Below, piece by piece: positions 1-64,000 of a stretch of 64,000 bases of DNA. This stretch comes from an uncultured Nitrososphaerota archaeon (GTDB lineage Archaea > Thermoproteota > Nitrososphaeria > Nitrososphaerales > Gagatemarchaeaceae): contig OY969807.1 of assembly GCA_963703285.1 (NCBI GenBank), forward strand, positions 224,001 through 288,000, written 5' to 3'. How positions within the stretch are numbered: position 1 is the first letter of the stretch; each line of letters begins with the position of its first letter. Made by a program: the position numbers and the translations under genes. Under the pieces are notes generated by a model that did not search any database, was not told the origin of the DNA, and saw only the letters and a program-made list of their open reading frames with translations.

Positions 1-2
1 TC

Positions 3-1187
3 TACCTCCCAAGGATGACGGGCAGGATGTTCCACGATGGTATGGCCAAGGCCCACTTCATCCTCTCGTTCGTAGGGTTCAACGTCCTCTACTTCCCGAT
101 GTTCTTCCTCTACGACATGCCTAGGCGCATCTACTTCTACCAGTCGATACCGACCTGGAACCTCCTCAACGCGATCTCGACGGTCGGGGCCTTCGTCTTC
201 GCATTCGCGCAGATACTCTTCGTCCTCAACCTGTACTACACGTACAGGAGGGGCGCGGTCGCTCCGATCAACCCGTGGGGGGCGACGGGACTGGAGTGGA
301 CCCCGGCCATCATGGGGGCATCGGGCGCCCACGATGCGGGCCCCTCCCCGGCCGGTGCAGGGTCGGGGTATCTTGAGAACGAGATGGAGGGGGGCCACGA
401 GGGCGGGCACGAAGCGCACTACAGCTCGAGACCCATACAGCTCTCGGCCGGGATTGCGACGACCTTCTTCGGGCTGTGCCTGCTCACCTGGTATCAGACT
501 TCCAGCGTCCTGATAATGCTCGCCGGCTTCGTCATCCTGGGCTACACTCTCATCGAGTGGGGCGCCGACGACACCAGGAACAGGTTCAAGTTCCCCGACT
601 ACCCGACGGAGAGATGGCCGTTCAACAGCATCCCCAAGCTCCGCCTCGCCATGTGGATATTCCTCTCTTCGGACATCATCGTCTTCGGGGCGATAATCTC
701 CAGCGACCTTTACCTGAGGGTGAACTCTCCCATAGCCTGGCCCCTGCCGGGGTCCATCCATGACGTAACGCTTGGACTGATACTGACCATCGTCCTGCTC
801 ACGAGCGGCCTCACTGCGGTCCTCGCGCTAGAGTCGGCGAAGAAGGGTGAGAACTCGAACCTGATTCGCTACCTCACCGCGACGTTCGCCCTTGGGGCCG
901 CGTTCGTGATTATACACGGTTACGAATGGTACGGCTACATCGTCACCAAGGTTCCGTCCTTCGCGCCATGGGGTGGGACGCTCCCGGAGAGCACTTACTT
1001 CTTCACAGTGGGGCTCCACGCGGCCCACGTCACTACGGGGCTGGTGATAATGGCCTACCTCATCAACAAGGCCAGGAAGGGAGGGTTCACGAAGGACAAC
1101 TTCACCGGCGTCGAAAACTTCGCGCTCTACTGGGCATTCGTCGACCTTATCTGGGTCTTCATCTTCCCGCTGTTCTACCTATTGTAG
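3..1187 (+). CDS. Heme-copper oxidase subunit I C-terminus fused to subunit III (5' partial, SoxM/CoxAC-like)
   Basis: Subunit I tail (AHF..F.GFN..YFPM...MPRRI..Y, NPWGATGLEW) followed in frame by subunit III motifs (MWIFLSSD..VFG, GLHAAHV, LYWAFVDLIWVFIFPLFY); frame is open to the window edge. Confidence 0.9.
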   Translation, partial: YLPRMTGRMFHDGMAKAHFILSFVGFNVLYFPMFFLYDMPRRIYFYQSIPTWNLLNAISTVGAFVFAFAQILFVLNLYYTYRRGAVAPINPWGATGLEWTPAIMGASGAHDAGPSPAGAGSGYLENEMEGGHEGGHEAHYSSRPIQLSAGIATTFFGLCLLTWYQTSSVLIMLAGFVILGYTLIEWGADDTRNRFKFPDYPTERWPFNSIPKLRLAMWIFLSSDIIVFGAIISSDLYLRVNSPIAWPLPGSIHDVTLGLILTIVLLTSGLTAVLALESAKKGENSNLIRYLTATFALGAAFVIIHGYEWYGYIVTKVPSFAPWGGTLPESTYFFTVGLHAAHVTTGLVIMAYLINKARKGGFTKDNFTGVENFALYWAFVDLIWVFIFPLFYLL

Positions 1188-1195
1188 GTGTAGCG

Positions 1196-1462
1196 ATGAA
1201 AACAAGCCTAGCGCTAGGAGTCTGGCTGTACCTGGTCGTGGCCTCGGTGGTGGAGGTCGCCCTGTTTGAGATCCACCCTGGAAACCTGAACATCGACATC
1301 GGCATATCCCTGCTTGCCTCCGTGAGCGCGGTGCTCACCGCCCTCTTCTCGATGAACCTAAGGGAGGAGTCTACGGCGATCAAGTACCTCTTCCTGATAC
1401 CCGTCCTGCTCGTCGGCGTCCTGTTGATTACGCTGCTGCTCTCGTTTCCGATAATCCAGTGA
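1196..1462 (+). CDS. Cytochrome oxidase subunit IV-like small membrane protein
   Basis: ATG at 1196 inside track ORF 926..1462; three hydrophobic segments and FSMNLREE (cf. FMHL.E of CoxIV); directly follows subunit III. Confidence 0.7.
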   Translation: MKTSLALGVWLYLVVASVVEVALFEIHPGNLNIDIGISLLASVSAVLTALFSMNLREESTAIKYLFLIPVLLVGVLLITLLLSFPIIQ

Positions 1463-1959
1463 GAAACATGGGCTACAACATGACACGTCAATCGAGAATG
1501 GTCGTGGCGCTCGTCGTGATAATCGCCGTCGTCATTCCGATAGCGCTCGGGGCGGCCCTCATCACGGGCGGTCTTCCAGCTTCCGACCTTCCGACGACTT
1601 CTGTGAGCCTACCGATCACTTCCATCTCTACTTCGTCCACCAGTTCCACCTCGGGCACCGGCCTGACCGCGACCATCACCATCCCCCAGGGCGCGGGCGG
1701 TGCGCAGGAGCTCAACTTCGCACCTGCGACGCTGAGTGTTGCCGCCGGCACGACGATCACCTTCGTCGACCAGGACAACACCGCGATATACCACGACGTC
1801 GACTTCATGACGGGGCCCTCGGGAGCGACGCTGCCCTCGACGTCGCCCAACCTGAAACAGGGTGATACCTTCACCGTCATGCTCACCACGCCCGGGACCT
1901 ACACCTACGTCTGCGACTACCACGCTTGGATGAAGGGGACCATAACGGTCACGGGCTGA
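1459..1959 (+). CDS. Membrane-anchored plastocyanin/cupredoxin (type-1 blue copper)
   Basis: N-terminal TM, Ser/Thr linker, F.P..L.V..GTT.TF, upstream His (YHDV) and CDYHAWM ligand loop; exact start uncertain (1459/1468/1480). Confidence 0.9.
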   Translation: MRNMGYNMTRQSRMVVALVVIIAVVIPIALGAALITGGLPASDLPTTSVSLPITSISTSSTSSTSGTGLTATITIPQGAGGAQELNFAPATLSVAAGTTITFVDQDNTAIYHDVDFMTGPSGATLPSTSPNLKQGDTFTVMLTTPGTYTYVCDYHAWMKGTITVTG

Positions 1960-2097
1960 TATCATCGTTACCGCAACAGGTTTAAGACGGCAGACACAGC
2001 GTCGGCGAAGGCGCCCGAATTGCCGCGCTCCCCGAACTCCTCAGGTGCATCGTGGGTCGGGGCACCTCGCAGTCTGCCATCCTCTGAGGGCAGAGGC

Positions 2098-2532
2098 GTG
2101 TCCTCTCTCGGGAAGAAGCTGTCCCTCTCGACAATCATCATCCTTGTCATAGCCGTCGCCGCGGGAATCGGGGCGTACTACGGAGGCGGCCCGACGCCAC
2201 CTTCCGCGAGCGTGACGACGGACGCTTGCTCCGCCCAGGGAGTGCAGCTGGTTCTCCCGCAGAACCTTGAGACGCGCGCGGGCCAACTCATCCAGCCGCC
2301 GACCCTTGTCCTCGTCATCGGCGTCAATAACACGATGGTCTGGAACGATCAGGACCCGGTCGAGTCCGACACGGTGATCTCCTCTGTGGTGCCACAGGGG
2401 GCGCTGCAGTGGGACATCGAGGGGATGACTGCGGGCAACACCTACTGCACGACCCTGACGGTGCCTGGGACATACATCTACAAGATTGACACCTTCGTCC
2501 CCGTCTTCATCACGGTGAAGTCGCTTCAGTAA
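2098..2532 (+). CDS. Cupredoxin-fold membrane protein lacking the type-1 Cu ligand loop
   Basis: GTG start, TM helix, P.TLVLVIGVNNTMVW.D.D and TLTVPGTY.Y as in thaumarchaeal cupredoxins, but no C-x2-H-x2-M. Confidence 0.6.
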   Translation: MSSLGKKLSLSTIIILVIAVAAGIGAYYGGGPTPPSASVTTDACSAQGVQLVLPQNLETRAGQLIQPPTLVLVIGVNNTMVWNDQDPVESDTVISSVVPQGALQWDIEGMTAGNTYCTTLTVPGTYIYKIDTFVPVFITVKSLQ

Positions 2533-2878
2533 ACGCGCGACCTGCGTCTATGTTTTTTCTAACAAACCGCACGCGCCCGAATCTCGGCAGACTCTTTTTC
2601 AACCGATTTCAGCCAACGGCCCACGCGTCGCCTCTGCCCATCGGACAAAGCGTTTCGATTCTATCTTCTAATCATGTCCCTCACCAGCGCGCATCGGCAG
2701 TTTTCGAGTTGCGGGCAAAAATCTGAGAAATGGCGATTGTGTTCTGAGGGGTGGTTTCCTCCTATGCTATTTTCCGGTCGCAAAAAGTCTCTGTTTTCCC
2801 TAAAAACCTCGATTCTTGCCGCTTTACCAAGAGCTTATATACGAATGCCTACGCTCATGCTGCGAGGAAAAGACAGCT

Positions 2879-3028
2879 GTGGTAACTGGCTACTGCGTCT
2901 ACGAGAAGAAGAAGAACAGGGAGATCAAGAACCCGAAGCAGATCAAGCTCAAGAACGGGAGAGCTGCTGTCAAGGGAACTTGCGGGTCCTGCGGAAAGCC
3001 CATATTCCGTATCGGCAAACTGAAGTAA
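2879..3028 (+). CDS. Small basic DUF5679-like protein (putative DNA-binding/chromatin protein)
   Basis: GYCV.EK...EIKNPKQIKLKNGR.AVKGTC..CG..IFRIG; TATA-like CTTATATA near 2834; T-tract after the stop. Confidence 0.7.
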   Translation: MVTGYCVYEKKKNREIKNPKQIKLKNGRAAVKGTCGSCGKPIFRIGKLK

Positions 3029-3039
3029 GTCGAGTCTCC

Positions 3040-3058
3040 CTTCCTTTTTATTTTCATT
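3040..3058 (+). terminator. Oligo-T archaeal terminator
   Basis: CTTCCTTTTTATTTTCATT just downstream of the 3028 stop. Confidence 0.5.
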
Positions 3059-3098
3059 CAGAAGAGCTTATCACATCAGTCTCCGCGGCCCCACCGAC

Positions 3099-4502
3099 TT
3101 GGCCCTCCGTCTCTACAACAGCCTCGGGAGAAAGGTCAGCCTCTTCACGCCGATGGTGGAGGGCGAGGTACGCATGTACACCTGCGGGCCGACCGTCTGG
3201 AACTACGCTCACGTCGGAAACTTCAGGACCTTCGTCTCCGAGGACATCCTCAGGCGCTACCTCCTCTTCAAGGGCTACAAGGTGATCCAAGCCAAGAACC
3301 TTACGGACGTCGAGGACAGGATAATCGAAGGCATGAGGAAGACGGGGATGACGCTGAAGGAGCTCACGGACCTCTACGCCAAGGCCTTCATGGAGGACCT
3401 CGACGCGCTGAACATCCAGCGGGCGGAGCACTACCCGAGGGCGACGGAGCACATCCCCGAGATGGAGGCGCTGATAAAGTCCCTCCTCAAGCGGGGATAC
3501 GCCTACCGTGCCGACGACGGCTCGACCTACTACTCAATCAGGAAGTTCAAACGCTACGGCAGGCTCTCGGGCGTCAAGGTCCAAGACCTCAAGGAAGGGG
3601 CCCGCGTCTCGGCCGACCACTACGAGAAGATGGGAGCGCACGACTTCGCGCTCTGGAAGGCCTGGGACGAGAAGGACGGCGAAGTCTTCTGGGAGAGCGA
3701 GCTGGGGAAGGGAAGGCCCGGATGGCACATCGAGTGCTCGGCCATGGCGATAAGGTATCTCGGCGAGAGCTTCGACATACACACCGGTGGTAAGGACCTC
3801 CGCTTCCCCCACCACGAGAACGAGATAGCGCAGTCCGAGGCCGTAACGGGCAAGAGGTTCGCGAAGTACTGGATGCACTGCGAATTCCTCAACGTCGAAG
3901 GAGAGAAGATGGCCAAGTCCGCAGGCAACTTCGTCACGCTTAGAGAGCTACTGGGGAGGGGTTGGAAGCCAAGAGAGGTGAGGCTCTTTCTGATCACCGC
4001 GCACTACAGGGACGAGCTCAACCTGACCGACGATTCCCTCAAGCAGGCGAGAGCGTCAATCGCTAGGATGGATTCTTTCTCGAGCAGGCTACGGGAAGCC
4101 AAGGTCCTTCAGATTGGCGTGGGGGGCGTTGTCGAGAGCCAATCCTTCCTTAGGGAGTTCGAGGGGGCCATGGACGACGACTTGAACGTACCGAAGGCGC
4201 TGGCTGCGCTTTACGGCTTCCAGAGGAGGATAAACTCTCTCATCGACACGGGGAAGCTGTCCAACCTTGGCAGAGTATCCGTGCTGGAGGCGCTTCGAAG
4301 GGCGGAATCCGTCCTCGGCATCATGGAGCCAGGGAAGAGCCTGGTCCTCCCGAAGGAGGTGGAGGGCCTTATCCGGGAGCGCGAGGACGCGCGCCGCGCA
4401 GGGGACTATGCTCGGGCCGACGGGATACGCGAGCGACTCAAGAAGATGGGGATATCCGTCGAGGACGTGCCGGGGGGCGGCACCTCGTGGAGAAGGGAGT
4501 GA
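3099..4502 (+). CDS. cysS: Cysteine--tRNA ligase
   Basis: YTCGPTV, HVGN, GRPGWHIECSAM, FPHHENE, KMAKS. Confidence 0.97.
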   Translation: MALRLYNSLGRKVSLFTPMVEGEVRMYTCGPTVWNYAHVGNFRTFVSEDILRRYLLFKGYKVIQAKNLTDVEDRIIEGMRKTGMTLKELTDLYAKAFMEDLDALNIQRAEHYPRATEHIPEMEALIKSLLKRGYAYRADDGSTYYSIRKFKRYGRLSGVKVQDLKEGARVSADHYEKMGAHDFALWKAWDEKDGEVFWESELGKGRPGWHIECSAMAIRYLGESFDIHTGGKDLRFPHHENEIAQSEAVTGKRFAKYWMHCEFLNVEGEKMAKSAGNFVTLRELLGRGWKPREVRLFLITAHYRDELNLTDDSLKQARASIARMDSFSSRLREAKVLQIGVGGVVESQSFLREFEGAMDDDLNVPKALAALYGFQRRINSLIDTGKLSNLGRVSVLEALRRAESVLGIMEPGKSLVLPKEVEGLIREREDARRAGDYARADGIRERLKKMGISVEDVPGGGTSWRRE

Positions 4503-4593
4503 CACCGGGCCTCGCCTTGTAAAGAACTCGCGCACAATCGCTCAACTTAGGTAAATCCATTCGCATTAGTTCCCCGGGACCGAAATCAACCCG

Positions 4594-6909
4594 ATGCAAA
4601 GGGAGGTCCCCGCCGCCTCTTCGCGTGAGATTTCGAGCCTGGTCCTGAAGCGGAGCGTCTACCTCTCGGCGGGCCACTCTATGCTGAGGGTCGACCCGGA
4701 CGGGACCGTGGCCTCGCTCCACTCCACGAAATATGGCAAGCTCCTGTTCGGAAGGGGTGGCGTCGAGCCGTTCAAGGTCCAGTCAGGGGTCATCATCTCT
4801 CAGAGGGCCAGAGAGCTGGGCTTCTCGCTCTCTCCCTCCGTCCTCCGCTTCTCGTCGCGCGGACAGGAGCAGGTCGGGGCTTCGCACACGCTCAGGCTCT
4901 GCGGTGATCAGTCGACCGGCTACGTCCGTCAATCGAGGTTCACGAACCGCTCCGACGCTCCCCTCAGGCTCAGGATCCTTACGATTCAAGACCCGACGAC
5001 GCTGAACTTCAGACCTGAGAGGGACGCTCCGGCGGAGATAGGTGTGAACGCCTTCAATCGGGGGGACCACGTGGTCATGGACGACGCGGGGGATACCACC
5101 GGGGTCAGGGTCGTCGGCTTCTCGCCGCAGCCCGGCGCGATTTACCTCACGAGGAGCAAGCAGAGGGCGCTCGAGGTTTTGGCCGGGGGAGATCTTCCCG
5201 AGACGACGGCAGGGATGTCCGGCGCCATCCTCCTGCTCAGCCAGCACGACGCGGAGATTCCCGCGGGCGGCGCGTTCGAGCTCGAGGTGACGTCACTCTA
5301 TCACGGGTCATCGCTCGAAGTCGCGCTCTCGGAGCTCCGGTCGAGAGCCCCCAGCGCGCGCACCCCGCACGAACGAGGGCGGCCGACCTTCAGGTGCTCG
5401 AACCCCTCTCTCAACTTCTCCTTCGCATGGGCCGGGGCGGCCATAGACTCGGTCGAGAGGACGACGGACCTGCTGGACAGGATCTCCAGCGGTCCGGGGG
5501 TCTCCATTCTCAGGCCGGAGCTGTTCGAGAGGGAATTCCTCGAGCTCAAGGGATACCAATCGAGGGACGGGATGGTGCGCCACTCAAGCGCAGAGAGGGG
5601 AGGCCCCCTCGAGACCTCGCTCTTCGTCATCAACGCCTTCCTGCACCTCAGCCTCGTTAGTGACAGGAAGCTCGCCAGAAGGTGGTACCCTGCGCTCAGG
5701 AAGGCGGGGAACGCCCTCCGCAAGGCCGCTTCGGACGGTCTGATAGTCACGCCGCCAGGGTCTCCCGACGGGTGGAGGAGGCGCCTCCGTTCCGGCTACC
5801 CCACGGGCTGCGTCAGCGAGGTGAACTTCGCCGCCTCAGGCGCCCTCGCGTGCCTTTCGACCCTCGCCCGCTCGCTCAACAAGGGGAACGATGCCTCCGC
5901 GTTCGGCGGCGCGTCCGAGGCCATCCTGCGGTCGGTGGACGGGCGCCTGCGGGAGGTCGAGACGGGCAAGCTCGCGCTCAACCTGGATCCCCGCGGCAGG
6001 CTGCACGCTGAGACGACCGTCGATCAGGCAGTCGCCCTTTCTTACTCCGCGCCCGACACCAGCCTGGCTTCCTCCATCGTCCGCCGGCTCCTGGAGAAGG
6101 ACTTCGAGACGGGGTACGGGCCGAGGTGCGTCTCGAGGAGCAACAACCTGTACTACAGCCCCGACTACGGTGAGGGCCAGCTGGGGGGCTACTGGACGAG
6201 GGCCTCCCTCGCGCACGCGATACTCGCCTTCTCCTCGGGTCAACCCGCCATCGGCAGCGCCCAGCTCGAGAAGGTCTCGGCGCTCGTAGGCTTGGATTGC
6301 GAGAAGATGGGCGGCGTCCCCGGCGAGTTCCCTTACTGGTTGGACGCCGACCGCATGCAGATGGGCTCGGTCGGCTCGGACACGGTCGCCGCCTCGCGGT
6401 TCGTCCAGGCGCTCCTCGTCGGGGAGTTGGGCATGAGAGCCGCGCCGGGACGTCTGAGCTTCAACTTGCCCGACGACTCGCGGCTCCGCTGGCTCTTGCT
6501 GTCCTCCGCCAGGTTCGGCGGGGGAGGGTCCATCTTCGCAGGCCGAACCAGCTCGGGGACGTTCGTCGCCACGAGCTTCGTGGGCGCCGAGGTCCCGGGA
6601 TTGACCAGGCACGAGGGGAGCGAGTTCCTGGAGACAGCGCCCCCTATCGACTCCGTCGTCTTCTGGGACAACTCGTCCCTGCTGATCTGCGCCGGAAACG
6701 CCTCCAATTCGCGGGCCTCGGGGACGGTCTCGGTGAGGACGAGGGGCAGGCCGCTGGCCTCCTCTCTCTTCGTGGACGTTCAGGAGTACGACCAGGAACG
6801 CATGTCCTGGGGAGGCGCAGAGCGCAGGCGCCTCCCCGAGAGCCTGGAGATGAGGGTCGAACTCCAGCCGAACTCTTGGAAGGCCTACAGGGCCGTCCGG
6901 ATGGCCTAG
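4594..6909 (+). CDS. Six-hairpin glycosidase / amylo-alpha-1,6-glucosidase-like protein
   Basis: C-terminal half resembles the debranching-enzyme (alpha/alpha)6 domain (EVN, TGYGPRCVS...YSP.Y..G..GGYW, G.FP); divergent. Confidence 0.5.
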   Translation: MQREVPAASSREISSLVLKRSVYLSAGHSMLRVDPDGTVASLHSTKYGKLLFGRGGVEPFKVQSGVIISQRARELGFSLSPSVLRFSSRGQEQVGASHTLRLCGDQSTGYVRQSRFTNRSDAPLRLRILTIQDPTTLNFRPERDAPAEIGVNAFNRGDHVVMDDAGDTTGVRVVGFSPQPGAIYLTRSKQRALEVLAGGDLPETTAGMSGAILLLSQHDAEIPAGGAFELEVTSLYHGSSLEVALSELRSRAPSARTPHERGRPTFRCSNPSLNFSFAWAGAAIDSVERTTDLLDRISSGPGVSILRPELFEREFLELKGYQSRDGMVRHSSAERGGPLETSLFVINAFLHLSLVSDRKLARRWYPALRKAGNALRKAASDGLIVTPPGSPDGWRRRLRSGYPTGCVSEVNFAASGALACLSTLARSLNKGNDASAFGGASEAILRSVDGRLREVETGKLALNLDPRGRLHAETTVDQAVALSYSAPDTSLASSIVRRLLEKDFETGYGPRCVSRSNNLYYSPDYGEGQLGGYWTRASLAHAILAFSSGQPAIGSAQLEKVSALVGLDCEKMGGVPGEFPYWLDADRMQMGSVGSDTVAASRFVQALLVGELGMRAAPGRLSFNLPDDSRLRWLLLSSARFGGGGSIFAGRTSSGTFVATSFVGAEVPGLTRHEGSEFLETAPPIDSVVFWDNSSLLICAGNASNSRASGTVSVRTRGRPLASSLFVDVQEYDQERMSWGGAERRRLPESLEMRVELQPNSWKAYRAVRMA

Positions 6910-7012
6910 ATTCCACACCGGGCGGAGTGCCCCGGGATGGCGGTCGCTGCCGCCTCCGGTCAGATAACGTCATTAACCAGACCCTTCGCCTCGGGGTGCA
7001 GGTCAATCCCTT

Positions 7013-7996
7013 TTGGGCAGGGCAAAGGTCTCGCTCCGCAACGGCATCACCATCGACTACGGGGTCGTTTCGTATGCGCTAGATCCGAAGGGTCCGTCCA
7101 AGACCGACTACACCTTCGTCTCCCATGCGCACATGGACCACGTCCAGACCCCCGACCCCAAGACCAAGGTCGTGGCGTCGAAGGAGACGCGCCTGCTCGC
7201 CAAGGCCAGGGGTTTCGATCTCGGCAGGACGACGGAGAGCGTCGAGGGAGTGAGGCTCCTGGACTCGGGGCACATACTCGGCGCAAGGGCGATCTGCATA
7301 GGGGACGAACTCCTCTACACAGGGGACGCCGCCGGGCGGGACCGCGCGTTCATGGGGAGGTGCAAGACCCGCAAGGCGAGGATGCTCATAACGGAGTCCA
7401 CGTTCGGGAAGCCCAGCTACGTCTTCCCACCAATCGCACGCATAGTCAAGGAGGTGAACTCGACCATAGGGACGTTGTTCGACAAGGGTCGGCCCGTTGT
7501 CCTCATGGGGTACGCCCTAGGCAAGTCGCAGGTCCTGTCCCACCTGTTCTCTTCTTGGAGCCCCTTCTACGTGCACGCGAGGGTGGCCGAGATCAACGAG
7601 GTCTACAGGTCCTGCGGTGTCGACCTCAGGAAGGGGAAGGTCGTGGGGTCCGACCTCGCCGGCATCTCGCCGGGGCCGTGGGTTATGGTCGCCCCGATGA
7701 TGAGCTCGAGGAGTTCGTTCGCGCTCCGTCTGAAGAAGGACTACGGCGCCGCCTTCGCCGCCTTCAGCGGTTGGGCGGCCGACCCCGGATACGCGCGCTC
7801 GATCGGGGCGGACTTCGCCTTCCCCGTCAGCGACCACTGCGACTACCAGGAGCTCCTGGAGCTCGTGAAGGAGGTCTCCCCCGAGATCGTCTACACGACA
7901 CACGGCTTCACCACGGAGTTCGCGCTCGACCTAAGGAGGCTGGGGTTCGACGCGAGGCCGATGAACGGGTACCAGTCCTTCCTCTCCGACTACTAG
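7013..7996 (+). CDS. MBL-fold beta-CASP exonuclease (SNM1/Artemis-like)
   Basis: SHAHMDH, GHILG, YTGD, ESTFG.P, YALGKSQ, SGWA, SDHCD, THG. Confidence 0.88.
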   Translation: MGRAKVSLRNGITIDYGVVSYALDPKGPSKTDYTFVSHAHMDHVQTPDPKTKVVASKETRLLAKARGFDLGRTTESVEGVRLLDSGHILGARAICIGDELLYTGDAAGRDRAFMGRCKTRKARMLITESTFGKPSYVFPPIARIVKEVNSTIGTLFDKGRPVVLMGYALGKSQVLSHLFSSWSPFYVHARVAEINEVYRSCGVDLRKGKVVGSDLAGISPGPWVMVAPMMSSRSSFALRLKKDYGAAFAAFSGWAADPGYARSIGADFAFPVSDHCDYQELLELVKEVSPEIVYTTHGFTTEFALDLRRLGFDARPMNGYQSFLSDY

Positions 7997-8010
7997 GGCG
8001 GTCGTCTGGA

Positions 8011-8412
8011 TTACTTTGCAGGCTCGACGGCCACCGGGGCCGCCTCGGGCTTGAACTCCTTCAGGAAGGCCACAAGCGAGACGAAGTTAGGGTTGTTGCT
8101 CGCGTTTCTCAGCGGGACCTTGATGTCCTGGTTCGCCAGGTTGATCGGGAAGTGGGACTGGAACCCCACCCGGGTGAAGGTGACCGAGAAGAGGTGAAGC
8201 TTCCCGTTCAGTGCGTCCCTGACGACGTCGTCGGAGTCCGGAAACCTCCAGACGGAGAAGGCTATCCCGTCTATCCAGTTCACCGTGGGGATGACTGAGA
8301 TCTGCTGCCCCAGGTTCTGGCGCATGACCTCCTCGAAGAACGTCTTGTTGTCGTACTCCAGGACCTGGTGCACGACTATCTGCTCCGCAGGTTCGTAAAT
8401 TATCCGCGGCAC
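8011..8412 (-). CDS. Hypothetical protein
   Basis: GTG start (MPRIIYEPAEQIVVH...), TTTATTA about 30 nt upstream, codon usage typical of the genome. Confidence 0.7.
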   Translation of the reverse strand: MPRIIYEPAEQIVVHQVLEYDNKTFFEEVMRQNLGQQISVIPTVNWIDGIAFSVWRFPDSDDVVRDALNGKLHLFSVTFTRVGFQSHFPINLANQDIKVPLRNASNNPNFVSLVAFLKEFKPEAAPVAVEPAK

Positions 8413-8579
8413 GTTCTGTCGGCCGAAGGGGCGTCTCCCCCCTAATAAATACGGCTCGGTAAACGGGGTTTCAGGCCCGAGCCATCTCCTCTCCGAGGCC
8501 GGGACGCCCGACGATCTCCCCCGGCAGCATTCCTGCAAATCTTTTAACGCCGTGCGGCTCCAAGCGAGCCGGCAAATGA

Positions 8580-11500
8580 GTGATCATAAAATCAGGAGAT
8601 GACAGCCCAGCCCCCGAAGCCGGTTCGCTCCCATCGAACTACGACTGGAGGACGGCCGAGTCGCGGGTGCGCCGGTTCAGGACCGAAGTAGACCTATCCG
8701 GGATCGTCCACGACCACCTCAAGGCGCATAGACCGGTCGGCTACGTCGAGGGCCCGCCCACCCTCAACGGCGTGCCCCACATAGGCCACATCCGGGGGAG
8801 GATAATGAAGGACCTCTGGTACCGGTTCAGCACCCTCTCCGGGATGAACGTGGTCTTCAGGGCCGGCTGGGACTCCCAGGGCCTTCCCGTCGAGCTGCAG
8901 GCCGAGAAGGAGCTGGGCCTATCGGGGAACAAGTGGGAGGACCTGAAGCAGATCGGGGAGGAGAAGATGGTCGAGGCCTGCAAGAGGCTGATAACCAAGT
9001 ACCTCGCCGCGTGGGAGGAGGCGGACGACCTCCTCGGGCTGCTCCTGGATCACAGCAGGGCCTACATGACCTACCGGAACTCCTACATCGAGAGGGAGTG
9101 GAAGTTCCTCGAGAGCGCCTGGAACGACGGAATCCTCGGAGAAGGCTTCAAGGTCGTGCCCTACTGCCCAAGCTGCCAGACCTCCCTGAGCCACGCCGAG
9201 GCCGTCCTCGGATACGAGACTCTCGAGGACCCCAGCCTCTACTACAAGGTCAGGGCCTCCGACGGCTCATACCTCCTAATCTGGACGACCATGCCCTTCA
9301 CCGTGGTCACCGACGAGATGGTTGGCGTGAAGCCGGACGCCGATTACGCCTACGTGAAGATGGGAGGAGAGGTCTGGGTCGTCGGGGCGGAGCGCATGGC
9401 CGCTCTCGCGAAGGAGCTCAAGCTCGAGTTCGGGGAGACGACCAAGGTGGTCAAGGGGAGGGACCTCGAGGGCCTCCGGTACTCCCACCCCCTGCTCTCG
9501 ATGATCCCTGGGCTCGAGAGGCTGAGCAAGGAGGGGAAGGTCCATGTCGTGGTGGCCGAGGACTTCGTCGACACAGCGACAGGGACGGGGCTGGTCCACC
9601 TCGCCCCCGCGAACGGAGAAGAGGACTTCTTCGTCGCCACAAGGAGGAAGGTCCCCGTCTTCGTGCCCATCGACGACAGGGTCCGCTTCACCGAGGACGC
9701 TGGGAGGTTCTCAGGGATGTTCGTCAGGGACTCGGACCCGCTCGTCGCCAGGCTCCTCCGCGAGTCGGGCAATCTGGTCGAGGAGGGAACGCTCGAGCAC
9801 GAGTACCCCACGTGCTGGCGGTCGGGCCACAGGCTCGTCTGGGTCGCGAGGAGGGAGTACTTCTACTGGATAGACAGGATAAAGGACGACCTGGTCAAGG
9901 CGGCCGAGAAGGTGGAGTACTACTTCGAACAGCCCCGCAACCGCTTCATCGAGTTCATCAGACAGTCGCCTCCGTGGTGCATATCGAGGGAGAGGGTCTG
10001 GGGGACGCCCCTCCCCATCTGGGTCTGCACGTCCTGCAGGGAGAAGGTCCCCGCCTTCTCGCGGGAGTCCATCGTCCGACAGGCGGTCGCGCTCCCCGAC
10101 GGCAAGGACTTCGAGCTCCACCGCCCCTGGATAGACCGAATCGCGCTGAGGTGCCCGAAGTGCGGAGGCGAGGCGAGGCGCGAGCCCTTCGTGCTCGACA
10201 CTTGGCACAACAGCGGCTCGGCTCCCCTCGCATCGTTCACCGACGATGAGCGGCGAGAGCTGGTGCCCGTCGAGCACCTCACCGAAGGGATCGACCAGAC
10301 GCGAGGCTGGGCGTACACCCTGCTCGTTCTCAACGTCATCTACACCAAGCAGCCCGTCTCGCCCTACCGCGCCTTCCTATTCCAGGGCCACGTCCTAGAC
10401 GAGAAGGGGAGGAAGATGTCGAAGAGCCTCGGCAACGTCGTCGACGCTCTCTCAATGCTCAGGAACGACTCGGTCGACCTCCTCAGGTTCTACATGACCT
10501 GGAAGAGCTCCCCCGTGGACGCTGTCTCGCTCGACCTCAAGGAGATGACCGGCCGCCCCTACCAGATCCTCAACACGCTCTACCACCTCCACGTCTACCT
10601 GAAGCAGAACGGGGAGCAGGACGGGTTCGACCCTTCCGTCCACGACGTCGCGTGGGCGCAGGGAAAGAGAGCCCTGACAGAGATGGACAGGTGGCTGCTC
10701 GTCAGCGTCGAGGAGGCCAGCGCTGACGTGAGAACCGCCTACAAGGAGGGCCGCTACAACGATGCCTGCAGGAGGCTCGAGGCGCTCATCGTCGAGGTCC
10801 TGAGCCAGGGCTACGTCAGGATGGTCCGCAACGAGCTCTGGTCCGACTCGCCCGAGACGCTGGACCGCCGACTTGCAATCTACGCGGTGATAGCCTTCGC
10901 GCTCAAGAGCGTCGACCTCCTTCTCCACCCGGTCTCCCCCTACGTCACGGAGTACCTCTACCAGGAGGTCTTCCAAGGGTCCGAGTGGAAGATGCCGCTG
11001 CTCGTCCAGGAATTCCCCCACGCCCGGCTCCCTGAGACGGCCAAGGAGGACAGGGACGTCGTCAACCTCGCCCTTGAGATCGAGGGTGCGTGCAACTCTG
11101 CGAGGCAGAAGGCGAAGCTGAAGAGGAGGTGGCCCCTAAGGGAGATCCAGGTCCTCGTCTCCGGGTCGAGACAGCCCCAGATGGAGAGGGCGAAGGCCCT
11201 CGTCTCGCTGCTCTGCAACGTCAAGAAGGTCACGGTCGCGAGGTCGGTGGGCGCGCTGCCCATCTCCGTCACGCTCGCTCCAAACCGCTCCCAGATAGGC
11301 GCCCACTTCAAGGAGAGGACGCAGGCCATCCTGAAGAGCTTCAGGGGGCTGGAGGGCGACGAGGCATGGCGCGTCTTCCAGTCTGGGAAGCCCGTCTCCG
11401 TCGAGACGGAGTCCGGCGTCGTCGACGTCCCCATCTCCACACTGATGTTCAGCTTCCAGGGGACGGGGGACTGGGAGGCCGTCGCCAGGGACGGCATACT

Positions 11501-11798
11501 GATCGCCCTCGAAAAGGTCCGCGACGACGAGCTGATAGCAGAAGGCCTTCTGAGGGACGTGGCCAGGAGGCTCCAGGCCCTGAGGAAGGCGAGGGGCTAC
11601 TCACCGACGGCGGTGCTGGACAGGGCCATGGTGGCGGGGCTCGACGGCGAGATGATCGGCCTTCTCGAAAAGAGGGCCAGCGAGCTGAGCTTCCTCGTCC
11701 GAGTCAGGGAGGTCCGCATCCTGGCCGAGAGGTCGGTCGAGGGCGAGTGGGAGGAGGACGAGCTCGACGGAAGGCCGATCTACATCGACGTCTCGTGA
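8580..11798 (+). CDS. ileS: Isoleucine--tRNA ligase
   Basis: EGPP..NG.PHIGH, WTT.P.T, GTGLVHLAP, WCISRER.WGTP, EGIDQTRGW, KMSKS. Confidence 0.97.
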   Translation: MIIKSGDDSPAPEAGSLPSNYDWRTAESRVRRFRTEVDLSGIVHDHLKAHRPVGYVEGPPTLNGVPHIGHIRGRIMKDLWYRFSTLSGMNVVFRAGWDSQGLPVELQAEKELGLSGNKWEDLKQIGEEKMVEACKRLITKYLAAWEEADDLLGLLLDHSRAYMTYRNSYIEREWKFLESAWNDGILGEGFKVVPYCPSCQTSLSHAEAVLGYETLEDPSLYYKVRASDGSYLLIWTTMPFTVVTDEMVGVKPDADYAYVKMGGEVWVVGAERMAALAKELKLEFGETTKVVKGRDLEGLRYSHPLLSMIPGLERLSKEGKVHVVVAEDFVDTATGTGLVHLAPANGEEDFFVATRRKVPVFVPIDDRVRFTEDAGRFSGMFVRDSDPLVARLLRESGNLVEEGTLEHEYPTCWRSGHRLVWVARREYFYWIDRIKDDLVKAAEKVEYYFEQPRNRFIEFIRQSPPWCISRERVWGTPLPIWVCTSCREKVPAFSRESIVRQAVALPDGKDFELHRPWIDRIALRCPKCGGEARREPFVLDTWHNSGSAPLASFTDDERRELVPVEHLTEGIDQTRGWAYTLLVLNVIYTKQPVSPYRAFLFQGHVLDEKGRKMSKSLGNVVDALSMLRNDSVDLLRFYMTWKSSPVDAVSLDLKEMTGRPYQILNTLYHLHVYLKQNGEQDGFDPSVHDVAWAQGKRALTEMDRWLLVSVEEASADVRTAYKEGRYNDACRRLEALIVEVLSQGYVRMVRNELWSDSPETLDRRLAIYAVIAFALKSVDLLLHPVSPYVTEYLYQEVFQGSEWKMPLLVQEFPHARLPETAKEDRDVVNLALEIEGACNSARQKAKLKRRWPLREIQVLVSGSRQPQMERAKALVSLLCNVKKVTVARSVGALPISVTLAPNRSQIGAHFKERTQAILKSFRGLEGDEAWRVFQSGKPVSVETESGVVDVPISTLMFSFQGTGDWEAVARDGILIALEKVRDDELIAEGLLRDVARRLQALRKARGYSPTAVLDRAMVAGLDGEMIGLLEKRASELSFLVRVREVRILAERSVEGEWEEDELDGRPIYIDVS

Positions 11799-11800
11799 TC

Positions 11801-12499
11801 CTAGTCTCCGGTGAAGAGACGCCTCGCCAGCACCTCGGGGAGACCCGCCTCGACAATCTTCCGCGCGGCTGCGCTGACGTCGTACTCGACGCTCCTGTGC
11901 GCTACCGAGACCTCGCCCCCGTCCACCTCGAGCGTCGCATAGGAGGCCCTCGGGTCGCCGGCCCGCGGCTGGCCCACGGACCCGGGGTTGAAGACGACCC
12001 CCTCCTTCCCCTTCCAGACGAAGGGGACGTGGGTATGCCCCAGCGCAATCACGTCCGCGCCCAGCTTCTCCAGATAGAAGCCCAGGAGGTCCGAGTGCGT
12101 GCTCGGAAAGACGTACTCCCACAGGTTGTCGTCGGGACTTCCGTGGGTCATGTACACCTTCTTCCCTCCCACCTCTACGGTCCGGCTCCGCGGCAGTCCG
12201 GAGAGAAACCTGCGGTTCTTCTCGTCCAGGACCCTGTTCGTCCAAGTCACGGCCTGCATGGCGCGGGCGTTGAAGTCGCTGACCTCGCCGCTCAGGACTG
12301 CGAAGTCGTGGTTTCCGATGATGCACGCGACGCCCCTCTCTCTGAGGAGACCGACCACCTCGTTGGGAGAGCCGCCGTAGCCGACGATGTCTCCGAGGCA
12401 GTAGACCTCGGTCGGACAGATGTCCTCCAGGACGGCCCTGAGCGCCTCCAAGTTCGAATGCACGTCGGAGATGAACGCCACCTTCGCGCCGGGAGCCAT
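11801..12499 (-). CDS. Calcineurin-like metallophosphoesterase (YfcE/MJ0912 type)
   Basis: SDVHSN, GDIVGYG, GNHD, HGSP, GHTH, NPGSVGQPR. Confidence 0.92.
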   Translation of the reverse strand: MAPGAKVAFISDVHSNLEALRAVLEDICPTEVYCLGDIVGYGGSPNEVVGLLRERGVACIIGNHDFAVLSGEVSDFNARAMQAVTWTNRVLDEKNRRFLSGLPRSRTVEVGGKKVYMTHGSPDDNLWEYVFPSTHSDLLGFYLEKLGADVIALGHTHVPFVWKGKEGVVFNPGSVGQPRAGDPRASYATLEVDGGEVSVAHRSVEYDVSAAARKIVEAGLPEVLARRLFTGD

Positions 12500-12564
12500 T
12501 CCGCCGCACCGACAGTCTGCACTGCTTATATACCGAACAGAGGTCGCGCGCGCGGAAGCTGGAG

Positions 12565-12765
12565 ATGGGAAGAAAGACGACCCTCATGGGGTTCGCGCTC
12601 TTCGGGTTCGTTCTCGGTTTCCTGGCCTGGCTGCTCCGCGGCCCGGTCGCCAACCTCATTACAAGCATCGGCGTCAACCAGGACGTCGCCGGCGCCATCC
12701 TTGCCGGGATAGCGGGCGGGTTCCTCCTGGTTGCCTCGGTTCTGGTCTGGTCAGCCGTCGACTAG
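12565..12765 (+). CDS. Small two-TM membrane protein (paralog of 39741..39947)
   Basis: 66 aa hydrophobic; TATA CTTATATA near 12525; about 32/66 identities with 39741..39947 by manual alignment. Confidence 0.75.
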   Translation: MGRKTTLMGFALFGFVLGFLAWLLRGPVANLITSIGVNQDVAGAILAGIAGGFLLVASVLVWSAVD

Positions 12766-13967
12766 TTCGTCGCCGCGAACTTCCTCTGGATTATCCTGTT
12801 CCTGGCCTCCGGGAAGGGCGCGTCCTGAAGCAGCTCGTTCCTGACGCCCCAGTCCTTCAGCAGGCCGGAGAGGGCGAAGTACCAGGCGGACCTCGGGGTT
12901 CCCTCCTCGTAGGCGGGGAGCTCGAGCCTGAATATTCGCGTGAGCGGATCGTACTCGGCGGAAGCCTCCTCGCCCAGGTCCTCCTGCATGAGCGCGAGGA
13001 CGAGCTTCACCGCGTTCTCGAAGGACCCGCCGTGGAGCTTGGTGGCCCCCCTCTCCTCGAGGGCTCTGAGGAACTCGCGGCCTATCCCCTCTATCTGCGC
13101 CTCCTCCCTGACCACCCTCGTCACGGCCTCGATGAATATCCTGTTGATGGTCTGGCTCTCGATGAGGAAGGGGAGGTTCTCCGCGTCCGCGATTGACGCA
13201 AGTGTCTTGTTCGCGGTCGAGGACCTCCAGTACTCATCGAAGAGGTCCTCACCGAGCGCCCCCCTCAGCTCGCCGAGCATGAACTGGAAACCTCTCCCGG
13301 TCTGGCTGTTGACCAGGAGGACCTCACCGTTGTCGATGACGAAAGCGCTCCTCCCCGCCATGTGCCTCCCGTAGCGGATCTTGAGCTTGGAGGAGGAAAA
13401 CGGGAATGCGGGGAGCACCGCGGGCACCGAAGCGACCACCCTGACCTCGACGTCCTGCCGGCACACCGTCTCGAGCTCCTCGGCGCACTCCTGGATGAGG
13501 TGGAGGCCCCAGCTGTCGACGGTGCACCTTATCGAACCCTGGGCCCTCATGATCCCCTCCTTCAGCTTCATCAGGATGCTCTGGGACCCGAGCGAGAGGT
13601 ACCTCTCCTCTACCGCGTCCTGTGGCATGATGTTCCTCTCCCGGAGCTTCTTGAGGGAGAACATCGCCCTCTTGAGCGACCGCACCGACCTCTCCCTGTC
13701 CATGAGGACCGACTGGAAGACATCGGGCGGGAGCGCCTCGAACCTGACGGGCTTCCCTTCAAGCTCCTTGGCGACCTGCTTCCTGACGAGCTGCTGAGCG
13801 ACCTGATACACCTTGGTCCGCGGGACCATCGAGGAGTACTGGAGCTGGTTGACCGTGCTGGGGCCTGCTGCGAGCAGGGCGACGTAGACTTTGGACTCGT
13901 ATTCGGTCAGCCCAAACCCCTGAAGCCCCGCCGAGATGTCTCCGACCTCGTTGGCCGATGCCGTCAG
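12762..13967 (-). CDS. TrmB-family transcriptional regulator with an extra C-terminal domain; probable CTG start
   Basis: Frame upstream of the track ATG (13829) reads LQGFGLTEYESKVYVALL..GPST..QL...SMVPRTKVY, the TrmB wHTH; GGAGG precedes CTG at 13967. Confidence 0.85.
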   Translation of the reverse strand: MTASANEVGDISAGLQGFGLTEYESKVYVALLAAGPSTVNQLQYSSMVPRTKVYQVAQQLVRKQVAKELEGKPVRFEALPPDVFQSVLMDRERSVRSLKRAMFSLKKLRERNIMPQDAVEERYLSLGSQSILMKLKEGIMRAQGSIRCTVDSWGLHLIQECAEELETVCRQDVEVRVVASVPAVLPAFPFSSSKLKIRYGRHMAGRSAFVIDNGEVLLVNSQTGRGFQFMLGELRGALGEDLFDEYWRSSTANKTLASIADAENLPFLIESQTINRIFIEAVTRVVREEAQIEGIGREFLRALEERGATKLHGGSFENAVKLVLALMQEDLGEEASAEYDPLTRIFRLELPAYEEGTPRSAWYFALSGLLKDWGVRNELLQDAPFPEARNRIIQRKFAATN

Positions 13968-14068
13968 CTCCGGTCCTCCTCCCCTTTCACTGTGATCGAG
14001 CTCCTTTTGAGCGCGATTTTTCGATAAGCTGCCAGGTCATCGGGAATAGACAACCGGGTCAAGGCTCT

Positions 14069-14126
14069 GTCACCGCGCGCCGCGTCACCGCGGTGACGGG
14101 GGTCCCGGTCACAACGGCGATTTATC
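14069..14126. promoter_or_regulatory. Palindromic operator candidate plus TATA box of the ESCRT-III gene
   Basis: Perfect palindrome CGTCACCGCGGTGACG 14083-14098; extra GTCACCGCG at 14069 and GTCAC at 14108; TTTATC 14121-14126, about 26-31 nt before ATG 14152. Confidence 0.55.
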
Positions 14127-14151
14127 TCGAACAAGCCGACCCGATGGCAAC

Positions 14152-14796
14152 ATGAGCACTTTCAGCAGCAAATGGGAGAAGTCAAACACAACAGGATTCG
14201 CGGAAAGGATGCGCGATTCTGTCAAGAACCCGGGTCCGCTTAAGCCAAGGCTGGACCTAGCAATCCGGCAGATCCAAGTCCAGGTCGCAAAGCTCGACGC
14301 GACCACAGCGAAGCTAAGGGAGAGGGACGCCTCGATCTTCAACAAGGTCGTTTCATCCATCCAGAAGCATGACTCACAGCATGCGTCGGTCTACGCGAAT
14401 GAGCTCGCGGAGGTCAGGAAGATGAACAGGATGGTCACCCAGGCCAAGCTCGCACTAGAACAGATCACGCTCCGCCTCAACACCATCACAGAACTCGGCG
14501 ACATCGTCGTCACCCTCACCCCTGCAATGTCAGTGATACGCAGCGTAAGGCAGGGACTCGTCAGCGTGCTCCCGGAGGCAGAAGGAGAGATCGGTGAGAT
14601 ATCCGGCCTGCTCAGCAGCATCCTCGTGGATGCCGGCACGGTGGGCGGATACAACCTGAACTTCGAGGCTGCCAACGAGGACGCTGAGAAGGTCCTTGCA
14701 GAGGCTGCAGCAGTGGCAGAGCAGAGGATGAAGGAGAAGTTCCCAGAGATTCCCTCTGGGCTCCCCTCTGTGGAAGGTTCCGCAGAAACATCCTAA
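14152..14796 (+). CDS. ESCRT-III/Snf7 family cell division protein (CdvB1/2-like)
   Basis: Coiled-coil Snf7 core (A.VYANELAEVRK..., LEQI.LRL.T..ELGD), C-terminal FPEIPS MIM-like tail. Confidence 0.92.
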   Translation: MSTFSSKWEKSNTTGFAERMRDSVKNPGPLKPRLDLAIRQIQVQVAKLDATTAKLRERDASIFNKVVSSIQKHDSQHASVYANELAEVRKMNRMVTQAKLALEQITLRLNTITELGDIVVTLTPAMSVIRSVRQGLVSVLPEAEGEIGEISGLLSSILVDAGTVGGYNLNFEAANEDAEKVLAEAAAVAEQRMKEKFPEIPSGLPSVEGSAETS

Positions 14797-14804
14797 GGAA
14801 AGCG

Positions 14805-14876
14805 AGAGTGGGGCAGATGCCCGCGGGGCCGAGGGAAATGCCGCGCGGGCGGGACACCCACTCTACTCCTCTTTTT
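14805..14876 (+). terminator. Two-stem hairpin followed by a T-tract in the 3' UTR
   Basis: AGAGTGGG(14805-12)/CCCACTCT(14857-64) and GCCCGCG(14819-25)/CGCGGGC(14844-50), then CTTTTT. Confidence 0.5.
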
Positions 14877-15036
14877 CTGAGATGCTTCGCTATGTCTTGA
14901 CGGTTTTGGTCCTATGTCTTACTCGCCAGGTTTCAGCATTTGTAACGGTTTCAGTTTTTTGTTTCCAATTGTTGACCAAGATGGTGATTACCGATTTCGT
15001 ATCCGGCACTCTCAAGAGTGGTTAGTGGGGATTGTC

Positions 15037-15891
15037 TTGGGTGCTTTTGGTGCCTTAAGGTCTCTCGGCGGGAAGAAGGACGGCGATTACAAGGAGAAGA
15101 TAGGCGTCGCACTCAAGAACATAGAGATCCAGCGAAGGGAGCTCGAAGGCCTGCGGGGTCGCCTCTCTGAGAGGAGGCAGAAGCTCTTCGACTCGACGGT
15201 GAGGGCCCTCCAGGAGAAGAACAAATCGAGGGCGAACGTCTACGCGAACGAGCACACCGAGGTCCGGAAGACCATCAAGATAGTCGAGGCCTCCGAGCTA
15301 GCGCTCATACAGGTCTCGCTCCGGCTCCAGTCCATCATGGAGGTCGGCGACGCCATGGTCCACGTCAGCGCCGCGTTCAAGTCGCTGAAGACGGTTTCAA
15401 AGACCATGGAGGAGTACGTCCCGGCCTTGGACGCGACCTCGGCCAGCATCAACAACACGCTCGCCGAGACCATGGCGCAGATGGGCCAGATCTCGCCCGG
15501 GATCACGGTCGACGTCCACACGGAGAACGCCGAGGAGCTCGTCGAGCAGGCGCGCAGGTTCGCGGAAGAGCAGGCCGAGGAGCTGAAGAGGTCCTTGCAC
15601 GTTATGCCCTCCCGCTACGAGCAGGAGATACACTCGGCCGAGGACCACATCCCCATCCTGGCCACCGGCGACGATGGTTCTGAGGAGAACGTCGTGCTCG
15701 GCACGATCTTCGGCCCATCGCCCAACCCGAGGGTCGAGGGCGAGGTGCTCAGGTACGCGACGGACCACGGGGGCGTCGTGAACGTATCGGAGACCTCCCT
15801 GAACCTTGGGATACCCCAGGACGAGGTCGAACATTCGATGATCCGCCTGGTGGCTGAAGGGAAGGTAAAGTCACAGAGAAAGGGTGAATGA
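15037..15891 (+). CDS. cdvB: ESCRT-III CdvB with C-terminal winged-helix domain
   Basis: Snf7 core (ANVYANE..EVRK) plus C-terminal VLRYA..HGG.VNV......LGI...EV.....RL...GKV wH; overlaps the cdvC start; start uncertain (TTG 15037 or GTG 15025). Confidence 0.85.
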   Translation: MGAFGALRSLGGKKDGDYKEKIGVALKNIEIQRRELEGLRGRLSERRQKLFDSTVRALQEKNKSRANVYANEHTEVRKTIKIVEASELALIQVSLRLQSIMEVGDAMVHVSAAFKSLKTVSKTMEEYVPALDATSASINNTLAETMAQMGQISPGITVDVHTENAEELVEQARRFAEEQAEELKRSLHVMPSRYEQEIHSAEDHIPILATGDDGSEENVVLGTIFGPSPNPRVEGEVLRYATDHGGVVNVSETSLNLGIPQDEVEHSMIRLVAEGKVKSQRKGE

Positions 15892-17147
15892 TTGCGATGA
15901 GCGTAGTAGCCGCGAGAGAGCTCGAAGAAGATGCAAGGAAATACGCGGGCGAGGCGATCCGTCTCGATTCGCAGGGCGCGCACGGGATGGCGATCCAGAA
16001 CTACCAGAGAGCGATCTCCACGCTCATCAAGCTGGTCCACCTCTACCCGGACTACAAGCTCAACAGGCACTACATGGAGCGAGCGGGGCTCTATCAGGAG
16101 CGGGTCAAGGCGATACAGCAGGCTCACGGTTTGATACCACGAGATATACAGCCGGAAGAGTCGGTCTTCACCCCGATGACCGTGCCATCGGGGACCGCCG
16201 AGCAGGAAAACGGACGCGCGCCAGAGGGCGGAAACGGCGCCGCGAAGGGACCGCAGATGGTCCAGCAGCTGAAATCCTCGTTCAACGAGTTGGTGGTGAA
16301 GGAGAAGCCGAACGTCAGATGGGACGACGTGATTGGCCTGGACGACGCGAAGCGGGCGATTAGGGAGTCGATCGTCTTCCCGTTCGAGAGACCCGACCTC
16401 TTCCCTCTGGGCTGGCCCCGCGGCATGCTGCTCTACGGCCCTCCGGGCTGCGGCAAGACCATCCTCGCTGCGGCGACGGCGGCCGAGATCAACGGCTACT
16501 TCATCTCGATAGACGCGGCCTCGATAATGTCGAAGTGGCTCGGGGAGGCTGAGAAGAACGTCTCCAAGCTCTTCACCGAGGCGAGGAAGCTCCTAGAGAA
16601 GGGAGACCCCGTCATAATATTCATCGACGAGCTGGACTCGATGCTGGGGCAGCGCAGCAACGAGGTCGGAGGCGAGATCAGGGTCAGGAACCAGTTCCTG
16701 AAGGAGATGGACGGGATACAGGACAAGGGGAAGCACACGCACCTCTATACGATAGGCGCGACCAACAAGCCGTGGGCGCTCGACTGGCCCTTCCTTCGCC
16801 GCTTCGAGAAGCGCATCTACGTCCCGCTCCCCAACTTCGAGGGGAGGATATCGATGTTCAAGAACTACACCGCGCCGATAAACGTCGACCAGACCATCAA
16901 CCTCGAGGAGCTCTCAAGGATCTCAGAGGGCTACTCGGGGTCGGATATCCGCGACATCTGCCAGGGCGGTCAGCTGCGAGTCGTCCGCGAGCTCTTCGAG
17001 AGCGGGAAGGCGGTGGACAAGAGCGTCCAGCCGAGGCCCATCGTGATGTCCGACTTCAAGGAGATAATGAAGTCCCGCCGGCCGAGCGTCTCCCCCGAGA
17101 TGCTCCGGGCTTACGCCAACTGGACCGAGCAGTACAAGGCGCTCTAA
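15888..17147 (+). CDS. cdvC: Vps4-like AAA ATPase CdvC
   Basis: N-terminal MIT domain, GPPGCGKT, SKWLGEAEK, IFIDE, ATNKPW.LD...RRFEKRIY.PLP. Confidence 0.95.
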   Translation: MIAMSVVAARELEEDARKYAGEAIRLDSQGAHGMAIQNYQRAISTLIKLVHLYPDYKLNRHYMERAGLYQERVKAIQQAHGLIPRDIQPEESVFTPMTVPSGTAEQENGRAPEGGNGAAKGPQMVQQLKSSFNELVVKEKPNVRWDDVIGLDDAKRAIRESIVFPFERPDLFPLGWPRGMLLYGPPGCGKTILAAATAAEINGYFISIDAASIMSKWLGEAEKNVSKLFTEARKLLEKGDPVIIFIDELDSMLGQRSNEVGGEIRVRNQFLKEMDGIQDKGKHTHLYTIGATNKPWALDWPFLRRFEKRIYVPLPNFEGRISMFKNYTAPINVDQTINLEELSRISEGYSGSDIRDICQGGQLRVVRELFESGKAVDKSVQPRPIVMSDFKEIMKSRRPSVSPEMLRAYANWTEQYKAL

Positions 17148-17230
17148 GCGGCCACCTTCAGCTCGACCTCCTCGAACCCGTCCTCGACGAGTATCGCGAC
17201 CTTCATGCCCTTCAGGCTCTCCGTTTCCAT
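17144..17230 (-). pseudogene. N-terminal remnant of a PfpI/DJ-1 family protein
   Basis: METESLKGMKVAILVEDGFEEVELKVAA* matches the PfpI start (KVAIL..DGFEE.EL) and stops after 28 aa at the cdvC end. Confidence 0.7.
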
Positions 17231-17394
17231 GCCCCTTGCCTGCTCCCTTGGGTCTAATGCCGAAGGCTGGATTTGGACGACGGGGCCCTTCAGCGGACCG
17301 TCCTGCGAGATTCCTCTGGGCGAGCGCTCCAGCCCTCTCCTCCCGGGCGCGTCGTTCAATCTTCATAAGGCTCCTTCGACGAGCGCGAGGGGCT

Positions 17395-18708
17395 TTGGAA
17401 GAGCTGTTGACGGTTGACCAGATCAGAGCCAGGATTGGGCAGCCCATCCGCGTCTCCGGATGGGTGCATGACGTCCGGCTGCTCGGAGGGATCAACTTCG
17501 TCCTCCTGAGGAACAGGGAGGGCATCGTCCAGATAACCACGCCCAAGAAGAGCGTCACCCAGGCCGTCTTCGACGCCGTCTCGACCCTCCATCCCGAGGA
17601 CGTCATCCTCTGCGTCGGGACCGTCAAGGAATCCAAGATCGCGAGGAACGGCTTCGAGATAATCCCCGAGTCGCTCAGCGTCGTCAGCGCCTCTGCGACG
17701 CCCCTCCCCCTCGACCCCAGGGGGGTCACCGACGCTAACCTCGACACGAGGCTCCAGTGGCGCACCCTCGACCTGCGTAGGCCTGAGACGACAGCCGTCT
17801 TCAAGATCGAGGCGGCGGCGATTCAGGGGATGGAGTCGTACCTCCGGGAGCAGGGGTTCCTCCAGGTCTTCACGCCGAGCATCCTCGGAGGCGTCTCGGA
17901 GGGCGGCTCAGAGGTGTTCAAGCTAGACTTCTACGGGAAGCCGGCCTTCCTCCGCCAGGACCCGCAGCTCCACAGGCAGCTCGCAATCGCCGGGGGCCTC
18001 GGCAGGGTGTACGACCTCGGGCCGAACTGGCGCGCCGAGCTTTCGCACACGCCCCGGCACATCAGCGAGCACAGGACCATAGCCGCCGAGATGTCGTTCA
18101 TCGCCGACGAGAGGGACACGATGCGCGCGGAGGAAGGGATGATAGTCTCGGGGATCAGGTCGGTGGTGAGTTCATGCGGACCGGAGCTCTCGCTCCTGAA
18201 GGTCTCCCTCGAGGAACCCAAGACGCCGTTCCCAGAGCTGAAGTTCCCGGAGATTTACCCGACCCTCGAGAGCCTCGGCCACAGGCTCCCGGAGGACCAG
18301 GACCTCGACCGCGAGTCGGAGAAGCTCCTGAGCGAGCACGTGAAGAGGGAGTTCGGCTCCGACTTCTTCTTCGTGAACAGGTTCCCATCCAAGGTCAAGC
18401 CGTTCTACGTGATGCACGTCGACGAAGAACCCAGGTACGCCAGGTCGGTCGACATGATGTACAAGGGGCTCGAGCTGTCCTCCGGGGGCCAGCGGGAGCA
18501 CCGCCATGACAAGATCATCGAGCAAATCCGCGGCGCGGGAATGGACGAGGAAGGATTGAAATGGTTCACAGAGCCGTTCAGGTACGGCGTCCCTCCCCAC
18601 GGAGGGTTCTCCGTAGGGATCGAGCGGCTCACCGCCCAGATGCTCAACCTATCGAACGTGAAGGAAGCGGCCCTGTTCCCGAGAGACACGGAGAGACTGC
18701 AACCCTAG
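17395..18708 (+). CDS. aspS: Aspartate--tRNA ligase (archaeal type)
   Basis: GWVH..R.LGG..F..LR, EGG.EVF, WRAE.SHT.RH, SSGGQREH, PPHGG...GIERL, LFPRD. Confidence 0.95.
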   Translation: MEELLTVDQIRARIGQPIRVSGWVHDVRLLGGINFVLLRNREGIVQITTPKKSVTQAVFDAVSTLHPEDVILCVGTVKESKIARNGFEIIPESLSVVSASATPLPLDPRGVTDANLDTRLQWRTLDLRRPETTAVFKIEAAAIQGMESYLREQGFLQVFTPSILGGVSEGGSEVFKLDFYGKPAFLRQDPQLHRQLAIAGGLGRVYDLGPNWRAELSHTPRHISEHRTIAAEMSFIADERDTMRAEEGMIVSGIRSVVSSCGPELSLLKVSLEEPKTPFPELKFPEIYPTLESLGHRLPEDQDLDRESEKLLSEHVKREFGSDFFFVNRFPSKVKPFYVMHVDEEPRYARSVDMMYKGLELSSGGQREHRHDKIIEQIRGAGMDEEGLKWFTEPFRYGVPPHGGFSVGIERLTAQMLNLSNVKEAALFPRDTERLQP

Positions 18709-18730
18709 GGGCCGTCGGGCCCGGGCGGTG

Positions 18731-19282
18731 TCAGAGCCGGACCGTCGCTTCGCGCTCGAACTCCACCATGAGCTCGATCCCCTTGACCTGCTTGACTATC
18801 CTCTTGAGGAGCTCTATCTCGCCTGCCAGCCGCTCCACCCGCCGCCCGGGGATTATCGCCTTCGTGAGCTTGCTGCCGTCGGGCAGCCAGACCGTGTTGA
18901 CCGTAAGGAGCCTGATGGGGTAGAAGAGGTCTTCCAGGAAACGCCTCTCCGAGTTCGAGGCTGCAATCACCCAGACCCTCCCCTTCAGCAACTCCTCGAG
19001 CTTCTGCTTTATCTCCGGCTTCGACCTCACTATCGCCGCATCAGACTGCTCGACCTCGAGGACGTAGTTCCCCTCGACACCGAAGCTCCTCAGGAGGGTC
19101 ATCTTGTTGACGTCCGGTATCTTCTCGGCGAGCTTCACCAGGGCACGGGATGCCTGTATGTCAGCTTCAGTTATCTGGCCTGCCGTGAGCTTCGCCTGGC
19201 ACTTGGCACAGAGGATGCCGGTTTTCGCATCGAAGGCGCAAATCGGAATTCTCAGTGGCAAGTTACGAGAAGGCCGTTCCAC
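18731..19282 (-). CDS. NusA-like KH-domain protein with N-terminal Cys motif
   Basis: PICAFDAKTGILC.KC, VNTVWLPDGS; archaeal NusA paralog pattern. Confidence 0.75.
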   Translation of the reverse strand: MERPSRNLPLRIPICAFDAKTGILCAKCQAKLTAGQITEADIQASRALVKLAEKIPDVNKMTLLRSFGVEGNYVLEVEQSDAAIVRSKPEIKQKLEELLKGRVWVIAASNSERRFLEDLFYPIRLLTVNTVWLPDGSKLTKAIIPGRRVERLAGEIELLKRIVKQVKGIELMVEFEREATVRL

Positions 19283-19345
19283 TCATCAAATATAAAAATA
19301 TCGGCTCAAAACCACTCGGCCGGAAACCCGAGCCCCGCCCGCCGG

Positions 19346-19630
19346 TCACTTTGAGAGGTGGATTTCCATCGAGCTGACGTCGCTCGACGCACCCGTGTCG
19401 ACGCTCCTCACATACTCGGTGCCGAGTTCGATGCTCTTCACCGTGACTTCGGGGACGAACTTCTTGGTCAGTATCTGGGCGGCGTCGACGGCCCTCGAGA
19501 TCGCCCTCCCCCTGGCCTTGAGGGTGATGTCCGTCGTCCCGTCCTGGAAGAGCGTCAGGCACGCCAGGACGTAGCTCATCACCGGCTTCTTGCCCACGAA
19601 GACGACGCTGTCGTTTCGTTGCTCGACCAT
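19346..19630 (-). CDS. albA: DNA/RNA-binding protein Alba
   Basis: VFVGKKPVMSYVLA, KARGRAISRAVD, VSSMEI.L. Confidence 0.95.
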   Translation of the reverse strand: MVEQRNDSVVFVGKKPVMSYVLACLTLFQDGTTDITLKARGRAISRAVDAAQILTKKFVPEVTVKSIELGTEYVRSVDTGASSDVSSMEIHLSK

Positions 19631-19741
19631 GATTTTCTCAAAACTGCGAAAAGCCTGTCGTTATTTATCCTTAGTGGAGGGACGGTCCCATCCGCCTTCC
19701 CGTCCGCTAGGTTTATGCAAGGTTGGCCGGCCATGTGGGAC

Positions 19742-20839
19742 GTGCGTCTCTTCGAGTACCAGGGGAAGGAACTCTTCGAGAAGTACGGAATCCCCGTCCC
19801 CGCCTCCACCATCATCAGATCCCTTCAGGAGCTCGACGCGGGTCTCCGGGAGGTCGGCCTCCCCGCGGTCCTGAAGTCGCAGGTCCTGGCCGGGGGCCGG
19901 GGGAAGGCCGGGGGGGTAGCTCTGGTGAGGACCGAAGACGAGGCTCGAGGAGAGGCCGCACGGATAATGGAGCTCCGCATCGGCGGCGAGAAGCCCAGCG
20001 CGCTCCTCCTCGAGAGGGCCGCCCCGCACGACGGGGAGATCTACCTGTCCGTGACCCTCGACCGAGCGAGACGTTCCTTCGTCGTCATAGCCTCTAGAAC
20101 GGGAGGAGTCGAGGTGGAGTCCGCGGAGGGAAGGATCGTCGAGCCTATCCCGGTCGACGGCATCCCGCCGGCAGAGGCCGAGTCCGTGGCGCTCCGAGTC
20201 GGACTCTCCGGGAACCAGAAGGAACAGTTCGCCATCGTCCTCCGTAACCTGGAACGCCTCTCCAGGGAGGAGGAGTGCGAGCTCGCCGAGATCAACCCCC
20301 TCGTATTCTCAGAGGAGGGCTCACTGCTCGCGCTCGACGCCAAGGTCATCCTCGACGACAACGCGCTCTTCAGGCACCCCGAGTTCTCGCAGCTCCCACC
20401 CGAAGACCCCCTCGAGGGCGAGGCGGCCAAGGAAGGGTTCGCCTTCGTCCGGTTGGACGGCGACCTCGCGGTCGTCGGGAACGGAGCGGGGCTCGTCCTC
20501 TCGACGCTCGACCTCGTCGCCGACGCTGGTGGAAGGCCCGCCTGCTTCCTCGACCTGGGGGGAGGGTCGCAGAGGGAGAGGGTCGAGGCTGCCCTGAGGC
20601 TGGTCCGGAAGCTTCCGAACGCCAAGAGGGTGCTCGTCAACATCTTCGGCGGGATAACACGGACCACGGACGTCGCCGATGGCCTCAGGGCCGTCCTCGG
20701 CGAGGGCGGAATGCCTCCGGTCTATGCCCGCATCAGCGGAGCGGAGGAGGAGAGGGCGCGCGCAACGCTTGTTGGAACGAGGGTCAAGCTGTTCAGCTCG
20801 GCCCCTGAAGCGGTGAGGGCTGCGGTGGACTCACTGTGA
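19742..20839 (+). CDS. sucC: Succinyl-CoA synthetase beta subunit
   Basis: LFEYQGKELF, KSQV.AGGRGKAGG, EINPL, DDNALFRH, NGAGL, NIFGGI. Confidence 0.93.
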   Translation: MRLFEYQGKELFEKYGIPVPASTIIRSLQELDAGLREVGLPAVLKSQVLAGGRGKAGGVALVRTEDEARGEAARIMELRIGGEKPSALLLERAAPHDGEIYLSVTLDRARRSFVVIASRTGGVEVESAEGRIVEPIPVDGIPPAEAESVALRVGLSGNQKEQFAIVLRNLERLSREEECELAEINPLVFSEEGSLLALDAKVILDDNALFRHPEFSQLPPEDPLEGEAAKEGFAFVRLDGDLAVVGNGAGLVLSTLDLVADAGGRPACFLDLGGGSQRERVEAALRLVRKLPNAKRVLVNIFGGITRTTDVADGLRAVLGEGGMPPVYARISGAEEERARATLVGTRVKLFSSAPEAVRAAVDSL

Positions 20840-21711
20840 TGCTTCCCGGGAGGGACTCACCGGTCATCGTGCAGGGTATCACCGGGAAGTACGGCAGCCT
20901 CCACGCAGGGCTCATGCAGCAGTACGGAACGAACGTGGCTGCGGGTGTGACTCCAGGCAGGGGCGGCGAGGCGGTGGGCGGAGTTCGGGTCTACGACACC
21001 GTGGCCGAGGCGGTCGCCAAGACGGGGGCGGCGAGTTCAATACTCTTCGTGCCCGCGCCGCACTTCCTCTCCGCGGCTGAAGAGGCGATTCTTGCGGGCG
21101 TCCGCCTCGTCGTCGCAATCACGGAGCGCGTCCCCATAAGAGACGAAATCAGGCTGGTCGAACTTGCCCGAGCCCACGGCGCCACAATCATAGGCCCAAA
21201 CACGCCGGGACTGATAATCCCATCCCAGCGGCTAAAGCTTGGGATTATGCCGGCCAACTCGTTCATGCCTGGCAACGTCGCCCTTTTCTCCCGGAGCGGC
21301 ACCCTGATGTACGAGATTGCGAACCAGCTCTCCTCCAGGGGCTTCGGACAGGCGATTGCTGTCGGCGTGGGCGGGGACCCGATCAACGGGTCCACGATAA
21401 CCGAGTTCTTCGAGCTCGTGCGGAACCGCGGAGACGTCGGGGCGGTCGTGACCGTGGGAGAGATAGGCGGCGACTCCGAGGAGAGGCTGGCCAAGTACAT
21501 CTCCGAGACCAGGTACACGAAGCCGGTCTTCGCCTACGTCGCGGGGAGAGCCGCCCCGACGGAGAAGCGGATGGGGCACGCCGGCGCCATAATCTACGGT
21601 AGCTACGGGACAGCCGAATCCAAGATAGAGGCGTTCCGCGCCGCCGGGGTCAAGGTCGCCATGGCCCCCTCCGAGATACCGGACCTCCTCGCTTCGACTC
21701 TCAAAGGGTAG
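20836..21711 (+). CDS. sucD: Succinyl-CoA synthetase alpha subunit
   Basis: VQGITG, GPNTPG, SRSGTL.YE, GEIGG, RMGHAGA. Confidence 0.95.
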   Translation: MMLPGRDSPVIVQGITGKYGSLHAGLMQQYGTNVAAGVTPGRGGEAVGGVRVYDTVAEAVAKTGAASSILFVPAPHFLSAAEEAILAGVRLVVAITERVPIRDEIRLVELARAHGATIIGPNTPGLIIPSQRLKLGIMPANSFMPGNVALFSRSGTLMYEIANQLSSRGFGQAIAVGVGGDPINGSTITEFFELVRNRGDVGAVVTVGEIGGDSEERLAKYISETRYTKPVFAYVAGRAAPTEKRMGHAGAIIYGSYGTAESKIEAFRAAGVKVAMAPSEIPDLLASTLKG

Positions 21712-22792
21712 GGGGAGCTTCCTGACCGACTTGGGCGAAGCGCACGAAGGGGGCGACCTCCTTCTTGATGACCCTCTCGACCGTCAGGTCGAGGACGACC
21801 TCTGCGATGTCCCGGGCGTACTCGGCGATTCGTTTCTGTGAGTCCCCTATCACGTTCAGAGCCTGGCCGGTCTGGCTGTCCCTCTCCCCGCCGACACCCA
21901 ACATTCCGTCCTCCGAATCCCTGAATCGCCTCGCTTCCTGAATGACGGCATCGGCGCCGCCATGGTCTCTCTTGAAGAGCGACAGGAGTGCCTCATCGAC
22001 CAGCCTGGCAGCTCGCTCGCTCGTCGCACCAAGCCTGACGGTAGCCTGTTTCGGGAGCGGTCCATCGAGTCGGACGGCCACCTCCGCCATCCTTGCCGCG
22101 TGCGACGCAATCCGTTCCAGAGTCCTGGCTACCTGCGTGTACACGAGGATGTCCCTCGGCTCGAGTATAGCCTCCCTCGAGATTCCTTGGTTGATGGACA
22201 TGTTCAGCTGGCGCATGACGTAACGGCTGAACCTTCCAACCTCGTCCTCTCTCTGCATCACCCCCTCTGCGAGAGCCTTGTCTCCGTTCTCGAGCGCCGA
22301 GACCGAGTCTCTGTGCATGGAATCGGTAATGAAAAGCATCTTCTTGAGAGCGTTGTCGACGCTCAGTTCGGAGTACCCGAGAAGGACGTGGATGGTCAAC
22401 CTGTCCCTCGTGTCTGCCACAGCCTCCGCGCCGATAAGCTGCCTCCTTACGAGGTCCTTGATGGCGTCCCTCGCGGTCGGGCTCAAGAGCGAATTCCCTC
22501 CTCTCACGCTAATCCGGCTGTAGCCGAGAATGTAGAGGGACACTATCTTCCTGAAGAGCGTGTCCGGGTTGTCACGTTCGGAGACGTCAATCGTCGCGTC
22601 CTGCTTCTCCCTGACCGGCTCGCTGACGTCGGCGGTGATGAGGAGGGATGATAGGCTCGGCCTAGTAATCAGTATCTCCGAACCCTGCTGCAGACCCATC
22701 TCCTTCACCCACTTCTTTGGCAGGGCGACCATGCACGATGACTTGCCAGAGACCTGGACCTTGCGCCTCTCCTTTTCTAGTAGTGCGACCAT
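21701..22792 (-). CDS. AbrB-PhoU phosphate uptake regulator
   Basis: RKVQ.SG.SS..VALPK.W AbrB domain followed by PhoU repeats (LERIASHA, RIAEYA.DIAE). Confidence 0.9.
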   Translation of the reverse strand: MVALLEKERRKVQVSGKSSCMVALPKKWVKEMGLQQGSEILITRPSLSSLLITADVSEPVREKQDATIDVSERDNPDTLFRKIVSLYILGYSRISVRGGNSLLSPTARDAIKDLVRRQLIGAEAVADTRDRLTIHVLLGYSELSVDNALKKMLFITDSMHRDSVSALENGDKALAEGVMQREDEVGRFSRYVMRQLNMSINQGISREAILEPRDILVYTQVARTLERIASHAARMAEVAVRLDGPLPKQATVRLGATSERAARLVDEALLSLFKRDHGGADAVIQEARRFRDSEDGMLGVGGERDSQTGQALNVIGDSQKRIAEYARDIAEVVLDLTVERVIKKEVAPFVRFAQVGQEAPPTL

Positions 22793-22980
22793 TCTATTCA
22801 CTTGTTTGAGCGGGATAAGCATTTGCCCCGCGTCTATTTATCCCTTGGTAATTCTATATTGGCAATAGGTTTTTCATGCCTGATATAGCTTTCAACACCG
22901 AACGACGGGTTATTACCCCACTTGCATTCCCTCTGCGTCTGTAAATGCTTGGTCTGGTTGTCACGATCTTTTTCTTAGCT

Positions 22981-24507
22981 TCACGTGACGACCACCGTGA
23001 AGTAGACGGACCTGTAGATGCTCCCGTTCGTTATCGTGGCGGCCGCGATGTAGGTCCCGGGCTGGATGCTGCTCGCCGCGGAGATGCTCAGGTTCACCGT
23101 GCTCCCGCCGGAATCAGCCACAGGGCTGCCTGGAGTAAACGTCAACAGCTTCGCCGTCCCGTTGTTGAACTCGTTGTCGGAGAACTGTAGCGTGACGTTC
23201 TTTGCTTGGACGGCTCCAGAGAGGTCCAGCGTCAGGTGCGTCGACCCGCCGGGCGCCAAGCTGATCGTGCTGCTGGACGTCGATATCGAGAACGGCGGGA
23301 CGTATGACCCGTTGACGAATCCCACGAACCCTCCAGCGGCGGCAAACCAGGCTCCGTCCTGGGCCAGCGCCATAGTGACCATGTTGGTACCTCCAGTCGG
23401 GTCTGTTATGGTCGTGAGATTGTACAGTGGCGGGTTCGAGACCTGGTACTCGGTCAGCTCTGTCGCGTTGTCGTAGATCACGCCCATCCTGTTGCCATAG
23501 TGCTCGTTGAACCAGACCGCCGTCCCGTTCGAAGCGTCGAAGTAGGTGAGCACCCAGGGCGTGTAGGGAACGGTCGAGGTGGGGTACAGGGTCCACGCAC
23601 CCGTCGTGAAGTTCAGGAAGGCCATCGCGGACGCGGAGTGCTCGGTCGCCCAGAGGCCACCCTCCCCGAGGGTGAAGCCCGTGGGTGCATATAGGGTCGC
23701 GTTCTGGCCCACGGCGGTGAACGTCGGGTTCGCCTGCTGCGGGTTGAACGAGAAGAGCGCAGCGACCTCAGGGTCTATGTAGTCGAGCGCCATGACGTAG
23801 CCGAGCGTGCTGTTCTTGAAGGCCATGTAGACAGTCTCCCAGTACTTGGTTACCGGTAACTGGTAGAGGCTCACTGCCCCTCCCGACTGGGCCACCTTCC
23901 CGATGTCGGGGAAGCCGAGCTCGGTGAACCAGAGGTTGTTGTCCGGCCCGACGGCAAGGGTGTATGGCTGTGACCCGTTGGCCAGATCGATGAGCTGGGT
24001 CTTCGCAGTGGACGGATTCACGCCCACCAGCCTGTTGTAGAGCATGTCGGCGGCCCAGACCGACCCGTTCCAGAGGGCGACGCCCCAGATCTCCGTCAGC
24101 TGCCCGCAGAAACTGATGTTCGAGTCGTAGGAGTAGGGCCACTTGTACTCCGTGAGCGTCCCGTTCTGAAAGAGGTGCGCGACTCCTGGCAGCCCCCACT
24201 CCCCGAACCAGACGGAGCCGTCGGGCGCCACAGTGATTCCGCTCGGAGTCCTGTTCGCGGTGACATTGTACTCTGTGATAGCCCCGAAGGTCGTGATCGG
24301 CACCTTCTGGTCGACCGCAAGGGGAGCGGTCGCGCACGCCTCGCTTGAGCTGCTGGTCGTGCTTGAGGTCGTGACTCCCTTCCCCGTTCCGACTAGCCCG
24401 AAAGAGTAGATGCCCGCGATCGCCGCGGTGATGAAGAGCGCCGCTGCGAGGACCGCGAGGTACTTCGGAACTGCGCTATTGCGCCGGTCCTTCCCCTCCC
24501 CGCCCAT
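22981..24507 (-). CDS. Membrane-anchored Vgb-like beta-propeller protein
   Basis: N-terminal TM; repeated P..I.V.PDG.VWF.E / GPDNNLWFTE blades; C-terminal Ig-like beta domain. Confidence 0.75.
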   Translation of the reverse strand: MGGEGKDRRNSAVPKYLAVLAAALFITAAIAGIYSFGLVGTGKGVTTSSTTSSSSEACATAPLAVDQKVPITTFGAITEYNVTANRTPSGITVAPDGSVWFGEWGLPGVAHLFQNGTLTEYKWPYSYDSNISFCGQLTEIWGVALWNGSVWAADMLYNRLVGVNPSTAKTQLIDLANGSQPYTLAVGPDNNLWFTELGFPDIGKVAQSGGAVSLYQLPVTKYWETVYMAFKNSTLGYVMALDYIDPEVAALFSFNPQQANPTFTAVGQNATLYAPTGFTLGEGGLWATEHSASAMAFLNFTTGAWTLYPTSTVPYTPWVLTYFDASNGTAVWFNEHYGNRMGVIYDNATELTEYQVSNPPLYNLTTITDPTGGTNMVTMALAQDGAWFAAAGGFVGFVNGSYVPPFSISTSSSTISLAPGGSTHLTLDLSGAVQAKNVTLQFSDNEFNNGTAKLLTFTPGSPVADSGGSTVNLSISAASSIQPGTYIAAATITNGSIYRSVYFTVVVT

Positions 24508-24588
24508 GAGCGAACGCTTTGGTCCGGAAAGTTAAGAGTTGTGGCTCAATCCAGCCAAAGAAAGTTCCCGGTCGTGGTTCGAGCCCTT

Positions 24589-25173
24589 CTAGGGATGGCT
24601 CTGAATCGTGATGCTCAGGACCTCGGCGTTTGTAGGGTCAAGCGGCTGACAGTTCAGGCCGCCGCTCGCCATGCAGTCGGGGCTCACCGGCAGGTTTGCA
24701 ATCTTCTCCACAACGTCCATGCCCACGACGACCCTGCCGAAGACGGTGTACTGCCCGTTGAGGAAGGAGTTGTCGGCCAGGTTGACGAAGAACTGCGAGC
24801 TCCCGCTGTTAGGATCGGACGTACGGGCCATCCCCAGGGAACCGATGCCGTTCTCATATCCCTCGTTGACCAGGGCCCGGCTGGTCTCGAGAGGGACGGT
24901 CTGGCTCGAACCGGTGCTGCCCCAGGTCAACGGGTTTCCTCCGCCGTTTCGGCTGGTGGGGTCGCCCGTCTGTATGGCGAAGCCCTTGACGATCCTGTGC
25001 CAGACCAGGTTGTTGTAGAACCCTGCGCTTGCGAGGCCGATGAAATTCGCCACAGTCTTCGGAGCGGCCTTTGGGAACAGTTCCACCTCAAACGTCCCCT
25101 GGGTTGTCGATACGACCGCCCGCTGGCCTGAACCGCCTGATGATGCCGTGCTCAAACCCTTCGGCACGGGCAC
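24589..25173 (-). CDS. Cyclophilin-type peptidyl-prolyl isomerase, copy 2 (no TM anchor)
   Basis: APKTVANF, WHRIV.GF.IQTGDP, MART, SSQFFVN, YTVFGRV; start uncertain (GTG 25173). Confidence 0.85.
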   Translation of the reverse strand: MPVPKGLSTASSGGSGQRAVVSTTQGTFEVELFPKAAPKTVANFIGLASAGFYNNLVWHRIVKGFAIQTGDPTSRNGGGNPLTWGSTGSSQTVPLETSRALVNEGYENGIGSLGMARTSDPNSGSSQFFVNLADNSFLNGQYTVFGRVVVGMDVVEKIANLPVSPDCMASGGLNCQPLDPTNAEVLSITIQSHP

Positions 25174-25226
25174 CGAGGGCCGGGTATTAGGACCCTTGGG
25201 CTCGCCACTCGCGGGCTCTCGTCTGA

Positions 25227-25946
25227 TTATTGCGTGCTCTGGATCATGACGCTGATCAGGAGAGCTTGGCTTGGGTTCGACGGTGGACACGTGAGACCGT
25301 TGGTGCTCGCGCACGAGGATGCGACCGGTAGTGCCCCGATCGCTTGCACGACGTTCATGCCGCTGACGACCATCCCAAAGACGGCGTACCCCGAGCCGAG
25401 CGTGGAGGTGTTGTCCTTCAGGTTGATGAAGAATTGGGATGACGCCCCGTCGCCTCCCGGACTGGTGTTGGCCATCGCCACGTAACCCTCTCCCTCCGGC
25501 AGCCCGCTGTTCTCGAAGGGAATGGTCGTCCCCGAGCCTCCCGCACCCCAATCGCTCTCGTCACTCGGGTCACCCCTCGTGTTCGGGTCGCCAGTCTGTA
25601 TGATGAACCCGGCGACGATTCGGTGCCAGACGAGGTCGTTGTAGAACCCCGAGTCCGCGAGCTTGACGAAGTTCGCCACCGTCTGAGGAGCGTCCTGCGG
25701 GTAGAGTTCGATGACTATCGTGCCCTGACTCGTATCGAGCACGGCGTACTCAGGGCTCCCGGGGGAGCTCGATGCGCTGCTCGTGCTAGCGGTCGAGTTC
25801 GTGCCCGTGCCGCTCCCAGCGCTCCGCCCCGCGACCTCGTACACTGCGGCTACAGCCACGACGAGTATCGCGACGACCGCGATGCTTAGGTAGAGGTTGC
25901 GCCGGGATGAACTCTTGGCTCTCCTGGACTTGCGCGCCATAGCCAC
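25227..25946 (-). CDS. Cyclophilin-type peptidyl-prolyl isomerase, copy 1 (membrane-anchored/exported)
   Basis: Basic N-terminus + TM; APQTVANF, WHRIVAGFIIQTGDP, SSQFFIN, YAVFG. Confidence 0.9.
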   Translation of the reverse strand: MAMARKSRRAKSSSRRNLYLSIAVVAILVVAVAAVYEVAGRSAGSGTGTNSTASTSSASSSPGSPEYAVLDTSQGTIVIELYPQDAPQTVANFVKLADSGFYNDLVWHRIVAGFIIQTGDPNTRGDPSDESDWGAGGSGTTIPFENSGLPEGEGYVAMANTSPGGDGASSQFFINLKDNTSTLGSGYAVFGMVVSGMNVVQAIGALPVASSCASTNGLTCPPSNPSQALLISVMIQSTQ

Positions 25947-26051
25947 CGGTGGCGTTTCAAGGGGAGTTTATTATCGTTCCCCGTCCCGGGACGATTGTTC
26001 GCGAAAAGTCCTTAAGGGGGACGGGCCCGGCTCGGGGAGAATCGATTAGAA

Positions 26052-26219
26052 TTGCCAATAGCCGACTCCACCAAGAAGCAGATCGCCCAGAAGAAGCGAC
26101 TCTTCCTCAAGGTATGTCTCAAGTGCGGCTCGAGGAACCCGCTCGCCGCGACGAGGTGCAGGAAGTGCCACGCGTCGGACCTCCGCCTGAAGAACAGGTC
26201 AGTGGGCCTCAAGAAGTAG
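26052..26219 (+). CDS. rpl40e: 50S ribosomal protein L40e (absent from ORF track)
   Basis: TTG start; MPIADSTKKQIAQKKRLFLKVCLKCGSRNPLAATRCRKCHASDLRLKNRSVGLKK. Confidence 0.93.
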   Translation: MPIADSTKKQIAQKKRLFLKVCLKCGSRNPLAATRCRKCHASDLRLKNRSVGLKK

Positions 26220-26264
26220 AACCAAGAGAGTTGGAGGGATTAATCGACGGACGTCTCGTTCGTC

Positions 26265-27113
26265 TTGGGCGCGGGCGTCCTCCTCGGGGTCGTCCAGGGC
26301 ATTAGCGAATGGCTGCCGATCAGCAGCAAGACTCAGATCCTGATAGTCTCCTCCCTCGTCCTGGGCCTCAGCTTCAACGAAGGCTACACGCTTGGTCTGT
26401 TCCTTGAGGTAGGCTCGTTCATCGCCGCCGTCATCTACTTCCGGAGGGAGGTCTGGCTCGTCCTGAGGTCCATCGGGGGACGGGGGACCAGGGAGGGTTT
26501 CCTGCTGCTGAAGTATCTGGTCGTGCTGACGGCGATAACCGCCGTCATTGGGGTTGCGATCTACGTCTCGGTCTCTTCCCTGAACCTGGGTAGCGCCATA
26601 GGCGTCCCCATGATTGTGCTGGGGGCGGTTCTCATCCTCGACGGAGTACTCATCACAGTGTCCCGGTCGAGGTACACCCCCCGCCTGACGCTCGAGACGA
26701 TGAAGCTCCGCGACCTCGTCGCGATAGGGTTCGCCCAGGGACTGTCGGCGTTCCCGGGCGTGAGCCGCTCGGGCGTCACCGTCTCATCCATGCTCCTGCT
26801 GGGCACGGACGGCAAGGACGCGTTCAGGCTGTCCTTCCTCGCCCTGATTCCCGCATCCGTAGGGGCCACGGCCGTGACGGTCCTCTTCTCCCGCCATGAC
26901 ATATCCAGCAGCCTCAGCCTCCTCTCCCCGGCCACCGTCCTGGTGGCCATCGCCGTCACCGCGGTGGTGGGTCTCGCGACCATAAGGTGGCTCCTCCGCG
27001 TAGCCTCCACCGAGAGGATAGCGACGCTCGTCTTCGCTCTGGGCGCGCTCGCCATCCTCGGCGGCCTGCTGGGAGTGGTCTTCGGCGCCTCCGCCGGCGT
27101 CGCCGGGTCGTGA
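26265..27113 (+). CDS. uppP: Undecaprenyl-diphosphate phosphatase (UppP/BacA family)
   Basis: GVVQGISEWLPISS, GFAQG...FPGVSRSG.T, AFRLSFL. Confidence 0.88.
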   Translation: MGAGVLLGVVQGISEWLPISSKTQILIVSSLVLGLSFNEGYTLGLFLEVGSFIAAVIYFRREVWLVLRSIGGRGTREGFLLLKYLVVLTAITAVIGVAIYVSVSSLNLGSAIGVPMIVLGAVLILDGVLITVSRSRYTPRLTLETMKLRDLVAIGFAQGLSAFPGVSRSGVTVSSMLLLGTDGKDAFRLSFLALIPASVGATAVTVLFSRHDISSSLSLLSPATVLVAIAVTAVVGLATIRWLLRVASTERIATLVFALGALAILGGLLGVVFGASAGVAGS

Positions 27114-27273
27114 AGCGCTCGCCAGATGGTCAGGTTCAGTATCCCGATGGATTTCCTGTCCATCACCTTGAGATAGAGCCGGTGCTCGGGTGGGACCTTA
27201 TGGCTCCGGCGAAGGAAGGCCGGACTGGGGGCGGGAAGCCGAAGTGAGCTGCCACACGCACCTTCTTCTTCTT

Positions 27274-28248
27274 TCACTTCAGCGCGATGGGGTTTATCGG
27301 TGACGCGACCGCCTTCGTAAACGGGAGCGGCTGAGCGGCGAGCATGAAGCTGTAGACACCATCCATTGCGCAATCCTCAGCAAGAGCGTCCAAGTCGAAT
27401 ATCTCTCCCAGCGGCATCCCCATGTAGACCAGGGCGACGACGTGAAACGGCAGGTGGACCTCCTTCACTTCGTACGGTTGCACCTCCATCCCCCAGGTGT
27501 CAGTCGCCAGGGCCGAGACCTCATTCTCGCGGAGCCACCTCAGTGCGTCGAGGGCCATTCCTGGCGCGTCGCCGCCCGCGAACTCCCCCCAGCCGGGCTT
27601 GGACATACAGGCCGACATGTGCCCTGTTCGGACGAGGACCATGTCGCCGCGCCGCAACCTCACCCCGTGAGCGCGCGCCGCTTCGTCGAGCATCGCCGAA
27701 TCGATCCCTTCTCCCGGTTCCATCGGCCTCTTCAGCACACGGGCAAGGTCGAGGAGCACCCCCCGTCCGACGAACCCCGTGCGCATGTTGATGATCCCGT
27801 CCTTCTTTGCGCCCGTGCTGCTTATCTCTGAAGCGGGAACCCCGTTGTACAGGATGCCGTTGTGGGAGACGTGCGCCGGGGAGTCCCAGTGCGTCCCTCC
27901 CTGCGTAGGCATCACCACCACCTCGTCGGCCGTCGCCGTCTCCTTGGAGGGCCCCCCGATCCAGTCCTGCGAGTACGCGCCTGTCACGGCATCGCCTCCG
28001 TCCCGCGTCATCAGCAGCATCGGGTTGAACCGCCCCGCCCGTCCCCTCTGGGGCCCGTTCGCGTCGAGCGAGATCGCGAGGGAGAACGCAGTCCCCTTCC
28101 TTACATCGGAGCAGGCCGACTTGACCGCTCGGGCGTCCAGAAAGTTTAGCGTCCCGACCTGGTCGGACCTCCCCCACCTGCGCCAGTTGGTGCTTGCCCT
28201 GATGATCTCCCTGTACTCCCGAAGCGATACCCGCGCTCGCGGTTCCAT
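27274..28248 (-). CDS. Cyclase family metal-dependent hydrolase (kynurenine formamidase-like)
   Basis: NWRRWG..DQ.GTLN, QGGTHWDSPAH, GRGVLLD, GD.VLVRTG, GEIFDL, SP.NPIA. Confidence 0.88.
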   Translation of the reverse strand: MEPRARVSLREYREIIRASTNWRRWGRSDQVGTLNFLDARAVKSACSDVRKGTAFSLAISLDANGPQRGRAGRFNPMLLMTRDGGDAVTGAYSQDWIGGPSKETATADEVVVMPTQGGTHWDSPAHVSHNGILYNGVPASEISSTGAKKDGIINMRTGFVGRGVLLDLARVLKRPMEPGEGIDSAMLDEAARAHGVRLRRGDMVLVRTGHMSACMSKPGWGEFAGGDAPGMALDALRWLRENEVSALATDTWGMEVQPYEVKEVHLPFHVVALVYMGMPLGEIFDLDALAEDCAMDGVYSFMLAAQPLPFTKAVASPINPIALK

Positions 28249-28358
28249 GTCGGCCCGGCCCAAGTCTCGGCTTAATAATGCTGACAGGAAGTGCGACGAA
28301 TTGATTCTGGTACCACCGTCGTGATAACTCTTTTACCTGAGCCGGCGGTGATCGGAGC

Positions 28359-28613
28359 ATGAATCAGCTGGTGAGGGTCTACCTGGGGGCAGGGATGGCC
28401 TTCCTCCTCAGCGTCTACGCCATAATGCTCTCGCTCTGGTTCGAGGCAACGCTGAACGGGTCCGTCAACGGGCAGTTCGTGGTGGCGATTGACACCAACG
28501 CGCTCGGGGAGAGCTATCTCGAGCTCGGCCTCCTCTTCCTCTTCCTCCCCGTCGCGGTCTGGGTGTTCACGAGAGGCCTGAGGGGGCTTCTCCGCTCCAG
28601 CGAGGGCCCCTAG
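28359..28613 (+). CDS. Small two-TM hypothetical protein
   Basis: 84 aa, two hydrophobic helices, CTTTTA about 25 nt upstream. Confidence 0.55.
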   Translation: MNQLVRVYLGAGMAFLLSVYAIMLSLWFEATLNGSVNGQFVVAIDTNALGESYLELGLLFLFLPVAVWVFTRGLRGLLRSSEGP

Positions 28614-28782
28614 GGAAGAGCTCTCCATCCAAGGATTTTACGGAACTGACCTCGCAAAGCCTTAAAAGCCGGCAGATGAAGCGTTTATATAGTACCTGCA
28701 TCGGGGCCTCTTTTTGGCGTTCCTTAGGGTGCATTGTCGACTGTTTCTAGGGCGTAGTGTCGATGGGGGTGTCCAAGCCTAG

Positions 28783-29055
28783 ATGGCAAGGACCAAAGCT
28801 AAGAAAGTAGAGGAGGAGCTTCCGTTCAAGATAACGGACCACTTCCTCGTGCCGAAGCACGAGCTGTTGACTCCGGAGGAGGCGAAGGCTATATTGAAGA
28901 AGTACAGCGCGATGCCGCACCAGCTCCCGTTCATATCGTCCACCGACTCCGCGGCGAAGTCGATAGGTGCCAAGGCCGGGGATTTCATCAGGATAACGAG
29001 GAGGAGCGAGACGGCGGGCGAGACCGTCTATTACAGATACGTGGTGGAGGAGTGA
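28783..29055 (+). CDS. rpoH: RNA polymerase subunit H (Rpo5)
   Basis: HFLVPKHE, QLP.I, GD...I.R.SETAG...YYRYV. Confidence 0.96.
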   Translation: MARTKAKKVEEELPFKITDHFLVPKHELLTPEEAKAILKKYSAMPHQLPFISSTDSAAKSIGAKAGDFIRITRRSETAGETVYYRYVVEE

Positions 29056-32000
29056 CGATGAGCAAGCAGATGGCGAGGCCGTATGACTCGTGGATTGTCC
29101 TGCAGGACCTCCTCGAGAAGGAGGGAGTGGCGAGGCAGCACCTCAACAGCTACAACGAGTTCATCAGCAAGGGCCTACAGTCGATCATAGACGAGATAGG
29201 GGACGTCGAGATAGAGACCGTGAGCACGCCGTACAAGGTGAAGTTCGGCAAGGTCGAGCTGGGCAGGCCTAGGGTGATCGAGATTGACGGCTCGGTGAGC
29301 AACGTCTTCCCCATGGAGGCGCGGCTCCGGAACCTCTCCTACGCCTCCCCCATCTACCTCGACATGACCATCGAGGAGGAGGGGATGTCCCGCGAGGCCA
29401 CCAGACAGCACATCGGCGACCTCCCCGTCATGGTCAAGTCGGACCTCTGCCAGCTCTCCAAGATGACCAAGGAGCAGCTGATCAACGCCAGCGAGGACCC
29501 GAACGACCCAGGAGGCTACTTCATCATCAACGGGTCCGAGAGGGTCATCGTCGGGCTGGAGGACCTCTCGCCCAACAAGATACTCGTCGACGTCGAGAAG
29601 GCCGGGGGTATCGCCGCCTACAAAGCTCGCGTCTACTCGTCAGTCGTCGGCTACCGCTCCAAGCTCGAGGTCACCCTGAAGCAGGACGGCTCGATCAACG
29701 TCAAGATCCCGTCGTGCCCCGTCGACCTGCCCTTCGTGATAATCATGAGGGCGCTGGGCATCAAGTCGGACAAGGACATAGCCAACGCAGTCTCCCCCAA
29801 GCAGGAGATCCAGGACCTCCTGGAGGTCTCCTTCGACAAGGCGAGCGAGGCCCCCACCGACAAGGACGCGCTCGTCTACATCGGCAACAGGGTCGCCCAC
29901 GGGATGCTCGAGGAGTTCAGGATCAAGAGGGCGCAGTCGATGCTCGACTGGGGCTTCCTTCCCCACCTGGGGAAGGCCGACGACAAGCGGTACGACAAGG
30001 CGATGTTCCTCGGCGAGGCCGTCTGCAAGCTGATGGAGCTCAGGCTCGGCTGGATAGAGCCCGACGACAAGGACCACTACGGGAACAAGGTCATCAAGTT
30101 CGCTGGACAGATGCTCGCCGACCTATTCAGGACCTCTTTCAGGAACCTGGTCAGGGACATGAAGTACCAGCTGGAGAGGGCTGGGCAGAAGCGCGGTGGC
30201 AACGTCGTCGGGGCCGCCATCCGGACCGGCATCATCACGGACAAGCTCAACAACGCGATCGCGACGGGCAACTGGGGCAGGGGTAAGGTCGGAGTCACCC
30301 AGCTCCTCGACAGGACCAACTACCTCTCGACGCTCAGCCACCTCAGGCGGGTCCAGTCGCCGCTGAGCAGGTCCCAGCCCAACTTCGAGGCGAGAGACCT
30401 CCACGCGACACACTTCGGCCGGATCTGCCCCTCGGAGACACCAGAGGGAGTCAACTGCGGCCTAGTCAAGAACCTGGCGCTCTCGGCAACAATCTCCGTC
30501 TCCGTCCCCCCCTCCGAGGTCGAGGAGAGGCTGTGGGAGCTCGGAGCGAAGCCCATCCGGGACATCCCCGACAAGCTGGCGCTCGAGGGCTGCAAGATAT
30601 TCATGGACGGGCGCTTCATAGGATACGTCGACGACGGCGAGCGCCTGGCCAAGGCCTTCAGGAAGCTCAGGAGGGAGGGCCAGATCAACCCGAGCGCCAG
30701 CGTCCTCTTCTACGCCCCTCTGAACAAGAAGGGCTACGCGAGGCTCTACGTCAGCCTCTCGGCCGGGAGGGTCATGCGGCCCCTCATCGTCGCTGAGAAC
30801 GGCAGGCCTCTCCTCACCCAGGAGATGCTCACCAAGGTCGTCGCGGGGGAGCTGACCTGGAGGGACCTCGTGGAGCGCGGCGTCGTCGAGCTCATCGATG
30901 CGAACGAGGAGGAGAACTGCCTGCTCGCGATGTCGCCCGAGGAGATAACCTCGAGGCACACGCACCTCGAGCTATACCCGGGCGCCATGTTCGGCATAGC
31001 AGCCTCCATAATCCCGTACCCCGAGCACAACCAGTCCCCGAGGAACACCTACGAGTCTGCGATGGCGAAGCAGTCCCTGGGCTTCTCCACGCCCACCTAC
31101 CCGCTCTCCACCTTCGTCCGGCAGCACCTGCTCGTCAACCCGCAGTCGCCGATGGTCAAGACCAAGTCGACCGAGCTCCTCAACATCACGGAGCGGCCGT
31201 TCGGCACCAACGCCGTCGTCGCCGTCCTCTCCTTCGAGGGGTACAACATCGAGGACGCGATAATCATGAACCGCTCCTCAATCGAGAGGGGCTTCGCGCG
31301 CTCCTTCTTCTACAGGCTCTACGAGGGCGAGTCGAAGCAGTACCTGGGCGGCATGCGCGACACCTTCGAGGTCCCGTCAGCCGAGTCCAACATCAGGGGG
31401 TACAGGGGCGAGAAGTTCTACAGGCTCCTTGAGGCCGACGGCGTCGTCATGCACGAGTCGCAGGTAACGGGAGGCGATGTCGTCATCGGGAGGACCTCCC
31501 CTCCGAGGTTCATGGAGGAGTACAAGGAGTTCGAGATAAAGGGCCCCTACAGGAGGGACACCTCCGTCTCGGTGCGACCGACGGAGACGGGCGTGGTCGA
31601 CGCCGTCTTCATGACTGAGAACGTAGAGGGCGGGAGGATGTTCAAGGTCAGGGTGAGGGACATGCGCACCCCGGAGATAGGGGACAAGTTCGCGTCCCGC
31701 CACGGGCAGAAGGGGGTCATCGGGCTGGTCGTCCCCCAGGAGGACATGCCCTACACGGCGGACGGGGTGGTCCCCGACGTCATAATCAACCCGCACGCGT
31801 TCCCGTCAAGGATGACCGTGGGGCAGTTCATCGAGTCGATAGCCGGCAAGGCCGCGTCGCTCAGGGGAGTCCCCGCCGACGGGACCGGTTTCGCAGGCGA
31901 GAAGCCCGAGGACCTCGAGAAGATCCTCGAAGAGCGCGGGTTCGAGAAGACGGGGAGGGAGGTCCTCTACGACGGCAAGACGGGGAAGAAGTTCGCCGTC

Positions 32001-32417
32001 GACGTCTTCATCGGTGTCGTCTACTACCAGAAGCTCCACCACATGGTCGCCGACAAGATCCATGCGAGGGCGCGCGGGCAGGTCCAGATGCTCACCAAGC
32101 AGCCCACCGAGGGAAGGGCTCGGGGCGGGGGCCTGAGGTTCGGGGAGATGGAGAGGGACTGCCTCATAGCCTACGGGGCGTCGATGGTGCTCAAGGACAG
32201 GCTCCTCGACGAGGCGGACAAGACGGAGATCAACGTCTGCGAGAAGTGCGGCCTCATCGCCTACTACGACGCCAAGCAGAGGAAGTACGCCTGCAAGATA
32301 GACGGTGACCAGGCGAAGATCTCCACGGTCGTCGTCGCCTACGCCTTCAAGCTCCTCCTCCAGGAGATGATGTCACTGAACATAGCCCCGCGGCTGAGGC
32401 TGAAGGACGCGGTGTAG
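29052..32417 (+). CDS. rpoB: RNA polymerase subunit B (Rpo2, unsplit)
   Basis: GGYFIINGSE, ETPEG.NCGLVKN, GDKFASRHGQKG, GGLRFGEMERD. Confidence 0.98.
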   Translation: MTMSKQMARPYDSWIVLQDLLEKEGVARQHLNSYNEFISKGLQSIIDEIGDVEIETVSTPYKVKFGKVELGRPRVIEIDGSVSNVFPMEARLRNLSYASPIYLDMTIEEEGMSREATRQHIGDLPVMVKSDLCQLSKMTKEQLINASEDPNDPGGYFIINGSERVIVGLEDLSPNKILVDVEKAGGIAAYKARVYSSVVGYRSKLEVTLKQDGSINVKIPSCPVDLPFVIIMRALGIKSDKDIANAVSPKQEIQDLLEVSFDKASEAPTDKDALVYIGNRVAHGMLEEFRIKRAQSMLDWGFLPHLGKADDKRYDKAMFLGEAVCKLMELRLGWIEPDDKDHYGNKVIKFAGQMLADLFRTSFRNLVRDMKYQLERAGQKRGGNVVGAAIRTGIITDKLNNAIATGNWGRGKVGVTQLLDRTNYLSTLSHLRRVQSPLSRSQPNFEARDLHATHFGRICPSETPEGVNCGLVKNLALSATISVSVPPSEVEERLWELGAKPIRDIPDKLALEGCKIFMDGRFIGYVDDGERLAKAFRKLRREGQINPSASVLFYAPLNKKGYARLYVSLSAGRVMRPLIVAENGRPLLTQEMLTKVVAGELTWRDLVERGVVELIDANEEENCLLAMSPEEITSRHTHLELYPGAMFGIAASIIPYPEHNQSPRNTYESAMAKQSLGFSTPTYPLSTFVRQHLLVNPQSPMVKTKSTELLNITERPFGTNAVVAVLSFEGYNIEDAIIMNRSSIERGFARSFFYRLYEGESKQYLGGMRDTFEVPSAESNIRGYRGEKFYRLLEADGVVMHESQVTGGDVVIGRTSPPRFMEEYKEFEIKGPYRRDTSVSVRPTETGVVDAVFMTENVEGGRMFKVRVRDMRTPEIGDKFASRHGQKGVIGLVVPQEDMPYTADGVVPDVIINPHAFPSRMTVGQFIESIAGKAASLRGVPADGTGFAGEKPEDLEKILEERGFEKTGREVLYDGKTGKKFAVDVFIGVVYYQKLHHMVADKIHARARGQVQMLTKQPTEGRARGGGLRFGEMERDCLIAYGASMVLKDRLLDEADKTEINVCEKCGLIAYYDAKQRKYACKIDGDQAKISTVVVAYAFKLLLQEMMSLNIAPRLRLKDAV

Positions 32418-32429
32418 TGGTGATAGAAG

Positions 32430-35400
32430 ATGGCAATGAAAGAAGCGCTTAGGACGATCAAGAAGATCGACTTCGCCCTCCTCTCACCCACCGAGATCAG
32501 GAAGTACTCCGTCGCAGAGATTACGCAGCCGGAGACCTACGACGAGGACGGCATGCCGGTCCAGGGGGGCCTGATGGACGGCCGCCTCGGGACGCTGGAA
32601 CCGGGGCAGAAGTGCGCGACCTGTGGCAACACCGCGTCCCGCTGCCCGGGCCACTTCGGCCACATCGAGCTCGCCGAGCCGGTGCTCCACATGGCGTTCG
32701 TCACCGACATCAACAAGCTCATCCAGGCCACGTGCAGGACCTGCGGAAGGCTCCTCCTCCCGACGCCCGAGCTCGAGGCCTACGCCCAGAGGATCAAGAA
32801 CGCCACCGAGTTCACGCCCACGCTGGGGGAGGAGATAGCCAAGGAGATACTCACCAAGGCGAAGAAGGTGAAGCTCTGTCCGCACTGCGGGAAGCAGCAG
32901 TACCAGATCGAGCTCACCAAGCCGACAATCTTCCACGAGATCACCGAGGAGGGGGGCGCCACGAGGCTGCTCCCGGGCGCGGTCCGAGAGAGGCTCGAGA
33001 GGATCACCAACGAGGACCTCGAACTGGTCGGGTACAACCCCAAGGTTGCCCGCCCCGAGTGGTTCGTCCTCCAGGTCCTCCCCGTCCCGCCCCTGACAGT
33101 GAGGCCCTCGATCACGCTCGAGTCGGGCATCCGCTCCGAGGACGACCTCACCCACAAGATCGTCGACATCCTCAGGGTAAACCAGAGGGTCCGCGAGGCG
33201 AAGGAGTCGGGCACGCCCCACCTCATCGTCCAGGACCTTGTGGACCTGCTCCACTACCACGTCACGACCTACTTCGACAACGAGGTCTCGGGCATTCCGC
33301 AGGCGCACCACCGCTCCGGCAGGCCGCTGAAGACGCTTAGCCAGAGGCTCAAGGGGAAGGAGGGGAGGTTCAGGGGTTCGCTCTCGGGCAAGAGGGTGGA
33401 CTTCTCGTCCCGCACCGTCATCAGCCCCGACCCGTCCCTCGACATCAGCGAGGTCGGCATCCCGTTCGAGGTCGCGAAGAAGCTCACGATACCCGAGAAG
33501 GTCTCCCAGTGGAACATCGAGTCGCTCAAGGCGCTCGTGGTCAAGGGACCCTTCGAGCACCCGGGGGCCAACTACGTCATCAGGCCCGACGGCGTTAAGA
33601 TCAGGCTGGACTTCGCCAGCGACAGGAAGGCCCTGGCCGACTCGATAGCACCCGGGTTCATCGTCGAACGCCACCTCATGGACGGCGACATCGTGCTCTT
33701 CAACAGACAGCCCTCGCTCCACCGCATGTCGGTGATGGCGCACACCGTCAAGGTCCTCCCGTTCAGGACGTTCAGGCTCCATCCCTCGGTCTGTCCGCCC
33801 TACAACGCGGACTTCGACGGCGACGAGATGAACCTGCACGTCCCCCAGAGCGAGGAATCGCGCTCCGAGGCGCTCATGCTCATGCGCGTCCAGGACCAGA
33901 TCCTCTCGCCGCGCTACGGGGGCCCGATAATCGGCGCGATAAGGGACTTCCTCACGGGCGCGTACCTCCTCACCAGGGACGAGACCTTCCTCACGCCAGA
34001 GCAGTTCACGAACCTCGCGCTCGCAGGCGACTACCAGGGCGAGCTCCCCGAGCCAAAGGTGAAGGGCGCCAACCCGATGTACACCGGCAAGCAGCTCTTC
34101 TCGCTCTTCCTCCCCAAGGACCTCAACTTCGTGCTGACGTCGAAGTGGGGCAAGGCGAAGACGGGGGAGGCCAACGACGTCGTGATCAAGGACGGCGAGC
34201 TCATCTCCGGGGTCATCGACAAGGCCGCCATAGGCGCGGAGGAGCCAGACAGCCTCCTCCACCGCATCGCCAAGGACTACGGCAACGACCAAGCGAGGCG
34301 CTTCCTAAACTCCATCCTCGCGGTCCTCAAGACCTACATCACGAGGCGCGGTTTCACCTACGGGTTCAACGAGCTGAGGCTCTCCCCGGAGGCGGTCCAG
34401 AAGATAGCCGACACGCTACAGGAGGCCTACGACAACGTCACAGAGCTCATCAAGAAGTACAAGGCCGGGACGCTACCCCTCACGAGGGGCCTCTCGCCCG
34501 AGGGCTCCCTCGAGTTCTACATCGTCAACGAGCTCTCAAAGTCCAGAGACAGGGCGGGCAGGATCGCAGACAAGTCATTCTCCACCGAGAACTCCGGCGT
34601 GATCATGGCCAGGACGGGCGCCAGGGGCTCGAGCCTCAACCTCGGGCAGATGACCGCCGCCCTCGGCCAGCAATCGGTCAGGGGCAAGAGGATAGAGAAG
34701 GGGATGCGGGGCAGGTCGCTCAGCCATTTCGCTCCCTACGACCTCTCCCCGGAGGCGAAGGGCTTCGTCAAGAGTAACTACAGGGACGGGCTCACGCCGA
34801 CGGAGTTCTTCTTCCACGCGATGGGCGGCAGGGAGGGGCTGGTCGACACGGCCGTCAGGACACAGCAGAGCGGCTACATGCAGAGACGCCTCGTCAACGC
34901 CATGGAGCACCTGAGGGTCGAGTACGACCTGACGGTCAGGGACCCCGGAGGAAACATAATCCAGTTCCTGTACGGCGAGGACGGCATCGACCCGGCGAAG
35001 AGCGACCACGGGCGCCCCGTGAACCTCGACAGGGTGATAAGCGCCGAAGGGCTCATGAACGCCTCTCGGGGCAAGTTCGGGGAGAAGGAGGCGGAGGGGC
35101 TGCTCAAGCGCTACCAGGGCAAGCTGAACAAGCGCCTCTTCGAGGAGCTCCAGCAGAGGCTCTCCGAGAGCCACCTAACAGAGGAGGGATCCAAGAACGT
35201 CCTCGACAAGGTCATGGAGTCGATCGACTACGCGACCGTCGAACCCGGGGAGGCGTCCGGTATCGTCGCGGCCCAATCCATCGGCGAGCCGGGGACGCAG
35301 ATGACCCTCAGGACGTTCCACTTCGCGGGCGTCAAGGAGCGGGACGTCACGCTGGGCCTCCCGAGGCTGATGGAGCTCGTCGACGCGAGGAAGATCCCAG

Positions 35401-36212
35401 CCAAGCCATCGATGGACGTCTATCTCACGGACGACTACAAGCGGTCCCGCGAGAAGGCTCTGAAGGTCGCGAACGACCTTCTGTTCACCAAGGTGGGGTC
35501 CGTCGTGGACTACAGCGAGGTCGACCCGACCGAGGGGATCAAGCTGCACGTCAACGAGGAGATGATGGCCGACCGCAACGTCAAGATCGAGGACGTCGCC
35601 GAGGTCATGGAGACGGGCAAGCGCAACGTCCAGCCAGACAAGAACGGGAAGATCATCCACGTCAACCTTGAGGGCGCCGACCTCTCGACTCTCTTCACGC
35701 TGCGCAACAAGCTGCTCAACATGAAGCTCAAGGGGATCCCCGGCATAAGCAGGGTGACGGTCGTCCAGGACAACGAAGAGTGGGTCATCCAGACGGCCGG
35801 CTCGAACCTTGCGAAGGTCATCCAGATACCCGGGGTCGACACGAACCGCATCTACACCAACAACATCCACGAGGTCGCCCAGGTCCTCGGGATCGAGGCT
35901 GCGAGGGCCACCCTCATCCGGGAGGTCATGGGGACGCTCGACGAGCAGGGGCTCGAGGTCGACGTGCGCCACATTTTCATCGTCGCAGACCTGATGACGT
36001 CCAAGGGCTACCTCCAGCAGATCGGGAGGCACGGCATCGCAGGGACGAAGACGTCGGTTCTGGCGAGGGCGGCCTTCGAGATCACGGTCCCGACGCTGGC
36101 GGAGGCGGCCATCCGGGGCGAGTCCGAGGAGCTGAAGGGCGTGACCGAGAACGTTATTGTAGGCCTCCCCATACCAGTCGGGACTGGGATTGTAGACCTC
36201 TACATGGGGTAA
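32430..36212 (+). CDS. rpoA: RNA polymerase subunit A (fused A'+A'')
   Basis: CPGHFGHI, YNADFDGDEMN, AQSIGEPGTQMTLRTFH and LARAAFE in one 1260-aa ORF. Confidence 0.98.
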   Translation: MAMKEALRTIKKIDFALLSPTEIRKYSVAEITQPETYDEDGMPVQGGLMDGRLGTLEPGQKCATCGNTASRCPGHFGHIELAEPVLHMAFVTDINKLIQATCRTCGRLLLPTPELEAYAQRIKNATEFTPTLGEEIAKEILTKAKKVKLCPHCGKQQYQIELTKPTIFHEITEEGGATRLLPGAVRERLERITNEDLELVGYNPKVARPEWFVLQVLPVPPLTVRPSITLESGIRSEDDLTHKIVDILRVNQRVREAKESGTPHLIVQDLVDLLHYHVTTYFDNEVSGIPQAHHRSGRPLKTLSQRLKGKEGRFRGSLSGKRVDFSSRTVISPDPSLDISEVGIPFEVAKKLTIPEKVSQWNIESLKALVVKGPFEHPGANYVIRPDGVKIRLDFASDRKALADSIAPGFIVERHLMDGDIVLFNRQPSLHRMSVMAHTVKVLPFRTFRLHPSVCPPYNADFDGDEMNLHVPQSEESRSEALMLMRVQDQILSPRYGGPIIGAIRDFLTGAYLLTRDETFLTPEQFTNLALAGDYQGELPEPKVKGANPMYTGKQLFSLFLPKDLNFVLTSKWGKAKTGEANDVVIKDGELISGVIDKAAIGAEEPDSLLHRIAKDYGNDQARRFLNSILAVLKTYITRRGFTYGFNELRLSPEAVQKIADTLQEAYDNVTELIKKYKAGTLPLTRGLSPEGSLEFYIVNELSKSRDRAGRIADKSFSTENSGVIMARTGARGSSLNLGQMTAALGQQSVRGKRIEKGMRGRSLSHFAPYDLSPEAKGFVKSNYRDGLTPTEFFFHAMGGREGLVDTAVRTQQSGYMQRRLVNAMEHLRVEYDLTVRDPGGNIIQFLYGEDGIDPAKSDHGRPVNLDRVISAEGLMNASRGKFGEKEAEGLLKRYQGKLNKRLFEELQQRLSESHLTEEGSKNVLDKVMESIDYATVEPGEASGIVAAQSIGEPGTQMTLRTFHFAGVKERDVTLGLPRLMELVDARKIPAKPSMDVYLTDDYKRSREKALKVANDLLFTKVGSVVDYSEVDPTEGIKLHVNEEMMADRNVKIEDVAEVMETGKRNVQPDKNGKIIHVNLEGADLSTLFTLRNKLLNMKLKGIPGISRVTVVQDNEEWVIQTAGSNLAKVIQIPGVDTNRIYTNNIHEVAQVLGIEAARATLIREVMGTLDEQGLEVDVRHIFIVADLMTSKGYLQQIGRHGIAGTKTSVLARAAFEITVPTLAEAAIRGESEELKGVTENVIVGLPIPVGTGIVDLYMG

Positions 36213-36216
36213 TCGA

Positions 36217-36522
36217 ATGGTCGACCAGCAGATTCTCGGACGCGTCCTGAAAGACGCAATGAAGGGAGGGAAGTTCACCCTCGGCACCAGGGAGGTGATC
36301 TCCGAAGTCAAGAGCTCGAAGGTCGTCATAGCCGCGTCCTCGATGGCGGGGAAGGCCGGGGAGCCCCTCAAGGCGGAGGCGGAGAAGAACAAGGTGCCCG
36401 TCGTCATCCTCGACAAGAACTCGGCCCAGTTGGGCAGGCTCCTAGGAAGGCCCTACAAGGTCTCTGCCATAGCGCTGCGCCAGATCACCGAATCCGACCT
36501 GAGACAGCTCCAGGCGAAGTGA
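36217..36522 (+). CDS. rpl30e: 50S ribosomal protein L30e
   Basis: GK..LG.RE, LG.LLGRPY.VS; conserved position after rpoA. Confidence 0.9.
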   Translation: MVDQQILGRVLKDAMKGGKFTLGTREVISEVKSSKVVIAASSMAGKAGEPLKAEAEKNKVPVVILDKNSAQLGRLLGRPYKVSAIALRQITESDLRQLQAK

Positions 36523-36526
36523 GAGG

Positions 36527-36970
36527 ATGACGAACATCAAGCTCTCCTCTGACCAGCTCGGCCTTATCTCGATCTTCCAGAACATGAGCGGCGCTACCGT
36601 CAGGGACTGCATCGTCGACGACAAGGCGGGCCGCCTCATCTTCATCATCAGCAAGGGTCAGATGGGCCTCGCCATAGGCAAGAAGGGGGCCACCATAGAG
36701 AACATCGAGCGCGTCGTCAAGAAGCCCGTCGAGGTTGTGGAGTGGTCCGACGACCCGGCCGAGATGATAAGCAACGCCCTCGACCCGCGCTTCGTCTCCG
36801 AGGTCAGGATAACCGACAGGCTCGACGGAACCAAGGGCGCGTCGGTGGTCGTGGACCCGCGGAAGAAGGGCGCGGTCCTCGGAAGGGGCGGGAGGAACGC
36901 AGAGAAGGCCCGCCTGATCGCGAAGAAGTACTTCGACATCGCCAACCTCCAGATAATCACTTCGCAGTGA
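36527..36970 (+). CDS. nusA: Transcription factor NusA (archaeal)
   Basis: GLAIGKKG, KG.VLGRGGRN KH motifs; synteny. Confidence 0.94.
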   Translation: MTNIKLSSDQLGLISIFQNMSGATVRDCIVDDKAGRLIFIISKGQMGLAIGKKGATIENIERVVKKPVEVVEWSDDPAEMISNALDPRFVSEVRITDRLDGTKGASVVVDPRKKGAVLGRGGRNAEKARLIAKKYFDIANLQIITSQ

Positions 36971-37071
36971 AGACGTCGGCCAGACTAGTAGATTCATCTC
37001 CTAGGCAGAAATGCTCCTCACGCATCGCAGTGCAGACGCAGTGGTTGAGGGTATCCAGAAATCCAACGGGT

Positions 37072-37548
37072 ATGAATTACGTGGTGCTCGGAATCGCGAT
37101 GGCCCTGGCCGCGGTCCTCGTGGCCGCGAGCGCTCTCGCCTATGGCGCGAGCCTGCCTTCCACGCGGATAGTCACCACGACGGTCTCGGCGCCCTCAACC
37201 AACTCATCCGGCGTCCGCGTCTACCAGGTGACCTTCAGGCAGGTGGGTGATTGCACGCCAGCTGTGTACACCGCACCTTGGTCTGTGGCAATGGGCGCGG
37301 AAACCGAGGCGGAGCCTGCGAACACCACGCTGCCGGTTCCAAGCTCTGGAATCTCCGGGAGCCCCAGTTTCGTCAACGAATCGGCAATCGTCTTCTCGGT
37401 CCCCAACGGTGTCTATAGTTACACCATAGCTCCTAAGTTCGGCTTCTCAAGCACCTCCGGGACAGTGACGGTCCAAGGAGATGACCTCACCATCTCGCTT
37501 TACCAGGAGTTCTCCTGCTCTTCGGTCTCGACCCCAGGCGCTCCCTGA
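37072..37548 (+). CDS. Exported/surface hypothetical protein with thermopsin-C-terminal-like beta repeat
   Basis: Signal peptide; YQVTF.Q.G...WSV.M...IVFSVPNGVYSYTI...SGTVTV.G. Confidence 0.65.
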   Translation: MNYVVLGIAMALAAVLVAASALAYGASLPSTRIVTTTVSAPSTNSSGVRVYQVTFRQVGDCTPAVYTAPWSVAMGAETEAEPANTTLPVPSSGISGSPSFVNESAIVFSVPNGVYSYTIAPKFGFSSTSGTVTVQGDDLTISLYQEFSCSSVSTPGAP

Positions 37549-37571
37549 CGCGGGCGCTCCACCCGTCAAAC

Positions 37572-37580
37572 CTTTTATAG
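37572..37580 (+). promoter_or_regulatory. TATA box for rps12
   Basis: CTTTTATAG about 28-36 nt upstream of ATG 37608. Confidence 0.55.
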
Positions 37581-37607
37581 ACAAAGGAGACGACGGGGTG
37601 AATCTAC

Positions 37608-38036
37608 ATGCCCGGCGGTGAATTCTCAGCCCGTCAGATGTCGCTTAACAGGCAGAGACTCCGCTGGAGCAACAAGTACTACAAGAGGAAGGTACTCCGG
37701 CTCGATGTCAAGGCCGATCCCCTCGAAGGAGCCCCTCAGGCTAGGGGAATCGTGCTCGAGAAGGTTGGCATCGAGTCAAAGCAGCCCAACTCGGCGATCC
37801 GGAAGTGCGTTCGCGTTCAGATTGTCAAGAACGGCAAGCAGGTCACAGCTTTCCTCCCCGGCGATGGCGCCCTGAACTTCGTCGACGAGCACGACGAGGT
37901 GATGCTGGAGGGCATTGGAGGCTCCATGAAGAGGGCCATGGGTGACATCCCGGGCGTCCGATGGCAGGTTTCCATGGTCAACGGTGTTTCGCTCAACGAA
38001 CTTGTCTACGGCAGGAAGGAGAAGCCGCGGAGATAG
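37608..38036 (+). CDS. rps12: 30S ribosomal protein S12
   Basis: [22 protein letters not shown]. Confidence 0.97.
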
Positions 38037-38039
38037 GCA

Positions 38040-38651
38040 TTGGTGAGCCAGAAGCTCGAGTACCCGAACCTCCTGCTGTGGGGGAAGTGGGACTTCACCC
38101 AGGTCAAGGTGGAGGACATCGGCCTCACGAGCGTCATCGACCTCAGGCCGACCATGATCCCGCACTCCGGAGGCAGGCACGAGCACCAGAAGTTCTCAAA
38201 GTCCAAGGTGAACGTCGTCGAGAGGCTCGTCAACCAGATGATGCACTTCGGCAAGAAGAACGCAAAGAACACCGGACGAATGGGCGGCAAGAAGCAGAAG
38301 GCGCTCAACATCGTCAAGACGTCGTTCGAGATAATCCACCTCAAGACCGGCCAGAACCCGATTCAGGTTCTCGTCAATGCCCTGCAGAAGTCGGCCCCGA
38401 ACGAGGACACCACGAGGATGAGCTACGGAGGGGTCGTCTACCACATCTCTGTCGACATATCGCCCACGCGGAGGATGGACATCGCCCTCAGGTTCATCTC
38501 GGAGGGCGTCAGGGAGGCGGCGTTCGGGAACCTGAAGTCGGTCGAAGAGGTGCTGGCCGACGAGCTGATCCTCGCTTCTACGGGCGACTCGAACAGCCAC
38601 GCCGTGAAGAAGAAGAACGAGCAAGAACGGATTGCGATGGCCTCTAGGTAG
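38040..38651 (+). CDS. rps7: 30S ribosomal protein S7
   Basis: PHSGGRH, VERLVN, NPIQVLV.A, ERIAMASR. Confidence 0.97.
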   Translation: MVSQKLEYPNLLLWGKWDFTQVKVEDIGLTSVIDLRPTMIPHSGGRHEHQKFSKSKVNVVERLVNQMMHFGKKNAKNTGRMGGKKQKALNIVKTSFEIIHLKTGQNPIQVLVNALQKSAPNEDTTRMSYGGVVYHISVDISPTRRMDIALRFISEGVREAAFGNLKSVEEVLADELILASTGDSNSHAVKKKNEQERIAMASR

Positions 38652-39366
38652 TGGCCTGACCCTTCGTCGCGTCGTCGCTCTTCATAGCAAGTCCCTTCAG
38701 CTCCGGCTCCAGCTCTGGCGGCGCGGCTATCTTCTCCGACGGTGAGGAGAGGAAGTCTCGGATGAGCTTCAGTATCACGTCCTTCCTGTACCTCTCGAGC
38801 TTGTGGGCCGCGGTGAAGTCATACTGCGGGTCCTTGGCGACGGCGCCAAGCACCTCCAGCCTCGAGGTTCCGATCGAGTCCCTGAGGAGGTAACCCCCCT
38901 TGATCTGCGCGACGAGGTCGTCTTCGGCCCATATGATCAGCGTGGGTCTCTTCATGGCTCCGAGCCGTCCGAGCTGTGGCTTGTCGTAGGTGCTCGAGAT
39001 CAGGACCAGGGCCTCCACGGCCGCCGGCCAGTTGATCGCGAGCTCGAGGGCGACCTGACCTCCCCAGGAGGTCCCCACGAGTACGGCCTTCTGTATGCCC
39101 AGCCTCTCCATCATCTCGTGAAGCACGCTGGCCTGGACCCTGTAGTCGGGCGTCTCGGCCGGAATCGTCGACCTCCCGAACCCCACGAGATCGGGCATCA
39201 CCAAGGAGTACTCCTTGGAGAGCTCGAGCAGTGGCTCCCACACCCTCCAGTCCTCCCTCTTGTCCGACCCGTGGATCATTACCATCGCTGGGCCGGTCCC
39301 CTCCGTGGCGTAGTTGACCACGAACTCTCCTAGCTCGACCGTCTTGACGGTCGCGGAAGCGCTCAT
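38644..39366 (-). CDS. Alpha/beta hydrolase
   Basis: IHG, PDLVGFGRS, GTSWGG nucleophile elbow. Confidence 0.88.
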   Translation of the reverse strand: MSASATVKTVELGEFVVNYATEGTGPAMVMIHGSDKREDWRVWEPLLELSKEYSLVMPDLVGFGRSTIPAETPDYRVQASVLHEMMERLGIQKAVLVGTSWGGQVALELAINWPAAVEALVLISSTYDKPQLGRLGAMKRPTLIIWAEDDLVAQIKGGYLLRDSIGTSRLEVLGAVAKDPQYDFTAAHKLERYRKDVILKLIRDFLSSPSEKIAAPPELEPELKGLAMKSDDATKGQATT

Positions 39367-39478
39367 CGTTCTCTCCGCCCCGCGGCCCCGAGGTGGTTTT
39401 ATCTGCTTCGGCCATTGAAAACGGCCGAAAACCGCGTTTTCACAAGCGTTATTTAGGGGTCAGGAGGCTCCATGCCCA

Positions 39479-39646
39479 ATGGAAGCCGACCCCACTGCCG
39501 TCTTCGGAGGGCTGCTGAAGGCGTGCATCAAGGACGATTGGACCAAGGAGTCGATGCTGGCAGCGACAGCCATTTCCTTCGTTCTGGGGATCGGGGCGAG
39601 CATGGTCACCGCCTACGTCCTGACGGCGGCGCACGCGTTCATCTGA
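39479..39646 (+). CDS. Small single-TM protein (absent from ORF track)
   Basis: MEADPTAVFGGLLKACIKDDWTKESMLAATAISFVLGIGASMVTAYVLTAAHAFI; TTATTTA about 25-30 nt upstream and GGAGG. Confidence 0.5.
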   Translation: MEADPTAVFGGLLKACIKDDWTKESMLAATAISFVLGIGASMVTAYVLTAAHAFI

Positions 39647-39740
39647 CCGGCGTCTATAAAATTCGACTTGTCTGTAAAGAGTTTCCACTCTTATCGCATT
39701 TACGAGTTCTGAATCCTATCATGCTTCGGTAATCCACAAA

Positions 39741-39947
39741 ATGGGTCGAAAAGCAGTTCTGTTCGGGTTCTGGCTACTCGGGTACTTCCTAGGCTTCTTC
39801 GCCTGGCTCGTGCGAGCGCCGGTCATCAACATGGTTCAGAACCTCGGTGTGAGCGCGGACGTCGCGGGCGCCCTGATCACCGGGTTGGCTGGGTCCATAG
39901 TGATGCTGGTAGGGGTAATCCTCTGGAGCTACCTCTCGAACGCGTAG
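39741..39947 (+). CDS. Small two-TM membrane protein (paralog of 12565..12765)
   Basis: Shared MGRK..L.GF.L.G..LGF.AWL.R.PV.N.....GV..DVAGA...G.AG. Confidence 0.75.
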   Translation: MGRKAVLFGFWLLGYFLGFFAWLVRAPVINMVQNLGVSADVAGALITGLAGSIVMLVGVILWSYLSNA

Positions 39948-39965
39948 AGCCTAAAACCCTCGCGG

Positions 39966-40715
39966 CTAGGCAGGAAGATTCGAGCTATCGCCAACTTTTG
40001 TTTCAGACGGTAGCTCCGCCCGCTTTTCATTCTTCAACATGTTGAGCTTCTTGTTCAGGATGATCGTCAGGGCGATGAGCGCTACGAACGGCACCCAGGT
40101 TATCAACAGGTAGGCCGCACCGAGCTCTATCTCCACAGATTCGAATGTCGCGGCCACTGCGAGCATCACCACCACTATGGCGAGGTTTATCACAAACTGC
40201 CATCCCTCGATGGTCCAGTTCACGGGATTCCCGCCGCTGGAGAAGGCCCACCTCCAGATCGCGTAGAGCAGGTAGAGTCCCTCGCCGGTCGCGACGGCGT
40301 AGGCCGGGAGTTCGATGTAGCTGTGGGGGAACAGCAGCAGGAGGAGGAAGACGACCAGGAAAGGGGGGTCGTGGTACGATATGGCGTAGACCTCGAGGAT
40401 CCTTGCCGTCGAGTAGAGGGAGAACGCGAAGAGGGCGGCGCCTAGACCGGGTACCATCTCGAAGAGGGCTATCCTGAAGTTGTTGGAGAAGATTCCCCAG
40501 AACAAGACCAGCAGGCCCGCTCCCGCGAACTCGTTGGTAATCTGGTTCCCCTGGCTAGTGTAGAGCGCCTGTTCGCCTGGGAAGAAGGGAAGGCTCGAGA
40601 CGACGAAGAAGATGACGACCTCGGCTCCGAAGAGGATGACGTAGAGCATCAGGCCCCTCGTAGCATACGCGGCGAGCCCCTTTCTCAGCCCTACGCTAGG
40701 CCGCTCGTTATCCAT
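39966..40715 (-). CDS. SpoIIM/DUF95 family membrane protein
   Basis: IFSNN..IAL...PGLG, PHSYIELPAY, LAVAATFE. Confidence 0.8.
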   Translation of the reverse strand: MDNERPSVGLRKGLAAYATRGLMLYVILFGAEVVIFFVVSSLPFFPGEQALYTSQGNQITNEFAGAGLLVLFWGIFSNNFRIALFEMVPGLGAALFAFSLYSTARILEVYAISYHDPPFLVVFLLLLLFPHSYIELPAYAVATGEGLYLLYAIWRWAFSSGGNPVNWTIEGWQFVINLAIVVVMLAVAATFESVEIELGAAYLLITWVPFVALIALTIILNKKLNMLKNEKRAELPSETKVGDSSNLPA

Positions 40716-40988
40716 CTTGTCCAATCGCGGGGTACCATTGCACCAAGAGAAAAAGCTCCCTACAATCCAACTGGCGAATCGCAATCGAGACTTCGTCAGC
40801 TGCCGTATAACAATTTAGCCATCGGCTCTTCTGAATGAATTGGACGGTAATAAGCAAGAAGGTTCCGCAAGTTATTTATGTAAAGTCTGACGGGCTATAC
40901 GAGTGGGCCGAGTTCGTGGAAGTCCCAAAGGGTACACGCGGCCATATTGAGGTACATGCCCCGGTATGGACAAGGGGAGGTGTCTAGG

Positions 40989-42146
40989 ATGAGCCTTGAG
41001 ACTCGGCCGAGTGAACACATACCCAAGGAGGACTTCGCCTCGATGGTACGAGAGATTGCGGTGGTCGGCCCTCGAGTCCCCGAAATTGCCCGTAGACTAG
41101 GCAGACACAAGGAGACGGTGAGGTACTGGTACAAGAAGCTGGAGGATCACAACTTCGCAATTCAAGGCATCACAAACAACCAGGCATTCGGGCTCAGGAG
41201 AATTCTGCTGCAGGTGACGATCGGAGAGGACTACGAGGACTACGTGAAGCCCCTCATGTTCGCCATGAATGAACTCTGTTACGTGACCAGCTATGCAAAA
41301 GCGCTCGCGGAGGATTACTACAGCGTAAACTGTGCCGTGCCGGAAGGGCTCCTGTCGGAGTACTTCTCGTTCGTCGAGGACTTAAAGGAGATGGGACTCT
41401 TCAAGAGTCTTGAGTTCTACGACCTAGGATGGAGCCGTAACATCCCCATGCGAGGAGAATTCTACGACTTCGCAACGGGTAAATGGGAGTTCGACCTGAA
41501 GTCTCTGACAGAACGAGAGTCGGCCTTCCAACCACCAGAACAGTACGATGAGGTCAAGTTCGACAAGATAGACCTTCTCATCGTGAAGGAGCTCTACATG
41601 GACGCTACCCGTGAGCTGCGGGAAATTCAGAGGTCTATAAGCCAGAACGATGGCGTCGATATCAACTACAAGACCCTCTGCTGGCACCTGAAGGAGCACG
41701 TTCTGGGCAGAAAGATGATAAAGGGTTTCAGGATCAACTGGATGGGAACGCGGTGGGACGCTGTGACGGACAGGCCCGAGCAGAAGTCGCACAGCTACAT
41801 CGGTGTTCATTTCATGGTCAAGAACCCGACTGAGGAGGAGAGGTTGGAGCTGATGAAGAAGTTCGACCGCCTGCCGGTCGTCTGGATGGAAGGGGCTGGG
41901 CTCGATTACTTCGCGGAACTTGCAGTCCCTACCGAGATGATGATTGACTTCATGGAGTTCCTTACGAAGACCATGGCGCCGGTTCGCGACAGGGCCACTT
42001 TCCACATAATGGACCAGCGCAACGCAGTGGGATTCTTCATCTCGTATAAGCTCTATGACGAGGAGACGATGTCATGGAGGTTCAACAGGGAGGAGTTGTT
42101 AGTGAAGTTCAAGGCGTTGGAAGCACAGGTCAGGCAGAGCTCCTAA
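40989..42146 (+). CDS. Tandem Lrp/AsnC-like wHTH transcriptional regulator
   Basis: HTH1 (EIARRLGRHKETVRYWYKK) and HTH2 (FDKIDLLIVKEL..DATR.LREI...TLCWHLKEH), each followed by a RAM-like alpha/beta segment. Confidence 0.75.
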   Translation: MSLETRPSEHIPKEDFASMVREIAVVGPRVPEIARRLGRHKETVRYWYKKLEDHNFAIQGITNNQAFGLRRILLQVTIGEDYEDYVKPLMFAMNELCYVTSYAKALAEDYYSVNCAVPEGLLSEYFSFVEDLKEMGLFKSLEFYDLGWSRNIPMRGEFYDFATGKWEFDLKSLTERESAFQPPEQYDEVKFDKIDLLIVKELYMDATRELREIQRSISQNDGVDINYKTLCWHLKEHVLGRKMIKGFRINWMGTRWDAVTDRPEQKSHSYIGVHFMVKNPTEEERLELMKKFDRLPVVWMEGAGLDYFAELAVPTEMMIDFMEFLTKTMAPVRDRATFHIMDQRNAVGFFISYKLYDEETMSWRFNREELLVKFKALEAQVRQSS

Positions 42147-42268
42147 AGATTTCAGAACTTTGCGAATTCGAGCGCCGTCCGCGTTGGCGTGCACGTTGCC
42201 CTAGAAACGCACCTAGGCTAACACTGGGCATGCGGAGCAGGGGCACGCGAAATTATTGCGTCCGAGGT

Positions 42269-42282
42269 TGGGAGGAAAAAAT
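42269..42282 (-). terminator. Oligo-T terminator of the peptide gene
   Basis: Minus strand reads TAG GGATTTTTTCCTCCCA right after the stop. Confidence 0.55.
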
Positions 42283-42284
42283 CC

Positions 42285-42410
42285 CTAGGTTCCGCCGAAT
42301 CCGCTGCCAGCAACCGCCGCTGGGTTGATGTGTACGCCGAATGCTGCCAGTACAACAGACGCTCCGCCTAGTGCCATCATTCCGTATCTGATCTTTTCGT
42401 CGGTAGTCAT
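42285..42410 (-). CDS. 41-aa hydrophobic, Gly-rich peptide
   Basis: MTTDEKIRYGMMALGGASVVLAAFGVHINPAAVAGSGFGGT; TTTATC about 26-31 nt upstream, T6 tract downstream. Confidence 0.65.
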   Translation of the reverse strand: MTTDEKIRYGMMALGGASVVLAAFGVHINPAAVAGSGFGGT

Positions 42411-42432
42411 GGGCACCCTACACCTGACAGTG

Positions 42433-42516
42433 GAAGATAAATCTTCAGTATACACATGAACCCGTCTATTAGGGCATCCATGAGACATCTAACTCTCTAT
42501 GCCCTAGGCATGAGAC
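42433..42516. promoter_or_regulatory. Operator-like repeats upstream of the peptide gene
   Basis: GAAGAT-AA-ATCTTC 42433-46 overlapping the TATA; TAGGGCAT(42470-77)/ATGCCCTA(42499-506) inverted; CATGAGAC direct at 42479 and 42509. Confidence 0.5.
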
Positions 42517-42669
42517 GAGAAACGTTGTCCCGTAACAGTGTCCTAGTCAGATGTTCTATAATCAACGAAGATAAGTTTTGTGTTTCATCGAAAAAGAGGT
42601 GAAGTACATGGGAACTTCGTGTTTGCCACCCTTTTTTATGATGGAGTTGGAGCTTCCCTGGAGTCAGAA

Positions 42670-43428
42670 ATGGAAGCAGAGTACGACGCTCTGGCCGAAG
42701 AGTATGATGCGACCAGGGAGTCGGCCACCCAGAAGGAGATCGATTCTCTTGCAAGGTCGTTTGAGGGGTGCAGGACGATTCTCGACGTTGGAGTCGGGAC
42801 CGGCCGATTTGCAAAGCCCCTCTCTGATTTGGGGTTCGATGTCACCGGTGTCGATGTCTCTCGCAGGATGCTCTCGAAGGCGCACGAGAAAGGAGTCGAG
42901 CGGCTCGTTCTCGGAGACGCGTACAAGCTGCCCTTCACTGGCAAGTCCTTCGACGGCTCTGTCATTATCCACGTGCTCCACGTCGTCGCCGACTGGATGA
43001 CGGTCATGCGGGAAATGGGACGGGTCACCAAGGGCCCGGTCGTCTCGCTCCTGAGGGTGCCGCAGGGGCAGGGGCGCTCCCCGCTCCCGCAACAGTCGAT
43101 TGGCATCGCCGGCCCGCCGCCCGCGTCCAAGGGGTACCCCGTCAGGACTCAGCACAGGATGTGGCAGAACGAGCTCGAGCTGAAATCGAGGGTCCCCCCG
43201 GCCAAGCTCGAGAGGATCAGGGACGAGACGATATCGATACCCGTCGCCGATGCCATGAGGAGTCTCCAGGCCAAGCGGTCCATGGGCGCGCAGATAATGC
43301 CTCCCGAGGTGCGACAGGAGATGCTGGAGAGGATAGTCGCGATGACCGGCACCCGGACCGTCCAGAGGAGGATAGTGGAGGACCTCGCTGTCTGGCGCGC
43401 CGACGACCTGACGGACCTGGCCGAGTGA
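42670..43428 (+). CDS. Class I SAM-dependent methyltransferase
   Basis: ILDVGVGTGRF, GVDVS..ML, GDA..LPF....FD. Confidence 0.9.
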   Translation: MEAEYDALAEEYDATRESATQKEIDSLARSFEGCRTILDVGVGTGRFAKPLSDLGFDVTGVDVSRRMLSKAHEKGVERLVLGDAYKLPFTGKSFDGSVIIHVLHVVADWMTVMREMGRVTKGPVVSLLRVPQGQGRSPLPQQSIGIAGPPPASKGYPVRTQHRMWQNELELKSRVPPAKLERIRDETISIPVADAMRSLQAKRSMGAQIMPPEVRQEMLERIVAMTGTRTVQRRIVEDLAVWRADDLTDLAE

Positions 43429-43467
43429 GCAAGAGTCGATTCGGACGCGCTTCGGGGGTGTGTGTCC

Positions 43468-44253
43468 TCAATCCGCCCAGTTCGGGAAGGCGCGACGGTT
43501 CGAGGTCAGCACGCTCCGCACCTGCCCCCGTCTCAGCTCGATGAAGCTCGCCGACGCGGACCGCTCCTCTTCGGTGATTCCCCACTCGCCCGGGATTGCG
43601 GCGACAATCTCTTCGATGACCGAGTCAGGCACCGCTTCGATCCGCCTAAGCGTCGACTCGAACGAGGAGGGGCCTCTCACCAATACCGCTATCTCGGGGA
43701 GGACCGGCATGGGGACCCTCAAGAACGAGCCCTGCTCCAGCGAGTCGACCGTCCAGTTCGGACCCGTGAAGCTGTGGGTGAAATCCACCATGAAGTACCT
43801 GAACCCTCCCGGTACCGCCTGAAGCAGGTGATTCTCGGCCCTGTCCCTGTCTTGCGTCAGTATCCAGTTGTCGAGGCAGACGGTCCCGGGAAGCACCTCT
43901 GAGTTAACGAGCTCTTGGTCCAGACTGGTCTGGCGGTTCAGTATCTGAGAGAGGTCCGACGCGTTGGCGACAACCTCCGAACCCTGGTGGAGCCCGGGCT
44001 CAATCGCCCTGTTCTGCAGGTCGTTCGAGTGAGCTATCATCTCCGAGCTCACCTCCACCAGCGCGCTCGGGGGTGTCGGGAGGCCGGCGGTGTGCGCCAG
44101 CCAGTGGCCAAGGTGCTCGTTGACAGCCGCCCTCGATCCTTTGGAGAACTTCACTAGGTACGTCAGGCCGTCGTCGCACTCCATGAAGTGAGGACCTGTC
44201 GCGCCTCTGTTGATCCCGACGTCGCGCACAGCCCTCACAGCCTTGACCTGCAC
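43468..44253 (-). CDS. HipA-like (HipA_2/PI3K-like) kinase
   Basis: G.T.P...ECDDG..YLVKF, NE.LG..LA...GLPTP, DNWI...DR...N.L, VDF.HSF. Confidence 0.8.
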   Translation of the reverse strand: MQVKAVRAVRDVGINRGATGPHFMECDDGLTYLVKFSKGSRAAVNEHLGHWLAHTAGLPTPPSALVEVSSEMIAHSNDLQNRAIEPGLHQGSEVVANASDLSQILNRQTSLDQELVNSEVLPGTVCLDNWILTQDRDRAENHLLQAVPGGFRYFMVDFTHSFTGPNWTVDSLEQGSFLRVPMPVLPEIAVLVRGPSSFESTLRRIEAVPDSVIEEIVAAIPGEWGITEEERSASASFIELRRGQVRSVLTSNRRAFPNWAD

Positions 44254-44389
44254 TCTAAGCTGGCCCCACCTCCGGCACTTTGCAGGGGCTCTTAATCCTG
44301 ACTGGCTGGAGTTCATCTCGATTCAACCCGAAGCCTTTAAGAAACTCGACGAGACTGCGAGACGAATGGCCGGGGCTGATGGGGAAGGA

Positions 44390-45073
44390 ATGAGCGCCGA
44401 GCCCCATAAGGAATCCAGACCCTCCCGGGAGCTCTTCTGGGTGGTCAGCGGTCTGGTCATGCTCTACCTCATCCTCGACGTGATAGCCCAGTCGCTTCCG
44501 CCCCACTACAACCCCATCAACACGGCGGAGAGCGACCTCGCGGTCGGTCCCTACGGCTACGTAATGGCCCTGAACTTCCTCAACCGGGGCGTCCTCTCCC
44601 TCCTGTTCCTGTACGCGTTCTCCCAGGCGCTGAGACTGCGCGGCGCTGACGTGCAGAGGTACCGCACTGGAATCCTTCTTCTCTCGGTCTGGGGCGTGGG
44701 AGCCTTGCTACTTGCGGCTTTCCCAACCGACGTCCCAGCGACGCCCGTCTCGTGGCACGGTCTGATCCATCTGGTCGTCGCGTTCTTCGCCTTCGTCGGG
44801 GGTGCCCTGGGCGTCCTCAGCCTCTCGTTGCAGTTCGAACGGGATCCTGCCCTTCGTGGCGCTAGGAAGTTCGCCCTCCCGATCGCAGTCGTGGCCGTCC
44901 TCTTCTTTGTCCTGCTCTTCGGTCTGCCCTTCTCAGCGCCTCACTTCGCGTCGCGCGTCGGTGGGGTGACAGAAAGGGTCCTGATAGGATCTGTTCTCCT
45001 CTGGATCCTTTACGTCTCGGTCTTCCTTTCTCGGGGACAGCGGCCCGCTCGGGCGGCGTCTCCTGTTGGCTAG
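44390..45073 (+). CDS. DUF998 family membrane protein
   Basis: YNPI....SDLA.GPYG..M..NF, FPTD, HG.IH, G..ER. Confidence 0.8.
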   Translation: MSAEPHKESRPSRELFWVVSGLVMLYLILDVIAQSLPPHYNPINTAESDLAVGPYGYVMALNFLNRGVLSLLFLYAFSQALRLRGADVQRYRTGILLLSVWGVGALLLAAFPTDVPATPVSWHGLIHLVVAFFAFVGGALGVLSLSLQFERDPALRGARKFALPIAVVAVLFFVLLFGLPFSAPHFASRVGGVTERVLIGSVLLWILYVSVFLSRGQRPARAASPVG

Positions 45074-45167
45074 AGGCCGGTAGAGTTCCTCTGGGCAGAC
45101 GACCCTTTCCGGGAGCCTTCGGTGTACGGCGAAACCGTAAATAATCTGGAGGCCTGGCGCGTGCCAG

Positions 45168-45293
45168 ATGGCGACGAGCGATCCCCTTCTTCTACTCGTA
45201 CTCCTGCTCAACTTCCTGCTCGTCATTGGCGTAGTGTACGTGCTCTTTCGAATCTACCGCAGCAGGAACAGGAAGGTCAAGAAGCTGCGCTGA
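45168..45293 (+). CDS. 41-aa single-TM microprotein (absent from ORF track)
   Basis: MATSDPLLLLVLLLNFLLVIGVVYVLFRIYRSRNRKVKKLR; TAAATA about 25-30 nt upstream. Confidence 0.6.
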   Translation: MATSDPLLLLVLLLNFLLVIGVVYVLFRIYRSRNRKVKKLR

Positions 45294-45384
45294 ATGCCGT
45301 CGGCTCCCCCACCGAGACTTAGAGTCATCAAACAAAATTAGATTTATCTAACTTAAATACACCCCAAAAGTCCCAAGAAGGCGA

Positions 45385-46377
45385 GTGGCTTTGCCAAGCA
45401 TCATCTCGGCCGAGGACCTGGTCATCGTCTACGCCGACGGCACAAGGGCCGTCGACGGCGTCTCCTTCGATGTCGAGGAGGGCGGCTTCTTCGGTTTCCT
45501 GGGTCCGAACGGTGCCGGAAAGAGCACCACCATCAAAGTTCTCACCACTCTACTCAGGAAGACCTCCGGGAAGGTGAACGTCGCCCGCCACGACCTCGAC
45601 ACGTCCCCGGCGGAGATCCGCAAGGCAATAGGGGTGGTGAGCCAGGAGACGATCGTCGACGTCGACCTCACGGGGAGGGAGAACCTCCGCCTTCAGGGCC
45701 GCCTCCAGCAGATGCACGGGCGCGCTCTGGAGGACCGCGTCGACGAGCTGCTCAAGATGGTTCAGCTCGACACGGTCGCGGAGAAGGAGGCGGGCAGATA
45801 CTCGGGCGGCATGAAGAAGAGGCTGGATCTGGCTTCCGCTCTGGTGCACAGGCCCCGACTGTTGTTCCTGGACGAGCCGACGACGGGGCTCGACCCGCAG
45901 TCGCGGACGGCCATCTGGGAACACCTCGAGAAGCTCAACAAGGTGGACGGCGTAACCATCTTTCTGACCACGCAGTATCTGGATGAGGCCGACAGGCTCT
46001 GCCGCGAGCTCTCCATAATCGACCACGGGAGGATAATCGCGAGGGGCACCCCCTCCGAGCTCAAGGCGGCCATGGGCGGCGACACCATCTCTCTCACGCT
46101 CGAAGATGCCACCCTGAGGTCCAGAGCAGCCGAGATACTCAAGACGATTCCGGGCATAACGAACATCATGGGTTCTGAGGAGGGCGTCGTCGCCTACGCG
46201 AAGAACGGAGGCCAGGTGATCGCCGAGATAATCACGACCCTCGGCCGAAACGGCATCAGGTCCTCGCTCCTGAGCATCTCCTCTCCAACGCTGGACGACG
46301 TCTTCCTGCGCCAGACCGGCAGGCGCATCAGGTCCGAGGAGCTGTCGCAGAAGGAGACGGAGCCGTTCCTCACGTGA
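45385..46377 (+). CDS. ABC exporter ATP-binding subunit (DrrA-like)
   Basis: GPNGAGKST, YSGGM, LFLDEPTTGLDP, PTLDDVFL..TG. Confidence 0.93.
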   Translation: MALPSIISAEDLVIVYADGTRAVDGVSFDVEEGGFFGFLGPNGAGKSTTIKVLTTLLRKTSGKVNVARHDLDTSPAEIRKAIGVVSQETIVDVDLTGRENLRLQGRLQQMHGRALEDRVDELLKMVQLDTVAEKEAGRYSGGMKKRLDLASALVHRPRLLFLDEPTTGLDPQSRTAIWEHLEKLNKVDGVTIFLTTQYLDEADRLCRELSIIDHGRIIARGTPSELKAAMGGDTISLTLEDATLRSRAAEILKTIPGITNIMGSEEGVVAYAKNGGQVIAEIITTLGRNGIRSSLLSISSPTLDDVFLRQTGRRIRSEELSQKETEPFLT

Positions 46378-46387
46378 GCTAATCCGA

Positions 46388-47155
46388 TTGACCATAATCT
46401 ACGACACGCAGTCCCTCCTCGTGAGGTACCTCACGAAGCTGGTCCGTAACCCCACTCTGCTCGCCACGAACCTGCTGACGCCACTCCTCTTCCTCCTGCT
46501 CTTCTCCCAGCTTCTTACCAAATTCGGCCAATTCATCCCCGGCTCGCCCGGCGGATACCTCGCGTATCTGACGCCCGGGGTCGTGATGCTGAACGCGATG
46601 ATCAGCGCACCCCTCGGGGGTGTCTCAATCGCGAATGACCTGAACTCGGGTTTCCTCTCGAAGATGCTCTTGACCCAGGTCAGGAGACCGGCCATCCTGC
46701 TCGGACGGCTGCTGACGGACGTACTCGTAGTCGTCGGGCAGTCTCTCATCACGCTCGCCGTCGCGGTCGCCATGGGGGTCAGGATCAGTTACGGGGTGCC
46801 GGGCGTCCTCCTGATCATCCTGACCGCTGCCTTCTTTGAGGTTGCCCTCTCCGGAATCTTCCTCACGATTGGGATAAGAACGAGGAAGACGGAGACCATC
46901 TCCGCGATCTCTGGAGTCCTCTTCTTTCCGTTGATCTTCATCAGCAGTGCCATGTTCCCGGTCTCGTTCTTCCCTGACTGGGCGATGACGGTCTCGAAGT
47001 ACAACCCCGTGAGCTACGCGTCTGACGTCACCCGCGAACTGGTGATCGGCGGGCTGTCCCCGGGTACGCTTCTCTCCGCCTTCGCTCTCATAGGGGCCAT
47101 AGCGGCGGTGACCTTTGCCGCGACGCTTTACCAGTTCAGGAAGGTGGTCAGCTAG
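46388..47155 (+). CDS. ABC-2 type permease (DrrB-like)
   Basis: YL.YL.PG, D..SGFL.K, FP....PDW......NPVSYA. Confidence 0.92.
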   Translation: MTIIYDTQSLLVRYLTKLVRNPTLLATNLLTPLLFLLLFSQLLTKFGQFIPGSPGGYLAYLTPGVVMLNAMISAPLGGVSIANDLNSGFLSKMLLTQVRRPAILLGRLLTDVLVVVGQSLITLAVAVAMGVRISYGVPGVLLIILTAAFFEVALSGIFLTIGIRTRKTETISAISGVLFFPLIFISSAMFPVSFFPDWAMTVSKYNPVSYASDVTRELVIGGLSPGTLLSAFALIGAIAAVTFAATLYQFRKVVS

Positions 47156-47276
47156 GCGGGATTCGGCGAGCCTCCCCATGATGGCGGCGGGAGCTGCACC
47201 GTGGCGTTATCAAAGATGAGAATCATAATCGGACGTTAAATAGAGTGGGGGTGCGCGCGTACCAACGTGGAGAGAG

Positions 47277-47669
47277 ATGGAATCCGCGGACCCGATTCGG
47301 CTCTTCTCGGGCAGAAGATACATCAGCCTCGAGTCCTACGACTCTGACGGAGAGCCCAGACGGACTCCGGTCCTGTCGGTCGAGAGCGGAGGTCTCCTCT
47401 ATCTGCGCACGGATCCACACACCTGGAAGGTCAAGAGAATCCAGAGCAATCCTCATGTCCGCGTCGCTCTCTGCGACAGGACCGGGAGGCCTACCGGGGC
47501 CTGGCTCGAGGCGGATGCTAAGGTGATTGAGGGGCAGGAACAATCCAAGGTGACGGACGTCTTCGATAAGGAGTACGGGTCTCTCGGAAACCTGCTGGTC
47601 ACGCTCGTGAGCCGCCTCAGGGGCGAGAAGCTCACGACCTTCATCTCAGTTAAGCTCAGGCCGTCCTAG
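47277..47669 (+). CDS. PPOX-class probable F420-dependent oxidoreductase
   Basis: YISL.SY..DG....TPV, KVKRI..NP.V.VA.CD..G. Confidence 0.85.
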   Translation: MESADPIRLFSGRRYISLESYDSDGEPRRTPVLSVESGGLLYLRTDPHTWKVKRIQSNPHVRVALCDRTGRPTGAWLEADAKVIEGQEQSKVTDVFDKEYGSLGNLLVTLVSRLRGEKLTTFISVKLRPS

Positions 47670-47811
47670 GCCTCCAGCGCTTCGTCGCAGACAAAGACCA
47701 CCAGATGGGACGCAGATAGCGCCCGGCGATGCCGCGAGACACCCCGTCCCCCCCTCAAACCTTAAATAAACGACCCCGGGAGCGTTTCGAACGTAAAGGT
47801 AGTTATTCGTA

Positions 47812-49137
47812 ATGGCAGACAAACCTCACCTGAACCTTATCGTGACCGGTCACGTCGACCACGGGAAGTCCACCAGCATGGGCCACTTCCTCTTCGACCT
47901 CGGCGCAGTCGACCAGAGGACGATCGACGAGTTCGCCCGCGAGTCCGAGAAGACCGGTATGGGTGACAGCTTCAAGTTCGCGTGGGTCTTGGACCAGCTG
48001 AAAGACGAGAGGGAGCGCGGAGTCACCATCGACCTCGCCTTCCAGAAATTCGAGACGCAGAAGTACTTCTACACGCTCATCGACGCGCCCGGCCACCGCG
48101 ACTTCATCAAGAACATGATTACCGGCGCCTCGGAGGCGGACGCGGCCGTCCTGGTCGTCTCCGCGAAGACGGGCGAGAAGGACACAGCCCTCGGCCCGGG
48201 CGGCCAGGCAAGGGAGCACGCCTTCCTGCTCAAGACGCTGGGCGTCAACCAGCTCGTCGTGATCATCAACAAGATGGACGACCAGACCGTCAAGTACAGC
48301 GAGAAGATGTACAACGACGCCAAGCAGGACGTCGAGAACCTGCTGAAGGCCTCGGGGTACAATGTCTCCAAGATACGATTCATCCCTGTCTCTGGCTGGA
48401 CCGGAGAGAACCTCGTCAAGAAGTCCGATAACATGCCCTGGTACAAGGGTCCGACCCTCCTCCAGGCGCTCGACGAGTTCGTGGAGCCCCCGAAGCCGAT
48501 CGAGAAGCCGCTGAGACTCCCAGTTCAGGACGTCTACACGATTACAGGTGTCGGAACCGTTCCGGTCGGAAGAGTAGAGACGGGCAAGATCAAGGTCGGG
48601 GACACGGTCGCCATCATGCCAGAGGGCTTGACCGCAGAGGTCAAGTCCATCGAGACCCACCACACTCCGATGCAGGAGGCGATGGCGGGCGACAACATCG
48701 GGTTCAACCTCAGGGGCGTCGCGAAGACGGACTTCCACAGGGGAAGCGTCTTGGGGCCCTCCAACAACCCTCCGACCATCGCAAAGGAGTTCATGGCCCA
48801 GATCATCGTCGTCTTCCATCCCACCGCCATCGCGGCCGGGTACACGCCGGTCCTGCACGCACACACGGCCCAGGTCGCCGCGACCATCACGGAGATAGTC
48901 GCCAAGATCGACCCGAGGACAGGCCAGGCCACCGAGGAGAAGCCGAAGACCATCAAGACCGGAGACTCGGCAATCGTAAAAATCACACCCTTGCGCCCCG
49001 TAGTCCTCGAGACCTTCAAAGAATTCCCAGAATTGGGCAGATTTGCATTGAGAGACATGGGGTCAACTGTCGCAGCAGGCATCGTGCGAGAAATCACCGT
49101 CAAGGGTCAAGTCGAGAAGGCAGTCGCAAAGGCGTAG
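47812..49137 (+). CDS. tuf: Elongation factor 1-alpha
   Basis: GHVDHGKST, ERERGVTID, DAPGHRDF, NKMD, GRFALRDMG; TATA CTTAAATA at 47761. Confidence 0.98.
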   Translation: MADKPHLNLIVTGHVDHGKSTSMGHFLFDLGAVDQRTIDEFARESEKTGMGDSFKFAWVLDQLKDERERGVTIDLAFQKFETQKYFYTLIDAPGHRDFIKNMITGASEADAAVLVVSAKTGEKDTALGPGGQAREHAFLLKTLGVNQLVVIINKMDDQTVKYSEKMYNDAKQDVENLLKASGYNVSKIRFIPVSGWTGENLVKKSDNMPWYKGPTLLQALDEFVEPPKPIEKPLRLPVQDVYTITGVGTVPVGRVETGKIKVGDTVAIMPEGLTAEVKSIETHHTPMQEAMAGDNIGFNLRGVAKTDFHRGSVLGPSNNPPTIAKEFMAQIIVVFHPTAIAAGYTPVLHAHTAQVAATITEIVAKIDPRTGQATEEKPKTIKTGDSAIVKITPLRPVVLETFKEFPELGRFALRDMGSTVAAGIVREITVKGQVEKAVAKA

Positions 49138-49302
49138 GCTCCCCACCTCTTACTTTCTATAGACAATTCATGGGGGTGTTTCCGACGTTCCCTTCTGCTG
49201 ACCAGTGGGCACGTAGCCCTCGTCCAAAATCCATAGCCGGAGAGGATTTAGATAAAACATATGGTATAGACTTAAAAGTCACAGATAGGCTAGAAATCAC
49301 CG

Positions 49303-51420
49303 ATGTCGTCCAAGGGGAAGAGCGATTTGTCGGTAAGCCAGTCGAAGCAAGCGGCCAAGCCTGCGGTCCCGAAGGAACGAGAGCAGTTCAGCGCCCTATT
49401 GCTGACCAACCCGAACTACTTCGGGAATCTTGCGAGCCCAATCAACCCAGTTGTGAGCATCCTGTCGGACACGACCTACGAGAATCTCGCGTGCGTCGGG
49501 TTCCAGCCGCAGCTGAACTGGCTCGAGGGGGTCGTGTATGTGAACCAGACCTCTGGCTACGGCGGCGGTCTCTGTTCCAGCGGATCGCAGGAGTACGTCC
49601 GCTTCTACCTCTCATACGACGGCGGGGTCACCTGGCTGGACCAGGGCCTGACGAGCTTCACAGTGTATGACATCACCCACACAGGGGCGCTCGAGTACGA
49701 CGTCACGCTCCCGATCAATCCGAACGCAGAACTCTGCTTTGTCGAGAACCTGCCGACGGTCCGAGCGATACTCTCCTGGAACAACCCTCCCCCTGCGAAC
49801 ACCCCCAGTTTCATACCTGTCTGGGGGAACGTCGTCGACTCCCGAATTCAGATAGCGCCTGGCGGATTCATAACGCTGTCGGACCTGCTGACCGACGAGA
49901 AGGTCGCTCTTCCGGCGAATCTGAAATCCGTGCTCGACCCTATGCAGCCGCTTCAGACGGTTAAGCCCAAACCGGTAGCGCTCGCCGACCTGCAGACGGC
50001 CTACAAGGCAGCGAACGTTCCCGTCCATCGTTACGCGTTCGCAGACCTCCAGAAGCTCATCAAGTATCCGGCTCCCTCCCCATCCGCTACCGCGTCCGGG
50101 GCAAACAGCAGCCTGAGTGTGCTCAACGTCAACATCGCCGAGGTTCTGGGGAACCTTGAGGCGACGGAGGGCGACACCAGCTATGAGCAGCTAAACTGCG
50201 TCGGGCTCGACACCAACAGGAACGTCTTGGACGGCATCTTGACGATCAAGCTTCAGGAGGGATACTCCGGAAGCCTCTGCACCGCCGGGAGCCAGGAGTA
50301 CGTCGCTTACTGGGTCGATTGGGGGAGCGGCTGGACTTACGTCGGCACGACCTCCGTGAACGTCCACGACATCAGCGGGATTCCCGTCGAAGGGCTGAAG
50401 TATGCGGCCGTCGTCCCGGTCGACGTATCGAGCCATCGCCAGCCCTGTCAGCAGGGAGCCAACACCGCCCGCGTGAGGGCCACGCTCTCTTGGCAGACAC
50501 CTCCACCCCCAAGCGACCCTGACTACGTTCCAGTTTGGGGGAACACCGTGGAGACCATTGTCAACATTGACCCAGGGGCCGCGGCGACCGCTGGTACCCC
50601 TGACATCAGCATCATCGGAGGCGTGGGGATCGCTGACATAGACGTGACAGGTACAGGGCTAACGTTCCCTGGCGCGAACTTCGCGCTGACGGGAGGCCCC
50701 ACCGACCCCTGGCTCAACACGAGACAGTGCCCGTTCGGCGGCCAGGTGGTGATACAGGGCTATCCGACGGTCGGTTCGAAGTACAGGGTCTGGGTCCAGG
50801 AGTCCGGCAGCCCCTTCCCGACGATGCTGACGTCCGAAATCTGGACGGTCAACCTGATGGGAGTGGGAAGCTGGATGTCTCCGGACAGCAGCGGCTTCTT
50901 CACCTACCTCGACACCACCCAGAACATGGACAACACTCTCGCGTACTGGTACAGCACGGGAGATGACCTCTGGCAGGTCTGGCTCGAGATCGCCAACACC
51001 TCCGACGTGGTCTTGGGATCCACGCCAAGGTACAACATTCAGCTCGACAACACGGCACCCACCGTCCAGATCCACATAGACTCCGGCGGCGACTGCAAGG
51101 ACTTCACCGTCGACACGACGGTCGACGGACACTTCGTCGCGCAGGACGCAAACTTCGGCTACTTCTCGCTGAGCACCCTCCCGAACAACCCGCCCACAAT
51201 GCCCTCGAACGACCCAACGACCACGACGCCCAACGCCTCAGAGACTGCAGCGCCTCCGGGAGACCCCTGGACTCTCAACACGATGAGCCCAGCAGAGATG
51301 GTGCCGTGCGGCTACGTCGTCCTTCTGGAGGCGTGGGACCTCTCGATCGTCGACAGCTCTCCTGGCTCGCACAACGGCAACAGCACATCCGTCGGGTTCT
51401 GTCTCCGCGCTTCGGACTAG
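49303..51420 (+). CDS. Large hypothetical protein with an internally duplicated beta-rich domain
   Basis: Two repeats: YE.L.CVG...L.G......GY.G.LC..GSQEYV....W...G.TS..V.DI...VRA.LSW..PPP...P...PVWGN. Confidence 0.8.
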   Translation: MSSKGKSDLSVSQSKQAAKPAVPKEREQFSALLLTNPNYFGNLASPINPVVSILSDTTYENLACVGFQPQLNWLEGVVYVNQTSGYGGGLCSSGSQEYVRFYLSYDGGVTWLDQGLTSFTVYDITHTGALEYDVTLPINPNAELCFVENLPTVRAILSWNNPPPANTPSFIPVWGNVVDSRIQIAPGGFITLSDLLTDEKVALPANLKSVLDPMQPLQTVKPKPVALADLQTAYKAANVPVHRYAFADLQKLIKYPAPSPSATASGANSSLSVLNVNIAEVLGNLEATEGDTSYEQLNCVGLDTNRNVLDGILTIKLQEGYSGSLCTAGSQEYVAYWVDWGSGWTYVGTTSVNVHDISGIPVEGLKYAAVVPVDVSSHRQPCQQGANTARVRATLSWQTPPPPSDPDYVPVWGNTVETIVNIDPGAAATAGTPDISIIGGVGIADIDVTGTGLTFPGANFALTGGPTDPWLNTRQCPFGGQVVIQGYPTVGSKYRVWVQESGSPFPTMLTSEIWTVNLMGVGSWMSPDSSGFFTYLDTTQNMDNTLAYWYSTGDDLWQVWLEIANTSDVVLGSTPRYNIQLDNTAPTVQIHIDSGGDCKDFTVDTTVDGHFVAQDANFGYFSLSTLPNNPPTMPSNDPTTTTPNASETAAPPGDPWTLNTMSPAEMVPCGYVVLLEAWDLSIVDSSPGSHNGNSTSVGFCLRASD

Positions 51421-51592
51421 AAGCGCGGGCTTCCCTGGCAGGTCCTCGAGTCGGGTCGGCTTCACAGCGCCCGATTCCTGGCTCACAGAAATCGCCAACG
51501 ATGCCTCGTAAGGAGCCGCTCCGGCATGTCTCGATCTTCTGAGGTCCTCGGGGTTTCTCGCGATGCGACTTCTGTGATCCGACTTGACGGCG

Positions 51593-51982
51593 CTAGTCCT
51601 TCCGGTTGGATATCAGGAACTCGTTCCCATCCGGGTCAGCAAAAACCGCCCGGTGGAAGCTGGCTCCCGTCACCTCGACGAGCGTCGGCTCCACCGTCAC
51701 GGCTCCTCCCCTCCTCTTGATCTCTTCACAAGCGGCCACCGGGTCGGGGCTATAGAAGACGACCCCCGTGACCGTCCCCGGCTCCCTGCCTCCCTCCCCC
51801 GGAGCCATTATGTGCATCGTCAGGAGCGTCGAGGTCTCCGGCAGCGCGAAGACCGCCCGGTTCGCCTTCTCATTGAAGCTCACCTCCTTCAAGCCGAGCA
51901 CCTCCGAGTAGAACTTCCTCGCCTTCTGGATGTCGACGATGTGCAGTGTCACTGCGTGCAGCCCCGCAACTGGATCAGTCAT
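51593..51982 (-). CDS. VOC/glyoxalase family protein
   Basis: H.VTL...D..KA..FY..VLGL, F.DPDGN. Confidence 0.9.
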   Translation of the reverse strand: MTDPVAGLHAVTLHIVDIQKARKFYSEVLGLKEVSFNEKANRAVFALPETSTLLTMHIMAPGEGGREPGTVTGVVFYSPDPVAACEEIKRRGGAVTVEPTLVEVTGASFHRAVFADPDGNEFLISNRKD

Positions 51983-52007
51983 GGCAGGACAGCGGACTCG
52001 GTAACTG

Positions 52008-54716
52008 TTAAGGGCTGCGGCTCTGCGGAGTCTGGACGTCGGGGACGGCCGGGCTCTCGGCCTTCTGGCCCCGCTCTAGGAGGAGCAGCATCGAGGGGAA
52101 GTAGAAGATGCGGATAACGAAGGTGTCGATTATCATCGATATCACGAACGCTATCCCAATCTGCTCGAGGAGGCCGAACGGTACGAGCCCCAGGCTCCCG
52201 AGCGATACCGCTAGGATGAGGCCCAGGGCGGTCACCACGGACCCCGAACCGACCATCGCCCTTGCCAGGCCCTCCTCGAACCCGTGCGCAGCCTGCTCCT
52301 CCCTCACGCGGGAGAGTATGAAGACGGCAAAGTCGTTCCCCAGCGACATCAGGATGACGTAGATGATGATGGGAATCAGGAAGACCAGTTCCTCACCGAG
52401 CAGGTACTTCGAGATCGCGTACAGTATCGCCGTCGTCCACGTGATGCTGATGAAGACTCCCGTGAGCGAGATGAATGGATACTTTGCGCTCCTGAACGAG
52501 TAGCCGAGCACGATGGCGATGACCGCGACGATGAGAAGCTCCAGTTCGAGGAAGGCTGAGTTGTAGTAGCCTTGGAGGTCGATGATGCTCGACGTCAGCC
52601 CTCCGACGAGGAACTGGCTGTTTGACCTCAGCTGGTCCACGAGCGAGATGGCGTTGCTCGAGTAGGGGTCGTAGACCGTGAATACGATGAAGTACGCGTA
52701 GGAGCCGTGGTCGAAGACGAACTGCGAATCCAGGTTGCTCGGCTGGATCTTCGTCCCGTTGATTGTCGGACCTATCACCTCCTTGATCCCAGGCGTCGCG
52801 AGGAGGGTCCTCGCGTCCGACTCCAGGGTCGACGTCGCCGCGGAAGTGAGGCCTCCGGCGCCGCCCGTAGCGTTCTCGGGGAAGCTCACGATCACGAACG
52901 TGGGGTAGATCTCGTTGGTGCCGAACTTCTGGTCTACGATGTTCAGCGCCTGAACGCTAGACAGATTCTGGGGCAGGCCCTCGTTGAGGTTGTAGGTGGT
53001 GGGAATCGTGAACCAGAGGAGGGTTGTGGGGACGGCGAGTAGCACGATTACCCCCAGAATCAGGAACTTGCGCCTCTGGGAGAGCCTCGCGATCCTGTAG
53101 AACGACGACCCCTCCACCGACGGCGCCCTCTTCTGCGTCTCCGCCCGCCCGCGCCGCAGCCGAAGTGTTCCGATGGTGAACACCCTCGGCCCGAGGAGGC
53201 TGAGGATGGCTGGCACGAGGGTCGTCTCGAGAAGCACGGTGAGGAGGATCGTGAGCGATAGGACGGGCCCCCAGCTCTCGAGCCCTGAGACCAGGGAGAT
53301 TGCGCCCAGGCTGAGGGCGACGGTGACGCCAGATACGAGAACCGCGAATCCAGCCTTCCTCGTCGCAGTGTTGAGCGCCCCTAAGCTCGATTGGCCCTTC
53401 CTCAGTTCCTCCCTGTACCTCGACAGCATGAAGACGAAGTAGTCCGTCGAGACGCCGAGCACGACCGCGGTCAGGATGTTTGTGACATCATAGTCCACCG
53501 AGCCTATCGCCATCCCCGTCAGCGTGATGGAGACGTATCCCAGCGCAGTCGTCAGGGAGACGACGATGAGCACCAGGACGGGCGGGAGCACCGCCGCGAA
53601 GAGCAGCCCGACGGTGACGGCGAGAAAGACGAAGATGAGGCCGAAGGCGTAGGCTGAGCTCGCCGAGAGCTGGGCCGTGTCCGCGGCCACCGCACCGAGT
53701 CCGGTGACCTCGGAGGTCCCGAAGTACTTCCCGGACAGGGTCCTGACTTCGGCGGTCGCGCTCTGGGCTGGATAGAAGTCATTGGCGCCACGGTAGCTCT
53801 CGGTCACATTGAAGTTGACCGTGACCAGGTACGTCGAGTTGTCGGGGCTGACGTACTGCTGCCTGATGAAGGACGGGGCGCCCAGCAGGCCGTACTTTGT
53901 GAGGTAGTAGTCGCTCGCGTTGTCTCCCGCGACGAGCGAGGCCTGTACGAGGCGCGTCGATATCGGGAACCCTGAAGCGGCCGTCAGGAACGCGGAGACC
54001 GGCGTCAGGACGTCGGAGCGATAGTTCGTCACGTTGTATCCCGCCGTGTAGACCACGGGGAAGATCTCGAAGGGCTGAAGCGGGAAGAATTTCTGGACGG
54101 CGGCCCACGAGGTCGAGTTCTGTACCTTCTCAACGGGGCTCCATGATGGTTCCGTCGAGAATGTCTGGTTGAGGTCCTTCAGGAACAGGGACTCGTAGGC
54201 GCTCCCGTCGTAGGAAGCGCCCGACGCGGCCTGGTTTATGGCCGTTTGAGCATAATCATACTCCGTCCAGTTCCCGAGGAACGCGCTCGGGAACGCGTAA
54301 ACCTGTGCCGCCAGCGTCGAGATGCTCGAGTAGGTGGAGTTTATCCCTTGGACGGTGCTGTTAGTGAAAACCTGCTTGAGGAACTTCTCGAAGCTGGAGA
54401 ACGCCGAGCTGCTGCCCGAGAGGTACGGGATGCGGCTCGAGTTGAGCGCGGCTTGGAATGCGAGCGTCTGGTTCTGTATCTCGGCCTCGGTCTCGGTGCT
54501 GCTCGGCTGGAAGACGACGACGAGGGTGGAGTTCGAGGGCGAGAGCGAGGAGAGCACCTGCTGCGCTCTCGAGGATTCGCTGTTCGCGAGAGACTTGGGG
54601 CTCTCTGAGTAGCTGATGTAATGCCCATAGTTAAGGAGGAGCGGCGTCACCGCGATGAAGGCGATGACCCACAATATGATCACCGTCCTCTTCCGCTGTA
54701 CCACCGTCTCTGACAT
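52008..54716 (-). CDS. MMPL/RND family transporter
   Basis: LGVSTDY.VF.LSRYREE, SG.TV, SLGNDF.VF..SRVREE, G.VVTA.G.ILA. Confidence 0.9.
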   Translation of the reverse strand: MSETVVQRKRTVIILWVIAFIAVTPLLLNYGHYISYSESPKSLANSESSRAQQVLSSLSPSNSTLVVVFQPSSTETEAEIQNQTLAFQAALNSSRIPYLSGSSSAFSSFEKFLKQVFTNSTVQGINSTYSSISTLAAQVYAFPSAFLGNWTEYDYAQTAINQAASGASYDGSAYESLFLKDLNQTFSTEPSWSPVEKVQNSTSWAAVQKFFPLQPFEIFPVVYTAGYNVTNYRSDVLTPVSAFLTAASGFPISTRLVQASLVAGDNASDYYLTKYGLLGAPSFIRQQYVSPDNSTYLVTVNFNVTESYRGANDFYPAQSATAEVRTLSGKYFGTSEVTGLGAVAADTAQLSASSAYAFGLIFVFLAVTVGLLFAAVLPPVLVLIVVSLTTALGYVSITLTGMAIGSVDYDVTNILTAVVLGVSTDYFVFMLSRYREELRKGQSSLGALNTATRKAGFAVLVSGVTVALSLGAISLVSGLESWGPVLSLTILLTVLLETTLVPAILSLLGPRVFTIGTLRLRRGRAETQKRAPSVEGSSFYRIARLSQRRKFLILGVIVLLAVPTTLLWFTIPTTYNLNEGLPQNLSSVQALNIVDQKFGTNEIYPTFVIVSFPENATGGAGGLTSAATSTLESDARTLLATPGIKEVIGPTINGTKIQPSNLDSQFVFDHGSYAYFIVFTVYDPYSSNAISLVDQLRSNSQFLVGGLTSSIIDLQGYYNSAFLELELLIVAVIAIVLGYSFRSAKYPFISLTGVFISITWTTAILYAISKYLLGEELVFLIPIIIYVILMSLGNDFAVFILSRVREEQAAHGFEEGLARAMVGSGSVVTALGLILAVSLGSLGLVPFGLLEQIGIAFVISMIIDTFVIRIFYFPSMLLLLERGQKAESPAVPDVQTPQSRSP

Positions 54717-54915
54717 TCTCAATCCAATTGTCCTGCCTCTTCCCGGGAGGGAAGATTCCCTCTATTCTTCACGAACGCTCGCCGGACGGGCATTGATAAC
54801 CGTTACATCCGACGTGCCGAAACAACCCCGTTTGTCCTCGCTACCCGTTTAGCCGTCCAAGGGCGCCCCGCTTCTTGAGACAACCCTTACATGCAAGTGA
54901 CTCCCCGTCGATCCA

Positions 54916-55113
54916 GTGGAAATGCTCTGCCAGCTGTGTCACCGTCCCGTTTCCATGGTGGACCAGTCGTGGGCGGACAGGCTGTCGGCCCTAGAGGGAA
55001 GACCGCCCGGCCGCAGGGCTTACGAATGCCACATCTGTGAGGCCCTGATCTTCGAGGATGAGATGCCTGGTGGCGACTTCGCTCCCAAGCAGCCCCGCAG
55101 GTTCTGGAGCTGA
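54916..55113 (+). CDS. Small putative zinc-finger protein
   Basis: CQLC ... YECHIC, 65 aa. Confidence 0.55.
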   Translation: MEMLCQLCHRPVSMVDQSWADRLSALEGRPPGRRAYECHICEALIFEDEMPGGDFAPKQPRRFWS

Positions 55114-55180
55114 CTGGTTTCGACGGCGTGGGGTTGACACCCCGGTCTCAGCGATTCTGTCTCGAACTCGGCTGCTATGC

Positions 55181-55591
55181 TCACTCGATGGTCGAAAGGA
55201 TGTCGGCGATCTTCTTGCACACGTACTCGGCGATGGATGAGCGCGACATCCTGAGCGCGAGGGACATCTTGTGATCCGGGGCCTCGATCAACACTATCTT
55301 CTGGTTCTTGAATGCACCTATGAGGAACTCCAGCCCGCCGAGCATCCCCGATTCTTGGTCTGCCGCACCGAGTATCAGCTTGGACAGGACCCCCAGCTTC
55401 GGCAGGAGGTCCTCGTCGATGTAGTTGGCCCTGGCCAGCCTCCCCGACCTCCCGATCGCCAGGACCTCCCCGCGGGAGTCCACGACGAGCAGGCTCAGGA
55501 TCGAGGGGTCGCAGTCTACGACCGCTTTCGCTATCCTCCCCGCTAGCTGCTTCCGCGCCGTCTCCTCCGTTTCTCTTGCCCCCTTCTTCAT
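55181..55591 (-). CDS. Roadblock/longin-like hypothetical protein
   Basis: I....VVD..GEVL then helix and G.LE.L...F.N.K pattern; ATG at 55591. Confidence 0.55.
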   Translation of the reverse strand: MKKGARETEETARKQLAGRIAKAVVDCDPSILSLLVVDSRGEVLAIGRSGRLARANYIDEDLLPKLGVLSKLILGAADQESGMLGGLEFLIGAFKNQKIVLIEAPDHKMSLALRMSRSSIAEYVCKKIADILSTIE

Positions 55592-55781
55592 GCGAGGTCG
55601 TCGAGGCCGACGGGACGTATTTGAGAGTTGAGTCGACTTCGTGGGGGCCCTAGGCCGCGGTAACGGAGCGAAGTGAGGCAGGCTGGTCACCTCCATCCCT
55701 CTCAGTGTGCCCGGCGACCGGATTTTCAAACTTGAGAATTGACTAGGCGCATTAAATAGCTTGTTGTAACGCTCGACAACC

Positions 55782-56216
55782 ATGGACCAGCTCGTTGTTG
55801 CCGTCGACGGCTCCCCGCACTCCGTCAAGGTGGTCGACTTCGCCGCCCAGCTGGCAAGGTCGATCCCCGCAACGATAGTGCTGGTGAACGTGATCCCGGA
55901 TCCGAACGTCCCGAGCGGCTACGTGGAGTATACCAAGACCGAGGGGGTGGACCCAGCGGCCTACTACGAGCAGGTCTCTCGGGTGATAGTCGATACCATG
56001 GGCGCTCGCCTCAGGAAGGCTGGTCTGAAGTACGAGGTAGCCGCCAATAGGGGCAACCCCGCAACCTTCATCCTGGAGGTAGCGAAACGGAAGAAGGCGA
56101 GCATGATCATAGTAGGGGTCTTCGGACTGCACCACCTGGGTCGCATCAGGTCTCTCGGCAGCGTCTCGCGCCGCGTGGCTGAGAACTCGACGATTCCTGT
56201 AGTGCTGGTCCCCTAG
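55782..56216 (+). CDS. Universal stress protein
   Basis: VVAVDGS.HS, GNPA..I, IIVG..G, LGSVS.RV......PV.LV. Confidence 0.93.
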   Translation: MDQLVVAVDGSPHSVKVVDFAAQLARSIPATIVLVNVIPDPNVPSGYVEYTKTEGVDPAAYYEQVSRVIVDTMGARLRKAGLKYEVAANRGNPATFILEVAKRKKASMIIVGVFGLHHLGRIRSLGSVSRRVAENSTIPVVLVP

Positions 56217-56390
56217 GGAACCCGGAGAGAATCGAGAGTTGACCCACTTGCACCTCCTCAACGCCAGGTGCTCCTCAGGCTCAGGAGCGTCGGGCCCAAG
56301 CCGTCCAGTCGGCGGGACCGGCCTGTCTCCGTTCAATAGTCTTATGAAGCGCCTGCCAAAGCGAAGGTCAAGCCCCCGGAGCAATGTGGT

Positions 56391-58265
56391 TTGGGTCTAG
56401 ACGACGCTTTCAGGACGGACCTTACGCTGCTGCATGCGCCATCTGTCTACGACTTCCGCAAGAAGACGATCATGCAGGGCCCGGTTGCGGACGCTGTGCC
56501 ATCGACCAACGAGTTCGAGATGTATCCCGTCGGCCTAACCAGCATAGCGTCTTACCTCGGGAAGAACCAGTACAACGTCAGGATAATCAACCTCGCCTAC
56601 AGGATGCTCCGGGACCCAGCCTACGACGTGGAGGCGAGGCTCGGAAGGCTCCGTTCGACGGTCTTCGGGATAGACCTCCACTGGCTTCCCCACGCCAACG
56701 GCGCGCTCGCGGTAGCACAGATCGTGAAGAAGCTGCACCCGGAGAGCTACGTCCTGATGGGGGGGCTCTCCTCCAGCTACTACCACGAGGAGCTCATCCG
56801 TTATCCGTTCGTCGACTTCGTCCTCCGGGGCGACTCCACCGAAGAACCATGCCGACAGCTCCTTCACGCGATTCGAGTCGGCGGAAGGCTCGACTCGGTG
56901 GAGAACCTGACCTGGAAGCGTCGCGGCGAGGTCGTCGTCAACCCCCTCACGTTCATCCCCGCCAATCTCGACTACATCGACGTCCCCGACTATCTCTATG
57001 CGATACGGCTTATGCTGAAGTACAGGAGCGTGGAGGACATCTCCCCCTACCTCCGCTGGCTCCAGCACCCGACCACGATGCTGCTCAACTCGCGGGGCTG
57101 CACCCTCGACTGCTCGACGTGCGGTGGGTCCCGCTCAGCATACGAGAGGGTGTGCGAGAGGTCCTGGCCGGCCTTCAGGTCGCCCGAGAAGCTTGCGTCG
57201 GACGCCAAGTCGATTATGACCTTCTCCCGGAGCCCGATAATGCTGATACACGACCCGCGCATCGGGGGGCTCGCACGCGCGCAGCGCCTCTTCGCCCTCC
57301 TGAAGAAGCTGGACATGCCCAACGAGTTCGTATCCGAGCTCTTCTACCCCGCCGGGGACGAGTATTTCCGGATGATCAAGGACAGCGTCCGGCGCTGGTC
57401 GATCGAGGTGACGATAGAGACGGCGGACGAGAAGCTTCGCAAGCAGGACTGCCTCAAGTTTCCGGTGGCCAACGCTAAGATCGAGGAGACAATATCGAGC
57501 GCGCTGTCCAACGGTTGCCGCAAGCTCGACCTGTTCTTCATGGTCGGTATTCCGCACCAGACATACGAGAGCGCGATGGGCACCGTTCCCTACTGCGAGA
57601 GCCTCATCCGTCGCTTCAACGCCGACCCCCGCCTCCAGTTCTTCGTATCTCCGATGGGACCGTTCCTTGACCCCGGGTGCGGGGCTTTCGAGGATCCGAA
57701 GTACGGGTACAGGCACTTCTACCGGACGCTCGAGGATCACAGGCGTGCGCTCCTGCAGCCTTCCTGGAAGTCGATACTCTCCTACGAGACAGACGCGATG
57801 ACCAGGAGTGAGATAATCGCGGGTAGCTACGACGTGGCCGCGGCGCTGAACGATCTCAAGTACGAGCACGGGCTCATCGACGAGGCGACGCACTCGAGGG
57901 TGAGGGACCATCAGGAGACGGCGAGGGTCGCGATAGACGAAATCGAGAGCGCGCTTCTGCTTCCGGAAGGGGATAGGGAGACGGCACTGGCCACGCTTCA
58001 GGAGAAGGTGAGGCGGGCCAACGCCGATACCCTCTTCACAAAGCAGGAGCTGGATTGGGATTCCGACAGCGGATTGAGGGTCAGCGCCGCCCTGGTCAGG
58101 ACCATGGTCTCGGGCTTCATCGCGGAGGTGGACCACGGGATGCACCGTCTGGCAGGTAGCTATGACACGGCGGTCTTCAGGGGAGAGCGAATCCCGCTTC
58201 AGGCCATGACGATGGAGGCTTTCCAGGAGCTCAGCACGGTCAACCAGCCGGGGACTCGAAGCTGA
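56391..58265 (+). CDS. B12-binding radical SAM protein (TIGR04190-like)
   Basis: LLHAPSVYDFR, FEMYP.G, FGIDLHWL.H, RGCTLDCSTCGGS. Confidence 0.88.
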   Translation: MGLDDAFRTDLTLLHAPSVYDFRKKTIMQGPVADAVPSTNEFEMYPVGLTSIASYLGKNQYNVRIINLAYRMLRDPAYDVEARLGRLRSTVFGIDLHWLPHANGALAVAQIVKKLHPESYVLMGGLSSSYYHEELIRYPFVDFVLRGDSTEEPCRQLLHAIRVGGRLDSVENLTWKRRGEVVVNPLTFIPANLDYIDVPDYLYAIRLMLKYRSVEDISPYLRWLQHPTTMLLNSRGCTLDCSTCGGSRSAYERVCERSWPAFRSPEKLASDAKSIMTFSRSPIMLIHDPRIGGLARAQRLFALLKKLDMPNEFVSELFYPAGDEYFRMIKDSVRRWSIEVTIETADEKLRKQDCLKFPVANAKIEETISSALSNGCRKLDLFFMVGIPHQTYESAMGTVPYCESLIRRFNADPRLQFFVSPMGPFLDPGCGAFEDPKYGYRHFYRTLEDHRRALLQPSWKSILSYETDAMTRSEIIAGSYDVAAALNDLKYEHGLIDEATHSRVRDHQETARVAIDEIESALLLPEGDRETALATLQEKVRRANADTLFTKQELDWDSDSGLRVSAALVRTMVSGFIAEVDHGMHRLAGSYDTAVFRGERIPLQAMTMEAFQELSTVNQPGTRS

Positions 58266-58296
58266 CGCAGCCGGATTGGTTCTCCGGTGGGAGAGG

Positions 58297-58944
58297 ATGA
58301 CCACCCTCTACAAGAACAGGACAGAAGCGGGCAGGCAGCTCGCGCGTGCACTGGGCTTCCTTGGGGGCGACAGGAGCGTCCTGGTGCTTGCCATCCCAAG
58401 AGGGGGCGTCCCGGTCGCGAGGGAGATTGCGGACTCGGTCGGCGCTCCTCTGGATGTCATCATCGTCCGGAAGATAGGAGCGCCGGGTAACCCCGAACTG
58501 GCCGTCGGCGCCGTGACGCAGGATGGAGACCCCGTCATCGACCGCGAACTCGTGCGGACGCTCCGCGTCCCCGAAGACTACCTGAAACGGGAGGCCGCGA
58601 GCGAGAGCGCCGAGGTGAGAAGGCGACTGGAGGAATACCGAGGAGACCGACCCTACCCACACCTGGACGGGAAGACGGTTGTAATTGTGGACGACGGGGT
58701 GGCCACCGGCTCGACCGTCTTAGCCGCCGTGCAGTCTGCAAAGAGAAGGGGGGCGAGGTCCGTGATGGTCGCGGTTCCCGTGGGCCCCCGAGATACCATC
58801 TCAATGCTGGCGGGGTCGGCCGACCGCGTGGTCTGTCTGAGCACGCCCGATCCCTTCTACGCGATAGGAGAGTTCTACCAGGACTTTTCTCAGGTGGCCG
58901 ACGCGGCCGTGAAGGAAATCCTGGTCGCCTCGTGGCGACCCTGA
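58297..58944 (+). CDS. Phosphoribosyltransferase family protein
   Basis: R.EAG.QLA, IPRGGVPV, VIVDDGVATGST, AIG.FY.DF.QV. Confidence 0.9.
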   Translation: MTTLYKNRTEAGRQLARALGFLGGDRSVLVLAIPRGGVPVAREIADSVGAPLDVIIVRKIGAPGNPELAVGAVTQDGDPVIDRELVRTLRVPEDYLKREAASESAEVRRRLEEYRGDRPYPHLDGKTVVIVDDGVATGSTVLAAVQSAKRRGARSVMVAVPVGPRDTISMLAGSADRVVCLSTPDPFYAIGEFYQDFSQVADAAVKEILVASWRP

Positions 58945-58972
58945 TTGCGCAAGTGCTCGCCGCTCCGCGTAG

Positions 58973-59455
58973 CTACCGCTTGTACCCTATCTTCCGGAGG
59001 AACTCTCTTCTCTCCTGCTTGTCGGCCTCCGACTCCACTCCCTTCGACGTCACGCCGTCCACCACGCCCAGGATCCCCCTTCCGTCCTCTGTCTCGCCGA
59101 CTATCGCGGTGACGCTGTTGGATGTCGCGCAGTAGACGCCCGTGACCTCCTCCAGGGCTTTGATCCTGTTCAGGATGTTGATAGGATACGAGTCCTTGAG
59201 GATGACAACAAAGGAGTGGCCCGCCGCGAGGCGGGTGGCGAAGTCGACGGCTGTCCGCACGGAGCCCTCGTCCGTCCCGTCGTACCTGATGAGCGCCTTA
59301 CCCGAGGCCTCGCAGAATCCAATTCCGAACTTCGCTCCCGGCATCGAGGATACCAGCGTCTCGTAAAGGTCCTCGACCGTCTTGATGAAGTGGCTCTGCC
59401 CGACGATGAGCTGGTATCCCTCTGGGACCTCGAGCTTCACCTGCTTTATCTCCAT
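58973..59455 (-). CDS. Adenosine-specific kinase / DUF355 family
   Basis: GQSHFIKTVEDL, FCEASG, AGHSF, GRGILGVVDG, FLRKIGYKR. Confidence 0.9.
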   Translation of the reverse strand: MEIKQVKLEVPEGYQLIVGQSHFIKTVEDLYETLVSSMPGAKFGIGFCEASGKALIRYDGTDEGSVRTAVDFATRLAAGHSFVVILKDSYPINILNRIKALEEVTGVYCATSNSVTAIVGETEDGRGILGVVDGVTSKGVESEADKQERREFLRKIGYKR

Positions 59456-59524
59456 CTTAGTCCGGGGATACGTCGCCCCGCTCTCCATTTAAGTCGCTCT
59501 GACAGCGAAATGAGGCGACCTGCC

Positions 59525-60052
59525 CTACCTTACCAGAACCTTGTGCTTGGAGCCCTCCGTGGGAGTCTTCTTGGGGATCCTCACCTCGAGGACTCCGTTG
59601 TTCAGCGTGGCCTCAGCGCTGTTGGCCACGACCTCCTCTGAAAACGTCACCTTTCTCATTATCCTCGAGTTCGCCCCTCCTTCAAGGACGGAGCCCTCCG
59701 TCCCCTCGAGGATGACCGGCTCAGAGACCCTCTCTATCTTGATGTCTTTGTCTGTGACTCCGATGTAGATTTGGTCTTTGGGGACGCCTGGAACCTCGAC
59801 CACCACCCGGTAGTCCTTGCCCGAATCGAAGAGGTCGGCATACTGGCGCCAGTAACTTGACGGGTCCCCTCCCATGCGTTTGGACGGAAACCTCGCCCCT
59901 GCAAATTGCGCCGGTGCCCTGGCAAATAGCCTCGAGAGGCCCTTGAACTTCTGGTCTCGCTCAGCAATGTGACTCGTGGAAGAACTCGACGGGGGGCCGC
60001 TCTCCTCGGCGCCGTGAACCTTCACAGGAACCCGCTTCTCGTTCTCCGACAT
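59525..60052 (-). CDS. Hsp20/alpha-crystallin family protein
   Basis: VVEVPGV.K..I, A.ATLNNGVLEVRIPK. Confidence 0.82.
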   Translation of the reverse strand: MSENEKRVPVKVHGAEESGPPSSSSTSHIAERDQKFKGLSRLFARAPAQFAGARFPSKRMGGDPSSYWRQYADLFDSGKDYRVVVEVPGVPKDQIYIGVTDKDIKIERVSEPVILEGTEGSVLEGGANSRIMRKVTFSEEVVANSAEATLNNGVLEVRIPKKTPTEGSKHKVLVR

Positions 60053-60221
60053 TTCCGTCGAATGGATGATTCCATCCGAGACATTTAAGATGAGGAGTCG
60101 ATTCTCAATTGTGATAACGCCGGTGAACCGAGGGGAGTCCTCGACCCTCCTCTTCGGGCGGTTCCCATTTCTGAGAATCGCATCGGGGCTATAAATACCC
60201 ATTGCGGGCTCCGCAACTGTT

Positions 60222-61820
60222 ATGTCAAGAGGATTCAGAGAGCGGGTTACGCACATCGCGATGGCTCTGGCGGTGGTGCTCCTATTCGTGGTTTCTTCCA
60301 CAGCCGTATCCACGGTGTCGGCAGCGCCGACGGCGATAACGGCGCCCCCGGCGACGGTGCCGGTCAACGTGAAGTCCGGGTACTCGGCTTCCCAGTGGAC
60401 GGACGTCACGCCGACGACCGATGCCCTCTCGGGTGTAACCTTCGGAGCGAAGGTGGCCCAGAATGACTCCGGTTGGTACTTCTTCGTAACCTGGCAGTCC
60501 GGCGGCGCGACCTGCGCCGACAGCTCCTGCTATGGAGGGATCGAGCTCAACACGCTGTCCAACACAGGAGCGATGGGCTCGTCGAGCACGCCATCTCTGA
60601 TGATCCTGGCCAGCCAGTCGTTCACTAACACCGTCGGTCACGCGGTCGACGAGTTCATCTCGACCGACGTGGTCACGCCCTCCTCAGTCGAATCGCTGGG
60701 GTCCTACACCACGCAATCCGTCTGCAGCGCGCTCTCCCTGTCCGGAACGACCTACTCCTTCCAGTGCTACCGTCCCTTCAAACTGACCGGTGCGGACCCC
60801 CAGGACCCGACGGCTTCGATGAACGTCGGCTCCACGGTGGAGATAGCCTTCGCGGTCGGTGAGTTCAGCAGCCCCGGCCTGCACAGCGCGGACTCGATGT
60901 CTTCCTACACCCTGACCTTCAGCGGCTCCACCTCGACGACGAGCAGCTCCGGACAGTCCACCACCTCCTCTTCTTCAAGTCAGTCAACAACCTCCACCAC
61001 CTCGACAAGCCAGCAACAGACCACGCAGTCCACGCAGTCCACGCAGTCCACCACCTCCACGCCCGCATCTTCCGCGACAACTATCACCGCCTACAAGTCC
61101 CAGAGCGCCGTCAACGTCAAGTCTCCGTTCCAGAGTTCACAGTGGCAAGACACGGTGACGACGACAGAATCGACCAGCGGCATGAGCGTCGCCTTCAAGG
61201 AGAACAGCACCGGCCTCCTCTTCACGATGAGCTGGCAGACGTCCTCGACAGACTGCTCAGACAGCTACTGCTACGGCGGAATCGAGCTCGGTTCCCTCTC
61301 CAATACACAGGAGATGGGCTCCAGCTCCACGCCCACCCTCATGATACTCGTCAGCCCGTCGTTCACGGGCAACGTGGGCGAGTACATCTCGACCGGGCCG
61401 TTCACCCCGGCCGCCGTCGAGAAGAGCGGGTACGCCACTCAGACGGTCTGCGGGCTGAACTTGTCCGGCACCACCTACACGGCGGTCTGCTACAGGCCCT
61501 TCGTGACCAACAACGGAGACCCGCAGGCGCCAGCGCTCTCAATAGGCTCGACGGTTGAGCTGGGCTTCGCCGTGGGAGAGTTCAACAAGCCTGGCACGCA
61601 CCTTGCGACGACCATGCAGAGCTACGTCCTGACTATCAGCGGAAGCGACATCCCGTCGAACGTCAGCACGAGTCAGACGGCCAGCCAGGTCTCCACTCCG
61701 AGCACCTTCCCAGGTCTCAACACGGAGACGCTCTTCATCGTGATGGCCGGCGCGTGTCTCATCGGAGTCGTCCTCGGCATCGGCGTCTCGGTAAGGGCCA
61801 GGAAGGCCGGGCACCCATGA
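60222..61820 (+). CDS. Surface protein with two DOMON/EbdC-like repeats, Ser/Thr linker and C-terminal TM anchor
   Basis: Signal peptide; two roughly 190-aa repeats (QW.D, W....C.DS.CYGGIEL..LSNT..MGSS.TP.LMIL, CYRPF, FAVGEF..PG.H); TATAAATA at 60190. Confidence 0.7.
   Translation: MSRGFRERVTHIAMALAVVLLFVVSSTAVSTVSAAPTAITAPPATVPVNVKSGYSASQWTDVTPTTDALSGVTFGAKVAQNDSGWYFFVTWQSGGATCADSSCYGGIELNTLSNTGAMGSSSTPSLMILASQSFTNTVGHAVDEFISTDVVTPSSVESLGSYTTQSVCSALSLSGTTYSFQCYRPFKLTGADPQDPTASMNVGSTVEIAFAVGEFSSPGLHSADSMSSYTLTFSGSTSTTSSSGQSTTSSSSSQSTTSTTSTSQQQTTQSTQSTQSTTSTPASSATTITAYKSQSAVNVKSPFQSSQWQDTVTTTESTSGMSVAFKENSTGLLFTMSWQTSSTDCSDSYCYGGIELGSLSNTQEMGSSSTPTLMILVSPSFTGNVGEYISTGPFTPAAVEKSGYATQTVCGLNLSGTTYTAVCYRPFVTNNGDPQAPALSIGSTVELGFAVGEFNKPGTHLATTMQSYVLTISGSDIPSNVSTSQTASQVSTPSTFPGLNTETLFIVMAGACLIGVVLGIGVSVRARKAGHP
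61021..61050 (+). repeat. 9-bp tandem repeat (CCACGCAGT)x3 in the linker
   Basis: Encodes TQSTQSTQS within the Ser/Thr-rich linker. Confidence 0.8.
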
Positions 61821-62734
61821 GCTCCGTCTTCACTAGCAAGGTAATCTCGAGCATCGTCATCTATTCGCTCATAGCGTCGCTCACGGTGATGTGGATCATC
61901 ACTGTCGTCGTCATCCCGACCCTCACAACCGCCGTGACCTTCGACCCTACCGGCCTGGTCAGCCTGCTCTTCGACATCCTCATCACTGGCCTGATTCTCT
62001 TCGCGGTAGTCCACAACGGCCTCGATATCATAACCTACGCCGGCAGAGGGATACAGAAGCTGCCCGACTCGCCGAAGATCAAGAGGTTCGACCTCAACCA
62101 GCGCATCCAGCACCTCGTTCTCTTCATCTCGATGATATTCCTGAGCGTGACTGGCATGGCGATGCTCTTCATCGGGAACTGGGGAGGGGATGTAGTCAAC
62201 GACCTCGGGGGCTTCCAGAGCACGCTCGACATACATTACGCCTCGGCCATCGTCATGGGTGGCCTGGTCTTCTACCACTTCGGCTTCTACACATCCAAGT
62301 ACATCGCCAACAAGCTCACCCACAAGCCAGCCCCGTTCGACATCAACCTGGGCCTGCAGGACATCAAGGACGCGATGGGCAACATGAAGTTCTATCTCGG
62401 TATCGGTCCCAAGCCGAGCTTCGGCAAGTACGACTACATGCAGAAGTTCGACTACTGGGGCATCTACTGGGGGATGATAATCCTCGGACTTCCGGGGGTG
62501 CTCATGTGGTTGTATGGAGTGAACGCCTACAACGGGCTCGCCTTCGTGTTCCACACGAAAGAGGCTCTCCTGGCTGTGCTATTCCTAGGCATATTCCACC
62601 TGTACCAGGCGCACTTCAGCCCGCGCAAGCTGCCCATCAACATGAGCATCTTCTCGGGCACGACTTCAGAGGCGGAGATGAAGGAGGATCACCCAGCCGA
62701 GCTCGAGAAGCTGAAGGAGCAGGGCAAGGCATAG
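61817..62734 (+). CDS. Di-heme cytochrome b (FdnI/hydrogenase cytochrome b-like)
   Basis: RF...QRIQH, TG, IHY, YH, GKY...QKFDYW, VFH...A.L......FH.Y; ATGA overlap with the upstream gene. Confidence 0.85.
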   Translation: MSSVFTSKVISSIVIYSLIASLTVMWIITVVVIPTLTTAVTFDPTGLVSLLFDILITGLILFAVVHNGLDIITYAGRGIQKLPDSPKIKRFDLNQRIQHLVLFISMIFLSVTGMAMLFIGNWGGDVVNDLGGFQSTLDIHYASAIVMGGLVFYHFGFYTSKYIANKLTHKPAPFDINLGLQDIKDAMGNMKFYLGIGPKPSFGKYDYMQKFDYWGIYWGMIILGLPGVLMWLYGVNAYNGLAFVFHTKEALLAVLFLGIFHLYQAHFSPRKLPINMSIFSGTTSEAEMKEDHPAELEKLKEQGKA

Positions 62735-62792
62735 CCGTCGCGGCAGCGTACCAGCCCCGCCAACAGCCGTAAGCAGCGATCAGCGAGCGATG

Positions 62793-63020
62793 CTACTTCC
62801 GTCTGGCAGGCACGATCGAGGAGATGGTCTTCAGGATATCGGCCTGTATCGGTTGATTTCTCTTGGGATCGCCATCGTAACGTATGCGGAGCTTGTTCGA
62901 GGCTAACATGAGCTCGACGCTGTTGACCCCCCTAATCTTCGTGAGCCGCTTCTTGACCGTCTCAAAGTCTCCCACGTCGCTGAGGGTGACTATGAGCGTC
63001 GCCTGGGATTCTTCTGTCAT
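62793..63020 (-). CDS. HMA-like ferredoxin-fold protein lacking CxxC
   Basis: V...L..I.GV.SVE......KL.I.YD pattern; DVGD in place of CxxC. Confidence 0.55.
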   Translation of the reverse strand: MTEESQATLIVTLSDVGDFETVKKRLTKIRGVNSVELMLASNKLRIRYDGDPKRNQPIQADILKTISSIVPARRK

Positions 63021-63132
63021 GCCTCTTCAGATTCATCATCGAAAGGTGCATTATATCTCCGGGACGTACCGATTGCGGTCGATTGCGTTGCGCCGATGGG
63101 CAAGCTCCGCGACCCGCGACACGGGGCGTGAA

Positions 63133-63699
63133 CTACAGCCTGATGGTTATCGCGTCTGGATACTGCGTGATCTTGAACGGGGGCCCCAGCGGCTTGAGGA
63201 GCGCCTCCACGTAGTTCGCCAGGAATATGCTCCCCTGAGGTCCGAGGTCGTGCGTCAGGGTGATCGACGACGTACCGCTGCCCATGGACTCGCTGTAGTC
63301 GAAGAGGTTCGCGTGAGCCCCGGTCGTCCTCAGGTAGTCGATCGCGTTCGGGAGGTTGTACTCACCCTTCTCCGCCAGGATGAAGCTGACGGGGACGCTG
63401 GAGCCGGCCATCTTCCCTGCCTCCTGGATCGCCTCGGACGTCGAGGCGTTCAGGATTCGCTTGAAGGTCGGAGCCGAGAGCTTGATCATGCGGAACTTCG
63501 CAAGATACCTGTCGTATTCCGAGTAGGTGACGAACAGCTGGTTTGCGAGCGTGTTTATGCTGACGTTACGCTTCTTCGAGTCCTCCTGAAGGGCCCTGAA
63601 GGCGCTCTCACTTATGCGGAACGAGATGGTTACGGTCTTCTCCTTCAAGTCGAGCGCCTTGGATGGGCGACCCCTCCTTAACCGATATAATCTTTTCAA
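63133..63699 (-). CDS. Ribbon-helix-helix domain protein
   Basis: KTVTISFRI.E.....L..DSK...VSINTL.NQ, C-terminal HDLG..GS.F. Confidence 0.7.
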   Translation of the reverse strand: MKRLYRLRRGRPSKALDLKEKTVTISFRISESAFRALQEDSKKRNVSINTLANQLFVTYSEYDRYLAKFRMIKLSAPTFKRILNASTSEAIQEAGKMAGSSVPVSFILAEKGEYNLPNAIDYLRTTGAHANLFDYSESMGSGTSSITLTHDLGPQGSIFLANYVEALLKPLGPPFKITQYPDAITIRL

Positions 63700-64000
63700 C
63701 TCCTCCGTCCAATTTCAGAAGGAGAGCCCGAGATTCGCTCCCCCGCCCGCCCGAATTGCAAATCGCTGCATTTGCGCCGACTGCGACCAAAAACGTTGCA
63801 GCCAATACGGCCCCATCAAATATCACACCCGCTCTCTCCGTGCCGACGAGAGATGGCGACGGCACCAAGACTCGAGCAGAAGGGGAATAGCGATGTTCTG
63901 GTGTCCACTGTCCTGAACGGTGCTCTGGCAAGGTGCGTCGTCGCGGCTCTCGCAGACGAATTCTCCAGGCGCATTATCGCATCCACGGTCGACGAAGGCA

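Follow-up and report, generated by a model that had tools for sequence, protein, structure and literature searches.

A tandem Lrp/AsnC-type regulator gene convergent with a mini-gene for a Gly-rich peptide: a candidate peptide/receptor cassette in soil Nitrososphaerales

The closest known counterparts of the gene pair described here are the RRNPP cassettes of Bacillota and phages: Rgg/SHP, ComR/ComS, PlcR/PapR, Rap/Phr, and AimR/AimP. In these systems the gene for a cytoplasmic HTH receptor adjoins a gene for a peptide of about 16 to 80 aa, and several cassettes can occur in one genome. Some Rgg/SHP groups show convergent gene order. One account of RRNPP pro-peptides (PMC11343458) describes both signal-bearing and signal-less forms, some of them tandemly duplicated, and in the sources consulted RRNPP systems belong to Firmicutes and the mobile elements of these bacteria. 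The archaeal pair shares this general plan, and the C-terminal end of its pro-peptide would likewise be the active part. It differs from RRNPP in that its receptor is a tandem HTH+RAM protein rather than an HTH+TPR protein, in having no sequence relationship to those systems, in its archaeal hosts, and in that its function is putative. For archaeal signaling, the introduction of one paper (PMC12240190) lists a carboxylated AHL and diketopiperazines and treats the subject as little known. A literature search for an archaeal peptide/receptor cassette found no description of one, and the terms "Lrp" and "quorum" are absent from the main text of the Gagatemarchaeaceae genome paper.

The regulator of the pair resembles the Lrp/AsnC (FFRP) proteins, such as ST1022, E. 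coli Lrp and AsnC, and P. horikoshii PH0140, in having an HTH and a RAM domain in each half. Whereas those proteins are single units of about 150 aa that dimerize and form higher oligomers, the regulator fuses two units in one 385-aa chain and carries an extra C-terminal helix. In Lrp/AsnC proteins it is the RAM domain that binds the ligand. To our knowledge, every ligand found so far for this family is a single amino acid or another small molecule, never a peptide; the candidate ligand here, in contrast, is the product of a linked peptide gene.

The window, that is, the whole 64,000-nucleotide stretch of DNA that was analyzed, carries the pair in a region of low GC content (0.48 to 0.56 across positions 40600 to 42999 versus about 0.58 to 0.66 in both flanks), and the same dip in GC content occurs at the second regulator/peptide pair of this genome. 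The AT-rich stretch had been pointed out in an earlier note on this DNA, as had several of the features collected in Table 1. The minus-strand frame yields exactly the 41 aa that the note had quoted, the T6 tract lies behind its stop codon, the TATA box stands at leaderless spacing, and the convergent 385-aa ORF has the two HTH+RAM-like halves described there, with which the AF2 model agrees. An Rfam scan of positions 40500 to 42900 returned nothing beyond one chance-level match (E = 0.58). Part of the locus is present in four DNA runs, all from one soil study; a search of sequencing runs listed no RNA run that contains it.

Table 1. Features of the regulator/peptide locus, in window positions unless residues are given
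Feature	Position	Strand	Remarks
Tandem Lrp/AsnC-like regulator gene	40989..42146	+	385 aa; ORF call
Regulator domains	HTH1 13-53, RAM1 57-151, linker, HTH2 193-239, RAM2 244-348 (residues)		AF2 model
Regulator C-terminal helix	residues 367-384		AF2 model
Class-1 mini-gene	42285..42410	-	41 aa plus stop
Mini-gene TATA box ATTTATC	42436..42442	-	-32..-26 from ATG
T6 tract, candidate archaeal terminator	42276..42281	-	3 nt past mini-gene TAG stop
Conserved element TCATGTGTATAC, candidate operator	42448..42459	-	just upstream of mini-gene BRE/TATA
Regulator TATA-like box TTATTTAT	40872..40879	+	about 110 nt before regulator ATG
Shine-Dalgarno-like GGGGAGGTG	40974..40982	+	7 nt before regulator ATG

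The AF2 model of the regulator (mean pLDDT 92.9, pTM 0.90) consists of two units, each with three helices followed by a beta-alpha-beta-beta-alpha-beta domain, and the C-terminal helix. The three-helix units, which correspond to the HTH of Lrp/AsnC proteins and are predicted to bind DNA, lie at residues 13 to 53 and 193 to 239, and DSSP placed the RAM elements at residues 69 to 151 and 270 to 348. Foldseek matched the RAM domains to those of AsnC, Lrp, ST1022, and PH0140 with a probability of 1.00, and each half of the regulator was matched by single Lrp/AsnC regulators. For the whole chain, the best match was the tandem Lrp-like protein NirDL (4ch7; E = 7e-9), with a TM score of 0.51 on the query and 0.61 on the target and an identity of 11 to 13%. 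The regulator thus shares a tandem or paired Lrp-like fold with the NirDL/AhbAB siroheme decarboxylases (4ch7, 4czd). Unlike them, it has no heme-related family (heme d1 or alternative heme biosynthesis) in its gene context, and there are 10 regulator paralogues in the genome. Its HTH blocks are more conserved than its RAM blocks (sequence entropy of 1.29 and 1.46 versus 1.78 and 1.77), and the strong conservation of the HTH helices suggests DNA binding rather than catalysis.

At the sequence level, a regulator profile built from 93 homologues matched the S. tokodaii Lrp/AsnC protein ST1022 over two stretches (E = 3e-6). The stretch given for ST1022 is query 33 to 131, and the sibling mutant entry 2efo matches at query 195 to 251, in the second half. 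Pfam gave only sub-threshold HTH matches, at residues 17 to 55, and none of the curated Lrp/AsnC models (Pfam HTH_AsnC-type and AsnC_trans_reg) matched the window regulator at E ≤ 0.1; precomputed PF13404 or PF13412 assignments are found on a minority of its homologues. We found 162 regulator homologues, many of them named "DNA-binding Lrp family" by JGI. NCBIfam and PADLOC searches gave nothing meaningful for either the regulator or the peptide, and no relatives of the regulator were found on the viral contigs searched.

The mini-gene encodes a peptide of the type that we call class 1, with a conserved N-region (residues 1 to 10, including the conserved D4, K6, R8, Y9, and G10), an uncharged helix of 17 residues, the invariant Gly25, and a tail of 16 aa that is rich in Gly. 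AF2 modeled the window peptide as a confident continuous helix over residues 3 to 23 with a low-confidence tail, and the head contains small-xxx-small patterns. Of 24 further genomes from the family, 23 have a peptide homologue at E ≤ 1e-3 and the remaining one gives only a match at E = 0.106; a genome can hold up to five copies. From 1.84 billion proteins we recovered 93 peptide clusters of 38 to 98 aa, and for the window peptide the ESM Atlas returned only unnamed clusters (0.88 to 0.89). The earlier note had named a lack of coding-type conservation in the small ORF as something that would refute its signaling proposal. Instead, pN/pS was 0.50 over the whole peptide, lower in the N-region (0.32) and higher in the tail (0.83), with synonymous sites saturated, and among orthologues the N-region value fell to 0.16. 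Judged by these substitution ratios, the 41-aa ORF is a real gene under purifying selection.

A conserved head with a more variable tail had also been anticipated, and within genomes the head was on average 0.53 identical versus 0.37 for the tail, the head exceeding the tail in 40 of 48 pairs. Since the N-region is nearly identical among the paralogous peptides of one genome, only the tail could give specificity. The tails are 13 to 17 aa long and Gly-rich, with a Cys in 7 of 95. At the putative cleavage site, all 94 peptides have Gly at position -1, and a small residue (A, S, or T) occupies position -3 in 84 of them. The idea that the head is a plain secretion signal is cut against by its conservation, which is better than an ordinary signal peptide would need, by the n-region, which carries no net charge in 82 of 94 peptides, and by class-3 peptides (see below), which lack an export signal altogether. 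An N-terminal X-His copper motif on the cleaved tail was rejected as a general feature, since no more than 54 of 94 peptides have His at position +2, where 18 have Lys and 6 have Arg. A double-glycine leader was likewise rejected; about 2 to 4 residues lie past the GG in most class-1 peptides. No conserved exporter of the C39-peptidase ABC type was found beside the pair.

The two genes are linked well beyond the window. As the earlier note had expected, a similar small ORF adjoins regulator homologues: 53 of 59 peptide gene copies are convergent to a regulator homologue, and a peptide gene lies 3' of 70 of the 78 testable regulator homologues in public Nitrososphaerales MAGs. The proposal in the note thus came through both the linkage and the coding-conservation test that it had set for itself. 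A small pro-peptide gene beside the receptor gene is also the arrangement of RRNPP cassettes, and here it extends to the class-2 and class-3 variants. Five of the eight regulators without a standard peptide have a headless class-3 gene, and near another, at a distance of about 380 nt, lies an ORF that resembles class 1. The pairing holds in distant families, in which the regulator is only about 25% identical. In the peptide-side set, stop-to-stop gaps range from -26 to 151 nt, with the frameshifted locus L028 (-196) as the one exception. They are mostly 0 to 36 nt and sometimes negative, so that transcripts must overlap in most loci; in the window clade they are 95 to 151 nt.

Five of the 10 regulator paralogues in the same genome have a peptide gene. 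None was detected for 13 of the 28 regulators in six genomes; paralogues p4 to p8 and eight regulators elsewhere showed no convergent motif-bearing peptide gene. Conversely, four peptide genes (L066, L073, L076, and L077) have no regulator nearby. The genes flanking the two class-1 pairs of this genome are unlike each other, being those for a SpoIIM-like protein, a methyltransferase, and a HipA-like kinase at the window pair and for a hexapeptide transferase, a GT4 enzyme, and an MscS-like protein at the second locus. Because these flanks differ, the module consists of just two genes, and no conserved third gene, protease, or exporter was found in them. Partial Mantel tests against RAM divergence gave r = 0.355 for the tail and r = 0.431 for the head. 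Because the head value is the higher, we take the co-variation of tail and RAM domain, which the earlier note had proposed to look for, to reflect general divergence and not a tail-specific effect.

The peptides fall into three classes. Class 1 combines a helical hydrophobic head with a Gly-rich tail; in class 2 a head is followed by one or three tandem 16-aa tail units, each as long as a class-1 tail; and class 3 is headless, with one to five copies of [DE]PIGG[FA]GPS. The class-3 repeats differ by synonymous changes, their promoter is conserved, and the loci keep the regulator and the convergent layout. In the regulator tree, class-3 regulators nest inside class-1 regulators (SH-aLRT 100 and 98), so that the conserved core is the tail rather than the head. 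The class-1 neighbors of these nested regulators have the peptide tails LDPIGGVGP and LDPTGPGPLT; the general tail motif is P-[LI]-[DE]-x-[IV]-G-G-x-G, from which the tail of the window peptide has diverged to NPAAVAGSGFGGT. Comparison of the three classes shows the head to be dispensable and the tail unit to be repeated in tandem, and both the headless class 3 and the repeat-bearing class 2 suggest that the functional unit is the Gly-rich tail. With three units in class 2 and one to five in class 3, these peptides resemble repeat-bearing pheromone precursors such as the Phr-type duplicated pro-peptides; the yeast alpha-factor precursor also carries tandem repeats of its mature unit. Unlike for those precursors, any processing enzyme or released product is hypothetical here, and the class-2 and class-3 repeats could instead be multivalent ligands or slippage products.

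When mini-gene copies from 56 loci were aligned at the ATG, positions -29 to -27 were at least 96% A/T. The position of the mini-gene TATA box, fixed at about 27 nt from the ATG, is therefore not due to chance, and the TATA-to-ATG spacing implies a leaderless mRNA. Oligo-T serves as a transcription terminator in archaea. Clade-specific conserved elements adjoin the TATA box, and in the window TCATGTGTATAC may be the operator of the mini-gene. The sequence TCATG occurs in 24 of 55 mini-gene upstream regions versus 2.5 expected from shuffles, an enrichment that is overstated in that the copies are kin. DNA around the regulator TATA-like box is conserved across four orthologous loci, and since a 50-aa frame over this region is interrupted by a stop codon in one of the four, the conservation is at the DNA level. 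The corresponding ORF (40835-40987) was rejected as a gene, being conserved only around the TATA-like box. The predicted Shine-Dalgarno-like sequence before the regulator ATG suggests that the regulator mRNA, unlike that of the mini-gene, would be leadered. At the level of gene comparison, then, the pair, its conservation, selection on the protein, and a fixed promoter stand on firm ground.

We read the pair, tentatively and at slightly under an even chance, as a cognate peptide/receptor cassette that would be analogous but not homologous to RRNPP. It would consist of a cytoplasmic tandem Lrp/AsnC-type regulator and a convergent, independently and leaderlessly transcribed mini-gene whose Gly-rich peptide would be the cognate ligand of the adjoining regulator. 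By binding to the RAM pseudo-dimer, the peptide would switch the regulator's binding to DNA; the most likely site is the promoter of the mini-gene itself, and a feedback loop would result. In classes 1 and 2, the N-terminal helix would carry the peptide into or across the membrane, and cleavage past the invariant Gly, with its small residue at -3, would free a 13- to 17-aa unit that could serve as an autocrine or cell-to-cell signal and be re-imported. Several cassettes with differing tails in one genome would then be separate channels. The steps that we infer are the binding of DNA and of the peptide, export, cleavage, and re-import. The greater variability of the RAM blocks relative to the HTH blocks makes a receptor role plausible, and the residues just before the tail, always Gly at -1 and mostly a small one at -3, resemble a cleavage site. 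The repeat units, which match the tail in length, are a further indirect sign of processing. A possible uptake route may be provided by the Opp/Dpp-type binding proteins encoded in the genome, and one report on the family (PMC10640624) mentions peptide ABC transporters.

Several observations weigh against the cassette reading. A head that is better conserved than the tail and a neutral n-region would be unusual for a mere Sec signal. Class 3 carries no export signal, and a mechanism common to all classes, if there is one, may operate entirely inside the cell. The pair appears to have no linked gene for a conserved protease or exporter, the known ligands of Lrp/AsnC proteins are not peptides, and there are both regulators without a detectable peptide gene (13/28) and peptide genes without a regulator. 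The more ambitious version, in which the non-ammonia-oxidizing soil Nitrososphaerales (Gagatemarchaeaceae and neighboring families) would use peptide pheromones with several private channels per cell, we regard as unlikely, if still a serious candidate. Each cassette would export a 13- to 17-aa Gly-rich peptide sensed by its own tandem-Lrp receptor; the system would have arisen independently of bacterial RRNPP, with a RAM receptor reading peptides instead of amino acids.

The peptide may instead be an effector in its own right, such as an antimicrobial of the archaeocin type, a metal-binding or surface peptide, or a precursor whose modifying enzymes are encoded at other loci; the regulator would then only control its transcription, without sensing it. 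Local regulators usually adjoin the genes they control, and the clade-specific elements beside the mini-gene TATA box and the orphan peptide genes would fit such an arrangement. Multi-copy peptides with variable tails suit antagonism, and RiPP precursors can carry tandem core repeats. The pair, however, has no conserved immunity, transport, or modification gene beside it, the short Gly-rich tails seldom contain Cys, and a dedicated 385-aa regulator for each 40-aa peptide, kept down to 25% identity, exceeds what simple control needs; we consider this explanation improbable, though a real contender. The RiPP precursor that the earlier note had offered as an alternative loses ground on the same count, there being no conserved neighboring enzyme at the pair. 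The note's other alternative, a membrane toxin, is weakened by the dispensability of the hydrophobic head. In such a module the peptide would be membrane damaging or holin-like and restrained by the regulator or by overlapping mRNA. It would account for a small hydrophobic peptide in a multi-copy two-gene unit, and among the Atlas clusters that have a name a phage holin family comes nearest, with a score (0.84) that serves as a lead only. In type I toxins, however, the helix is the active part, and class-3 homologues keep the module without it; conservation of D4, K6, R8, Gly25, PL, and GGxG is atypical of such toxins, PADLOC gave no match above noise, and the viral contigs yielded no regulator. 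We think a toxin very improbable.

Class 3 also bears on the proposal that the class-1 peptide resides in the membrane as a single-pass protein, an anti-regulator whose cytoplasmic N-region (D4, K6, R8, Y9, and G10) would hold the regulator at the membrane until a stimulus arrives. That the N-region is the most constrained part of the peptide, that the helix is confident and continuous, and that small residues are conserved within its uncharged stretch all favor a tether. Class-3 loci, however, keep the regulator, promoter, and convergent layout without N-region or helix, and an N-region nearly identical between paralogous pairs of one genome would give no pair specificity, so that a tether is a distant prospect. 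A similarly low standing goes to a cis-acting device, in which the mini-gene would matter chiefly because it is transcribed and translated convergently to the regulator gene: transcripts reading through from its strong leaderless promoter would run antisense to the 3' end of the regulator gene, and translation of the Gly/Pro-rich ORF would tune attenuation or interference. The short or negative gaps and the richness of the ORFs in Gly and Pro are what such a device would have. Yet specific residues are kept despite saturated synonymous sites, the repeats hold their amino acid sequence through synonymous changes, and head and tail motifs are conserved at the peptide level, which a purely cis role would not need; in the window clade, moreover, the gap is wide, and in the window the T6 tract follows the stop codon.

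The soil archaeon and its relatives carry the cassette several times per genome, and annotation pipelines currently miss the linkage of its two genes, for which there is no NCBIfam family and only a sub-threshold Pfam HTH. Even if the signaling interpretation fails, the pair adds a new small-protein family (93 clusters) and a new tandem-Lrp family (162 homologues). A soluble regulator and synthetic 13- to 17-aa peptides make it a sequence-defined candidate that is testable in vitro without culture of the host. If the peptide is the ligand, the range of molecules sensed by RAM domains would widen, and if the cassette reading is true, this would be the first peptide-sensing switch, or peptide-based cell-to-cell signaling, seen in Archaea.

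The 385-aa regulator and the 41-aa mini-gene lie convergently in a source genome that is a single contig of 2.25 Mb, their stop codons 138 nt apart. An earlier note had proposed that the two form an archaeal peptide-signalling module and had ascribed to the mini-gene its own TATA box at leaderless spacing and a T6 tract after the stop, within a visibly AT-richer stretch. All of these features were found, with a GC content of 0.48-0.56 across the pair compared with about 0.58-0.66 on both flanks. A 50-aa ORF that stops 1 nt ahead of the regulator ATG was rejected as a gene. It is conserved only over a KK.PQVIYVKSDG stretch spanning the TTATTTAT box and has a stop codon in one orthologue, so it is most likely the regulator promoter instead. 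Further upstream lie the gene of a membrane protein resembling SpoIIM (PF01944, E 6e-10) and, beside it, a hydrophobic 68-aa ORF that matches nothing in Pfam; both are missing from the second cassette of the genome. A SAM-dependent methyltransferase (Methyltransf_11, E 3e-20) and an adjoining HipA_2-like kinase (E 7e-16), both with weak PADLOC matches (mad2, 1.5e-11; PDC-M66A, 3e-7), possibly form a pair of defence or TA type that has nothing to do with the cassette.

Features of the gene pair, its surroundings and related loci (window positions unless a locus or genome is named)
Feature	Position	Strand	Remark
Regulator ORF	40989-42146	+	385 aa
Small ORF (mini-gene)	42285-42410	-	41 aa, convergent to regulator
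ATTTATC box	-32..-26 from mini-gene ATG	-	from sequence
T6 run	starts 3 nt past mini-gene stop	-	from sequence
50-aa ORF	40835-40987	+	rejected as gene
SpoIIM-like gene	39966-40784	-	
68-aa ORF	39741-39947	+	
Methyltransferase	42580-43428	+	
HipA_2-like kinase	43468-44316	-	
Orphan class-1 genes	L066:1865-1981; L073:1808-1924; L076:2807-2929; L077:2976-3098		
Duplicated 2.24-kb segment	G000:C1:1736039-1738277 and about 2160475-2162713 (L079:6040-8278, L080:5476-7714)		97.8% identical copies
Palindrome AAGCATATGCTT	over TATA box		candidate operator; one clade (e.g. L041, L042, L045, L054; class 1, 6-nt gap)
Palindrome GCCATATGGC	immediately 5' of ATG		candidate operator; class 3 (e.g. L191, L192, L195)

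A search with the single peptide found a match at E<=1 in each of the other 24 genomes of the family; in 23 the match is at E<=1e-3 (G019: only 0.106), and there are up to five copies per genome. We collected 59 distinct copies, 58 of which start with ATG; intact copies are 38-48 aa long. Synonymous sites are saturated (pS 0.61-0.76) and pN is low, giving an overall pN/pS of 0.50, and the small ORF thus shows coding-type conservation. The ratio rises from 0.32 in the N-region through 0.47 in the hydrophobic stretch to 0.83 in the tail, the conserved head and variable tail that the earlier note had asked for. Six different codons are used for Arg8, indicating that the N-region is conserved at the protein level and not at the DNA level. 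When the upstream regions of 56 loci were aligned at the ATG, A/T made up at least 96% at positions -29 to -27, which fits a dedicated promoter and a leaderless transcript. Searching 1.84 billion proteins with a profile returned 93 peptide clusters, all of 38-98 aa, and no fusion to another protein was found among them. In an AF2 model of the peptide, residues 3-23 are confidently helical and the tail is modelled at low confidence.

Pfam gave solely subthreshold HTH matches to the regulator (residues 17-55), and NCBIfam and PADLOC scans gave nothing useful. With 93 homologues as input, AF2 gave a confident model (pLDDT 92.9, pTM 0.90) in which a three-helix HTH and a following beta-alpha-beta-beta-alpha-beta domain form a unit that occurs twice, with a further helix at the C-terminus. 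With the whole chain, the top Foldseek match was NirDL, a tandem Lrp-like enzyme (TM 0.51/0.61, 11-13% identity); each half also matched classical Lrp/AsnC regulators, ranked after NirDL. The family profile matches S. tokodaii ST1022 in two stretches (E 3e-6), and its second half matches a sibling mutant entry. The label "tandem Lrp-like" was therefore apt. Each half resembles Lrp/AsnC proteins, but the fused two-unit architecture and the lack of a match to curated models distinguish the regulator from that family. We read it as a regulator rather than an enzyme because conservation is highest in the HTH blocks (entropy 1.29 and 1.46; RAM blocks, 1.78 and 1.77), residues of the recognition helix are invariant, no haem-related families occur in the gene context of the pair, and the genome has 10 paralogues; DNA binding itself is presumed.

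Peptide and regulator are closely linked, as the earlier note's proposal implied. A regulator-family match is convergent to 53 of the 59 peptide copies, with stop-to-stop gaps of -26 to 151 nt except at the frameshifted locus L028 (-196). The other six comprise a copy at a contig end (L030), one with a disrupted frame (L068) and four true orphans (L066, L073, L076 and L077) with no regulator homologue within 1.8-2.9 kb. The last two of these orphan genes end in AGGAGAG and are accompanied by T-rich runs resembling terminators. Five cassettes (L028, L043, L045, L065 and L068) look decayed, having a partial regulator match or a peptide frame that is shifted or lengthened to 54-95 aa. Starting instead from the regulator, we took its 80 best homologues among GTDB representative genomes, all titled as Nitrososphaerota MAGs and some as Candidatus Gagatemarchaeum. 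Of the 78 loci that could be tested, 70 had a convergent class-1 peptide gene within 151 nt; relatives are MAGs only, and counts over related copies are not independent. A peptide profile run against 301 genomes of the class confined the peptide to families f1, f18 (4/9) and f24, with no match among the 39 f15 genomes. Lone matches in f12 (1/180 genomes) and f23 were rejected, lying inside long frames without a regulator. Every real distant copy is convergent to a regulator homologue, down to about 25% regulator identity.

Among 28 regulators from six genomes, picked regardless of peptides, 10 had a class-1 peptide gene (hydrophobic head, Gly-rich tail), four a class-2 gene and one a class-3 gene, and none was detected for 13. 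Since these 13 regulators and the four orphan peptides lack a partner, the linkage is strong, not absolute. Class-2 genes are convergent to the regulator, the gap being 4 or -4 nt, and their product combines a basic N-terminus with a hydrophobic helix and an A-H-G-[VL]-H motif; after these comes either a single Gly/Pro-rich unit or three 16-aa units in tandem that end in GDPGG.G.PN. Class 3, found at five of eight seemingly peptide-less loci (L191, L192, L195, L200 and L202) and at the own-genome paralogue p3, is a convergent mini-ORF of 16-63 aa without a hydrophobic segment, made up of one to five copies of [DE]P[IM]GG[FAV]GPS that differ from one another by synonymous changes. The promoter of these mini-ORFs is shared and conserved, its TATA box lying at -32..-25. 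In a quick tree of 89 regulators, class-3 regulators form one clade (SH-aLRT 98) nested within class-1 regulators and neighbouring those whose peptide tails are LDPIGGVGP and LDPTGPGPLT; class 3 therefore looks like class 1 after head loss. A convergent ORF with the ending ..LDWVGGVVDLG lies next to a distant regulator (L101, genome G084b), 68 nt from its stop, and may be a further divergent class (E 1.8 only against the class-1 profile).

Half of the 10 own-genome paralogues have a peptide gene (p1 and p2, class 1; p3, class 3; p9 and p10, class 2). The flanking genes of the two class-1 pairs are unrelated, so the unit is the two genes alone. A duplicated segment (97.8% identity) holds a class-2 peptide gene together with its regulator, as well as two short divergent ORFs (121 and 109 aa), indicating that the cassette duplicates as one unit.

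RRNPP cassettes follow a similar logic, but their defining TPR receptor is absent here and there is no homology, so the cassette is not an RRNPP member. RRNPP surveys place these systems in Firmicutes and their mobile elements. A term search of PMC12700828 finds "archaea" solely in the reference list, and the introduction of PMC12240190 gives only carboxy-AHL and diketopiperazines as archaeal signals. The main text of PMC10640624, on Gagatemarchaeaceae, contains neither "Lrp" nor "quorum"; its supplements might list such genes. Our literature searches found no description of this regulator/peptide pair.

The Gly-rich motif is common to all peptide forms and the hydrophobic head is not, which weakens the readings of the peptide as a toxin or a membrane tether and points to the tail as the regulator's candidate partner. 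All 94 class-1 peptides parsed have Gly just before the tail; 84 have A, S or T at position -3, and 88 have a tail of 13-17 aa. The class-2 repeat unit is of matching size, 16 aa. This pattern is what release of units by cleavage would predict, and supports it indirectly. A plain signal peptide is argued against by an n-region that is net neutral in 82 of the 94 and by a head more conserved than the tail. Among orthologues of the window pair, heads are nearly invariant and tails very different, the window tail NPAAVAGSGFGGT being a diverged member of a fast-evolving clade.

Upstream of the mini-genes, TCATG occurs about 48 nt away in 24 of 55 copies versus 2.5 expected, an enrichment overstated because the copies are related, and clade-specific CATATG-centred palindromes are present; both are candidate operators. 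The main rival explanation, that the peptide is a regulated effector not sensed by the adjacent regulator, we consider rather unlikely. Our preferred reading, held tentatively and at a little under an even chance, is a cognate peptide/receptor cassette in a genome that also encodes Opp/Dpp-type binding proteins: the regulator would sense the peptide through its RAM pseudo-dimer and control at least the mini-gene promoter, and the heads of class-1 and class-2 peptides would add export.
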